Below, in pieces: positions 1-64,000 of a stretch of DNA of 64,000 bases (position 1 is the first letter of the stretch; every line of letters begins with the position of its first letter). Source of the DNA: Squalus acanthias (Eukaryota); contig CM059445.1 in the NCBI GenBank assembly GCA_030390025.1, positions 41,230,001 to 41,294,000 of the forward strand, read 5' to 3'. Under the pieces are notes generated by a model. It saw only the letters and a list, made by a program, of their open reading frames with translations. It searched no databases and had not been told where the DNA came from. The position numbers and the translations under genes are program-made.

Positions 1-440
1 TCACATTAATGGGACCAGCCCAATTTGCACTGATTACTTCTGTGACTTCAAGACCTAGTTCTCATTCTTCACAAATACCCGAGGGAAAATTGTCATTGCT
101 CCGACACCTCGTAGCCACTCCCAGATGTACTGCCTACCCACACCTCCCAATGGATTCAATCATTTAGGACTGTTACTGGTTCACTTCACTCCCAAAGCCA
201 ATTGCAAGAATCTCAAGATGTCAAATTCAATGGCTGGTACCCTTTATGAAAAGTCAGAGATGGTCCCATCGCAAGATACATTGAGGAAGGTTATGCCAGA
301 ATATCTGGATATCTGGATTTAGAACAAGAAAGAAAACCAGGTAATATTATCTCAATAGACATTACCAAGTTGGATGACAATTTCTTTCAACTGTTGATTT
401 TCTCAATTCCTGGAAAGAAGGACACTGCAGTTGTAGTAAG

Positions 441-810
441 ACAACAACAACAACTTGCATTTATATAACGCCTTTAACATAGTAAAACATTCCAAGGAGC
501 TTCACAGGTGTGTTATCAAACAATATTTGACACTGAGCCACATAAGGAGATATTAGGACAGGTGACCAAAAGCTTGGTCAAAGAGACAGGCTTTAAGGAG
601 GGTCTTAAAGGACAAAAGAGAGGTAGAGAGGCGGAGAGGTTTAGGGAGGGAATTCAGAGCTTAGAGCCTAGGCAGCTGAAGGCACGGCCGCCAATGGTGG
701 AGTGATGAAAATCGGGGATGCTCAGGAGGCCAGAATTGGAGGTGCTCAGAGAGCTTGGTAGGGGCGAGGCCATGGAGAGATTTGAAAGCATGGATGAGAA
801 TTTTAAAAAA
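441..810 (-). mobile_element. L2-clade LINE 3' fragment
   Basis: Minus strand encodes TIGGRAFSCLGSKL(W)NSLP, the typical L2 ORF2 C-terminus, and ends in ...atataaatgcaag(ttg)n. Homologous to 34627-35495 and 58528-58915. Confidence 0.8.
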
Positions 811-850
811 AGACCACTGTTATTGGCAGTCCAGACCAATGATTTACAAT

Positions 851-1604
851 GGCCCAGAAATTTGACTCGGAGGCTTGCCGCGGGGGTAAGGATCGCGCGC
901 GATATCACACACCGCGCCGGCCGTTGTGTTTTGGACCCACAGGAGCTTCGGGTCCCGGGCCTCTCCCTGGTGCCGGCGTGCAGTGTGTGCGTGTCCCAGG
1001 GGCACAGTTAGTGCGATGCGACCTCTGGGATCACGTGGGCCATGGAGAGCCAATGGCAGCAGACCATCTTTCATTCATAGATTTGACAGGAGACCTGTCA
1101 AATCTGTGAATTGAAAGAGACCTCAAAAGAACAGCTAAACCTCAAATATTTTTTTAAAAAACCCATCACATTAATAAAATAACTATAGTTAAATAAATTA
1201 ACCACTTTAAACAAAAATTTAAATTTTTGAAAAAATTAATTTTTTTTTTAAAGTTATAAAAATAAACTTACCTTTCTTTAAAGTCTCTAAAAAAGATAAA
1301 CCTGTTGAAAAATTTTTAAAATTATACTTAATTAACTACTTACCTTGTTCAAAAGGGGTCTTACGCCTCCTTTTTACTTGTGTAGAATCTTCCATACTTA
1401 CCCTCGCGTTGAAACCTAAAAAAAAACCTAAGTGTGCTGCGTGCGCGCAGCCTCTAGTGCGCACGCGGTTCACTTAGGAACCGCCCCCTTCACCAGACCG
1501 GAAGTGCCGGTTTCCTGCGCATGTGCAGGAAACCGACACTTCGGGAACGAATACGGGTGAGTACGCACTGAGTACTCACCCGTTCTCGGCCGAATTTTTG
1601 GGCC
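851..1604. mobile_element. PIF/Harbinger-type MITE, family H1
   Basis: TIRs ggcccagaaatt / aatttttgggcc; 3-bp TSD AAT (848-850, 1605-1607); GC-rich ends and AT-rich core; related to 23443, 48218 and 49088 copies. Confidence 0.8.
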
Positions 1605-2021
1605 AATATTACAAACTCATAGAATCTTTGATCAAACTAAATATAATTGGAATTGGATGCTGCTAAAAAGTTAGAAAGCTGACTGGTCCCAGGGTGGAGA
1701 AGATTTGCATTTCACAAATAATGGATTTCAGGAGCTTCTTGCCTACTGATTTGCTTGCAACAAAATGTATGGAAGGCATAAAGGAATTAAATGAGACTGT
1801 TAGGATTATTTGCCTGAATGGTTATTCCTAAATTCTAAACAGTGAATTAAGGATATGCTTGAATTTTGAATCCAAGAATATAACATGCAGCTCGTACATA
1901 TCCAACTCTCAGTGGGGCTGTCTAACCTTTTCAGCCCAAGTATGTCAACTTTCTCAGTCTTACTAAAGCTAGGGTCCTCTGAAGTCTTTTCAGATGGATC
2001 AAGCAGACATTTCTACCCTCA

Positions 2022-2463
2022 ACTCACCTCTGAGTCAGAAGGTTGTGGGTTCAAGTCCCACTTCAGAGACTTGAGCACAAAAGTCTAGGCTAACGCTCCA
2101 GTGCAGTGCTGAGGGAGCGCTGCACTGTTGGAGGTACCGTCTTGCGGATGAGACGTTAAACCGAGGCCCCGTCTGCTCTCTCAGGTGGACGTAAAAGATC
2201 CCGTGGCACTATTTCGAAGAAGAGCAGAGGAGTTATCCCCAACGTCCTGGCCAATATTTATCCCTCAATCAACATTACTAAAACAGATTATCTGGTCATT
2301 ATCACATTGCTGTTTGTAGGAGCTTTCTGTGTGCAAATTGGCTGCCGTGTTTCCTACATTACAACAGTGACTAAACTTCAAAAGTACTTCATTGGCTGTA
2401 AAGTGCTTTGGGACATCCTGAGCTTGTGAAAGGCGCTATATAAATGCAAGTTTTCTTTCCTTT
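2022..2463 (+). mobile_element. tRNA-derived DeuSINE (SacSINE1-like)
   Basis: B-box ggttcaagtccc; Deu-domain-like core (gtaaaagatcccgtggcactatttcgaagaagagcag...gtcctggccaatatttatccctcaa); L2-like tail aaggcgctatataaatgcaag(tttc)n. Confidence 0.85.
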
Positions 2464-2571
2464 CAAATCATTGATGCTGCTGACTTTTCAACTCTAAACC
2501 ATATACGGTGCCAAGGCCTCTGCACTATAGGCTTTAATATCATCTGACAGTTGGCATAGCTCCCTATCTGT

Positions 2572-2757
2572 TGGGATAGATTTTCATCTTCACCATTTGG
2601 GCAGTAATCTCGTGGGGTTGATTACACGTCCTTTATAGAACCCACTTGATTTTCATTCCATTGATTTCAATAGAATTTAAATTATTCAGGTTCTATAAAG
2701 GACAGGTAATCCATCCCACCAGATTATTGCTCAGGCAGTGAATATAAGTATCTACCC
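2572..2757. mobile_element. Palindromic (hairpin) MITE, probably Harbinger-type
   Basis: The whole element is an imperfect inverted repeat (cctttatagaacc / ggttctataaagg) centred on ccattgatttcaatag; ends gggatagat / atctaccc; possible TSD TGT. A related half copy lies at about 22193-22290. Confidence 0.65.
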
Positions 2758-3281
2758 TGTTATTCCTAGGTCTACAAATACATTCTACCAGTTCTTAAAG
2801 CTCCTGGATTAATTAATCTTGCCAAAATCAGTCAGGTTGTATAGTCCTTAAGGATATGAAGGTGATGATTTTGAAGTAGGCTTTATAAGATAGACCCCAA
2901 AGATTCATAATTCAGTTTTTATGTCTATTGCCGGTACAAAAAGTTTCTCATTTCTTTTAGAGAAGAATGATTATCTTTTGCCCTTTACATTCTGCTCTGT
3001 TGAGTGCTAATCTTTTTATATTCTATGCACTTACAAATAATATCTTTCTCTGAGCAGTAGAATTATAGGAAATTCTTTGTACTTAACCTTCACTATCTTC
3101 TAATATCCTTTTCATTTTATACATTATACTTCTTCATTGATGTGGTGAGATGTGCTTGCATCCGAAAGCTGAATCCAGTCTAATCTTGAAAGCTTTTTTT
3201 TACATGAACAAACCAAGGGGGGAGATTTCCTCCAGTTGCTATTTGTTTGCAATACTGCAAGATATCCGATGTTCACTATTT

Positions 3282-3520
3282 AAACATAGAAACATAGAAA
3301 AATAGGAGCAGGAGTAGGCCATTCAGTCCTTCGAGCCTGCTCCGCCATTCAATATGATCATGGCTGATCCTCTATCTCAATACCATATTCCCGCTCTCTC
3401 CCCATACCCCTTGATGCCTTTTGTGTCTAGAAATCTATCTATCTCCCTCTTAAATATATTCAGTGACTTGGCCTCCACAGCCTTCTGTGGTAGAGAATTC
3501 CACAGGTTCACCACCCTCTG
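3282..3520 (-). mobile_element. CR1 LINE 3' fragment
   Basis: (catagaaa)n tail repeat, 3' motif gaatggcctactcctgctcct, and a RVVNLWNSLPQKAVEA-type C-terminus on the minus strand. Confidence 0.9.
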
Positions 3521-4078
3521 GCAAGATCTTCAATTTTTAGAAGAATGGGTTTACTGAATGGCAAGTGGTGAAAATCTTCCCATTATGTTTATAATGCAAC
3601 TAATGCATAGAAACCAGAGGACACATTCTCTGAGTTATCCGTTGCAAGTCAGAGCCCTTCCCAGATGAATCCTTAAGGAATGAGATTTGCCAACTGACAA
3701 CCTCCTCCACTGAGATTATGACTTATTATATATGGTGAACTTTAAGGGTACCTGACATCTGTCATCTTTATTTTTCCTCTTTAGCAACTTGGAAGGGACA
3801 AGGTTATAATCCTGGCTGACATGGTTGAATCGCAAATCAAATCATCCCAACATCTTTTTGCCATTAGATTGCGTGATCAAGCCAGTCTGATTCCAAACCA
3901 TTTAACTGAATGGTGCTATTTATTCGGATGCTTTTTGTATTCTGGTGATCTATTTTATTGCGAGTCAAGTTTTCATTAAATTTTTAAGTGTCTTAAATGG
4001 CCATTTTCATAGTTCAACAGGTTTCCAATTAATCACATCCGATGTTTGCCTTTTTCAAAGTGTGTGTATGTTATGAAG

Positions 4079-4103
4079 GAGAGAGAGAAAGAGAGAGAGA
4101 GAG
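4079..4103. repeat. (GA)n microsatellite
   Basis: Imperfect GA run. Confidence 0.8.
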
Positions 4104-4584
4104 ATGACACTATTCCCGTCATTAATATGCTTTGTGGGACCCTCATAAATGATGCATTTGTTTTGGGCTGAGATGTCAAATTGCCTGAAGAAATTGGTTC
4201 TCAATTCATAACTTTTATCTGGTATTATTCACTGCATTCTGTACCTTGGCATTTTGGTGTCAGTCATGGTGGGTTATGAATGTAATGAGAAACCCACTTT
4301 AGACCAAATGCCGTAGGATAGATTTATTAAATTATGATTCAGCAAAATGGAGTAGGTCTCACATAAATCATACAGTCCACCTTGCATAATGGAAGACAAT
4401 ATCACAGTGCCCTAATGATCTGTAAGAGCTACAATGAAAGCATTGTAAGTACAAGTGCTCACTAAGGGAGCCAATTGCACAATGTGATTGAAACTTTCTC
4501 ACATTGCACCTAATGTCAATATCAGATTGCTTTAACTCAGGTATGATGTACTTCAGTTGCATTATTGGTGTTTACTACATTACA

Positions 4585-4996
4585 TGAGTTTAGAAGAATG
4601 AGAGGGGATCTCATTGAAACGTATAAAATTCTGACAGGGCTAGACAGAATGGATGCAGGGAGGATGTTTCCCCTGGCTGGGGGGTCTAGAACGAGGGGTC
4701 ACAGTCTCAGGATATGGGGTAGGACATTTAGGACTGAGATGAGGAGAAATTTCTTCACTCAGAGGGTGGTGAACCTGTGGAATTCTCTACCACAGAAGGC
4801 TGTGGAGGCCAAGTCACTGAATATATTTAAGAAGGAGATAGATAGATTTCTAGACACAAAAGGCATCAAGGGGTATGGGGAGAGAGCGGGAATATGGTAT
4901 TGAGCTAGAGGATCAGCCATGATTATATTGAATGGTGGAGCAGGCTCAAAGGGCCGAATGGCCTACTCCTGCTCCTATATTTTCTATGTTTCTATG
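4585..4996 (+). mobile_element. CR1 LINE 3' fragment
   Basis: ORF 4565-4903 EFRRMRGDLIETYKIL...TRGHSLRI...RRNFFTQRVVNLWNSLP; (tttctatg)n tail. Confidence 0.92.
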
Positions 4997-6107
4997 AAGC
5001 ATTATGTTACAATGATGATAGCTAAAGACTGACCACTGTGACATTTTCTTACAGTGTAATAGGCTTTTGTGCTCACTCTCCAAAAGCTTGCTGATATATT
5101 GCTAATTATTGTTAACTTTGTGGCATTTTTAGCTGCTGTGCTAAATAAAACTCATCAGGGTTTTGAGATTGTAAAAGGCATAATATAAAGTCTGTCGGAT
5201 TTACAATTCGACTGAGAGAATCCTGCATAATTTTCCTTTAAGATTATAATGCTCTCTGCTGGATCTGTAATAGTTTTGAGGAGGTTATTAATTGGACATT
5301 TTAAGACAAGTCTAGCTCATTAAGGATTAAGCTTCTACTAAAATAGTTAACTTGATTTGTTCACTTAAAAATTAAGGCACTATTAAATTACAACTTTTGT
5401 ATCGATGCCAAGAAGTTTTGAGTGTGCATCAAAATGAAAATGGCAGATTAGGTCCAGAGTTAAATCCCAATGTAAAGGTGTGATATCCCTCAAGAAAGCT
5501 CTCTCACAGAGTCTGGGCTTCCTAATTTTTGGAGTATAACTCCAATCTAATAGCTGGTAACTTTAGCTGAAATAACAGTATTTACTGAATGCAAACTTTC
5601 AAGATCACATTAGGTTTTAACAACAAGTGCAAATCAGTATATGTACATTTACACCTAAAGGGACTTGTACATGCATTCTAAAGCTGGCATTTTTGGCTCT
5701 TTACACTGGATATTGTCCTCAGGTTCAGCATCCCTGACCAGTCCACTCACTTAAGTGAGCTTCACGTCCCTTATGAACCAGATTGTGCCTTCAGCTCTCC
5801 AATATTGGTAAATGTGGAGAGATCCAGAGATCGAACAGTGAACCCTTGTTACTGTCTGGCTTACTGCAATATCTCATGTGAGCTCCTCAACCTCAGAAGG
5901 CTATAAGCCAACAAATTTATTGAATCTTAAATATGTAAATGAACAGTAGTCAGTACAAACAGTAAATTTACAGTCATTATAAACTATACCATTCTCCTCA
6001 AAATGTTATGACAGCAAAGAAACTTCTGCACTAACACTGAACATAAAATTGACCCTTTAAGGACAATCATTACTTTTTACATTGATACAATCTATCAAAC
6101 AGCTGTC

Positions 6108-9100
6108 TTTTTTTTATTCATTCATGGGATGTGGGCATCACTGGCAAGGCCAGCATTTATTGCACATCCCTAGTTGCCCTTGAGAAGGTGGTGGTGAGCC
6201 GCCTTCTTGAACCGCTGCTGATAGTACTCCCACAGTGTCGTTAGGGAGTTCCAGGGTTTTGACACAGCGACGATGAAGGATCGGCGATATGCTTCTAAGT
6301 CAGGATGGTGTGTGACTTGGAGGGGAACTTGCAGGTGGTGGTGTTCCCATACGCCTGCTGCTCTTGTCCTTCTAGGTGGAAGAGGTCACGGGTGTGGGAG
6401 GTGTTGCCAAAGAAGCCTTGGCGAGTTGCTGCAGTGCATCTTGTAGATGGTACACACTGCAGCCACGGTACGCCGGTGGTGGAGGGAGTGAATGTTTAAG
6501 GTGGTAGAGGGGGTGCCAATCAAGCGGGCTGCGTTGTTCTGGATGGAGTCGAGCTTCTTGAGTGTTGTTGGAGCTGCACTCATCCAGGCAAGTGGAGAGT
6601 ATTCCATCACATTCCTTACTTGTGCCTTGTAGATGTTGATGGTGGGAGATTCGGCGATGGTAATGCCATTGAATGTCAAGGGGAGGTGGTTAGACTCTCG
6701 CTTGTTGGAGATAGTCATTGCCTGGCACTTCTGTGGCGCGAATGTTACCTGCCACTTATCAGCCCAAGCCTGAATGCCATCCAGGTCTTGTTGCAGGCGG
6801 GCATGGACTGCTTCATTATCTGAGGAGTTGTGAATGGCACGGAACACTGTGCAGTCATCAGCGAACATCCCCATTTCTGACCTTATGTTGGAGGGAAGGT
6901 CATTGATGAAGCAGCTGAAGATGGTTGGGCCTAGGACACTGCCCTGAGGAACTCCTGCAATGATGTCCTGGGGCTGAGATGATTGATCGTCAACCACCAC
7001 GACTATCTTCCTTTGTGCTAGGTATGACTCCAGCCAGTGGAGCGTTTTCCTCCCGATTCCCATTGACTTCAGTTTTAGCAAGGCTCCTTGATGCCACACT
7101 CGATCAAATGCTGCCTTGATATCGAGGGCAGTCACTCTCACCTCACCTCTGGAATTCAGCTCCTTTGTCCTTGTTTGGACCAAGGCTGTAATGAGGTCAT
7201 AAGAACATAAGAACATAAGAAACAGGAGCAGGAGTAGGCCAATCGGCCCCTCGAGCCTGCTCCGCCATTCAATAAGATCATGGCTGATCCAATCTTGGCC
7301 TCAACACCACTTTCCCGCTCTTTTGCCATCCCCCTTAACTCCTTTGCAGTTCAAATGTCTGTCAATCTCTGCCTTGAATATATTCAATGGCTCCGCCTCC
7401 ACAGCTCTCTGGGGTAGAGAATTCCAAAGATTCACGACCCTATGAGAGAAGAAATTCCTTCTCATCTCTGCCTTAAATGGGTGACCCCTTATTCTGAAAC
7501 TATGCCCCCTAGTTCTAGATCCCCCCACTAGGGGAAACATCCTCTCAACATCCACCCTGTCAATCCCCCTCAGAATCTTATATGTTTCAATAAGATCACC
7601 TCTCATTCTTCTAAACTCCAATGAGTATAGGCCCAACCTGCTCAAACCTTTCGTCATATGTCAACCCCTTCATCCCAGGAATCAACCTAGTGAACCTTCT
7701 CTGCACTGCCTCCAATGCAAGTATATCCTTCCTTAAATATGGAGACCAAAACTGTACGCAGTACTCCAGGTGCGGTCTCACCAGCGCCCTGTAAAGTTGC
7801 ATCAAAACTTCCCTACTTTTATACTCCATCCCCCTTGCAACAAAGGCCAACATTCCATTAGCCTTCCTAATTACTTGCTGTACCTGCATGCTAGCTTTTT
7901 GTGTTTCATGTACTAGGACCCCCAGATCCCTTTGTACCGCAGCATTTTGTAGTCTCGGGAGCCGAGTGGTCTTGGTGGAACCCAAACTGAGCATCAGTGA
8001 GCAGGTTATTGGTGAGTAACTGCCGCTTGATAGCACTGTCGATGACACATTCCATCACTTTGCTGATGATTGAGAGTAGACTGATGGGGCATTAATTGGC
8101 CGGGTTGGATTTGTCCTGCTTTTTGTGGACAGGACATACCTGGGCAGTTTTCCACTTTGTTCGATAGATGCCAGTGTTGTAGCTGTACTGGAACAGCTTG
8201 GCTAGAGGTGTGGCTAGTTCTGGAGCACAAGTCTTCAGCACGATAGCCGGGATGTTGTCAGGGCCCATAGCCTTTGCTGTATCCAGTGTGCTCAGCCGTT
8301 TCTTGATATCACGTGGAGTGAATCGAATTGGCTGAAGACTGGCTTCTGTGATGGTGGGGACCTCAGGAGTAGGCCGATATGGATCATCCACTCGGCACTT
8401 CTGGCTGAAGATGGTTGCAACCGCTTCAGCCTTGTCTTTTGCACTCACGTGCTGGGCTCCACCATCATTGAGGATGGGGATATTCATGGAGCCTCCTCCT
8501 CCCGTTAGTTGTTTAATGGTCCACCACCATTCACGACTGGATGTGGCAGGACTGCAGAGCTTTGATGTGATCCATTGGTTGTGGGATCGCTTAGCCCTGT
8601 CTATTGCATGCTGCTTCCGCTTTTTAGCATGCATGTAGTCCTGTGTTGCAGCTTCCCCAGGTTGGCACCTCATTTTTAGGTACGCCTGGTGCTGCTCCTG
8701 GCATACTCTTCTACACTCCTTATTGAACCAGGGTTGGTCCCCTGGCTTGATGGTAATGGTAGAGTGAGGGATATGCCGGGCCATGAGGTTACTGATTGCG
8801 GTAGAATACAATTCTGCTGCTGCTGATGGCCCACAGCGCCTCACGGATGCCCAGTTTTGAGCTGCTAGATCTGTTCTGAATCTATCCCATTTAGCATGAT
8901 GATAGTGTCACACAGCATGATGAAGGGTCCTCAGTGTGAAGACGGGTCTCTATCTCCACAATGACTGTGCGGTGGTCACTGCTACCAATACTGTCCTGGA
9001 CAGATGCATCTGCGACAGGTAGATTGGTGAGGATGAGGTCAAGTAGGTTTTTTCCCTTGTGTTGGTTGTCTCACCACCTGTCGCAGTCCAAGACTGGCAG

Positions 9101-9716
9101 TTATGTCCTTCAGGCATCGGCCAGCTCGGTCAGTAGTGGTGCTACCGAGCCACTCTTGGTGATGGACATTGAAGTCCCCCACCCAGAGTACATTCTGTGC
9201 CCTTGCTACTCTCAGTGCTTCTTCCAAGTGGTCAACATGGAGCAGTACTGATTCATCAGCTGAGGGAGGGCGGTAGGTGGTAATCAGCAGGAGGTTTCCT
9301 TGCCCATGCTTGATCTGAAGCCATGAGACTTCATGGGGTCCGGAGTCAATGTTGAGGACGCCCAGGGCCACTCATTCCCGACTGTATACCACTGTGCCGC
9401 CACCCCTGGTGGGTCTGTCCTGCCGGTGGGACAGGACATACCCAGGGATGGTGATGGAGGAGTTTGGGATATTGGCTGAAAGGTATGATTCTGTGAGTAT
9501 GACTATGTCAGGCTGTTGCTTGACTAGTCTGTGGGACAGCTCTCCCAATTTTGGCACAAGTCCCCAGATGTTGGTGAGGAGGACTTTGCAGGGTCGACTG
9601 GGCTGGGTGTGCCATTGCCGTATCCGTAGCTGGTGCCGAGTTCAATGCCAGGTCTGGTTTTATTCTTATTATTGTGTTTCATAGCGGTTTGTTACAACTG
9701 AGTGGCTTGCTAGGCC
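6108..9716 (-). mobile_element. CR1-group LINE, second family ('LINE-B'), near-complete decayed EN-RT ORF, interrupted by a CR1 insertion
   Basis: APE motifs (VILTES, VGDFNVHH) and RT motifs ([36 protein letters not shown]) in ORFs 9372-9557, 9039-9371, 8092-8844 and 6386-7216; 3' end atgaatgaataaaaaaa. Confidence 0.9.
7199..7950 (-). mobile_element. CR1 LINE 3' portion nested in LINE-B
   Basis: ORFs 7611-8048 and 7301-7657 (QRDLGVLVH...[15 protein letters not shown]...RGDLIETYKI); (cataagaa)n tail; host LINE resumes on both sides. Confidence 0.92.
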
Positions 9717-10292
9717 ATTAGCTTCCTATCCCTGACAGCCTCAGCTTGACTGGTGAGCTGAATGCAGGTGGCCAAGTATAAGCCCACAAATATAAACCCC
9801 TGACTACAGAACTGTCTGTCAAAGGGACTACAAAGAATTGTGTCACTACTCCTCTCAGACCTAACTCACATCTCCACCTCTGATGTAGCTGTCAATAAAA
9901 CCTATGACTTTTAAAAGATCCCCGGAATGTTAGTCACAAAGGATCTTTGAATTGTAGAACTTGACCCCTGTCTGAGAAATCCATTCATTATATCTAACCA
10001 CTTTGATATATCTGGGATTGCTGGATGGTAACTCTTGTCCAGGTATCAGGAATGCTGCTGAACAGAATGGTACTAATGACTTTGCGCTCAAAAGACATTA
10101 CCACATTTAACTACCTGTTGTCGCACAGGTACAGATGCATAACAGGTTGTAGCTTGCAGAAACACCTAACAGTAAAAAAAATATGCTCACTGTGTGTGCT
10201 GTGCGCAGCCAGACGAATTCAATAGACAATCCATCATAGACAAGAATGCTTCAGTTTTGTTCCCTGGGCTACTATCCCATTTAGAGTTCCAA

Positions 10293-10384
10293 AGGTTGAG
10301 GTAAAAGATCAGCCATTATTGAATGGCGGAGCAGGCTCGAAGGGCCAAATGGCCTACTCCTGCTCCTATTTCTTACGTTCTTAT
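10293..10384 (+). mobile_element. CR1 3' tail fragment
   Basis: gatcagccat...gaatggcggagcaggctcgaagggccaaatggcctactcctgctcctatttcttacgttcttatg. Confidence 0.8.
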
Positions 10385-10772
10385 GGAAGGGAGGAGGTAA
10401 AAGGGCAGGTGTTGCATCTCCTGCATTTGCAAGGAAAGGTGCCGTGAGAAGGGGAAGGGGTGTTGGGGGTGATTGAGGAGTGGACCAGGGTGTTGCAGAG
10501 GGAGCAGTTCCTCCAGAATGCTGAAAAGGGAGGGGAGAGGAAGATGTGTTTGGTGGTGGGATCACGCTGGAGGTGGCAGAAATGGCGGAGGATGATCCGT
10601 TAAATGTGGAGGCTGGTGGGATGAAAGGTGAGGACAAGGGGGACCCTATCGTGGTTCTAGGAGGGAGGGGAAGGGGTGAGAGCAGAAGTGCAGGAAATGG
10701 AACGGACACGGTCGAGGGCCGTGTCAACCACGGTAGAGGGGAATCCTCGGTTGAGGAAAAAGGAAGACATAT
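10385..10772 (-). mobile_element. Penelope-like element internal fragment (RT C-terminus to GIY-YIG linker)
   Basis: Minus strand reads MSSFFLNRGFPSTVVDTALDRV...DRVPLVLTFHP...HGTFPCKCRRCNTCPF, including the Cys-rich linker typical of PLEs. Confidence 0.75.
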
Positions 10773-10830
10773 CGATTCTTCTTGGGAATTGTATATATAC
10801 TTGAAAAGGAAAAATTAGCAGAGCTATGAG

Positions 10831-10961
10831 CAATGTTCCCTGTAAGCTGTGTGGCCACACAGCGCTCCAGGGATCCTGCACAGCCGGCTTGCTGGCTTTT
10901 CAGTGTAAAAACCACCCTTAAAGGGGCTGCACGGTGCCAAACAAAATTACAGGGAACATTG
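10831..10961. mobile_element. hAT-superfamily MITE (131 bp)
   Basis: Perfect 15-bp TIR caatgttccctgtaa / ttacagggaacattg and perfect 8-bp TSD gctatgag (10823-10830, 10962-10969). Confidence 0.92.
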
Positions 10962-11017
10962 GCTATGAGGTAAAAATGGGGGAGTGGGACTAATTAGAGA
11001 GCTCTTTCAAAGAGCTG

Positions 11018-12701
11018 TGTAAAGTTTCGCAATTATCGCGATTCGAAATAACGAGATAGAAGCAGATTCGTTTGATCAGTTTATTTAAATGAAATGCTGT
11101 CATGATTAAACAGGACACAGAAGCCTGTAAAATGGCCGCCGCGCATCGTGGCAGAAGTTTCCAGAAGTACAGTGGGCAGACAAGATGGCGTTCGAATAAA
11201 CATTTTCGATAAGCACTGATAAAGACAGGATGCAACCTGTTTGCATTTGTGACAATAGCAAAAGATATGAGTGCTGGAATCGTTTTCCATGCACAAGTAA
11301 GGACCATTGTACTGGGCAATCGAAGGCCCATCCAGACACATCAATACGCAAATACCCCCACGGCTCTACAATGAGAGAGCCATTCTCGGGTGATTAAACA
11401 AGTATTCGGGGGCCCCCAAAACCCAGCCAGGGAGGCTCCGAGCCGGTTCAACAATGGGGAAAACATTAACGGGTAGTTGACCAGTCTCAGGTGCTACCGA
11501 AACCCGTTAAAGACAAGAATCACCCCATGCTGGGAGTTTTGAGCGCCAATATTTCACAAAGGACAAACATTAAGATTTGAGCGGGAGATAAGGGAACACA
11601 GCACTATAACTATAGACAACAAATGTCCATCGTGCTCTTATTTCTCTTACTCCCTTGATTCGATTCTTATTCGCTTGATTCGTGCTCTTGTTTCTCTGGA
11701 CTGTTGACTCTGGACTTTTAGCCGCACTGGACGGTTATTCGAATGTTGGGTGGAGCTCAAACGGAACGAGCCGCCTCGACGAAGGCCGGTAACCGGGTGC
11801 ACCATCCCGAGTGTCGGTAAATGGTGTTCTGGACCCGAAGGCCCGAAGAGACGAGACGAGACGAGATGAGAAGAGAAGAAGAAGAATCCACGTGCCGCCG
11901 CGGTCAGTAAACCCCGACCGCGCCGAATTTATACGAACTCTATCAGTTACTGCACGAACTGGTCATAGACTCTTCCTCGAATTTTATCGACAACTGGTGT
12001 CGATACAGGAAGACTCTTCTTTGAATTCTACCGGCAACTGGTGTCGGTCCAGGAAGACTTTTTCTTTGAGTTCTACAGCCGGGCCCGAGCACTGTCGAGT
12101 TCTTCATGACAACGGGTAGCCCAGCCTGCTTGCAGCAGCAGTGAAAGTAAACAAGTGGGGTACAGAGACCCCTCAAAACACGTGACAGTCAGGCGCTGCA
12201 GCGAAACGAGCCGAGCGCCTCACTTTAAAATTCTCCGAAGTATCACGAGTGGTGAGCATGTTTCCCGATCCTACAAATCTAGATGTAGTGTAGGTATTGA
12301 TAAGGGAAGGTGGTTTTATTAAGGATAAAGTACAATGTGTTCCCCTTTTTACGATGTGCCGTGCGTTCTTCATTACCATAGACCAAGCTTTATGAATGTA
12401 TGTATACTTGTACTATCGTTAATTTGTGCCTATGACATGTACTTCATGATTTTAGACGCTATGCAATAAAGATTTCCATTTCGTACTATTCAACCAGGTC
12501 TATTTGAGTTTTCTCTGCATTACTGCTCTCGCACCTAAGTCCAGTGTTAGAACCGTAAGGGCGAGAGGGTCGAACCACTCACAGGTGCTTATTGCAACAA
12601 GGCTGGCCGGAGACCAGAGCAAGCAATAGTATTGGGCAACGAAGGCCTAACCCCGCACCAGCACCGTCTGCGATACAAGCACGACACAAAAACCCCTTAC
12701 A
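11018..12701 (+). mobile_element. Solo LTR (1684 bp) of an LTR retroelement or ERV
   Basis: Termini TGTAA...TTACA, 4-bp TSD GCTG (11014-11017, 12702-12705), AATAAA at 12465-12470, CpG-rich, no recognisable ORF. Confidence 0.8.
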
Positions 12702-14404
12702 GCTGGCACAGACATGATGGGCCGAATGACCTCCTTCTGTGCGGCAAGATTCTATGAATTGTTCAGTGTAAATAAAGCAGAAAGGGAGAGAATATAAGAG
12801 ACATCTGAGCAATTGAATAAGTATGGACATATTGTGAAGTTGATATTTCCCCTCAAATCAGGAACAACCGGCTTAGTTTTAGAACTGCTAGCACTTCACC
12901 ACTGAGAGTGTGATGTACACTGGAGAATTGGCGATTCATTTTTTGCCATGGGTTAATTATTGTGCAATCTGTGGTTAGCTTTTCTGATAAAGATTAGTAA
13001 TGTTATCAAAGTTGTAAAAGAAACAGACTGTAAACTCTTATTCAAAGCACCTTCATAAGACAAAGGCCGAAGCTTGTAGGTTCCTTTGTCTGAAGATACC
13101 TCCATACCACATGGGTGGCTGCCCTTTTACAGCTAATGGATCAAGTCTGAAAAATCAATATCACCAGTCTCTTGCTGTTTGATGGAACCATTGAAATGCT
13201 AACTTATTAAATTCAAACAAACAGATGAAAGTTGTCACTTTTTACCTCTGCATTCCAGAGAAAAAAGCATTTATTGTAGCCAGCAGACTTATGATCAGTG
13301 CTTCGGATGGGGGTGGAGGGAAATCAAGGAGCAAAGAAGGATCTGTGGATCAGCTATACTTGGGCTACCGCATACAAATGGCCTCTTGGATAGATTCCAA
13401 GAACTGACAGTCTTTGAAAAGTCACTGTGGAATAACCAGCACAGAAAAGTAGATAGCAAATAATTAGAGAGTAAAGTATGGCCAATGATAGGATTTAAGG
13501 TCACTGGGGATCTAGTGATTCTTGAAGAACTCCTTTGCTAGCTTTAATCAACTAAAAGAAGTTTCAATTACCTAGATTCCAATATCTACAGATCATGGGA
13601 TAATTAGGCAAACTCTGATGGAGCGAGGGAATCAGAGTCCAAAAGTCACAAATTAAGTGAGTTACATATAAAGCAGACCAAGGAGAGAGACCTGTGACTG
13701 CACTTTATATATTTTGAGGAAAAGAGAAAAAAATGTAAATATTAATAAGAAGGCATTGGGAAAATGAGCTGGATAAAGTAACCAGGGAGGAAGTTTAGAG
13801 AACGCTATTAGGCGTGAGCAACCAATAGTCGCACAAATGCAAGATTAAAATGAACACACTGAAAGAGGGTCCATTAGACATGCACAACCCTGGATAAAAT
13901 GTAATGTGGATCAAATGAAAGAGGCTAAACTGCTGGAGCTGGGAATAATTGGAGAGTGTTCCCTCTTAAAAAAACTGCCAGATGCCCCCCTGCAATCCCC
14001 TCCCACAGCATATTTTTACAGTAAGGCATCACATATGAAACTAATTCAAAGATATAAACTGTTCCATTGGGCTCAAAGACTTTATAAAGTGGACACTATC
14101 AATGTTGATGTGAGCCCTTGGTATCATATTACATAGAATTACATAGTATTTACAGCACAGAAACAGGCCATTTGCCAGTGTTTATGCTCCACATGAGCCT
14201 CCTCCCACCCTACTTCTTCTAACCCTATCAGCAGATCCTTATATTCATTAAGTACTTACTAGCTTCCCCTTAAATGCATCTATGCTATTCACCTCAGCTA
14301 CTCTATGTGGTAACGAGTTCCACATTCTCACCACTCTCTGGGTAAAGAAGTTTCTCCTGAATTCCCTACTGGATTTATTAGCGACTATCTTATATTTTTG
14401 ACCT

Positions 14405-14538
14405 AACAACAGAAAGTGCTGGAAACACTCAGCAGGTCAGGCAGCATCGAAGAGAGGAAAAACAGAGTCAACGTTTCGGGTTGAACCCTTCGTCAGAACT
14501 GTTATTTCAGATTTCCAGCATCTGCAGTATTTTGCTAT
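14405..14538 (-). mobile_element. Penelope-like pseudo-LTR end with a short inverted tail
   Basis: Homologous to the PLE 3' region at 32300-32405, followed by the oppositely oriented tail ttatttcagatttccagcatctgcagtattttgct. Confidence 0.7.
14466..14500 (-). ncRNA. Minimal type-I hammerhead ribozyme motif (PLE-associated)
   Basis: RNA AGUU-CUGACGA-A-GGGUU C AACCC-GAAAC-GUU-GACU shows both core boxes, stem II, and stem I AGUU/GACU. Confidence 0.65.
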
Positions 14539-14978
14539 TATATTTTTGATCCCTAGTTTTGGACTCCCCAACAAGTGGAAACATCTTCTCTATGTGGGAA
14601 TACTTTATCTTCAGACATGTATGTGGTCCAAAGATTTTGATCATGTACAATGTTAATCATAAACTAACCCTGCAGATCCCACAAATGTGAATAACTTATA
14701 TAGTTATTAATGTGACAATGAATGGCAGAAAGTGGTGGAAAGCAAGGGCAAAGCAATGAGTAACAGTCTAACAAACATGGACAAAGAGTTCCTCTGTCCA
14801 TGAGGCATAGTAAGATAGTCAATGCTTTTTCATATTGCTACACCCAGTGTTCAGAAGAAATCTCTCCCTCCATATTAATAATTACATTCTGCAATGACAA
14901 AATGGATCATTAATCAACTCCTTCAAATGGATTTCATATCCCAAAATAATCCTAATCACACTTTAAAGGGACAATTTT

Positions 14979-15413
14979 GGGCAACACGGTGGCATAGTGG
15001 TTAGCACTGGTGCCTCACAGCGCCAGAGACCCGGGTTCGAATCTGACCTCGGGTGACTGTCTGTGTGGAGTTTGCACATTCTCCCTGTGTCTGCGTGGGT
15101 TTCCTCCGGGTGCTCCGGTTTCCTCCCACAGTCCAAAAATGTGTGGGTTAGGTTGATTTGGCTATGATAAATTGACCCTTAGTGTTAGGGGGGATTAAAT
15201 ATGTGGGGTTATGGGGATAGGATGGGATATGTTAGGGGGAATTAAATACGTGGGGTTACGGGGGTAGGGTGGGATATGTGTACTGTGGGGATTAAAGCAG
15301 GGACAGGGTACTGGATTTGGATGATCAGCCATGATCGTATTGAATGGCGGAGCAGGCTCGACGGGCCGAATGGCCTACTCCTGCTCCTAGATTCTATGTT
15401 TCTATGTTTCTAT
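14979..15413 (+). mobile_element. V-SINE (HE1-like) with a CR1-derived tail
   Basis: tRNA head (A box tggcatagtgg, B box ggttcgaatc); V-domain tgtgtggagtttgcacattctccctgtgtctgcgtgggtttcctccgggtgctccggtttcctcccaca; CR1 3' end and (ttctatgt)n. Confidence 0.9.
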
Positions 15414-17815
15414 CCAACACTGCCAGCAGGGAGTGTACCTTGAGAATACAGAGCCTGTCACTTTAACAGATGAAAAGTCAGGGGCTGTGCACACACAATT
15501 TCTTATCCCACTTGATGCAGCAGGTCATAAAATCACTGCTTTAATACCACCATTTTTATTAATTACCATACACCAGTTCAAAACATCATATATGCACTTT
15601 TAACTAATATACGCTGTCCACATAATTACTCAATACTACTTCAATATTCTGAAATTTATGCTTTTACCAGAAGAAGAGGTTAAAAAAATCAATGGCCCAG
15701 GGGAGTCTTTTAAGAACATTTATCTGATTATGGCCCATTAGGCACAAAATATTGCTGATTTGGTACAGATAATTTGATCTATTATTTTACTTTCAACTGA
15801 AGGACATTTCCTAGTTTGTGAAAAGAAGGGAGCGAGCAGCAAAGCTTTTTTTGAATTTGGATCACTCGGAATTCAACAAAAATTCCAAAATGATTAAATT
15901 TGTTTTTCACTCGTCACTCGAATGTAAATACAGACATAGCAGAACACTTGTAGGTTTGAGACTATCCTGCGCATGCATTGGAAGTCTTGGCAAAATTCTG
16001 CCTCCATGGCTATTGTTGGAAGAAACTCCTAGATTCTTTTGCTGCTAGATCTCTGCTAATGCCAGTCTTGAGCTAGCCACTAAATGGTGCGAGATGTCAG
16101 TGGTCTCCTGATGATTCTCCCTCCAATTTTCCCTCATTCCTTGATGAACTGTCTAGGCTCCATACTGCAGTCTACACAGCAGAGAAACATGAGATCAGGA
16201 ACTCAACAGCACATAGGAACAGACCTGTGACCACTGCTACGATGGGACTATAAACAGATTCATTCTCCTCCTAAACTAACAAAAGAATAACCCAAAAATG
16301 TTTAGCAGTACACTTCAGCGCACAAACACAAGCCGAGAGTTGTATGGAATACAAATGGTTGGTTCTTCAGGGAGTCACTGGCTAAATTTGCAATAGAGAT
16401 AAGCAGTAGGGGTGAAAGCAGAGATGCTTCCACTGCAGTTTAAGGTGAAGACAGCAGTTTCCCTCCCTGTAACACCCATGCATTTTAATAAGTAGCATTC
16501 ACGACTCGCAGCATTGCTACTTGACACAGTAAATCGACCTTAATAAGGCAGAGTGAACATTACATGTGCTTTGGTTATAATTGCTGGGAAATCAACTCCA
16601 CTTCTTCAATTTGTTACCTTAATTATTACACAAAAAAGGAAAAAATATACTCCCTGCTTGACTATGTTGTCGTGGAGGCTTTTGTAGACATTTTGGCAGG
16701 AAAATCTGACTGAGGCAATCATAAATACAAATTATACTTCTAATTATATTTGAGTTAATCTTAATATAGCAGAAATGCAGTTAGGATTTCCCATTTTAAA
16801 GATATTCTGCTTTCCCTGCAAAATTTCCATTTACCATAACCCAGAAATGAGCATTAGTGATATCAGTGAATAAATGCTTAGTGTACTTTTGGGACTTTCT
16901 CTGTCTGCTATTTAACAGAGGTCTGCTGTTTAAGAACATAAGGAAATAAGAACATAAGAAATAGGAGCAGGAGTAGGCCATGCGTTCCCTCAAGCCTGCT
17001 CCGCCATTTGATAAGATCATGGCTGATCTTCGACCTCAACTCCATTTTCCTGCCCGCTCTCCATATCCCTTGATTCTCCTAGAGTCCGAAAATCTATCTT
17101 TCTCAATCTTGAATATACTCAACGACTCAGCATCCACAGCCCTCTGGGGTAGAGAATTCCAAAGATTCACAACCTTCTGAGTGAAGAAATTCCTCCTCAT
17201 CTCAGTCCTAAATGGCCGACCCCTTATCCTGAGACTATGCCCCCTAGTTCTAGACTCTCCAGACAGGGGAAACAGCCTCTCAGCATCTACCCTGTCAAGC
17301 CCGCCCAGAATCTTATATGTTTCAATGAGATCACCTCTCATTCTTCTAAACTCCAGAGAGTATAGGTCCATTCTACTCAATCCTCAAAGGACAACCCTCT
17401 CATCCCAGGAATCAATCTACTGAACCTTTGTTGCACCGCTTCTCAGGCAAATATATCCTTCCTTAGGTACAGACACCAAAACTGTACAGAGTACTCCAGG
17501 TGTGGTCTCACCAAAGCCCTGTACAATTGCAGCAAGACTTCATTACTCTTATACTCCAACTCTCTCGCAATAAAGGCCAACATACCATTTGCCTTCCTAA
17601 TTGCTTGCTGTACCTGCATGTTAACTTTCTGTGTTTTGTGTACAAGGACACTCTCTGAACACCAACATTTAATAGTTTCTCACCATTTAAAAAAATATTC
17701 TATTTTTCTATTCTTCCTACCAAAGTGTATAACCTCACATTTTCCCACATTATACTCCATCTGCCACCTTCTTGCCCACTCACTTAACCTGTCTATATCC
17801 CTTTGAAGACTCTTT

Positions 17816-18982
17816 GGGGGGGGAATTTTAACTCCAAAAAATGGGCGGGTTTGGGGCGTTGGGAGGTTAAAGTGCTAAAAATCTGAATTCCAACCCCAAC
17901 CCCCCTCCAACCCGCCCACTTCCAGTTTTAACGGAGGCGAGATGGCGGCGGGTAGACAACACTCCCAGGAGTTGGGTTGTCAATTTAAATATTATAATGA
18001 GGCTGCGTGCCTCATGTCGATCCGCAATTTCAGATTTAACTCTGGCCGGCCTGGTTTTCTGGGCCTCGGAAAACCCATGGTTAAAGGGAGGCAAGGACTG
18101 CTGGATCCAGGAGGTAAGTGCCTTTCCACTTACTTGTTGGATCCAGCGTACCTGCGTCGCTAGCCCCTCCACAATTAGATTCCCCACCCCCGACCCTTCC
18201 AATCAACCTCCGACCTGCCTCGCGAGGGCTTCAACCTCCCCCCACAAGGCACTGATTTCACACCCCGCCTCTGGCCTCCAATCTCACCCCCGAAGCCTCC
18301 GTTCTCACCCCCGAGGCCTCCGATCTCACCCCCGAGGCCTCCATTCTCACCCCCAAGGCCTCTGATCTCACCGCCCCCCCACCCCCCCAGCCTCCGATCT
18401 CATCCCCCCGGCCTCCGATCTCACCCCCGAGGCCTCCATTCTCACCCCCGAGGCCTCTGATCTCACCCCCCCCCCCCCCCGGCCTCCAATCTCATCCCTG
18501 AGGCCTCCGATCTCACCCCCGAGGCCTCTAATCTCACACCACCCCCCCGGCCTCTGATCACACCTCCGAGGCCTCTGATCTCAGTCCGAGGCCTCCGATC
18601 TCACCCCCCCTCTGGCCTCCGATCTCACAGGCCTCCGATCTCCCAACCCCCATCCCTAGCCTCCAATCTCCCAGCCTCTGATTCCTAAGGCCCCCCCATC
18701 TCCGATCTCTGAATCCCCCCAACCTCCGACCCCCCCCCCCACCCCCCACTCCTCTCTGCTCCCCAGCTGTGGCCTGGTGCTGAAGGCCTACCCGCCCGAC
18801 AGCTAGTCAGCCTTTCAATTTGGCTGCCTGCGGCTGTGAAATGGAGAAAAAATAGTTCAATCAGGTCCTGCCATTAAGTTTGGCAGGGAAACCCATTCTC
18901 CTGGGTTTCTCGGCCTCAATTCAGCTCCCCCACCCCCCCACCCCCGGAGCTCCCTCTCCGCCTCTGAGTAAAAATCCAGCCC
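17816..18982. mobile_element. Harbinger-type MITE with an internal minisatellite, inserted in CR1
   Basis: Ends gggggggaattttaactc / gagtaaaaatccagccc; TSD TTT (17813-17815, 18983-18985); CR1 sequence is contiguous across it. Confidence 0.8.
18270..18750. repeat. C-rich minisatellite, about 21-bp unit (ctccgatctcacccccgaggc)
   Basis: About 20 degenerate tandem units; G-rich on the minus strand. Confidence 0.9.
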
Positions 18983-21900
18983 TTTGAGTCGTCCTCACAA
19001 CTTACTTTCCCACTTAGCTTTGTATCGTCAGCAAACTTAGATACATTACAATACACTTGGTCCTTCATCTAAGTCATTAATATAGATTGTAAATAGCTGA
19101 GGCCCAAGCACTGCTCCTTGTGGCACCCCACTAGTAACAGCCTCCCAACCTGAAAATGACCTGTTTATTCCTACTCTCTGTTTTCTGTCCTTTAACCCAT
19201 CCTCTATCCATGCTAATATATTACCCCCAACCCCATGAGCCCTAATCTTGTGTAACAACCTTTCGTGTGGCACCTTATCGAATGCCTTTTGAAAATCCAA
19301 ATATACTATATCCACTGGTTCCCCTTTATCTACCCTACTAGTTACATCCTCAAAAAACTCTAATAAATTTGTCAAACATGATTTCCCTTTCATAAAAGGA
19401 TGCCTAATCATATGATTTTTTAAATGCCCTATTACCACATCCTTAGCAATGGATTCCAGCATTTTTCTGATGACTGATGTCAGGCTAACTGGCCTGTAGT
19501 TTCTTGTTTTCTCTCTCCCTCCTTTCTTGAATAGCGGTGTTACATTTGTTACCTTCCAATCCACTGGGACCATTCCAGAATCTAGGGAATTTTGGAAGAT
19601 CACAACCAATGCATCTACTAACTCTGCAGCCATGTCTATCAGAACCCTAGCATGTAGGCCATCAGGTCCTGGGGATTTGTTGGCTTTTAGACCCATTAAT
19701 TTCTCCCGTACTTTTTCTTTACTAATATTAATTACTTTAAGTTCTTCACTCTTATTAGCCCCTTGATTCCGCACTATTTCTGGTATTTTTTTGTGTTTTC
19801 TACTGTGAAGACAGACACAAAATATTTGTTCATCATCTCCTTATTCCCCATTATAATTTCTTCTGTCTCAGCCTCTAAGGGACCCACGTTTGCTTTCTCT
19901 ACTCTCTTCCTTTTTATATATTTGTAGAAGCTCTTACAATCTGTTTTTATATTTCTTGCTAGTTTACTCTCTCATATTCTATTTTCTCCCTCTTTATCAA
20001 TTTTTTGGTCATCCTTTGCTGGTTTCAAAAACTCTCCCAATCCTCAGGCTTACTACTCTTCTTGGCAACATTATATGCCTCTTCTTTTAATCTAATATTA
20101 TCCTTAAACTCTTTAGTTAGCCATGGATAGATCACTTTTCCTGTATATTTTTTATTTCTCAATGGAATGTATGTTCGTTTAAAATTATGAAATATTTCTT
20201 TAAATGTTTGCCATTGCTTATCTACCGTCATGCCTTTTAATCTAAATTCCTAATCTACCTTAGCTAACTTGCCCCTCATAACTATGTAATTGGCTTTACT
20301 TAAGTTTAATACTCTAGTTTAGGACTTAAGTATGTCACTCTGGAACTCAATGTGAAATTCTAGAATATTATGATCACTCTTCCCCAGAGGATCCCTTACT
20401 ATGAGATTACTAATTAATCCTGTCTCATTACATAAGACAAGATCTAAAATAACCACTTCCCTGGTTGGTTCCATGGTGTATTGTTCTAGGAAACTGTCTC
20501 GAATACATTCCATCAACTTGTCCTCCACCTACCCTTGCCAATTTAATTTGTCCAGTCTATATGATGATTAAAGTCCCCCATGATTATTGCATTACCTTTG
20601 TTACAAGCGCCTCTTATTTCTTGATTAATATTCTGTCTTAAAGTATAGCTGCTGTTAGGGGGCCTATAACCTACTCCCACCAGTGTTTGCTGCCCCTTGT
20701 TATTTCTTATCTCCACCCATACGGATTCTACTTCCTGCTCTTCCAAGGCAACATCCTTCCTCACTACTGTCCTTATTAACAAAGGCATTCAGCCATTAAA
20801 AATAAATGTTAAGAGTTCCTCCACTTGAATTACAAACATATTTTTTTAAGTTCATACCTTCTAATTTGCGTCAAGGTTAAGAGAGTGGAAACTTAAAGTG
20901 GTGTGTGCCATGGGAGTTATGGATGCAGCCAAGTTTTTATTCTGCCAAAAATATAGAAAGAAAATTTTCATGATTCTTTAACATCAACCTTTCATGTGAG
21001 CATGGGCAGCCAAGGGTCAATAATGGAGCGACGTCATCAGCAGTTAGCAGGCGTGCTTCAGCGGAGAACCCTAACTTAAATGCACACTCACTTTGCTTCC
21101 ATTCATGTCAGCATGACTCATAATGTGGCTCTGGGAGCACCCAAGGCCCAACCTGACTTTTAGCTGTGACTCTCTGTAGGTCAGCACCTCCACATTTTCC
21201 TGGGCTTGCATGCATGGCTGTGGGGTGTTGCCAGAGCTGGGGATCAGTGCCGATCCCTCTCGTTCTCTTCCTGCCCAATAACAGAAAGCAAGGGACTACT
21301 TTTTAAAGGCAGTATCCATGTAGCATGTGGAAGGACTATACTACAGGACCTACAGTTTTGTGGAATTATTGGGCCCCCTCCTTTAATGTGTGGACATGCT
21401 TTGTCTTCACTTGTTACATTTGAAACCAAGAGCTCAATGTGTACGGGCAAAAACAGAGATCCCACCACTGCATGGTATAACCTGTTGATGCAGCCCTCAA
21501 GCAAAACACTGTTGGATTTATGACCCTTCATAAAAAAAGCTGTGGAAAACACTGATGATATTTGATGGGAAATGCCCATAAATGTATGTTTATGATGACC
21601 TTAGGCAGTATTCTATGTCACTTGAGAGTGTTGGTGTGCAGGAAGTGGGAATCAATAATAGGCAGTTCTTATTTTGGGTAGCACAATGATTGGTTAAAAA
21701 AAAATACCAACTGGAAAGGTTAGTCCAACAGATGAATGAATATTAGCTCCTTGCATTTTACAATATGATATTGACATCGAAATTGGTGGCTAGTTTGTAA
21801 AGAACAGCTACAAAAGCATGATAAATAAACTGAATTTTCAAGCAATTATCACGGTTCATTAGTCATAAAAATCTCACTTGCAGGCTCATTGTCTCATATC

Positions 21901-22444
21901 TAATCAACTGACTGGAGATTTTAATCAATCATCATTGCACACCCTGCAGGTTACTTCTGACCCAGTTAAGAGCTTACAGTTGCCTGCATCTGTATTTTTT
22001 AATGCCGCATTTTTGCATTTAGGAACAATGAGTTAGACTTTACAAATTAACGCTCCTGAGACATTGCTTTAGACAACGGTAGTGCATTTCGGGAATGCAG
22101 GCACAAAGGTCAGGATGCTCGGCCCTATTTTTCTGTCCAACACAGTCCACATCATAGGGAGCGAGGGCTCACCTACAGCTGGCAAACATATTGGGGTAGC
22201 TTTTCAACGTGCTGCCTGGGCATAAAACTGGCGTTGCAGATCAGCTGCCCATAATAGACACCGTCCAATTTTCATTTTCATCAATTTCAACACTGTTTTC
22301 TTTCTGGAACTGAAGCATCAACCCATTTATACTTTGTGCTTCAATGGCCTTCCCTAGCAACTTATTCTACAAGGTAGTTTTACATCTCAAATTCACCGGC
22401 ATGAGTCCTGACAGGCGAAGCTCCACGTCATAAGTTTTGTTTAA

Positions 22445-22838
22445 ATTTTTTGTCGGGATGTGGGTGACAGTGGCAAGGCTATGTTTATTGCCCATTCCTA
22501 TTTGACCTGAGAAAATGGTGTTGGCTCTTCTTGATAGGGATTGGTTTTACAATTGAGTGGCTTGCTCAGCCGCATCAGAATGCATTAAGAATCAACCACA
22601 TCATGTGAACTAAAGTCACATGTAGGCCAGACTGGGAAGGGGTAGCTGGTTCCCTTTTCCGAAGAACATTCGTGAACCAGTTGGGTTTTTAAGACAGTCC
22701 GGTAGTTTTCACAGTCTTTTTTTCTGTTGCTAGACCACAAATCACCATATTTACTGAATTCAATTTCCCACTTGTCATGGTGAGAATTGAACTCATAACC
22801 TCTTGGTTTCTAGGCCAGTACTATAACCACTGCCATAC
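22445..22838 (-). mobile_element. tRNA-headed SINE sharing 5'-UTR and 3'-tail segments with LINE-B
   Basis: Head tggcagtggtt...gagttcaattc; 22545-22640 matches LINE-B 5' region 57425-57520; 22450-22520 matches LINE-B 3' end 6120-6200. Confidence 0.6.
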
Positions 22839-23259
22839 TGACAAATTCATAAAATGACCCCGTACAAATCTTTCGAGGAAAAGATTTGCCTGAGTTCCCT
22901 AACTCCATCATTTTGGAACTTGTGTCTCCTGATATTTGACCCCTTTGCCATATTGACCCCTTTGCCTGGATCAAACTTTCCTGAGTCCTCTCATATTCCT
23001 TGGAACTTCAATTACGTTACCTCAAAGATTCCATTTTACCCAGAAAAAACAAGATTAGAAATCAAACCTCTTTTTTAATGTAAATTGGGTGAATTCAGTG
23101 AATTGAACAAGTTTCTTAAAGATTTAATGAAAACCATTCCATGATACAAGTTTGTTTCCAACTTATGGGCTGGGGGTTTTCTGTTTCTGTGCTCACCAGT
23201 CCATAATATTTCGCCCGGTCACTTTAATGGGGAGAAAATTACAGGTTGGCAGGCGCAGG

Positions 23260-23366
23260 AAGAAAAGAAAGAACTTGCATTTATATAGCGTCTTTCATGA
23301 TCTCACAATGTTCTGGAACGTTTCACTACCAATGAAGTACTTTTGAAGTGTAGTCACTGTTGTAGT
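23260..23366 (-). mobile_element. SacSINE1-like 3' fragment
   Basis: aaagaacttgcatttatatagcg...ccaatgaagtacttttgaagtgtagtcactgttgta. Confidence 0.75.
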
Positions 23367-23442
23367 GTTTTGAAAATTAGAAGACCCCAGCCATCCACTC
23401 TATCTATCATCTATCTAGTATTCTATTCTTCTGCTATATAGT

Positions 23443-24122
23443 AGGCCAAAATTTGCGACCCCTACGGGTGTGCATGCGCCCATAGAGGCCACCTAAGTTC
23501 CGGGTTTAGGTCTGCGATGCGCATGCACTAAATCCTGGCACTTGAAATCTGCCAAGAATCTTCTTGATAGATCCTTCACATCCCCGGGAGACGGGCCTCT
23601 GCGGGTGGAGAGTTGCGCTATTTGCCCAACTTACGCCCACTGAATACCAGCATAAGAGTTTAAAAAAATAGAAAAATAAAATTTTATCACTCATTTATAC
23701 TTTAAAAATCCTGTCCAATAAGGTAAGTTTATTTTTAGCCCTGTTAAAACATGTTTTTAATTTTTGTTTAAAATATTTAATTAAATGGCATTGTAATTAA
23801 TTTTAAATATGTAATGTTTTTAAAAAATGTATTTCATGTGTTTGTGTATTTTTTAAGTGATCCCCATTCATACTTATTGGAGTTCTGTACGTAAGTATGA
23901 ATGGGGATTCCCTTCTTTCATTGGTTGGGCCGGCCCACGTGATTCCAGGGGTGCTTGCGAACCGCATGCGCCCCTGGGATACGTGGGGCTCTGCCCACGT
24001 GGACCCGGAGAGGCCCAGGAGCGCAAGACTCTGTATCTCCCGGGCCACCAGGTACATTCGTAGATATTTTGCTGGTCGGAGGCATCCGCCCGCAGGAAGC
24101 CTCCGATCGCAAATTTTGGGCC
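23443..24122. mobile_element. Harbinger-type MITE, family H1 (reverse orientation)
   Basis: TIRs aggccaaaatttgcga / tcgcaaattttgggcc; flanks AGT/ATT; interior is a reverse-complement homolog of 49088-49839. Confidence 0.8.
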
Positions 24123-24752
24123 ATTGTTTTGATCAGTATTATAATGATCTCCTTGTGCAAATTTATGTTATTTTAACCCATTTTTCATCAATGTTCCCCC
24201 TTTGCTTCCATTCCCTCACCTTGCAGCAAGCATCATCTTCTAGCTGACAGAGGCCTCTCACCAGAACATATCCTGGAGTCAATTTTATTGACTCCAACTT
24301 CCAATTGTTCTTTCTTCCCTCTGGCAAAGCATCTTGCCTCTGCTCACTACTTTATTTTTGCATTTCAGCTCAGGTCAATATTTCCCTGTGCAACATGTTG
24401 AATTTTATTGAACCAAACACTGGATGTGAATGTACCAGCTGGTGGTAGGCACCCATTATCTTGAGAACCTGGAGATATAATGAATGACGCAAAACCTTCT
24501 ATCTTGGATTAGAAAACAGGGAATGAACTAATAATTAACGTTTCGGTCAATATGGGATCCTCTATTCCCGAATAGATCCTGCTAGATTGTTCTGTGTATC
24601 CATTAGCAGGCTGCTCTACTTCAGGCAATTTTTAACGTTATTTTCAGTAAATATTTTTCTTCTGCTTCTTTCTGTTGACAATCTAAGCATTGTCTCGAAA
24701 GTTAGTCATGGTTTTCTTTAGTTTAAGAATTTATATATATAAAATAGGGTAG

Positions 24753-24990
24753 GAACATAGGAACAGAAGTAGGTTATTCAATCCCTCGAGCCTGTTCTGC
24801 CATTCAATTAGATCATGGTCGATTAGATTTCCACTACACTTTGTGTGAAGAAGTGCTTCCTGACGTCACCCCGAACAGCCTAGCTCTAATTTTAAGGCTA
24901 TGCCCCATTCTTCTGGACTCCCCCACCAGAGGAAATAGTTTCTCCCTATCAACTGCTTTAATCATCTTAAACACCTCAATTAGATCGCCC
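24753..24990 (-). mobile_element. CR1 3' fragment
   Basis: gaacataggaacagaagtagg...ctcgagcctgttctgccattcaat tail plus ORF2-end remnants. Confidence 0.7.
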
Positions 24991-25125
24991 AGGATTTTTT
25001 TTTGGATTTAAAATGAACTATATAAGCATCTTTTCAGCAAGCTTCCATAAAATACTGAATAAATAGCAATCAGAAATTTGTGAAATACAGAAGTATCTGT
25101 GAATACATAAAGGTTTAGGCTCTAA

Positions 25126-25898
25126 GGGGGAAAAATTCAGCTGCTTGCGCCTCCCGTTAGCGCCTTAAGAGGGCGCTAATGGGGCGTAAAGCAGCTAACG
25201 CCCGGGCGCAGCGCCGCCCACGCCTCCTGAAAAATTTAGTGGGAGGTTAGCGGCGGCGGCAGCCGGTAGCGCCCTGTGGCGCTGCGCCGCCGGCGATGAC
25301 GTCATCGCCGTGCACAGCACCCCGCTCGCGCCCCGGCCGTGATCTTCAGTCGCGCCCCCTGATTTACCGCCAGACGCTATGTCCGACGGGTTCAGGGAGG
25401 CGTACGTGCGGCCGGGGCGGCGATATTTAAAGGGGAGGTGGCAGGCGGCCATTTTTGTTGCTGGCCGCCTGCCAGCACCTGCCCCCGTTGCTGTCCCCGG
25501 CCCCCGTGAAGCCCCCCCACTGTGAAGTGCCAGCTGCGCTCCAAGAGCCCGGCACTTCTCTTGAGTGCCGGGCTCTTTTGCCGGCACTCCCGATCCCTGG
25601 GGGCCCAGCTGGGCCCCGGTTCGCGCTGCGCAGGGTCCCTCCCCTTTAAGAAGGGGAGGAAGGCCTGCAATACCGCGGCGCGACGTGCCGCAGCGCATGG
25701 CGCTGCGGCACGTAGCGCCAGGATATTCACTCGCAGCGCCCCAAGAGGGATGCGGGGTGCTTCCAGTGGCGCCCCGCTTCCCTCTTGGGGCGCAAACACT
25801 GAAGTTCCGGCGCGGGGCCGCTAATTTTTTCGGGGCGCTAAAAGTCGCGCCCCAGCGAGGTTAGCGTCCCAAATGGGGCGCGACTCAATTTTTACCCC
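25126..25898. mobile_element. GC-rich Harbinger MITE, family H2
   Basis: TIRs gggggaaaaattcag / ctcaatttttacccc; canonical TAA TSD (25123-25125, 25899-25901); CpG-rich; ends shared with 38507 and 39438 copies. Confidence 0.88.
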
Positions 25899-26158
25899 TA
25901 ACTATATAAAACACTGTGCTCGTTCTACATTGATACAGCATAGAAAGCTTCTCACATTTCATCCTCTATACAGCAGTCTAGTCATCTCTCATTAACAACT
26001 AACTTCTTGCTAACCATAGTGAAAAAGTCAGTTTGAGTATTAAGTGGTGTTCCACACTTTATACTTGTGTCTATTTTTTTAACCAAAATTGGCAAATGGA
26101 GAAAAATATAGCACTTTACAGAAATAATTCATATCACTCAGAGTGTATCACATACTTT

Positions 26159-27005
26159 GGGCTGGATTTTGTGAATGGAGGCGAGTTGGATGCGGGACAG
26201 CTGCTTGTCGTATCAATGTCCCGCCTCCATCCTCGCCTGACCAACCAGAGGGATTTTCCCCTGATTGACCTTGTTAAGCCCGCCCTGCGGGCTCAGCAGA
26301 CCAATTAGGGAGGAAGTCACTGAAAGAGCACGTCAATGTCTGACGTGCTATCTGTCAAGACTTCTTGAAAGAAGAAATGTCAGCGTTTCACAGCTCTGTG
26401 AAGCTGTCAAACACTGACATTCTTTTTAGTTTGATGAGACCTTCTGTTCAGGACTCATCAAACCTTTCAAATTTGTAAATTTCACATGGCTGTTGGTTTG
26501 GAGGTTCCAACAGCCAGTCTGTGAAATTGACAAGGAGGATGTCAGGTCTCCCGATCCAGCGCGGCTGAAGGCTGTAGGAAGAAAACAAGGTAAGTGAATA
26601 TTTTTAAACACTTATCACTCACCTTACATACTTACCACTCCACACTTGCACCCATCACTCACCTCTACATCTTACTTCCAGGTGCCTTCGACCGCTGCAG
26701 ACCTCCTTCACGTCTCCTCCAACCCGGCGGGGTTCTCCGAGGTCGGGAAGCCTTCACCTGTGAAGGTAAAATGGCACTAATCCTTTTTTTTTGCCTGTTA
26801 ACTATCTGTTAACAGGCACTAAAAAGGATTAAATGCCTTTCCTGCCTCCAGGAGACGGGACCCGAAGCAGCACATCTTCCCGCCTCCTGGCAAAAGGGCA
26901 CGGAGGCGGGATGGGGGCGGGTTTGCCATCCGCCTCCACTTTCTCCTAATTTACCGGCTGTCCCGCCTCCATGCCCGCCTCCTCGGGGCTTGGAAAATTC
27001 AGCCC
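26159..27005. mobile_element. Harbinger-type MITE, family H3
   Basis: TIRs gggctggatttt / aaaattcagccc; reverse-complement homolog of 61019-61849; TSD not evident. Confidence 0.75.
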
Positions 27006-28849
27006 AAAGAGTTAGTTCTTGAATTGTAGTCACTGTTATGATGTAGGTGAATGGGGCATCCATTTTTGAGCACTGCAAGTTCCCACAATGTGGAATGGCA
27101 TAGCAATGAAATTAATGACCAGCTAAACTATTTTTGTTTGTTTGAAGAAAGAGTTAAATGTGATTTTTATTTTCTAATGACCATTCTCAAGATAATCTAC
27201 TTTGAGATTGCAACTTAGCAAAACATGTGACTTTTTTCCCCCTTGTGCTTGTGGTCATGCTGGGGAATGTCACTCAGTGTTAGCATCAAGCACTTTTAGG
27301 TCAGTTGTAGCAAAGGTTTCCTGTTTTTCATTTCCCCCCCAGCCATCTCGTGACCTCTGAGCGTGATAGCCATTTAGTGTCAGTTTTGTGCTGTAGGCCC
27401 AAGCCACTACGAACTAGATTGAGTTCATCCAAACTCATTTCACAAAGGACCTATTAAGCTATCGGCTTGGCCTGGAGTTGATCTCAAGTCCCAGAGCTGA
27501 AAGGCCAATGCCTAATCCTCTGCTCCACACACTTCCCCCAGATATATGAATTTTCTTTTCACTGCTATTTGTCGACATAATTCCTGGGACATTTATAATG
27601 TCTCAGAATAATATTTAAAAAAAGAATGGATGAAAGTACGGTTAAAAAAAAGCAAACACAGAGGAGATAATCAAATTAATTATGCAAGATTGCATACAGA
27701 TGGCAACATGGGATTCTTTTAATATGAGGCTGAGAAGTAGCACATCAGATTGTATCATTTACTGGATAGAGAGAGCATTAATAGACCTGACAGTCTGTTC
27801 TTGTTATTATTTTTGTATGTGGGCCTCATTCAATGGACAGTCTTGAATACTGTGTGGTGTGTCTAGGAATGCGCCTTCTGATGATATCACATGATAGATC
27901 AACCCTGTCCTAGTTAAAAATCCTTTGATTTTTTTTCTACGAAGAGGTCAGGTTCATTGACAAGAGGCGACTAATTGTGAACTGGAGCTCAGAGACTCAC
28001 CCTCAGCAGATCGGCTGTTGGTAAGAGGTGCTCTCGCTGTGGCTGTACGTACCCTGCCAACAACTGCTCCCAACAAGTTACAATCACCTTCCAACTCTCA
28101 GGAGATCATTCCTTGGACCTAATCAAGCGTTCCTCTGAATGTGGATGTGCTGCCCTTGGCACAAATCGATCCAGCGCCCGTTAGTCTGCTCAGTATAACT
28201 GCTGCTAAACAGATCGCTTCTGACAGCTACGGAAGTTGCCGTTAAATTTAACTAGATATAGCAGCTGTGCTTTTGTTTTAGGAAATGTTGCCTCAGGCAG
28301 CCATTCCTTTCTTTTATGTGACAATCAGCAATTCATTTAAAGATATTTGACCTATGATGTAGTCGGTCAAATGCACATTATAATTGCCGCGATATTTTAT
28401 TAAATTCTTTTTGACTAAAAGCCATATTCAAACGCATCTCCTCTGCAATCAATGTTATCCTTTTCAATCTCAGAACACATTTTTAAAAATCTTTTATACT
28501 CAAAAGACTTAACAGCAGCCATCATATGATTCTCTCATTTATTATAAATCGGCTGTAAAGGTCACCCAGTGAGATCCTTCTCTTATATTTTGTTACCAGT
28601 CACATACCTTCGAGTTTAAGCATAGTTTTTTTTTAGTTTTATTGCCTTTTCCCTCCTATTGTCCTGAAAGTTGGACCTCATACTGAGGATCAGACCCACA
28701 GTGCTAACAATCCACAGATACTTCATCAGGGTAGCATTCTTCATTCGTGATAAGGAAGCTATTTGAGGGCATCGCAGCCAAGACTTCTCTTATCTTTAGA
28801 TTATCAGAAAGGGTAGGATTTAGGGGACTCCAAGGCATTCAGGTTCTGG

Positions 28850-29217
28850 CAAAGAGGTGTTTATAATCATGAAGGATTTAGATAGAATAAATCAAGAGGA
28901 ACATTTTCCAGTGGCTGAAAGGTCAATAACCAGAGGGAACACATTGAAGGTGATTGGCAAAAGAATCAGAGGAGACATGAGGAAAAATCCTTTTTATGTA
29001 ACGAGTGTTTAGGATTTGGAATGCACTGCATGATAAGGTGGTGCATACAGATTCACTGGTAGCCTTCAAAAAGGGAATTTGATAAATACTTGAAGGAGAA
29101 AAAAATTGCAGTGGTATGGGGAAAGAGCAGGGGAGTGGGACTAACTGGATTGCTCTTTGAAAGAGCCGACACAGACTCGATGGGCCGAATGTCCTCCTTC
29201 TGTTCTGTACTATTCTT
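28850..29217 (+). mobile_element. CR1 3' fragment (older)
   Basis: Decayed ORF2 end and tail gggccgaatgtcctccttctgttctgtactattct. Confidence 0.75.
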
Positions 29218-29589
29218 ACCCAATGTACAATTACACAAATCTTCCAGCTAGGATAACAAGCAGCGGCAAGTCTCCTGGTTGACTTTTCACCTCTCCAGTC
29301 TAGCTCAGGAAAACCAAGGCAGCACTGACATTGCTGCTGAAATCAGCTAACTCTCCACAAACCACGGATAAATCCTGTGACCTTTCCAGGTTCACTTACC
29401 TGCTCAGCTTTTGTTTTCTTATCTTTTAATGGTTTCAGCCTAAATAAAGCCTTCATTTCACACATTATCAGGTTTCATCTTTTCTTCCGTGCCGAGCGAC
29501 ACATGAGGCAACCCATTTCTTCCATCGTGCTCTGGGTTGTTTCCTTAACAAAGACCCCTTTTTATGTGCACAGGTGGTTAGCCTGACCA

Positions 29590-29799
29590 GGGGGCACTAG
29601 CTAGATGAAATGGGGGACGGTGGGGCGGAGGGGTTGGTGGAGGGGGTCTCCTCTCCACTCCCATCGGATACAAGTACTCCGCTAGATGTCATCCCAGTAT
29701 TCAGAGTCTCTCTTCTCGGTTCACTGGGGTTGTCTGGAGTATGGTTCGAACCTGTAGCTTTCTGACTGAGAGACAGGGATGCTATCACTGTGCCAAGGC
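29590..29799 (-). mobile_element. tRNA-derived SINE head with an unassigned body
   Basis: Minus strand gccttggcacagtgatagc (A box) ... caggttcgaacc (B box). Confidence 0.45.
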
Positions 29800-30139
29800 A
29801 CACTCCGCTATTATGAAGCTTAGTGATTTCAAACTGTTTTACATATTTCCCTTATTAACATATAATTTCATATTAATTATATTTTAAGAATATTTTCATC
29901 AGCTCATCAGTATTTCTATGTGGTACACAACTTCTGTTCAGTCTGTTTCGGGTGTATGCATCTGTCCGACAGCTGTGGTAATTGTTTCAGCTATTCTATT
30001 CATCACTGTCTTGTATTCAGATCCTATATTTTTCCAGTCTTGCTTCCAACGTGACTATTTTCTTCTTTTATTATGCTCTATTATGTTCTGATTATTGAAG
30101 TAGGAAGCCACCCAATACAATGTTGTCCTTGTTTTTTCT

Positions 30140-30350
30140 GTTTGTTCTTGGCAATACAGTATTTATTGTCCATCCCTGGTTGCCTTGAAGGAATTAAGAG
30201 TCAGCCCACTAGTGTAGAACTGGCATCACATTTAGGCCAGGTCAGGCCAGATAAGGTTGGCAGACTGCCTTCTCTGAAAGATACAATAATCCAACTGCTT
30301 TCATGATCATTTTGTTCAGCTGCAGCCCACAAATCACCAAGGCCCCTATT
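30140..30350 (-). mobile_element. Fragment of the SINE family seen at 22445-22838
   Basis: tttattgtccatccct...ttaagagtcagcccac...taggccag...cccacaaatcacca matches that copy. Confidence 0.55.
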
Positions 30351-30352
30351 TT

Positions 30353-30861
30353 TAAGAACATAAGAACATAAGAAATAGGAGCAGGAATAGGCCACTTGGC
30401 CCCTCGAGCCTGCTCCGCCATTCAATAAGATCATGGCTGATCATGGGCTCAAAGCCACTTCCCTGCCCGCTCTCTATAACCCTTCACTCCCTTATCTTGC
30501 AAAAATCTGTCTATCTCCACCTTAAATGTATTTAATGACCCAGCCTCCACGGTTCTCTGGGGCAGAGAATTCCACAGATTTACGACCCTCTGAGAGAAGA
30601 AATTCCTCCTCATCTCACTTCTAAAAGGGCGACCCTTTATTCTGAAACTATGCCCTCGAGTTCTAGATTTCCCCACGAGGGGAAACATCCTCTCTGCATC
30701 TACCTTGTCGAGCCCCCTCAGTATCTTATATGTTTCAATAAGATCACCTCTCATTCTTCTAAATTCCAAAGCGTATAGGCCCAACCTGCTCAACCTTTCT
30801 TCATAAGTCAACCCCCTCATCTCTGGAATTAACCTAGTGAATCGTCTCTGAACTGCCTCCC
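30353..30861 (-). mobile_element. CR1 LINE 3' fragment
   Basis: ORF 30449-30931 EAVQRRFTRLIPEMRGL...WNSLPQ; (cataagaa)n tail; very similar to the end of 55510-57152. Confidence 0.92.
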
Positions 30862-31889
30862 TACAGCCTTGTTTTTTTGAAGCACGAATGGGACAGTAGT
30901 AAGATGAAAATAGCAAAAATAACCTTGCCACTGACTTTCCGCTTTAGGCCTGCCCACTGCGAATTTCGAGCAGGCTTTGATGTAGGCGGCTAGCTCTCTT
31001 GCCAGAAACATGTGGGAGCCTCATTACTGCGTGCAAGTTGATGTCCTAGAACGTAGTTACGAGCTTGATGCTAATTTGGTCGTCTTCAGTGCGGCACCTG
31101 CTCAGGGGTAATCCTGCCCACTATACATAGGCAAGGATCTGGCCAGGACCCGCATCGGTTAAAGGGATTGCTGGAAGCAGGACTAGCAATCTTATTAATG
31201 AATGGTTTTGGAAGTTTTGAGCCTCCAGCATCATCTTAACTGCACTTCCCGTACCTCCCTCATAGTTTTCAAGGCCCTTTATTAATGCTCGCCATTACCC
31301 CTCTCCCCCCCCGCCTCAATCTTCCCAGCCCTCTCCTTTAACATGCAGGCCCGTGTTCTGTGCTGTCCCGCCGGTTTTCTCACCCTCCGAAAACGGCGAG
31401 CTGCCTAACAGCGTTCGAAATGCGTGGGCAATTCTCCAATTCAATGTAAATGAGGCCGGACCATCAAAATGATTCAGGCCTCTCACTGATGACATTGGTC
31501 AGGCGATGCCATCACTCTGCCCACCGCGCGCACATTCTAGACCGATAACCAAATGCCAGGACCAGAGCTACTCAATGTAAATAATTGACTTCAATGAGAG
31601 TTTTGGCATCTTGTCCCCCAAAAATATTCTGGTCGTAATTTTGACCATTCCTAGCATTTCTAATAAAGCTAAAGTCAATACATCTACTATAGCAGCACCG
31701 GGAGCAGTAGTAGGTGATGTGATGCCACAATGGGTAGCAGCAGTACAGAGATAGAAGATGATAGTGTTGAAGCGTGAAACAGGACAGCCCCAGATGAAAA
31801 GTAATGGAAAACTGCCAGAGTGAAGAAGAAATAAATGATTTGTATCATTAAGAATGTTTTTCAATGTAAAAAAATAAGCAAGACCCAGA

Positions 31890-32125
31890 TAGGATCCCCT
31901 AAGGACCCCTTTTTGTCTATCCTATCACAGGCCTTCCTCTTTGTTCTTTCCTCTCCCCACCCCCCACCTTTTCCCTGGCTCTGTATTTGTTTAAACACTG
32001 TTAATCTCTAAATTTTCCAGTTCTGACGAAGGGTCTTCGACCTGAAATGTTAACTCTGTTTCTCTCTCCGCAGATGCTGTCTGACCAGCTGATTGTTTTC
32101 CAGTATTTTCTGTTTTTATTCCAGA
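31890..32125 (+). mobile_element. Penelope-like 3' end / pseudo-LTR
   Basis: Reverse-complement homolog of 32300-32480; contains the hammerhead motif. Confidence 0.7.
32019..32055 (+). ncRNA. Minimal hammerhead ribozyme motif (one CpG-type change in stem III)
   Basis: AGUU-CUGACGA-A-GGGUC UUC GACCU-GAAAU-GUU-AACU. Confidence 0.6.
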
Positions 32126-32299
32126 AATGGGCTCATGATTTACCAGCTCTAATTAGCATATTTATTTATTATTAGGTCTCATTCGCTGTGTTATCATTCA
32201 TCATTTGTTTCCTATCTCCTCATTCAGTTTGATTGATGAGAGTTATGTCACACGGGGAGGGGGAATTTCCATTCATTTGGTCTCTATTTATAGCAAAAC

Positions 32300-32935
32300 A
32301 ATGAACAACAGTAGAAAACGCTGGAAAAACTCAGCAGGCGAGGCAGCATCCGTGGAGAGAGAAACAGAGTTAACGTTTCAGGTCGAAGACCTTTCGTCAG
32401 AACTGGAAACAGCAGGAAATCAAATAGATTTAAGGCAAGGATAAAGCTGGGAAAAGGGGGAGGGGATGAAAGAACAAAAAGAGAGATTAAGAGACATTAA
32501 GAGACATTAAGAGATATTCAAGGCAAGAGGTGATGTTAATGTGACAGGTTAAGGCTGAAAGAAGTGTGAAATGCACTGGCAGAATGAAGGACAGCTGCCA
32601 GCTTCTAGGAGGGAAAAAAAAGGGGGGGGGGGGGTGCAAATAAAAGGGTGGATGAAAAAATAAAATATAAATGTGATTGGGGCTAAGGTTATGATCTAAA
32701 ATTGTTGAACTCGATATTGAGTCCAGAGGGCTGTAGCGTGCCTAAACGAAAGATGAGGTGCTGTTCCTCGAGCTTACACTGCGCTTCCGTGGAACAGCGT
32801 AATAGGCCGAGGATGGTGAGGTCAGAGTGGGAGTGAAGCGGTGAATTAAAGTGACAGGCGACCGGGAGCTCGGGGTCCCCCTTACGGACTGAACAGAGGT
32901 GTTCCGCAAGGTGTTCCGCAAAGCGGTCACCCAAT
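32300..32935 (-). mobile_element. Penelope-like element 3' part (GIY-YIG endonuclease C-terminus plus 3' region)
   Basis: ORF 32689-32934 GDRFAEHL...PVACHFNS..HSHSDL...KLEEQHLIFRLGTLQPSGLN, the PLE GIY-YIG signature. Confidence 0.85.
32368..32404 (-). ncRNA. Minimal type-I hammerhead ribozyme motif, intact
   Basis: AGUU-CUGACGA-A-AGGUC UUC GACCU-GAAAC-GUU-AACU: perfect stem II, stem I AGUU/AACU, loopless palindromic stem III. Confidence 0.7.
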
Positions 32936-33023
32936 CGAACAACAGTGCTGTGTTAATATTCTGGCCACAATTAATGAACGGAGCAAATTTTCCCCTCAAA
33001 CCTGCATCTCACAATGATCATTT

Positions 33024-33437
33024 GCTGTGGCTCAGTTGGTAACACTCTCACCTCTGAGTCAGAAGGTTGTGGGTTCAAGTCCCACTCCAGAGACTTGAGC
33101 ACATAAATCAGGCTGACACTGCAGTGCAGCACCAAGGGAGTGCTACACTGTCAGAGGTGCCGTCTTTTGGATGAGTTGTTAAACCGAGGCCCCGTCTGCC
33201 CTCTCTTGTGGACGTGAAAGATCCCATGGCACTATTTCGAAGAGTAGGTGAGTCCTGGGCAATATTTATCTTTCAACCAACAACATTGAAAAACAGATTG
33301 ACTGGTCATTGCAGTTCGTGACCGTCGCTTTTCCCTACTTTACAACAGTGACTACACTTCAAAAGTATTTCATTGGCTCTGAAGTGTTTTGGGATGTCCT
33401 GAGGACTATATAAATGCAAGTCTTTCTTTCTTTCTTT
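33024..33437 (+). mobile_element. SacSINE1-like DeuSINE, full length
   Basis: A box tggctcagttgg, B box ggttcaagtccc, Deu core, (tttc)n tail. Confidence 0.88.
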
Positions 33438-33820
33438 GCAGCCTGGAACGTGTCTGTGGCATAAAGTTTAAGGGCCACGGTGACCATGATAGCCACAGGC
33501 TGTAGGGGAAAACTTGCTCCGTCCGCTAATTGTGGCGTGGGGTCCCAGTTGCGGCTGCAGTAGCAATAGCTCGGTGGTAGCATCTTTGGTGAAGTGCAGG
33601 TGCCTGACTCCTGGCTCGTTGGTGAAGTTGAGGTAAGTGAAGTGCTCCCTCAAGACCCACTGTGGGTAGAGTCTCCTGCACAGTGCCCGCCTCCTCCCTC
33701 TTCTCCCAGTCGCTCCTGCTCCCTCCCGTATTCTTCGTTGCTTCCCTTTGCCCTCCAGCCCCAAAGGCAGACCTACCAGACCACCGATGACTGCAATAAA
33801 ATTGTTGGGAGCCATTAGCA
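33438..33820 (-). pseudogene. Harbinger transposase N-terminal fragment
   Basis: RRLYPQWVLREHFTYLNF...VRHLHFTKDA and, after a frameshift, PVAIMVTVALKLYATDTFQAA; these align with [18 protein letters not shown]...[19 protein letters not shown] of the 44165 transposase. Confidence 0.75.
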
Positions 33821-34626
33821 AAGGGACTATGGGTCAGCAATATAACTCCAACGGTGATTCTCTCATTTCTGTTTCCTTCAAGCAAGGCTCCTCACTGGGA
33901 ATGCAGGGTCAGTGAATTTACCCTCTGGAGACACTTTGCAATATGAGACTTTGAAGTTTACATTGATTTGTGTTGTTTTTTCCATGTACCATTAATCCAG
34001 AAAATAGAATTATTTAACATTCCTACTTGGACAAGGACAGAAGACAGTATTGGGTGAGGACTTGCAAGACTGCACTGCATTAGACTTCACTAAATATTGC
34101 TTCTATGCATTTAAAACAAGAGAGTTTATAGCATTTACAAAGAGGACACATACTTGGAATTGCAGGCAACATGGAAATAATTCAATCACTGACTAGATCC
34201 GGCAGCAGCCTCTGTGAAGAAATTTGAATATCTGTGCAATGATTTTCTCTGTCAGCAATCGTCAGCAATTTTTGGTGCCCTTTTATATCCAGCGGGTGCA
34301 GTTTGATTGTTCTATTTTAATTTACACCTTGCAGCTATTTTAAGGTCATGGCTTCTCTGGTGTCAATGATAGGCATTTCTGTTTTAGAATGGAGCCTCAC
34401 TCTTATGCCTTAGCATAGTCATGTGGGGGCTAGAGTGGCACAACTGATGAAAAGGATTCTTTTTTAGTCAGTATTTCGTGTAAAGGCCCAACTTCTCAAA
34501 GTGTGGCCTTCTGTGCCATTTCTGGCCCATTATTTCCCATGTCTTCTACCACCCGTGTAATAAGTCATGCCATTGGCATCAGTTAGTTGATGTATTTGCA
34601 TAGGTAAAAGTGGCAAATTTGTTTAA

Positions 34627-35495
34627 CACAATAACAACATGCATTTATATAGCACCTTTAATGTAGTAATATGTTCCAAAGCGCTTCACAGGAGCGTTAT
34701 CAAACAAAATTTGACACTGAGCCACATAAGGAGATATTAGGACACGTGACCAAAAGCTTGGTCAGAAAGGTAGGTTTGAAGGAGCGTCTTAAAGGAAGAG
34801 AGAGAGGTAGAGAGGCGGTGAGGTTTAAGGAGGGAATTCCAGAGCTTAGGGCCCCGGCAGCTGAAGGCACGGCCGCCAATGGTGGAAGCAATGAAAATTG
34901 GGGATATGCAAGATGCAAGATTTGGAGGAGCGCAGAGATCTCAGAAGGGTTGTGGGGCTGGAGGAAGTTGCAGAGACAGGGAGGGGCGAGGTCATGGAGG
35001 GATTTGAAAACAAGGATGAGAATTTTTTTAAATTGAGGCATTGCCAGACTGTGAGCTAATGTAGGTCAGCAAGCACAGGGGTGATGGGTGAGCAGGACTT
35101 GGTGCGAGTTAGGATACGGGCAGCAGAGTTTTGGATGAGCTCAAGTTGACGGATGGTGCAAGGTGGGAGGTCGGTCAAGAGACCACTGGGTTAGTTGAGT
35201 CTAGAGGTAATAACGGCATGGATGTGGGATTCAGCAGTAGTTGAGCTGAGGCAGAGGTAGAGATGGGTGATGTTACGGAGGTGGAAGTAAATGGTCTTGG
35301 TGATGGCGCCAGAAGATCAGCTCAGGATCAAATAGGACGCCAAGCCTGCGAACCATCTAGTTCAGCCTGAGACAGTGGCCAAGGAGGTGTTGGAATGGAT
35401 GGCGAGGAAAATGAGTTTGCGGCGGGGACTGAAGGCAATGGCTTCAGTCTTCCCGATATTTAATTGGAGGAAATAGCTGCTCATCCAACACTGAT
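34627..35495 (-). mobile_element. L2-clade LINE 3' portion
   Basis: ORF 34700-35041 FKKILILVFKSLHDLAPPCL; L2 tail shared with 441-810. Confidence 0.85.
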
Positions 35496-35599
35496 TATAC
35501 AAATTAATTACCAGCCTTACTGCAATAACAGTAACTGCCCAAAGTGGCCCAATGTCTGACAGTCTGAAAAGAGCCTTCTGGTCTCCTCACTCATCTAAT

Positions 35600-35923
35600 C
35601 GTCTTTCGGATGAGACGTTAAACTGAGGCCCCGTCTGCTCTCTCAGGTGGATGTAAAAGATCCCATGGCACTATTTTGAAGAAGAGCAGGGGAGTTATCC
35701 CGGTGTCCTGGCCAATATTTATCCCTCAATCAACATAACAAAAACAGATTATCTGGTCATTTTCACATTGCTGTTTGTGGGAGCTTGCTGTGCGCAAATT
35801 GGCTGCCGCGTTTCCCACATTACAACAGTGACTACACTTCAAAAGTACTTCATTGGCTGTAAAGCGCTTTGAGACATCCGGTGGTCGTGAAAGGCGCTAT
35901 AGTAATGCAAGTCTTTCTTTCTT
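35600..35923 (+). mobile_element. SacSINE1-like, 5'-truncated
   Basis: Deu core and tail nearly identical to the other copies. Confidence 0.88.
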
Positions 35924-36792
35924 TAATATATTTCTTTCTTAGCACAGGCGATCTGCTGGTTTAGTATTAACCACTTTAGTCAATTTTATTAAGTATTGTT
36001 GTGGATATTCTTGCTTCAACATATCTTGTATTGCATTGTTTCTGTGGTGTTGTATTCAAACACTGCACCCACAGTAGATACAACAGGTATCACCATCTTT
36101 CTCCCAAAATAAACAGCTTCAGCCCTTTCTTTTCCTATTCAGTAGCTCTTTTTGTAGTGTTGGAACTAATTAGTAGAACCATGTTTCCTGTTGGGCAGCT
36201 AATTATTTCAATTGTGGTGCAGGAACAAGAGCATGATACTTTTCAAGGAGCTTGTCACTGCAATGGTTTGGATAAAGCGCGGGAAATGTTTACTTTAAAG
36301 GACATTCTTTTTCATTTCGGACATGCATAATCTAAGTCAGGAAGAAAATCTCTTAAAAAAGTTTAAGCACTGTACTTTACATACATGTTAGTTGTTGCCA
36401 GGGTGAACTGTATTGTGCAAAGAGCACAAAAACATGCAGTGGACGGTGGGTTTGTGCTGTTAATTCCCACACCACTGAGTTCCCAATCTCGGCTGCATCA
36501 CCCTGTGGAAGTATTGAGTGAAGACCATATGATCCCCTGCAAAGAATGGGAAGACTGGAGGGACAGATATTTCTGGGTCATTATAATGCACTTCCCAATT
36601 GCTAGTACAGTGCAACCCAGAGAGAGTGCTGATGTTATATGTATGGAACTGGGTTTGAATAAAATTAAAGAGAAATAGCTGATTTTACCAGAGCACTCTG
36701 CATTGTGTTTATTCACAGCCATGTTCGAACTGATGCGTTACCTCCCAGCTAAGAGCTTACCCAATGATTAACTGTATTACTTCCAGGACTAG

Positions 36793-36806
36793 GCTCCCTC
36801 TGCTGG
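36793..36806 (-). promoter_or_regulatory. Candidate CTCF motif
   Basis: Minus strand CCAGCAGAGGGAGC is close to the CTCF core CCASYAGRKGGCRS; motif match only. Confidence 0.3.
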
Positions 36807-38506
36807 ATGCATAGGCAATTTCAGGATCTTGTTTTAGGCCTCAGTTATACTGCTACTTTTGCATTGATGCAAAGCAGTTTCGGGTGTGCATCAATGTGAA
36901 AGTGGCAGCCAAATCTGGCGTCACATCCATATCTGACTCCTGGATGTGCTAAAGCCAACTGGTGTGCGAACCTCTCTGGAGGCTCTCTCACACTGCTTGG
37001 GCTTCACTCCAGTTGCAGTATAACTTCAATCTGGCGTTAAATTCGTTTAAAAAGTGTTCAGGTGGTCCACTGGATCTCCTAACTTCTTAATTTTGAGAGA
37101 AAACAGACACTACTACCTGTCTTTTGGTATCAAAAAGTAGCCAGCAAGGAAGCAGAGCTGTGTACGTGCATGTAAACACCTGGCTGGCAGAAAGTGAATT
37201 GCAGCATCCAGTTGTGCTTCATGCTCTATAACTACCAGTCCCAGGCAGAATGTGAATTGCAGCCTGCAGTATAACTCTGGTCCTGCTGGTTGCACTTCCC
37301 GCTCTATGACGACCAATCTAAGAGTAAGTCACCGACCAGTCCTCTCAGCTGCAACTGCCACATGGCCCAAGATACAATTCCTCGGGTTCTGTGAGCTCCC
37401 TGATGAAGGTACAGAGTTAATATAAAAGTAATGGATTTTTTTTTAATCCATGTTACGCCAAGATTTCACCTTATCTGCAGCCATTATATCACATATAAGA
37501 TATGCTCATGATGTGATAAAAGAAGAGGAAAGAGTCGTGTGTTTTATAATTAAATCTATGACTCTATAACTGAATACTCAAATACTCCATATAAAGTCGT
37601 GAAACATGGCTTTTCTTTCACTAACATTAAGGTCTTTTTATAACTCACTTGTGGGATAAAACCTGCACTTCACATTTAGATATAGAACACTTTGTTGTCC
37701 ATAGCTCTTTAGTCTATTAGCTCCCTTTGTTGTCTTATTTGAAAGCAGCTGTTCATGCTCACAGAGTACTGTACAATGACATCCATTTTTAACATTCTTA
37801 CCTGAATTCATTGAGGAACACAATTTGCCATCGACACGAAAGCTGCCCTACCACTTTCCGATGACAAAGATTAAACAATGTTTTCTTCCAGAGATGAATG
37901 ACATAATATTCCTTTGCACCTCAACCTTTTGGAGCATTTGATACTTCTGACACTATGCATGACAAAGAATGTCTGCAAGATTACAAAGGTTTTTAGCTGC
38001 CATGTCCACCTTTCTGAATCACTGTATTTTGCTTTCTCATTACACACACACACACACAGTGTTACAGAAAGGATAATGTATGTCATTAAGGGTTTAATGC
38101 AGATTTTATTTTTAGTCAGCAAAGACATTAAGGCACTAAAGATTTAGGTCATGGTAGTTATCATTTCAAATTATTGATCTCCCATGGTCTCCCGTGGGAC
38201 TGGTGAATTTACACTCCAGTTAGTATCCTTTTAACACTGTGCATCTAACTAATGCAGACTGCTTGGCTTGAGGTTCATTTCAAATCTATTTAATATATTA
38301 AAAGCTTTATGTATAGCACGTGACACACTTTAAATGTGACCATAAAAGCTGTTATGCTTTTCAATCAAAAAAAGCATACCAATATTCATTGTTAAGACCT
38401 ACTCCTGCTCCTATTTCTTATGTTCTTGTGACTCGTGCATGGCCACTTAGACCACTTGAGTTGCTGGAAGGGTGAAATATTGGAATTGGATCCAGCAAGA
38501 GTCAAT

Positions 38507-39394
38507 GGGGGAAAAATTTGGTTGCTTTGTGCCTCCCGTTAGTACCCTAAGAGGGCGCTAATGGGGCGCAAAGCAACTAGTGCCCGGGCGCGACGATGTT
38601 TGCGCCGCTAGCGAAATTGACCAGACATTTTGCGGCGGAGCTAAACACTACCGCCATGATCTCCTGCGCCCGCAGATCGTGACGTCAGTCGAGCGTGCAA
38701 CGCCCCAGTAGCACCCCGGACCGGATATTGAGTGGCGCCCCCCTGCCTTACCGCCTGCCGCTAACAACGACAGGTTGAGGGGAACGTTTTGCAGTCAGGA
38801 AGGGACTGGGGGAGCGCTATTTAAAGACAACTGCTTTCTGACTTTTTTTGTCGGCGACATTTTTGCACCACGCATTCTGAGAGAGAGAGAGAGACTTCTG
38901 GAGAGATTCAACGCTGTGTGAAGGAGTTTTGGGTACTGAGCTGCATCAGGTTCATCTTGATTTGTCCTTTCTTGAATCGATGTAGAAGAGATTATGGGGG
39001 CTGCACTCTGAGCTCTTTCCCTGCCCTCTCCATTGTTCTTTCTAGCAGAATTGATGTATAGGTCTCTCCAGGCCGAGATTCAAGGCTGCAATGAGCAGGA
39101 TGTGGATGGAGAGCAAGATCGACCCTCCCCTTTAAGAACTGGCCGGCGCCAGTGTGTCTGTGTTCCATTGCTGACTGACATCACTTGAGCTCCGCCAGCG
39201 CTCTGAGGTAGCGCCTTGCTCCTCGGCGTTAGCGCCTTAAGAGAGATGTGTAGCGCCTGATTTAGCGCTCCAACCACCTCCAGGGGCGATAGAAGCCAAG
39301 TTTGCAGTCGGAAGCGATAATTAGCGGCAGGCGCTAAACTTTGCGCCCGGCCGATAATTGCGCGCCAAACGGGGCGATACCAAATTTTTTCCCC
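38507..39394. mobile_element. Harbinger MITE, family H2b, copy 1
   Basis: TIRs gggggaaaaatttggt / accaaattttttcccc; TSD AAT (38504-38506, 39395-39397). Confidence 0.88.
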
Positions 39395-39437
39395 AATGCC
39401 TCTGGAGGTGGAAGGAAGAAAACAGGGAAAAATACAT

Positions 39438-40317
39438 GGGGGGGGGGAAATTCAGTTGGTTGCGTCTCCCATTAGTGCCTTATGAGGGCGCTAATGGGGT
39501 GCAAAGCAACTAGCGCCCGGGCGCGGCGATGTTTACGCCGCTCGCGAAATTAACTAGACATTTTGCGGCGGCGCTAAATACTACCGCCACAATCTCCTGC
39601 AGGCCATGACGTCAGTTGAGTGCGCAACGCCCCGGTAGGGCCGGGGAGTGGATATTGAGTGGCGCCCCCTGCCTTACCGCCTGCCGCTAGCAACGACAGG
39701 TTGAGGGGAGTGTTTTGCAGTCAGGAAGGGACTGGGGGAGCGCTATTTAAAGGCGACCGCTTCCTGCCTTTTATTGTTGGTGACATTTTTGAACCACGCA
39801 GTCTGAGAGAGAGAGAGAGAGACTTCTGGAGAGATTCAACGCTGTGTGAAGGAGTTTTGGGTACTGAGCAACACTTTGCAGGTTCATTTTGATTTGCTCT
39901 TCCTTGTATCGATTTAGAAGAGACTGTGGGGGCTGCACTCTGAGCTCTTTCCCTGGGCCTCTCCATTGATCTTTCCTGTAGATTTGATGTACAGGTCTCT
40001 CCAGGCCGATTCAAGGCAGCAGGATGTGGATGGAAAGCAAGATCAACCCTCCCCTTTAAGAACTGGCCGGCGCCATTGTGTGTGTGTTCCATTGCTGACT
40101 GACATCACATGAGCTTCGCCAGCGCTCTGAGGTAGCGCCTCGCTCCTCGGCCTTTGCGCCTTAAGACATGTGTAAAGCGCCTGATTTAGCACTCCAATCA
40201 CCTCCAGGGGCGATAAAAGTCAAGTTTGCAGACGGAGGCAATAATTAGCGCCAGGCGCTAATCTTTGCGCCCGGCCGATAATTGCGCCCCAAATGGGGCG
40301 ATACTGAATTTCTCCCC
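39438..40317. mobile_element. Harbinger MITE, family H2b, copy 2
   Basis: TIRs gggggaaattcagt / actgaatttctcccc; TSD CAT (39435-39437, 40318-40320); colinear with copy 1. Confidence 0.85.
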
Positions 40318-40837
40318 CATGGAATATTGAAAAATTTCAGAGTTTGAAGTGTTTGACTCTTTTAACTGCTTTATTAAAGACACGGAAGTGGGTTTAATAC
40401 CCAATTCACAGATTAGAATTTCCCAGAAACAGGTGTCAAATGCCGAATCCTGTACAACTGGTAAGGCCACACATGGGTGGTGGGTGTGGGGAGAGGTGGG
40501 AGCGGGGGATAGCGATTAAAAAAGCAATTACATGCCTAAGGTTCAAGTTAACTATGGCTCCAGTACATCTGAGAGGTGGGATAATGAGGAGCAAAGGGGA
40601 GGGAAGCAACTTTTCAGCGCAGCGTATAGTGACAGCACTATTCCCGGCCAGAATGAAGATGATTGGATAATTCCCCCGTCAATCAAACCTGGAGACTGCG
40701 CTGCTGTAAGTGACTAGGGTTGATTTTACGCACATAATTAGCATTATGTAACTATCCTTCACTCACTGCATTTTGCTGGAGAAATCACCCTGCTTTTATT
40801 GGGAGATGCTGGTGTAGTTTTGGTCATGTGTTCAGTT

Positions 40838-43300
40838 AGAATCATAGAATCAGATACATTTATGGCACAGAAGGAGGCCATTCTGCCCATTGTGCCCGTG
40901 CCGGCCGACAAAGAGCTATCGAGCCTAATCCCACTTTCCAGCTCTTGGTCCGTAGCCTTGTAGGTAGAATTATAGAATGGTTACAGCACAGAAGGAGGCC
41001 ATTCGGCCCGTCAGCTAACACTTCAGCTAGTCCCACTCCCCCGCCCTTTCCCCATAGCCCTGCAATTTTTTTCCTTCACGTAGTTATCCAATTCCCTTTT
41101 GAAAGCCACGATTGAGTCTGCCGCCACCACCCTCTCAGGCAATAGATTCCAGATCCTAACCACTCACTGTGTAAAAAAGTTTTTCCTCATGTCGCCTTTG
41201 GTTCTTTTGCCAATCACCTTAAATCTGTGTACTCTGGTTCTCGACCCTTCCACCAATGGGAACAGTTTCTCTCTATCTACTCTGTCTAGATCCATCTTGA
41301 TTTTGAACACCTCTATCAAATCTCCTCTCACCTTCTCTGCTCTAAGCAGAACAACCCCAGCTTCTCCAGTCTATCCATGCAACTGAAGTCCCTCATCCCT
41401 GGAACCATTTCCGTAAATCTTTTCTGCACCCTCTCTAAGGCCTTCACATCCTTCCTAAAGTGCAGTGCCTAGAATTGGACACAATACTCCAGTTGAGGCC
41501 GAACTAGTGTTTTATAAAGGTTCATCATAACTTCCTTGCTTTTGTACTCTATGCCTCTATTTATGAAGCCCAGGGTCCCATATGCTTTTTTAACTGCTTT
41601 CTCAACCTGCCCTGACACCTTCAACGAATTGTGCACATATACTTCCAGGTCTCTCTGTTCATGCACCCCCTTTAGAATTGTACCCTTTAGTTTATATTGC
41701 CTCTCCTCGTTCTTCCTCCCAAAATGTATCACTTCACACTTTTCTGTGTTAAATTTCATCTGCCGCATGTCTGCCCATTCCACCAGCCTGTCTATGTCTT
41801 CCTGAAGTCTATCACTCTCCTCCTCACTGTTCACTATACTTCCAAGTTTTGTGTCATCTGCAAATTTTGAAATTGTGCCCTGTACACCCAAGTCCAAGTC
41901 ATTAATATATATCAAGAAAAGCAGTGGTCCTAGTACAGACCTCTGGGGAGCACCACTGTATACCTTATCCCAGTCTGAAAAACAACAGTTCACCACTACT
42001 CTCTCTTTCCTGCTACTTAGCCAATTTCATATCCATGCTGCCACTGTCCCTTTTATTCCATGGGCTTCATCTTTGCTGGCATGCCTATTATGTGGCACTT
42101 CATGAAACGCCTTTTGGAAGTCCATGTACACCAAGTCAACTGCATTGCCCTCATCAACCCTTTCTGTTATCTCATCAAAAAACTCGATCAGTTAGTTAAA
42201 CACGATTTGCCTTTAACAAATCCGTGCTGGCTTTCCTTAATTAATCCACACTTGTCCAAGTGACTGTTAATTTTGTCCCTGATTAGCGTTCCTAAAAGCT
42301 TCCCCACTACCGAGGTTAAACTGACTGGCCTATAATTGCTGGGTTTATCCTTCCACCCTTTTTTGAACAAGGGTGTAACATTTGCAATTCTCCAGTCCTC
42401 TGGCACTACCCCCGTATCTAAGGAGGATTGGAATATTATGTCCAGTACCTCTGCGAATTCCTCCTTAACTTCCCTCACCATTCTAGGATGCATCCCATCC
42501 AGTCCTGGTCACTTATCTACTTTAAGCCTTTTTAGTATCTCCTCTTTATCAATTTTTATCCCATTCAGTATCTCAACTACCTCCTCTTTCACTATGACTT
42601 TGGCAGCATCTTCTTCCTTGGTGAATACAGATGCAAAGTACTCATTTAGTACCTCAGCCATGCCCTCTGCCTCCATGCGTAGGTCTCCATTTTGGTCCCT
42701 AATCGGCCCCACCCCTCCTCTTACTATCCGTTTACTATTTTTATGCCTATAGAAGACTTTTGAATTTCCTTTTATGTTAGCTGCCTATCTATTCTCATAC
42801 TCTCTCTTTGCTCCTCTTATTTTCTTTTTCACTTCCCCTTTGAACTTTCTATATTCAACCTGATTCTCACTTGTATTCTCAACCTGACATCTGTCATATG
42901 CGCTCTTTATCTGCTTCGTCTTACTCTCTATCTCTTTCATCATCCAGGAAGCACTGGCTTTGGTTGCCCTACCTTTCCCCCTCGTGGGAATGTACCTCGA
43001 CTGTACCCAAACCATCTCCTCTTTAAAGGCAGCCCATTGTTCAAATATAGTTTTGCCTGCCAATCTTTGATTCCAATTTACCTGGGCCAGATCCGTTCTC
43101 AACCCACTGAAATTGGCCTTCCTCCAATTAAGTATTTTTACTCTAGATTGCTCCCTGTCCTTTTCCATAGCTAATCTAAACCTTATGATATTATGATCGC
43201 TGTTCCCTAAATGTTTCCCTACTGACACTTGCTCCACCTCATTCCGCAGAACTAGATTCAGCAATGCCTCCTTCCTCGTTGGGCTGGAAATGTACTGATC
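40838..43300 (-). mobile_element. CR1 LINE (long decayed ORF2) plus an adjacent extra CR1 tail (40838-40965)
   Basis: ORFs 42785-43264 (SDHN), 42188-42493 ([18 protein letters not shown]) and 41469-41996 (FADDTKL, LVRPQLEYC). Confidence 0.92.
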
Positions 43301-44164
43301 AAGAAATTTCTATGATTCTATGTACAGGCCATTTGGCCCAACCAATCCATGCTGGCATTTATGCTCCACTCAAGCTCCCTCCCATCCTTCCTCATCTAAC
43401 TCTATCAATATGCCCCTCTATTCCCTTCTCCCTCATTTGCTTATCTAGCCTTCCCTTAAATGCATCTATACTATTCGCCTCAACCACTCCCTGTGTCAGC
43501 GAGTTACACATTCTCACCACTCTCTGGGTAAAGAAGTTTCTTCTGAATTCCCTATTTGATTTCTTGGTGACTATCTTATATTGATGGCCTCTAGTTTTGC
43601 TCTTCCCCACAAGTGGAAACACTCTGGCCGCGATTTTGCCAGTGCTCAGAGGACGGGTTTGGAGGCAGATCGGGAGTTAAAATCCAAATGAATGATGGCG
43701 GGTTGCGAACCCACCGCCATCCCGCCTCCACGCAACTTTGCAAAGTGTCGGGTCTGCGAGTCCCGATCAGACCCGACACCAAACGGCGGGAGAGGCACTT
43801 AAGGCAGTTAACAGTTTGTTAACTGCCTACATAATCCCATTTTACCAGGCTCTTCCCATTTTAGTACATTCTCAGCGTGTTGCCTGTCATGTGTCAAACA
43901 CGCCAGCTGATTGTGCCGGGTTCAGCAAGTAGCTGAATTCTTGACAGATGCTCCTGCAGCATAAAAGCGGACCTGCACCATGGCTGACTTTCAGATGGCA
44001 GAACTTTGCATTTTGAGGTTTTGGAACACATTTTGCAGGTGTATTGAGCTTGTGAGTGTTTAAGCTGAGATCCATGTGCACTGTGACCTCCTTGGAATAC
44101 CCTCTCCCCACATTGACTGAGCGCTTATAACATCTATTCCTCAACTGAGATATATACCAGCGGA

Positions 44165-45400
44165 ATGGGAACCTTTTATACTCTCTCATCCTGGTCTTCA
44201 GAATTGGAGGAAGAGCAGCCGCGGCAGCAGCAGAACCAGACACATCAGCAGCACCAACAATAGGAGCGCCAAGCTTCTCCTCAGCTACCTGATGCTGCAC
44301 AGGGCAGAGGGCATCAGCACAGGGCTCCACCTCGCCGCAGGAGATACCCCCAACACAGGGTTTACAGGCCGAGGATGAGCTTCCTCAACATGAGTGAGCA
44401 GCAGTGCCAAAGGAGGCTGAGACTATCGCGAGAGGTAGTCGCTGACATCTGCGCAATGCTGCACCAACACCTGGAGCCCAGAGGAGTGTGTGGACACTCC
44501 TTACCAGTGGCTGTCAAAGTCACCACCGCACTCAACTTCTTTGCTTTGGGGTCCTTTCAGGGATCAGGAGCAGACATTAGCAGCATCTCCCAGTCGGCCA
44601 AACACACTTGCATCACGCAGGTTACCGATGCCCTCTTTGCAAAGTCGCACAATTACAGCCACTTCTCCACAGATGAAGCAAGTGTAACCGCGCGTGCGGT
44701 TGGCTTTGCAAATATGGCAGGCTTCCCAAGGGTGCAGGACGTCATAGACTGCACACATGTGGCCATTAGAGCACCCCATCACAACCCAGCTGTATTTGTG
44801 AACCGCAAGGGCTTCCACTCCCTTAACGTCCAGCTGGTGTGTAACCACAGGAAGAACATTATGCATGTTTGCACCAAGTTCCCTGGCAGTTGCCATGACC
44901 CGTTCAGTCTACTTTGCCTTAGCTGTTCAATCCGCCAACCCAACTTTCCGGATGGCTACTTGGAGACAAGGGCTATCCCCTGAAAAAGTGGTTAATGACA
45001 CTGATGAGGAGGCCAGCAAATGAAACTGAGGAGCAGTACAATGTCAGCCACATTTCCACCAGAAGCATCACTGAGCAAACCATTGGCTTGCTCAAAATGT
45101 GATTCAGATGCCTCGACAGATCTGATGGAGCCCTGCAGTACGCCCCAGCCAGGGTCTCCAGAATCATCATGGTCTGCTGTCCCCTGCACAACATCGCACA
45201 GCAGCGTGGCTTACTGCTGCCTGAGGAACAAGTGGCTCAGCGCACAGCCTCCTCAGAAGAGGAGGAGGAGGAGGAGGAGGTGGAGGAGGAGGCAGCAGAT
45301 GAGGTATACCTTGCAGAGGCGGATGTGCCAATTCCACCAGCATGTGAGCACATTGCTGGCCATGAGGCAAGGTACACATTAATCCATGCCAGATTCGTGT
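44165..45400 (+). pseudogene. Harbinger DDE transposase (HARBI1-like), disrupted
   Basis: ATG 44165 is in frame with 44375; motifs [55 protein letters not shown]; premature stops (e.g. 44261) and a frameshift near 44900. Confidence 0.9.
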
Positions 45401-45688
45401 ATGTTTACGCGTCGACCACATGTGGCTGGCACATGGAAATAAATGTCTGGCCGACCTTCTTAACACACCATACAGCATCTGCACAATAAGCTGTGGTTTC
45501 CTATCACTCTCACCACCATCATTACAGATGAAAGGCGCCCTGACCCCTCACTGTGCAACTTCCATTTCTGAGCACACATAGGCCAACTCTTTGAATCTTT
45601 GCCATCGCATTTCTTTAATACAATTGAAATCACGATGACACACGTTACTTTGTATGAGATCAAAACACCCAAGTGACTACCCTTGTGA

Positions 45689-47588
45689 TTATTTGTGTGT
45701 TAACTTTCTCTTACGCGTGCTTCTAGGCAGTGCTTCCCCTGTGGCTTCAGCAGATGTAGAGGCACATTGCTCACTTCTATGCTGCGCCTGCTCAGATGCC
45801 TTTGGCGGGTGTCCTCTGGGTTTGGGAGCTTGGGAGGGCTCCGCAACAGTCTGCTCCTCCTGCGGCTGTGCAGGGGCTGAGACGGCCATCTCAGTTGGGT
45901 AAGGAATCTGGGGCTCTGACCGAGGGCTCCGCAGTGGCATGGGAGTGTGAGCGCTAGGAGAGGAGCCCCACTTCCTCGCTGTCGACCACCAACATTCCTC
46001 TCATGGGTCACCCGCACTTCACTGCTAGTAAGTAGCTGGAGAGCACCTTGCTGCACATCAGTGGGGCCATGAGGACCCGTCTCAGTACTGACAGTCCTTA
46101 TAACGGGGACGTCCAATGTTCCTCTGGTGCCTCTCCTCAATAGATGCTCATCTATCCTCCATAGCATACCATCTATTTAGAAGAGTCACCATGTTCATTT
46201 GAGTCTGGCGATTTATGTCCTCCATGGAGGTTGCCATTCTTTTCATGGTGGCACCTACATTTGCCATTGCGTGCACCACTGCAGTGCTCATGTTTAACAT
46301 GGACTCCCCCATTCTCTGCACACTTGCTGTTACCATGGATGCAAACCCTGTCAGAGACTCCTGCATTTGTTCCTGAAGTTCCAGCACCGCTCTCTTTTTG
46401 GATGGCCCCAGAGGCACAGCATCTACATGCAGCTGAGCAGAGCTAGGAGCATCCAGCATCCTTCAACGAGGACTCTCCACTGCTGTCCCTGTCTCCACCA
46501 TCTGCTGATGCTCACTTGTGAGCTGTGATACACCAGGTGACAACACTACTCTATGTCACGAAGGACCCACCGAGGTGTGCGTATCTGCGCTCATTTCTGG
46601 TAATGCTGCTCCCTCAGAGGCTGCAGGTTCCTCTGAGGAGTCGTCCAGCTCTTCCTCCTGGACAGTGGGGAGGGGGGCTCTCGATGGTCCTGTGGGGGAG
46701 TAAAGGCATGAGTTAGACACGTGATATTTAGGTAGCAGACACATCCTATTGTGCAGATGATCAGAAGTCAATCTGTATGAACATCAGATGCCATATCAGT
46801 CACTCATGAAATCTAAATGAGAGGGTTGCAAATCTATTCTGTCACCAGCTTGCTCCACTGCGCCCGTCTCTCTGTCCCCCACTTCCAGCTCCTCTGCACC
46901 TCCGACGATCTCGATAGCAGCCTCCTCAGCGTTTGTTAAATGTGCCATTGAAGGTGGGCCTCCTCCTGTCCTCTCCCTCTCCCTCTTACCGTGGGCTTTC
47001 TTTTCCTGCAATGAGGGACACAAGTGGAGTTTCAGCGAGATTGATGGAGTGAGTGTGAAGAGTCCATAACATAGATGCTTAGAGGGAGACAAAGATGGAG
47101 TGAGGTGCCAATACCAAGGTGCCTCCATGTGCGTTGTTAGTTGTTGTCATTGCATAACAGTGAGAGCGAGTGTGAGGGCAGCATAGTAGGATGGTGAAGT
47201 GATTCTGTACATAGAGAGAGAGGGATGGTTAAGGGTGCAAGGGATGTAAGGGTAGGTTGGGATGTGCAGGAGTAGGCTGACAATGCAGAGTGCTGGTGAT
47301 GAGAACAGATGGGAAGCAGATTGAAGGTAAGTGTGATGTAATACTCACTTTTGCTGTGCGTAGCAGATCATTGAACCGTTTTCGGCACTGGACCCAGGTG
47401 CGTGAACACAACGACCTAGCGCTGACCTCCTCAGCAATTTGCAGCCAGGCTGCTTTGGTTTGCTGAGGAGGCTTCCTCCGGCAATTGGGAGGGAACAGAA
47501 CCTCATTGCGCCCTCTTACTCCCTCCACAAGAGCATGGAGGGAATCGTCATCAAAGCGAGGAGCAGCCTTTGCTCTTGCAGCAGTCAT
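45689..47588 (-). pseudogene. Harbinger Myb/SANT (trihelix) DNA-binding gene, 3 exons, disrupted
   Basis: Exon 1 47588-47349 (APRF...W..IAEEV...RTWVQCRKRFNDL, donor gtgagt); exon 2 47005-46846 (RERERTGGGPP); exon 3 from 46689 with matching phase; stops at 46556 and 46463; basic C-terminus RSTRKRK. Confidence 0.85.
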
Positions 47589-48147
47589 CTCGCAAAGACT
47601 AGTTTTCAGGCGCATCAGAAAGCAAATGAAATCCAAAGGCTGCACGGGCTCCTTAAATGCACCTGAATCGAAGATGTCAGCAGAGGCGAGCAGCAGACTC
47701 GAACCCACTGATTGGCTCGGGGAACGCGCACAGCGGGCTTAATAAGCCCAGTTAAGAAAAAATTGTTATTTCAGAGCGGCAGAAACCGGCAGCGGGACCG
47801 GAACCCGCCGACGAACCAACCCGACCCCAACCCGCCTCCACTGGGAAAATCGTGGCCTCTGTGTCTACTCTATCAGAACCTTTCATCATTTTAAAGACCG
47901 CTATTAGCTCACCCCTCAGCCTTCTCTTTTCAAGAGAAAAGGGACCCAGCCTTTTCATCCTTTCCTGATAGATATAACCTCACACTCCTGGTATCATCCT
48001 CGTAAATCTTTTTTGCACCCTCTCCAGAGCCTCTATATCCTTTTTATAATATGGCGACCAGAACTGTACACAATACTCCAAGTGTGGACTCATCAAGGCT
48101 CAATCAAAGAATTGCTGGCTTGCAGGGCAACCCAGTTCCTATAACAA

Positions 48148-48994
48148 ATAAAAACTGAAAACGCAGAAAACACTCAATAGGTCAGGCAGCATCTGTGGAG
48201 AAAGAATCAGAGTTAACGGCCCAGAAATTGATCTCGCTCTGTTCCCGCGGGGGTAAGCCTTCCCCGCGATGTCTCACCTCGCTTATGCTTTTTCAGATCC
48301 AGCTCGCACGAACTTGATGTTCCAGACATCAGCTGTGCTGGGCTTGCGTATCCCAGCGGCGTAGTGAATTCGTGCGAGCTGTGGGATCACGTGACTCAGT
48401 TAGAGCCAATGGCAGCACACCATCTTCCATTCATAAGTCTCACAGCATGGCTGTGAAATCTATGAATCTTACACCCCCCCAAAATAACAGCTAAACCTCA
48501 ATTAAATTTAAAAAAAAACCCATCACATTAATAAAATAAGTATAGTTAATTAAATTAACCATTTTAAATAAAAAATTAAATTTTTGAAAAAATTTAAAAT
48601 CTTTTAAAAAGTTATAAAAATAAACTTACCTGTCTTTAAAGTCTATAAAAAAGATATACCTGTAAAAAAAAATTCAAAAAAATACTTAATTCACTACTTA
48701 CCTTCTTAAAAGCGGGTCTTACTCCTCCTTTTTACATTTCCAAAATCTTCCCTACTTACCTGCGCGTCCAAAGCATGAAGTGCACAGCGTGCGCGCAGCC
48801 TGTAGCGCGCACGCGATGCACCCAGGCCCCGCCCCCTTTTCAGAAGAGCAATTGCCGGTTTTCAGCGCATGCGCAGGGCATGCAGAAAACCGGCAATTGG
48901 AGTGGGAATACGCGAGAGTACACAGTGCGTACTCTCGCGTCCCGGGATCAATTTTCGGCCCATTGTTTGAGGTCAATGACCTTTCATCTGAACT
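48148..48994 (-). mobile_element. Penelope pseudo-LTR end split by a MITE
   Basis: ggtcaggcagcatctgtggagaaagaatcagagttaac [MITE] attgtttgaggtcaatgacctttcatctgaact. Confidence 0.7.
48218..48961. mobile_element. Harbinger MITE, family H1
   Basis: TIRs ggcccagaaattgatc / gatcaattttcggccc; flanks AAC / ATT (decayed TSD); colinear with 851-1604. Confidence 0.82.
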
Positions 48995-49087
48995 CCGGTT
49001 CCAATAACTGCTGATAACTGCAAACTTGCCCTCTTTTTTAGTGATCTGTGAGAACCACCAGTGTATAAGACTGGTCGGAGAAACCAT

Positions 49088-49839
49088 GGCCCAGATATTC
49101 CCATCGCAGGCCTCCCACGGGCGGAGGACTGCGATCTGGAAAAATCTGCACCCTTATCTGAGGGCTCCCGGGGACGCGCACAATTCCAGTGCTGGGCCTC
49201 TCCAAACTGCAAGTGCGCAGGGCCCACGTATCCCAGAGGCACAGGTAGTTCGCAGCATCCCTGGGATCACGTGGGCCATGGGGAGCCAATCACAGAAGGG
49301 AATCTCCCTTCATACACTTGACAGGAAGACCTGTCTAATATATGAATGGAGATCACCCCCAAAACATAGTAAAACTTTAAATACATTTTAAAAAAACATC
49401 ACATTTTTAAAATGACTTGAAATTACAATAAATTAACTATTTTAAACAAAAATTTAAATTTTTGAAAAAAATAATTAAAGTTTTTTTACGGGGCTAAAAA
49501 TAAACTTACATTTTTTAAAAGTATTTTTAAATGATAAATCAGTGAAAAAACATTTTTTTTCAACTTTTTTTTCAACTCTTATCCTGGTAAAAGCAGGCCT
49601 TAACCAGACGTAAGAATTGTACGGGTTTTCTGCGGGCGGAGGGTCTCCAAAAAGCGGAACTATCCGCCCGCAGAGGCCCTTCTCCAGGGCAGCCGGAGGG
49701 TCTGTCAAGACCATTCTTGACAGATCGGAAATGCCAGTTTTCAGCGCATGCGCTGTGCATGCCTGAAACCGGCATTTCCGATGTCCCTACGGGTGGGTAC
49801 ACAGCGCGTACACACCCGTAGGGATCGGAATTTCCGGCC
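49088..49839. mobile_element. Harbinger MITE, family H1 variant
   Basis: Ends ggcccagatattcccatc / gatcggaatttccggcc; shares ctgggatcacgtgggccatg...gccaat and the AT-rich core with the other H1 copies; TSD unclear. Confidence 0.78.
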
Positions 49840-50858
49840 ATTATACCTAGGCCAAGCTATTGATCATAGTGAATCCCGAGGGAGAAAGAGCAAGTGTGCA
49901 AATTGCAGTAAGTAAAACCAAAGACCTGTACAACCTATCAAAAGAGATCTGGCTTAATCAAGGAATGAAGCTTGTGTAGATTGCTTGGTGCGTTCCACAG
50001 TTTATATTGTGCATATAGTTTACATTCTGTAGGTAGTTAACTTATTTAAATTACCTTGGGTAATAAAGCTTTTATTACTGCCAGTTGGGATCTTTGTTTG
50101 TAACCATATAGTTGTTAATCACAATCTACTGCAGCCCATACAGTGCCGCTCTCTTTAATATCAAACACTAACATGTGATAAAACGTGTCCTGTAAGCTTG
50201 TTTATAATCTCCACTGTGTCATACATTGGCACTAATGTCTTGAAAACTACTTTGGCTACTCAACAAAGTAATATTTATCAGGACCCGTACGAATTTTAAA
50301 GTGGTTGTTTATCTCACATTAGCATTATAGAGAAGTTCCTGACACAAGGGAGTAATCTGTCTTTTCATAACCCTAAACATTTATTACACTTCCACTTGGC
50401 ACCATCCAGCACTTTCAATCCTCTGACTGCAGCTGAAATGAAAATTGCATCTTCAGCAGTAGGTTCTATTAGAGTAATTAGTCCCTGACAAATCTTTTGG
50501 AATCCCAAGGGATTTTTATTAGCGGTTTGAACAACCCAAATAACCCTATGGACAAAGCTGTATGTAAAATTCTGGGAACTTTGCTAAAGCTGATATGAAC
50601 CTAACTGTACCGTTAAATGACTATCTTTGTGTCAATGTACAATGGTCCCCTTTAACTCAAATTGCCAATTTTACTGTAGACTGCGCTAAAGCAAAGTGCT
50701 GTGGAACCATCTCTGGCAGGTGGTCTCACACTGTTCAAGTCTCTTATAACATTAACCTGATGCAAAGCCAAGTTAAAAATGTCCCCAGGTGGTCTCCAAT
50801 GGACCACAAGAGAAGTTTTTAATGTTAGGAGGCAACCCCTTGCTCCTACCAGCACTCT

Positions 50859-51083
50859 TCAATGTTGAGATGTACCCATCCTGCCAGAAGAGCTCCTTCG
50901 TCTCTGGCCAGTCTTCAGTGCGTAGCCAGTAGTATAACTCAGATCTGCTGGCTGAGCATTGCACTCTATGGGTATTGGTCTAAGACTGGAGGTTCCTGCA
51001 GTATAGTGACACTTTAGGGGGTCAACTTCAAAAGTTTTGTAGCTGTGTAGACAATCCATGCTTTCAGATTTCCCAAAGACAGC
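50859..51083 (-). CDS. Candidate terminal coding exon of an unidentified gene
   Basis: Acceptor tatttttcag|, 74 open codons (AVFGKSESMDCLHSYKTFEVDPLKCHY...RRRSSSGRMGTSQH*) in non-repeat DNA, downstream AATAAA at about 50515 and 50071; no family recognised. Confidence 0.35.
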   Translation of the reverse strand, partial: AVFGKSESMDCLHSYKTFEVDPLKCHYTAGTSSLRPIPIECNAQPADLSYTTGYALKTGQRRRSSSGRMGTSQH

Positions 51084-51868
51084 CTGAAAAATAGCTTACG
51101 TCTCAAACATATGTTTGTTTTTAAACCTTCAAGTCCATTGGTTATTTGTTTTACCTCTCAAATCTCTTTTTTATCCACTAATCCAGCTACTACATTTGAC
51201 CCTGCGCAATATAAATAATGATGATGCTGTATTAATATCCATCTTTGTGGTACAGTCTTCTGTTTCAGATCCATGCAAAGTCTGTGTGCATACACTGTCA
51301 TTTCAATGTATTTTTGCAGTAGGGATTAAGACAATAGTGGTTCCTATCAGATTGTCTGCAAAGCTGCTCAGTCAGAGATTAAGCAGAAAGGAAAATTTAG
51401 ACATTGGATTTTTTTCTGAGGTAGAAACAGATGGTCGCTTTATTCTTTCGGTGTTCCAGTAATTCTGTTTTTTTATGTGCAAATTCTCCGTATCCTGGAT
51501 AATACTATTTTACTGTGCGATGTTCAAAGCTTTATTCATGTTTGCTCCTGTCGTCCCATATGCCAACAATGTAAGTCACAGGATAATAATGTAAAAGATA
51601 GTGTAAGCCACACTTCCTTAATTCAGACAATAGGCTGCCAATGGTGGATTAAATATTTACTTAGAGGAACCATACACTCCGAATGGCTTAACATGTTTAG
51701 CCAGTGAGTAGCTGAGCCCTACAAACCAGGAGGATCCCAGGGCTGTGTGCTGAGTTAGCTGATGTCAGCTGGAGTGATGGTAGCATTCTTTATTGTCCTC
51801 ATTTTTAATCAGATTCTTATCCAATCCCACATTCTACTGGATTCTCATGGGTTTTAGTTTAGTTGTCA

Positions 51869-52315
51869 GCTGTGGCTCAGTTGGTAGCACTCTTCGGCTC
51901 CTGAGTCAGGAGGTTGTGGGTCTCAAGTCTCACTCTCAGAGACTAGGCTGACACTCCAGCGCAGTATTGAGGGAGTGCTGCACTGTCGGAGGTACTGCTT
52001 TTGGATGAGATGGTGAAACGAGGCCCTGCCTACGCTCTCAGGTGGACGTAAAAGATCCCATGGCACTGTTTTGAAGAAGAGCTGGGGCGTTCTCCCTGGT
52101 GCCCTGGTCAATATTTATCCCTCAACCAACATCACTAAAACAGATTATCTGGCCAATATCTCATTGCTGTTTGTGGGATCTTACTGTGTGCAAATTGGCT
52201 GCCAAGTATCCTACATTATGAAGTGACTACGCATCAAAAGTACTTCGTTGGCTGGAAAGCGCTGTGGTACATCCTAAGGTTGTGAAAGGTGCTATAAAAA
52301 TGCAGGTCTTTCTTT
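51869..52315 (+). mobile_element. SacSINE1-like DeuSINE, full length
   Basis: tRNA head, Deu core and L2-like tail as in the other copies. Confidence 0.88.
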
Positions 52316-53276
52316 ACCTTTTGTTGATGCCAAGCCAGTGAGCCTGTAAATTCTTGGCTCAGATTTCTTAACCTTTTTAAATACAACTACCACATTTCCC
52401 TGCTTCCAGAACCTCACCAGTGCCCAAGAAGCCTTCCAAAACACCAGTCAGTGTTCATCAAATTTCATCCTTTGCCTCTTTCAGCGCCTTATGATACTTA
52501 ACACTTGACCCCGGGGGTTTGCTAGTTGTAGGTCACCCAAACTTAGCAAGTACCTGTGTAACATTGACTTCAAAATCTTCTAGGATGTAGGGCACACTAT
52601 AGATATTAGATAGAAAGTAGTGAATACTTCTGGTAAATATTAACTTCACGTTACAGATCAGCAAGGTTAAAATAATTAATGAAACTGTGTGAGGAAAGAG
52701 TGCGACAGGGGTTTTGATCTTAAAAGGTCTCCTTGATCTTTATGCTGGCACCTCAAACATGGCAGAGCTCCCTGATACCTCAGTCTAGCCATGTCAGTCT
52801 ACCCTCCATTTACATTGGTTAATCCTATTGCGAACTACATTCTATTCGGTAACAAATCCTGTTTTAACCTAGGTGTAAGCTATAGATATAATATGATATT
52901 TACATAGAAAGTAAATGCTAATATAGTGTTCATTAGAATAACTTGTTAATGGTACAGATCTGGTGGTTAGAAATATATTACCAGCAATAGCTCAGTCTAA
53001 TGGGAAGAATGTATTGTGTGGAGGGGAGGAAAGAGCTGGGAGGTGATGATCAAAAACAGATGGTCAAAATTTACCAAGGCTTCAAAATGCTGAAGGATAG
53101 CATGATCTGACAGAAAAAGAGAGAGTTGGCCAAGTAAAGAAAGAAACTGCATTTATATAGCGCCTTTCATATCCACAAAACATCCCAAAGAATGTTACGA
53201 CCAAAGAATTACTGTTGAAGTGTAGTCTTTTTGTTTTGTAGGCAAATGAAACAGCCAATTTGTACACATCAAGGTT

Positions 53277-56200
53277 TTTTTTTAATTAGTTCCAGCGTTT
53301 ATTGCCCATCCCTAATTGCCCTTGAGAAGGTGGTGGTGAGCCGCCTTCTTGAACCGCTGCAGTCCATGTGCTGAAGGTACTCCCACAGTGCTGTTAGGGA
53401 GAGAGTTCCAGGATTTTGAGCTAGCGATGATGAAGGAACGGCGATATATTTCTAAGTCAGAATGGTGTGTAACTTGGAGGGGAACTTGCAGGTGATGGCG
53501 TTACCATGTGCCTTCTGTCCTTGTCCTTCTAGGTGGAAGAGGTCACAGGTTTGGGAGGTGCTGTCAAGGAAGCCTTGGCGAGTTGCTGCAGTGCATCCTG
53601 TAGATGGTACACACTGCAACCACGGTGCGCCTGTGGTGGAGGAAGTGAATGTGGATGGGGTACCAATCAAGCGGGCTGCTTTGTCCTGGAGGGTGTCGAG
53701 CTTCTTGAGTGTTGTTGGAGCTGTACTCATGTACACAAGTGGACAGTATTCCATCACACTCCTGACTTGTGCCTTGTAGATGGTGGAAAGGCTTTGGGGA
53801 GTCAGGAGGTGAGACACTCGCCACAGAATACCCAGCCTCTGACCCGCTCTTGTAGCCATAGTATTTATGTGGCTGGTCCAGTTGGGTTTCTGGTCAATGG
53901 TGACCCCCAGGATGTTGATGGTGGGGGATCTGGTGATGGTAATACTGTTGAATGTCAAGGGGAGGTGGTTAGACTCTCGCTTGTTGAAGATAGTCATTGC
54001 CTGGCACTTGTGTGGTGTGAATGTTACTTGCCACTTATCAGCCCAAGCCTGAATGTCGTCCAGGTCTTGTTGCATGAAGATGGTTGGGCCTAGGACACTG
54101 CCCTGAGGAACTCCTGCAGCGATGTCCTGGGGCTGAGATGATTGACCTCCAACAACCACAACCATCTTCCTTTGTGTTAGGTAGGACTCCAGCCAGTGGA
54201 GAATTTCCCCCCTGATTCCCATTGACTTCAATTTTACTAGGGCTACTTGATGCCATACCTGGGCAGTTTTCCACATTGTCGGGTAGATGCCAGTGTTGTA
54301 GCTGTACTGGAACAGCTTGGCTAGAGGCGCGGCTAGTTCTGGAGCACAAGTCTTCAGCACGACAACTGGGATGTTGTCAGGGCCCATAGCCTTTGCTGTA
54401 CCCAATGCGCTCAGCCGTTTCTTGATATCATGTGGAGTGAATCGAATTGGCTAAAGACTGGCTTCTGTGATGGTGGGGACTTGAGGAGGAGGCCGATATG
54501 GGTCATCCACTCGGCACTTCTGGCTTTTGCACTCACGTGCTGGACTCCACCATTATTGAGGATGGGGATATTCATGGAGCCTCCTCCTCCCGTTAGTTGT
54601 TTAATGGTCCACCACCATTCACGACTAGATGTGGCAGAACTGCAGAGATTTGATCTGTTCCATTGATTGTGGGCTCGCTTAGCTCTCTCTATAGCATGCT
54701 GCTTCTGCTTTTTAGCATGCATATAGTCCTGTGTTGCAGCTTCCCCAGGTTGGCACCTCATTTTTAGGTACGCCTGGTGCTGCTCCTGGCATGCTTTTCT
54801 GCACTCCTCATCGAACCAGGGTTGGTTCCTTGGCTTGATGGTAATGGTAGAGTGAGGGATATGCCGGGCCGTGATGTTACAGATTGTGGTGGAATACAAT
54901 TCTGCTGCTGCTGATGGCCCACAGCGTCTCATGGATGCCCAGTTTTGAGCTGCTAGATCTGTTCTGAATCTATCCCATTTAGCACTGTGGTAGTACCACA
55001 CAACACAATGGAGGGTGTCCTCAGTGTGAAGACGGGACTTCATCTCCACAAGGACAGTGTGGTGGTCACTGCTACCAATACTGTCATGGACAGATGCATT
55101 TGCAACAGGTAGATTGGTGAGGACAAGGTCAAGTAATTTTTTCCCTCGTGTTGGTTCTCTCACCACCTGCCGCAGGCCCAATCTGGCATCTATGTCCTTC
55201 AGGACTCGGCCAGCTCGATCAGTAATGGTGCTACCGAGCCACTCTTGGTGATGGACATTGAAGTCCCCCACCCATAGTACATTCTGTGCCATTGCTACCC
55301 TCAGTGCTTCTTCCAAGTGGTTTTCAACATGGAGCAGTACTGAGGGAGGGTGGTAGGTGGTAATCAGCAGGAGGTTTCCTTGCCCATGCTTGACCTGAAG
55401 CCATGAGACTTCATGGGGTCCGGTGTCAATGTTGAGGACTCCCAGGGCCTCTCCCTCCCAACTGTATTCCACTGTGCTGCCACCTCTGGTGGGTCTGTCC
55501 TGCAGGTGCAGGACACTATCACTATCACTAAGGAAATAGTACTCGGTAAAATAATGGGACTAAAAGACAACAAGTCCCCTGGACCAGATGGCCTGCATCC
55601 CAGGGTCTTAAAAGAAGTGGCTGCAGAGATAGTGGATGCATTGGTTGCAATATACCAAAATTCCCTGGACTCTGGAGAGGTCCCAGCGGATTGAAAAACC
55701 GTTAATGTAACACCCCTATTTAAGAAAGGAGGGAGACAGAAAGCAGGAAACTATAGACCAGTTAGCCTAACATCTATCGTTGGGAAAATGCTGGAGTCCT
55801 TCATTAAGGAAGCAGTAGCAGGGCATTTAGAAAAACATACTGCAGTCATACAGAGTCAGCATGGTTTTAGGAAAGGGAAATCATGTTTAACAAATTTGCT
55901 GGAGTTCTTTGAGGATGTAACAAGCTGGGTGGACAAGGGTGAGCCAGTGGATGTGGTGTATTTGGATTTCCAGAAGGCATTCGATAAGGTGCCACATAAA
56001 AGGTTACTGCATAAGATAAGAGCTCACGGAGTTGGGGGTAATATATTAGCATGGATAGAGAATTGGCTAACTAACAGAAAGCAGAGAGTCAGGATAAATG
56101 GGTCATTTTCTGGTTGGCAAACGGTAACTAGTGGGGTGCCACAAGGATCGGTGCTGGGGCCCCAACTATTTACAATCTACATTGATGACTTCGATGAAGG

Positions 56201-57530
56201 GATCGATGTAATGTAGCCAAGTTTGCGGATGATACAAAGATGGATGGGAAAGCAAGTTGTGCAGAGGACTCAAAGAATCTGCAAAGGGATATAGACAGGC
56301 TAGGTGAGTGGGCAAACATTTGGCAGATGGAGTATAATGTGGGAAAGTGCGAGGTTATCCACTTTGGCAGGAAAAATAAAAAAGCAAACTATTATTTAAA
56401 TGGAGAGAGATTACAAAATGCTACAGTTCAGAGGGACCTGGGGGTCCTTGTGCATGAAACACAAAAAGTTAGCATGCAGGTACAGCAAGTAATCAAAAAG
56501 GCAAATGGAATGTTGGCCTTTATTTCAAGGGGGTTGGAGTATAAAATCAGGGAAGTCCTGCTACAACTGTACAAGGTATTGGTGAGACCACACCTTGAGT
56601 ACTGCGTACAGTTTTGGTCTCCTTATTTAAGGAAGGATATACTTGCATTGGAGGCAGTTCAGAGGCGATTCACATGGTTAATTCCAGAGATGAGGGGTTT
56701 GACTTATGAGGAAAGGTTGAGCAGGCTGGGCCTATACTCATTGGAATTTAGAAGAATGAGATCTTATCGAAACATATAAGATACTGAGGGGGCTCGACAG
56801 GGTAGATGCAGAGAGGATGTTTCCCCTCGTGGGGAAATCTAGAACTCGGGGGCACAGTCTCAGAATAAAGGGTCGCCCTTTTAGAACTGAGATGAGGAGG
56901 AACTTCTTCTCTCAGAGGGTCGTAAATTTGTGGAATTCTCTGCCCCAGAGAGCTGTGGAGGCTGGGTCATTAAATACATTTAAAGTGGAGATAGACAAAT
57001 TTTTGCAAGATAAGGGAGTGAAGGGTTATGGGGAGCGGGCTGGGAAGTGGCTTTGAGCCCAAGATCAGCCATGATCTTATTGAATGGCGGAGCAGGCTCG
57101 AGGGGCCAAGTGGCCTATTCCTGCTCCTATTTCTTATGTTCTTTGTTCTTATGTGCGACAGGACTTACCCAGGGATGGTGATGGAGGAGTCTGGGACATT
57201 GGCTGAAAGGTATGATTCTGTGAGTATGACTATGTCAGGCTGTTGTTTGACTAGTGTGTGGGACAGCTCTCCCAATTTTGGCACAAGTCCCCAGATGTTA
57301 GTGAGGAGGACTTTGCAGGGTCGTCGACTGGGCTGGGTATGCCGTTGTCGTGTCCGAAAAGGTGCCTAGTTCGATGCCGGGTGGTCCATCCGGTTTTATT
57401 CTTATTATTGTTTTTCGTTGCAGTTTGTTACAACTGAGTGGCTTGCTAGGCCATTTCAGAGGGCAGTTAAGAGTCAACCACATTACTGTGGGTCTGGAGT
57501 CACATATAGGCCAGATCAGGTAAGGACGGT
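53277..57530 (-). mobile_element. LINE-B copy 2, internally deleted and interrupted by CR1
   Basis: ORFs 54411-55472 (EN) and 53452-54405 (RT with deletions); colinear with 6108-9716; 5' region at 57153-57530. Confidence 0.9.
55510..57152 (+). mobile_element. CR1 LINE (RT and 3' end) nested in LINE-B
   Basis: [44 protein letters not shown]; (ttcttatg)n tail. Confidence 0.93.
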
Positions 57531-58045
57531 TAAGTTCACAAACAGCAAACACGATTAATGGCCAGTTAACCTGTTTTGGTACAGGATGAGGGATAAATCC
57601 TGGCCAAGACACCAGGAGAACTCCCTTGCACTTCTTCAAATAGTCCCACGGGATCTTTTACACCCACCCAAACAAATAGCATCTCCAACAATGCAGCATT
57701 CCGTCAGTACTGCACTATAGTGTCAGCCTACATTATATGCTGAAGTGCTGGGGTAGATCTGGAGCCTGAAATCCTCTGACTCAGGGGCAAGCGTGCTACC
57801 ACTGAGCCAAGCCAAGAGCATTCTCTAAAACGGCACCACGACATAGCACTTGATGCTAACAGGCACCTCAAAAACCCCGTCCATGACCTTTTAGCCCAGG
57901 AATGTGGGGCAGGAGGAAGAGAGAAACCCGAAGAGTAAAGCTGCCTTTAATGCCAACCTACTGGTATTCATTACCGCTATGGTTTCATCTGTACAGCCAA
58001 AACAGCATCCTGGCTAACGTTTAGCATGTTTATGGAAAGCTGCCA

Positions 58046-58146
58046 TTAACTGCTGAGAGAACCACTCATTGTGCTACATAAAGACACTCTCATGTTGCTT
58101 GTTCTTGGTGTAGATTTATAAACTGGTGACAGTCCATTAACAGCTG
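58046..58146 (-). CDS. Weak candidate terminal exon
   Basis: Acceptor ttttaatattacag|cag followed by AVNGLSPVYKSTPRTSNMRVSLCSTMSGSLSS*; no recognised homology. Confidence 0.2.
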
Positions 58147-58527
58147 CTGTAATATTAAAACAGATTAATGCTTTAAAAATGTGTATAACAGGTATGTACA
58201 AATCATGCAACCATTTTGTGACTCTTCGGGATTTTTTATGGGAGGGTGAGCTTTTGCTGATTAGGAGCATGGATGTGGATATTGGGGACGGTTATATTTT
58301 TTCAATTATTACTCCCAGGGCATCAAAGACTCCCAGATGAAGACATAGGGTGAAGTTGCTGTAAAGTATGGAAGCGTTTGCATTGTCAGGCGAGGATTAG
58401 GCTCTCTTAAAGCCTTCTCACCCTTTCTGCAGGAATATCCAACCAACACTAAGGATTGGATTCCCCTCTCTGTGGTGAGGTGTCAGTGGGATGGAATTTA
58501 CGCTCAGCCCTCCGACTGCTGTAACCC

Positions 58528-58915
58528 TGTCATCCTTGTTTTCAAATCCCTCCATAGCCTCCCCCCCTCCCTATCTCTGTAACCTCCTCCAGCCCTACAA
58601 ACCTCTGAGATCACTGCGCTCCTCCATTTCTGGCCTCTGTGGAGCCCCAATTTTAATCACTCCACCATTGGTGGCCATGCCTTCTGGTGCCTAGGCCCTA
58701 AGCTCTGGAATTCCCTCGCTAAACCTCTCCGCCTCTCTACCTCGCTCTCCTCCTTTAGGATGCTCTTTAAAACCTACCTCTTTGAGCAAGCTTTTGGTCA
58801 TCGATTCTAATATCTCCTTATGTGGCTCGGTCAAATTATGTTTGATAACACTCCTGTGAAGTGCCTTGGGACATTTCACTACATTAAAGGCGCTATATAA
58901 ATGCAAATTCTTGTT
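58528..58915 (+). mobile_element. L2-clade LINE 3' fragment
   Basis: ILVFKSL...PPYLCNLLQPY...GPKLWNSL; tail aaggcgctatataaatgcaa. Confidence 0.82.
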
Positions 58916-59169
58916 GAATCTTTTTCCTGGGTCGGAGTTCATTCAGCATGCAGCTACAGCTATCGGCGGAATTTCTGTCAATGTGAGGCAGACCTCTGCT
59001 GCCAATGAGGGAAATCCTGACAACGCTGCAGCAGCCAAAGAGGATGGAGGCCAGATTAAAGAGGCAGAAGAGCTCTTTAGATGTCAGGTAAGAGATTGGG
59101 CTGAAATGGAGGGAGAGGAGGCCTCTGCAAAGCCTGGTCCCTCCATTTACAAAATTTTAGGCCATTACC

Positions 59170-59280
59170 ACCATTACCTGGTCCTACCCAGGGTGAGATG
59201 AAGTAAGGTGGGTGGAGACTACTGTGAAGCATAGACCCGTTGGGCCGAATGGCCTGTTTCTGTACTGTAAATGCTATGTA
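59170..59280 (+). mobile_element. CR1-type 3' tail
   Basis: gggccgaatggcctgtttctgtactgtaaatgctatgta. Confidence 0.6.
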
Positions 59281-59576
59281 ATACCGCCACCTTTCACAAG
59301 GTGGCCTCAGGGAGCAGCTGCAAGAAGGGCAAAAGGGAGGGAAATGAGGTCGGAAGCTTTTCCTCATCCTCTGAAAACTGACATTTCCATGTGGCAGGCG
59401 GGGAAAAAGGCGGTCCTGGTGGAGCAGGGGGTGGGGGGCGGTTAAACCTCACTGCCCGATTTTGCAACATTTATTTCCGTTATACTGCCCAATTTCAGGT
59501 GGGATTGTGAGGGAAAGTCCAGCCCTTCCTGTCTGGGATCATTAATGTTGTGGTACACAAGGCCTGTGGAGTCATT

Positions 59577-60313
59577 GGGCTGGATTTTCATTGACCCGTG
59601 GAGGCGGGTTTGGAGGCGTGTGGGAGGTTAAAATTGCGAAAACTGGCGGGCGGGCACAAGTCCGCCTCCATGCAATTTTAATTAAATCGTGTCTGCTGGT
59701 CCCGACTCTATTCCGCCTCTAAGAGGCGGGATAGGCTGTTAAGGCCCTTAACAAGCACTAAATTGCCTCTATAATGCCATTTTGAAAGGCTTTTGTGATT
59801 TTAACCCTTGTTCTACGTGAAGCACGCCTGTTCTTGACCACAAATGTGAAACCTGGCGGGAGCACATCTATCTGGCTGGCTCGCTGGCTGGCTGGCTCTC
59901 TCTCTGGCTCGCTGGCTCTCTCTCTGGCTCTGGCTCTGGCTGGCTATGGGGCTGCATATATGGATGGCTATGTGGATGGATGTATATATGGATGGAGAGG
60001 AGACATATCTGGGAGTGGTGGTGTAAAAATATCTGGGAGCAGACTTAGGACTGCTGCTACTCATTTTGCAGGTCCTCTCACAGCAAAGGCCAGGCAGTCT
60101 TTGCAGACCTTCAATGCAACAGCAATGATGACATCATCAAAGGCGACTTTCAGACTGAAAACACTAATTGGTTCATGGGTTCCCACATGCTGGAACTCAA
60201 TTGCCCAATTAGGTGAAAATCGCTTCAATCTCCCACATCCAATTACAGTCGGGTGGATAACACGGAAAGTGGATGACATGACCCCAACCCTCCCCAGTAT
60301 TAAAATCCAGCCC
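59577..60313. mobile_element. Harbinger-type MITE with internal microsatellites
   Basis: TIRs gggctggattt / aaatccagccc; TSD ATT (59574-59576, 60314-60316); (tggc)/(tggctc)/(tgga) runs at about 59870-59995. Confidence 0.82.
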
Positions 60314-60949
60314 ATTATCTTCAAGAAAGGAATGCAGGAAACCAAGGGGGTGGTGGGGGGGAAACACTCCCAGGGCATTGCTTTGAAGGAATAAAGGAAT
60401 GGTGAACTCTCCCAGTCTCTGCAAAGAGGATATTTGTACTTTGGAAGTTCATCAATTCCCATTGGAATGTATCTGTGAAAGTGCCAGGACTTAATACATG
60501 CAGTCACACTAATATTCCTGCTTCAAAATCTGCTTAAAGTTTAATGACATAAGTGGTGCATCTTATTCTCCAAATACATTGCTTACTAAATTATGAAAGA
60601 ATTAGCATTTCATTACTTTACACTGTCTCACCAGCTAACTGTGGTAATAGCACTACTGTTACATCTTTGGAGTCAAAACAAATATCCTGCAATACTGTGC
60701 TAATTTATTGACCACTTTGCTCAAAAGGGCCTGCATCACTTGTAGTCTGTGCATTTTTGATGCATTCCAGTAATGATAATCCTTCCCATTCTTGTTAGAG
60801 TTGATTACCAATAAAAGTCTAACCGTTTCCTTAACTAAGAAAAGTTAACCTAGAAATTATTGCTTTAGGTCTCAGCGTACAAACACTTAACACGGCATCC
60901 CTAAGTCAGTGTGTGTATGTTAACAAATCATAAACTGTCATTTTCAGGC

Positions 60950-61925
60950 TAAAAAAAGATAATGCTGGAAACACTTGGCAGGCCAGGCAACATCTGCATT
61001 GAGAGAAACAGAGTTAACGGGTGCGATTTTGCCAGCCCCGGGGAGGTGGGTATGGAGGCGGGACTGCTGGAAAAATGGCAGAAACTGGGGGTGGGTGGCA
61101 ACCAGGTGCCATCTTGCCAGGAGAGGGGTTGCTGTCCTGCGCCGGGTCCCGTCTCCTTGGAGGCGGGAAGGGATTAAAGCCTATTAACTGCCTGTTAACA
61201 GGTAGTTAACAGGCAGAAAATAGGATTATCCCTTTTTTTGCCCTCACAAGTGCGGGCTTCCCAAAGGCTCCAAAACCCGTCAGGGTCACCGAGGCGAATA
61301 CTGGGTCTGCGGGGGTCGGAGGGGGTGCAAAAGTGTGGTGTGAAGGTAAGTGATGGGTGCAAGAGTGTAGAGGTGAGTATCTGAGGTAAGTTCTGAGTGT
61401 TTTTAAAAGTGTACTTACCTTTGTTTCTTCCTGCAGGCTTCAGTCGGTTTCTATACGGAGAGTCTCGCACCTCCGTGTTGCAGATGAGAGATGTCCGTTG
61501 CATTCTCAGATGCAATAAACATCTCAATTCTGTAAAAGAAAGAAGGTTGATGAGGTCTTGTATGCAAGACCTCATCAAACTGCAGAGATTGTCACTGTTT
61601 TGACAGCTTCACAGAGCTGTCAAACGATGACAATTCATCTGTCAAATTTTTTTGACAGATGACACGACATACATTGACGTGCTCTGCAACCGGCTTTCCC
61701 TTAATTGGCCTGCTAGGCCCGCTGGGCGGCTTAACAAGGTCAATCAAGGGAAAATAGCGTGGGTTGGCTACAACTCGATGGAGGTGGGATTGAAACCCGA
61801 GAAGCAGCAGTCCCGCCTCCAACGCGCCTCCATTCACAAAATCGTCCCCAACGTCTCAGGTCGATGACCTTACATCAGAACTCATTTCAGATTTCCAACA
61901 TCCGCAGTATTTTGCTTTTGTTTTA
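60950..61925 (-). mobile_element. Penelope pseudo-LTR end with an inverted tail, split by a MITE
   Basis: gagagaaacagagttaac [MITE] aacgtctcaggtcgatgaccttacatcagaact, then catttcagatttccaacatccgcagtattttgc; same layout as 14405-14538. Confidence 0.72.
61019..61849. mobile_element. Harbinger MITE, family H3
   Basis: TIRs gggtgcgattttg / caaaatcgtcccc; perfect TSD AAC (61016-61018, 61850-61852). Confidence 0.85.
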
Positions 61926-62675
61926 GTGCGTCATTTGTAGGCTGTTGTATTTGCATAACTGGTGAGTTATTTTGGTAGACTGAAAATGCCTCTATAAGTG
62001 CCACCGGCCTGTGTGAGCAATGTAGTCAATAAAATAGTAAGATATTGCAATATATTTGTCTCGACTTCAATGATGTACCAGAAGTGGTATTATCACTGTT
62101 ACTGTCAGCAGTGAGACAGTGTAAAATAAGGAAATGCTAATTTTTTCATAATTTAGTGAAAATGAAAATGAACGATCAGTTTGCAGCACTAATAATTTTA
62201 CTCATTGGATTATCTGTTCTGCAGCTGACTCTAAATGAATTACGACAATTTTTAGATGATTGGGTTAATGTTCAAAAGATTGGAGTTCTAACTCATGCTT
62301 AAGTGGAATGAGCAATCAGCTAATAATACTCAATGCATTGAGCAATGACAAAATGCATTTATTAGTACATTTGCAATCTATATTTGGAATGCTGTTCATT
62401 ATTTCCATATTTTATCTTGGTGTTTTCACTTGAAAGTTCTGTTTATGTTTATGATTCTGTTTATGCTATCAAGCTTGAGAAAAGACCATCATGCCCATTC
62501 ATGCTAGCTCCCTTTCTTGGCTGGTTTCACCCCCATACATCAACCCTTCCTTCCCCCATCCCCCGGGAGGGCCAAAAAAGACCTCTGGCCCATTCTGTCA
62601 AAAACTCCCCCTCAATGTTCTGGAAATCAGCCCCAAAATACAGCAAAATCACACAAGGGAGTGTGACAGACTGGG

Positions 62676-62872
62676 AAGAAAGAAGAAGAAAGAAAGTCTT
62701 GCATTTCTATAGCACTTTCACGACCACCGGACGTCTCAAAACGCTTTACAGCCAATGAAGTACTATTTGAAGTGGAGTCACTGTTGTAATGTGGGAAATG
62801 CGGCAGGCAATTTGCGCACAGCAAGCTCCCACAAACAGCAATGTGATAATGACCAGATAATCTGTTTGTGTT
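62676..62872 (-). mobile_element. SacSINE1-like 3' half
   Basis: Reverse complement of the Deu-core end and tail; (aag)/(aaag) run. Confidence 0.85.
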
Positions 62873-64000
62873 ATGATCATGATACGGGAACACTTCCAAA
62901 TTCATAGCCCACTGTTACGAATTGGGGTCCACCACAGATATCGACTCCGGTTCAGGGCTGTCAGTTGCTCCCTTAAGTGGTCTGGTCGGCAGCTTCTTAC
63001 AGAAGTGGACTCCCACTGCTCTATATCTACCTGCATGGTAGCGGAAGCTGGGCGTGCAACATTGAAACTCCCTTGTATTCTGGACTGGATCTCAATGTCA
63101 TGAGTTGTCCAGTGTTTTGGATTGAATTGACACCAGGCAAGACAATCGTCGATTCAGTGAATGAGCTACTTTATTCCACAGTAAGCAAAACATATACAAC
63201 ACAAAGTATGATGAGAGACTCTTGGTACAATCACTGTAACTTCTGTTCACGTACTATTATAAAACTAATGAATATGGGTATGCTAGCCCGCTTTGGACAG
63301 CTTTTGTACTTAACGTAAAAGGACAAATTCTCCCTGACCAGAGCAGAGGTTCTTCCCTTGCAGCCTGGCACTGCTTTCTGCTAACTGTGTCGTGATTTGT
63401 AAAAGCTGCTTTCCCCTGACCCACGGAAATCAAATGACACCAAGATGCCAGATGTCGTCTTGAATGACCAAGCATTGTAAACACATTGGCTATTGCTTTG
63501 GATCTGTGCAAAAACAACTGCTCAACCCGCATTTAAATCACCTCTCGCCTGCCGATGCATGGCCAACCCAACATGGGACTGTCTGGGAAAGTTATTCCCT
63601 TTCAAACAAGCTTCTACCCAAAACACATTAAAATCACTTATGTCCAAGTTTTTGTGTGGAAGAATGGCCGAAGAATTCCAAGCCGTGATATCTGCCGATC
63701 ACTGCAATTCCAAGTTTTGTTGTTTGATTATTAAAATTTTGATTGGCATTTTAATTTAACTTGTTGAAGTGACTTTTGGGCTACCTGCAGGTCTTCAGGT
63801 TATGGCGAGTAGAGATATCACCCCTCAGATATAATCCAATCCATAGTATCACTAGCACTCTTAACTAACCATCACTGAGCAGCTACATGGGATAAAGGAC
63901 TGCTGTGGTTGAGTTGTTGTCAATAACAGAGAACCTGTCTGTAAGCTGCCTGTATGGAAATGTTCTATATTCAAACCACTAGAATTTATGTTGGGGTGGG

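Follow-up and report, generated by a model that had tools for sequence, protein, structure and literature searches.

The window, a stretch of 64,000 nucleotides of Squalus acanthias DNA, contains five copies of the end of one repeat, located at 14403-14520, 32019-32120, 32313-32404, 48149-48995 and 60950-61900, and two of the five are interrupted at the identical base. The three empty copies were delimited by blastn: that at 32313-32404 (minus strand, target triplet at 32372-32374) serves as the reference, that at 32019-32120 lies in the opposite orientation (plus strand) and that at 14403-14520 (minus strand) is more divergent. Together they give the pre-insertion state as AGTT-AAC-GTTTC.

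The interrupted copy at 60950-61900 begins with a Penelope-like 3' tail (60950-61015, minus strand), which on the element strand lies 3' of the hammerhead motif and shows 79-81% identity (blastn) to the three empty copies. It is followed by the target triplet AAC (61016-61018, plus strand; GUU on the element strand), an H3-type non-autonomous Harbinger of 831 bp (61019-61849) with 13-bp terminal inverted repeats (TIRs) at 61019-61031 and 61837-61849, and a second AAC (61850-61852, plus strand) which completes a perfect duplication. The arms of this element, GGGTGCGATTTTG and the reverse of CAAAATCGTCCCC, are matched at 12 of 13 positions. The repeat resumes with a predicted minimal-hammerhead core and stem II (61853-61882, minus strand), the anatomy being assigned according to the description in PMC4209133, and two core bases are unlike those of the empty copies. 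The other interrupted copy comprises a Penelope-like element 3' tail (48149-48214, minus strand; blastn to the other copies), the original target triplet AAC (48215-48217, plus strand), an H1-type non-autonomous Harbinger of 744 bp (48218-48961) with 16-bp arms at 48218-48233 and 48946-48961, a right triplet which reads ATT in place of AAC (48962-48964, plus strand), and a predicted core with stem II (48965-48995, minus strand) again carrying two core bases unlike the empty copies. Triplets, TIRs and arms were all read directly from the DNA.

A sequence-only reading of the window had described two unrelated Harbinger MITEs at the same nucleotide of the Penelope hammerhead, hitting two of its five copies and duplicating the putative GUU cleavage triplet. 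This description was confirmed at the coordinates given above. Both inserts are preceded by CAGAGTTAAC and followed by the rest of the same repeat, and the duplicated triplet is the predicted GUU directly after GAAAC on the element strand. H1 and H3 have only the end pattern GG-N4-RAWWTT in common; no internal similarity between them was detected by blastn. The H3 element has a relative in the window at 26165-26998 (72% identity, blastn), and among the sampled relatives of the H1 copy the nearest has 98.4% identity to it. The reading had also taken AAC at 61850 as a perfect duplicate and ATT at 48962 as a decayed one; the bases are as described, but decay agrees poorly with so well preserved a copy and with the genome-wide pattern of ATN triplets considered below.

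Further MITEs with the same end classes are found in the window at 851-1604, 26165-26998, 49090-49839 and 59577-60313, and an H1-related element starts about 130 bases past the H1 copy. A tandem array of a 21-bp C-rich unit occupies positions 18243-18587.

The host repeat and the inserted elements

On its own strand the host repeat reads AGUU, CUGANGA, A, stem II, GAAAC, GUU and AACU, with GUU at the predicted cleavage position. The layout of minimal type I hammerheads in Penelope-like elements has been described (Cervera and De la Pena 2014; PMC4209133), and the repeat shares with it the CUGANGA box, the extra base, GAAAC and the GIY-YIG link, together with a predicted long stem II, a putative palindromic ACGU replacing helix III and a predicted short stem I. 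It differs from that description in the first stem II pair (G10.1-C11.1), which is A-U or G-U in the main subfamily here (two of the three empty copies) and G-C in the copy at 14473 alone. The minimal-hammerhead description in PMC4209133 makes no mention of sharks. The core boxes CUGANGA and GAAA with NUH are present in the empty copies at 32375-32400 and 14473-14496, and are altered in both interrupted copies. On RNA folding, stem II forms in all three copies, and the minimum-energy fold is not a hammerhead and is no better than those of shuffled sequences; an Rfam search of the window returned no hammerhead match.

For 15 of 31 endonuclease-motif hits the hammerhead motif follows on the same strand, mostly 430-550 nt downstream. 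Each of the three proteins tested has a GIY-YIG match (E 1e-4 to 2e-3, one above the cut-off), and RVT_1 is weak in the L243 protein (E 1e-3, below the cut-off). The copies in the window are tail fragments. We conclude that the host repeat is probably the tail of a Penelope-like element carrying a predicted hammerhead. Such minimal motifs are described in PMC4209133 as cleaving weakly, as dimers. Inactivation of the ribozyme by insertion, which had been suggested, would be marginal and concerns 2-4% of mostly short, non-coding copies of a predicted ribozyme; since both interrupted copies in the window carry two core substitutions, inactivation cannot be judged from them. Empty hammerhead copies often occur as tail-to-tail inverted pairs, 35-65 bases apart (G000:C1 2732857/2732923, 4009524/4009580 and 6300103/6300147). 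These match the opposite-strand pairs described for Penelope hammerheads, and the window copies at 32019-32120 and 32313-32404 are likewise opposite.

Six reading frames from long elements found at the same site elsewhere in the genome were searched. DDE_Tnp_4 fragments that pass the Pfam cut-off (E 1e-12 to 4e-9) were present in three, Myb_DNA-bind_5 in two (L066 and L075) and nothing in one; neither Myb match was seen in an element with a transposase match. The H1 and H3 MITEs of the window are non-coding, and their link to Harbinger runs through repeat class alone, H3 sharing its class with the elements that retain DDE_Tnp_4 or Myb_DNA-bind_5 remnants. The TIRs are short and begin with G. 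Comparison of empty with filled sites revealed a 3-bp target duplication, AAC/AAC or AAT/AAT in 47 of 71 two-sided insertions, plus one TAC/TAC, and an extended palindromic target preference, with information at -9 to -4, was obtained from 167 termini. The elements at the site are Harbingers with 3-bp duplications.

Insertion at the hammerhead triplet across the genome

The 3.71-Gb genome, with repeats of shark-like appearance, was searched with exact-match patterns, all counts from which are lower bounds. Two such patterns matched at least 43,403 and at least 55,076 empty sites, and by a normalised estimate there are approximately 91,000 copies. With AAC fixed, at least 1,132 left junctions were found; with the GG-N4-RAWWTT inverted repeat joined to a free triplet, there were at least 2,346 left and at least 2,040 right junctions, and reversed-pattern controls gave 0-1. 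Approximately 2-4% of copies carry an insertion. When a gap of 0-30 bases was permitted after an upstream anchor (a 31-bp stretch), 1,696 insertion matches were obtained. Among the first 100 of these, all on contig 1, 87 are at the target triplet, one is rearranged and 12 lie elsewhere, including four at gap 11, three at gap 13, one at TAA and none at TTA. The positions were tallied by eye, small indels in the AG run being tolerated. For 87 of 100 at one position the binomial p is about 1e-114. The sequence-only reading had held that insertions evenly spread along the repeat end would speak against a hotspot; what was found is a sharp peak at the triplet.

One hundred left junctions were read in their loci. 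A right half is in register in 71 (reduced from 72 when L282 was removed as a spurious right junction), and 28 are without a right half in the DNA examined; 40 of 70 further loci were read at length. The inserts range from 646 to 6,189 bp and there are 51 distinct first 12-mers per 100 left ends, a variety of ends and lengths which indicates independent insertion events. The 28 one-sided junctions might instead be taken to mean that a few events were amplified by retrotransposition or duplication, or that Penelope inserted beside MITE ends. This we regard as exceedingly improbable, given the 71 insertions with both halves in register, their many types and lengths in both orientations, and the recovery of most missing right halves in longer sequence. 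At one locus (L034, G000:C1:82296995-82297842) the element lies between inverted copies of the same Penelope tail half and a short spacer of AACGTTTCC is present, so that the insertion site carries a local inversion-duplication.

To define the target preference, termini were catalogued from a 1.06-Mb sample. The initial 368 were reduced to 186 by removal of shifted registers and internal repeats, and then to 167 by removal of 11 false-looking termini and the eight from the hotspot, so that the consensus was built without the hotspot. The half-site is A(-9) R(-8) A(-7) N W(-5) Y(-4) beside an AT-rich triplet, and a target consensus from insertion flanks, the second check which had been proposed, thus yielded a 15-bp palindrome centred on the triplet, in full A-R-A-N-W-Y-[NNN]-R-W-N-T-Y-T. 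The hammerhead site matches nine of the 10 key positions: GAAAC supplies one half-site and stem I plus the tail (AACTCT) the second, with GUU between them. It is the top-scoring position of the 130-nt tail, and by its flanks it belongs to the top 0.3% of sampled positions.

For two comparator sites, junctions were counted across the genome and related to copy numbers from the sample. A SINE site with seven of 10 matches had three junctions (control 1) per ~59,000 copies (predicted 0.05%, seen 0.005%), a CR1 site with eight matches had 78 per ~56,000 (predicted 0.18%, seen 0.14%), and the hammerhead site with its nine matches had 2,040-2,346 per ~91,000 (predicted 0.8%, seen 2.2-2.6%). The proposal that the predicted GUU is a recurrent Harbinger landing site is therefore borne out, its use being 16-18 times that of the CR1 comparator and more than 400 times that of the SINE comparator. 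The predictions come from a match-count curve drawn from 39 elements (seven with nine matches; a rough density), which remained of 48 paired elements after six doubtful and three hotspot pairs had been removed. This model orders the three sites correctly and leaves a roughly threefold excess at the hammerhead. An additive weight matrix predicts ~27-fold enrichment, with neighbouring triplets 3-4 times weaker, against an actual ~200-fold over the average and 20-30 times the neighbours. As a ranking tool the matrix was rejected, its scores for the hammerhead site and for the SINE and CR1 comparators being equally high; the high-scoring comparator sites from block D were also discarded, as they proved to be one local tandem array. 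At L211-L230 (G000:C5:30000001-30200000), ~10-13 near-identical long units form a local tandem array, and one MITE copy from it is in the terminus set.

Variants with AAT, as produced by CpG decay, are favoured, being found in 34 of 100 junctions on each side vs. 9 of 100 empty sites, and the target pairs are concordant (33 AAC/AAC, 14 AAT/AAT and six mixed). The overlapping hexamers GTTAAC and AACGTT, to which the hotspot had been attributed, do not explain it. The triplets TTA and TAA at the centre of GTTAAC took only the single insertion mentioned above, copies in which GTTAAC is broken (GTCAAC, GATAAT, GGTAAC) are still used, and the consensus is centred on the triplet with the hexamers off-centre.

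The hotspot is likely to exist because the site matches nine of the 10 key positions of the palindromic preference. This suggests a chance match multiplied by copy number, without recognition at the RNA level, with some finer preference remaining. Special targeting beyond the sequence match, either as adaptation to an abundant harmless repeat or through a cruciform or chromatin feature, would account for use some tenfold above the additive matrix and threefold above the match-count model, and for the hammerhead being the most recurrent site in the 1.06-Mb sample. Of the ~100 sampled elements, however, only four are at the hammerhead, and two of these four come from the window; the consensus owes nothing to this site, and the same rule holds for the CR1 comparator. 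Two insertions were likewise found in the CR1 tail repeat, and one family at the CR1 site is absent among the 100 listed hammerhead junctions. We consider special targeting unlikely. The two CR1 insertions, in blocks A and C, are at TAT of the tail repeat (TATGATTC units), a second recurrent target.

Mismatched target triplets

Not all of the insertions are flanked by equal triplets. Among right junctions, 155 of 2,040 have ATN beside the inverted repeat, and among left junctions 66 of 2,346, vs. 110 of 55,076 empty sites (p < 1e-44); ATN is 2.7 times as frequent on the right as on the left. By eye, the first 100 right junctions listed comprise 63 ATT, 18 ATA, 12 ATG and seven ATC, and all 66 on the left comprise 46 ATT, eight ATA, seven ATC and five ATG; the first 100 empty sites listed comprise 80 ATC, 19 ATT and one ATG. 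As a control, a neutral G seven bases into the flank was changed in 97 junctions (control 16), 17 of them to T, vs. 2,040. The junctions with ATT are associated with H1-type ends (~43 of 63 right and ~33 of 46 left), which make up 22 of 100 junctions overall, and ATT or AAT is the flanking triplet of 27 of 36 H1-type termini elsewhere. Of 43 left-ATN junctions, not one is paired with ATN on the right (baseline pairing 35/100), which argues that the targets were not pre-existing ATT. Discordance beyond CpG decay was found in 17 of 71 two-sided insertions, in 16 of the 17 on one side only.

Ordinary point mutation, or variant targets already present before insertion, would in principle explain such mismatches. 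CpG decay is indeed consistent with the AAC/AAT differences (on the free right side AACA is just as common), and on the left, where 47 loci were compared, the transversion excess in the triplet was not significant (8/141 vs. 13/376, p 0.32). On the right, transversions in the triplet of the locus set are in excess (12/195 vs. 11/650, p 0.002). The 14- and 38-fold ATN excess over empty sites, the inverted ratio of ATT to ATC, the double changes (ATA and ATG in 30 of 100), the dependence on family and the lack of matching pairs among the 43 all speak against this explanation, as do the young H1-type copies, three of six of which are discordant at >= 97% identity. We judge it highly improbable. 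At 48962, decay to ATT would mean two changes within a copy at 98.4% identity with its relative; taken with the ATN excess, the predominance of ATT over ATC, the H1-type link and the one-sidedness, this indicates that the triplet is likely donor-derived.

Away from the hotspot, unequal triplets flank 15 of 28 elements of the H1 and H3 types vs. one of 11 in a third family with GGGGGAAAAATT ends. Its copies and those of the H1 type have comparable ages (median best identity 96.8% vs. 95.6%), and the H3 type is older (86.8%). The 3-bp duplications of the third family are nearly always perfect (10/11); it contributes most insertions at the CR1 comparator site and is absent among the 100 listed hammerhead junctions. 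It may process its ends differently.

Overwriting after insertion must also be weighed, whether by gene conversion between copies, with a tract running a few bases past the TIR, or by error-prone filling of the 3-nt gap. Gene conversion, the main rival to donor carry-over, would likewise give family-typical, one-sided triplets, and a change at +3 is common to two of six right-ATT copies examined over their full length. Apart from this, however, positions +2 to +5 of the flank show no less conservation than distant ones (changed in 2, 3, 0 and 1 of 65), and the third family is unaffected, while error-prone filling would not remember the family. Overwriting thus appears quite improbable. In-place inversion, or copying from the other end of the element, was also tried as an explanation and rejected, as it predicts GTT, which is seen in none of the 200 listed junctions.

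Proposed integration with donor overhangs, and related systems

We think it probable that Harbinger families insert at the hammerhead triplet through a match to their target preference and that one duplicated triplet is often replaced by bases from a donor overhang. Against this reading stand the 2.7-fold excess of ATN on the right, the non-significant transversion result on the left, the +3 change common to two right-ATT copies, and the third family, which has 3-bp duplications and almost no discordance. In this mechanism, Harbingers with 3-bp duplications and the palindromic preference given above would find GAAAC as one half-site, stem I with AACTCT as the other and GUU at the centre, presumably by coincidence multiplied by copy number and without RNA-level recognition. 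Excision would cut the old duplication in a staggered fashion, leaving a 3-nt overhang on each transposon end, as may be expected from work on mPing. At integration this overhang would sometimes be ligated into the 3-nt gap and not trimmed. The ligated junction would be a heteroduplex of donor strand against target strand, and replication, giving daughters with one side replaced, or repair would leave the donor triplet fixed at one end of the element and that of the target at the opposite end. The expected outcome would be one-sided, family-typical replacement, as found in about a quarter of insertions at the hammerhead site. The heteroduplex model predicts changes that are one-sided, limited to the triplet and typical of the family, as seen. 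At G000:C1:160144678, L162 and L166 the repeat is preceded by an additional triplet (AAC followed by AAT) or by a single additional base, which would be expected if an overhang had been joined untrimmed.

More broadly, it seems fairly likely that vertebrate Harbingers routinely integrate in the manner of piggyBac, filling the target gap with the 3-nt overhang from the last site, some families doing so and others not. Each move could thereby leave a three-base record of the donor in the new site, and with thousands of insertions into one known target the hammerhead would be a natural reporter of this that allows donors to be traced. It was already known that target preference can be extended, that Penelope tails bear ribozyme motifs and that overhangs are carried in engineered systems. 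Among the open-access main texts searched, none was found to describe mismatched duplications where Harbingers have inserted naturally, or a Harbinger hotspot in Penelope hammerheads. For piggyBac, mutations are reportedly found at noncanonical integration sites, to judge by the title of a paper.

The zebrafish elements Harbinger3_DR and Harbinger3N_DR are described as having a transposase together with a Myb-like protein, a 3-bp duplication and an extended target preference, put at 15 bp for vertebrates (PMC2836001). The consensus obtained here is likewise of 6+3+6 bp, and its triplet is AT-rich, AWT being commonest, which would set it apart from Harbinger3_DR. In rice, mPing, Ping and Pong are PIF/Harbinger elements. 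PMC4561436 proposes that Tourist-like elements are excised through staggered cleavage within the duplications, which leaves 3-nt 5' overhangs, and reports that non-matching duplications lower mPing excision. According to PMC11254759, mPing takes its donor TTA/TAA along into Cas9 cuts, and free transposition leaves an intact duplication. The triplet is carried there into engineered blunt breaks, as described in that report, whereas here it is seen in natural insertions at a known AAC target; the donor and target triplets of mPing are nearly always TTA/TAA, which would mask carry-over. The piggyBac ends also keep a TTAA overhang from the old duplication, with seamless excision (PMC7351741), though piggyBac belongs to another superfamily and has a 4-bp, near-invariant target.

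The hotspot is a large, clean case of the conserved ribozyme core of one mobile element serving as a landing pad for another, and it follows a known Harbinger preference. End processing at integration has been little studied in PIF/Harbinger elements, and donor triplets fixed at natural sites provide a direct, testable model. Filters for perfect duplications would overlook between a quarter and a half of these elements, and mismatches between duplications are unusable for dating them. From the effect described in PMC4561436, excision of such copies would leave point changes or be hindered. Genome tools based on Harbinger may alter junction bases. Block E (L240 region) has a head-to-tail pair of H1-type MITEs, at block positions 97852 and 98549, with one ATT triplet in common, and element ends may themselves be targets.
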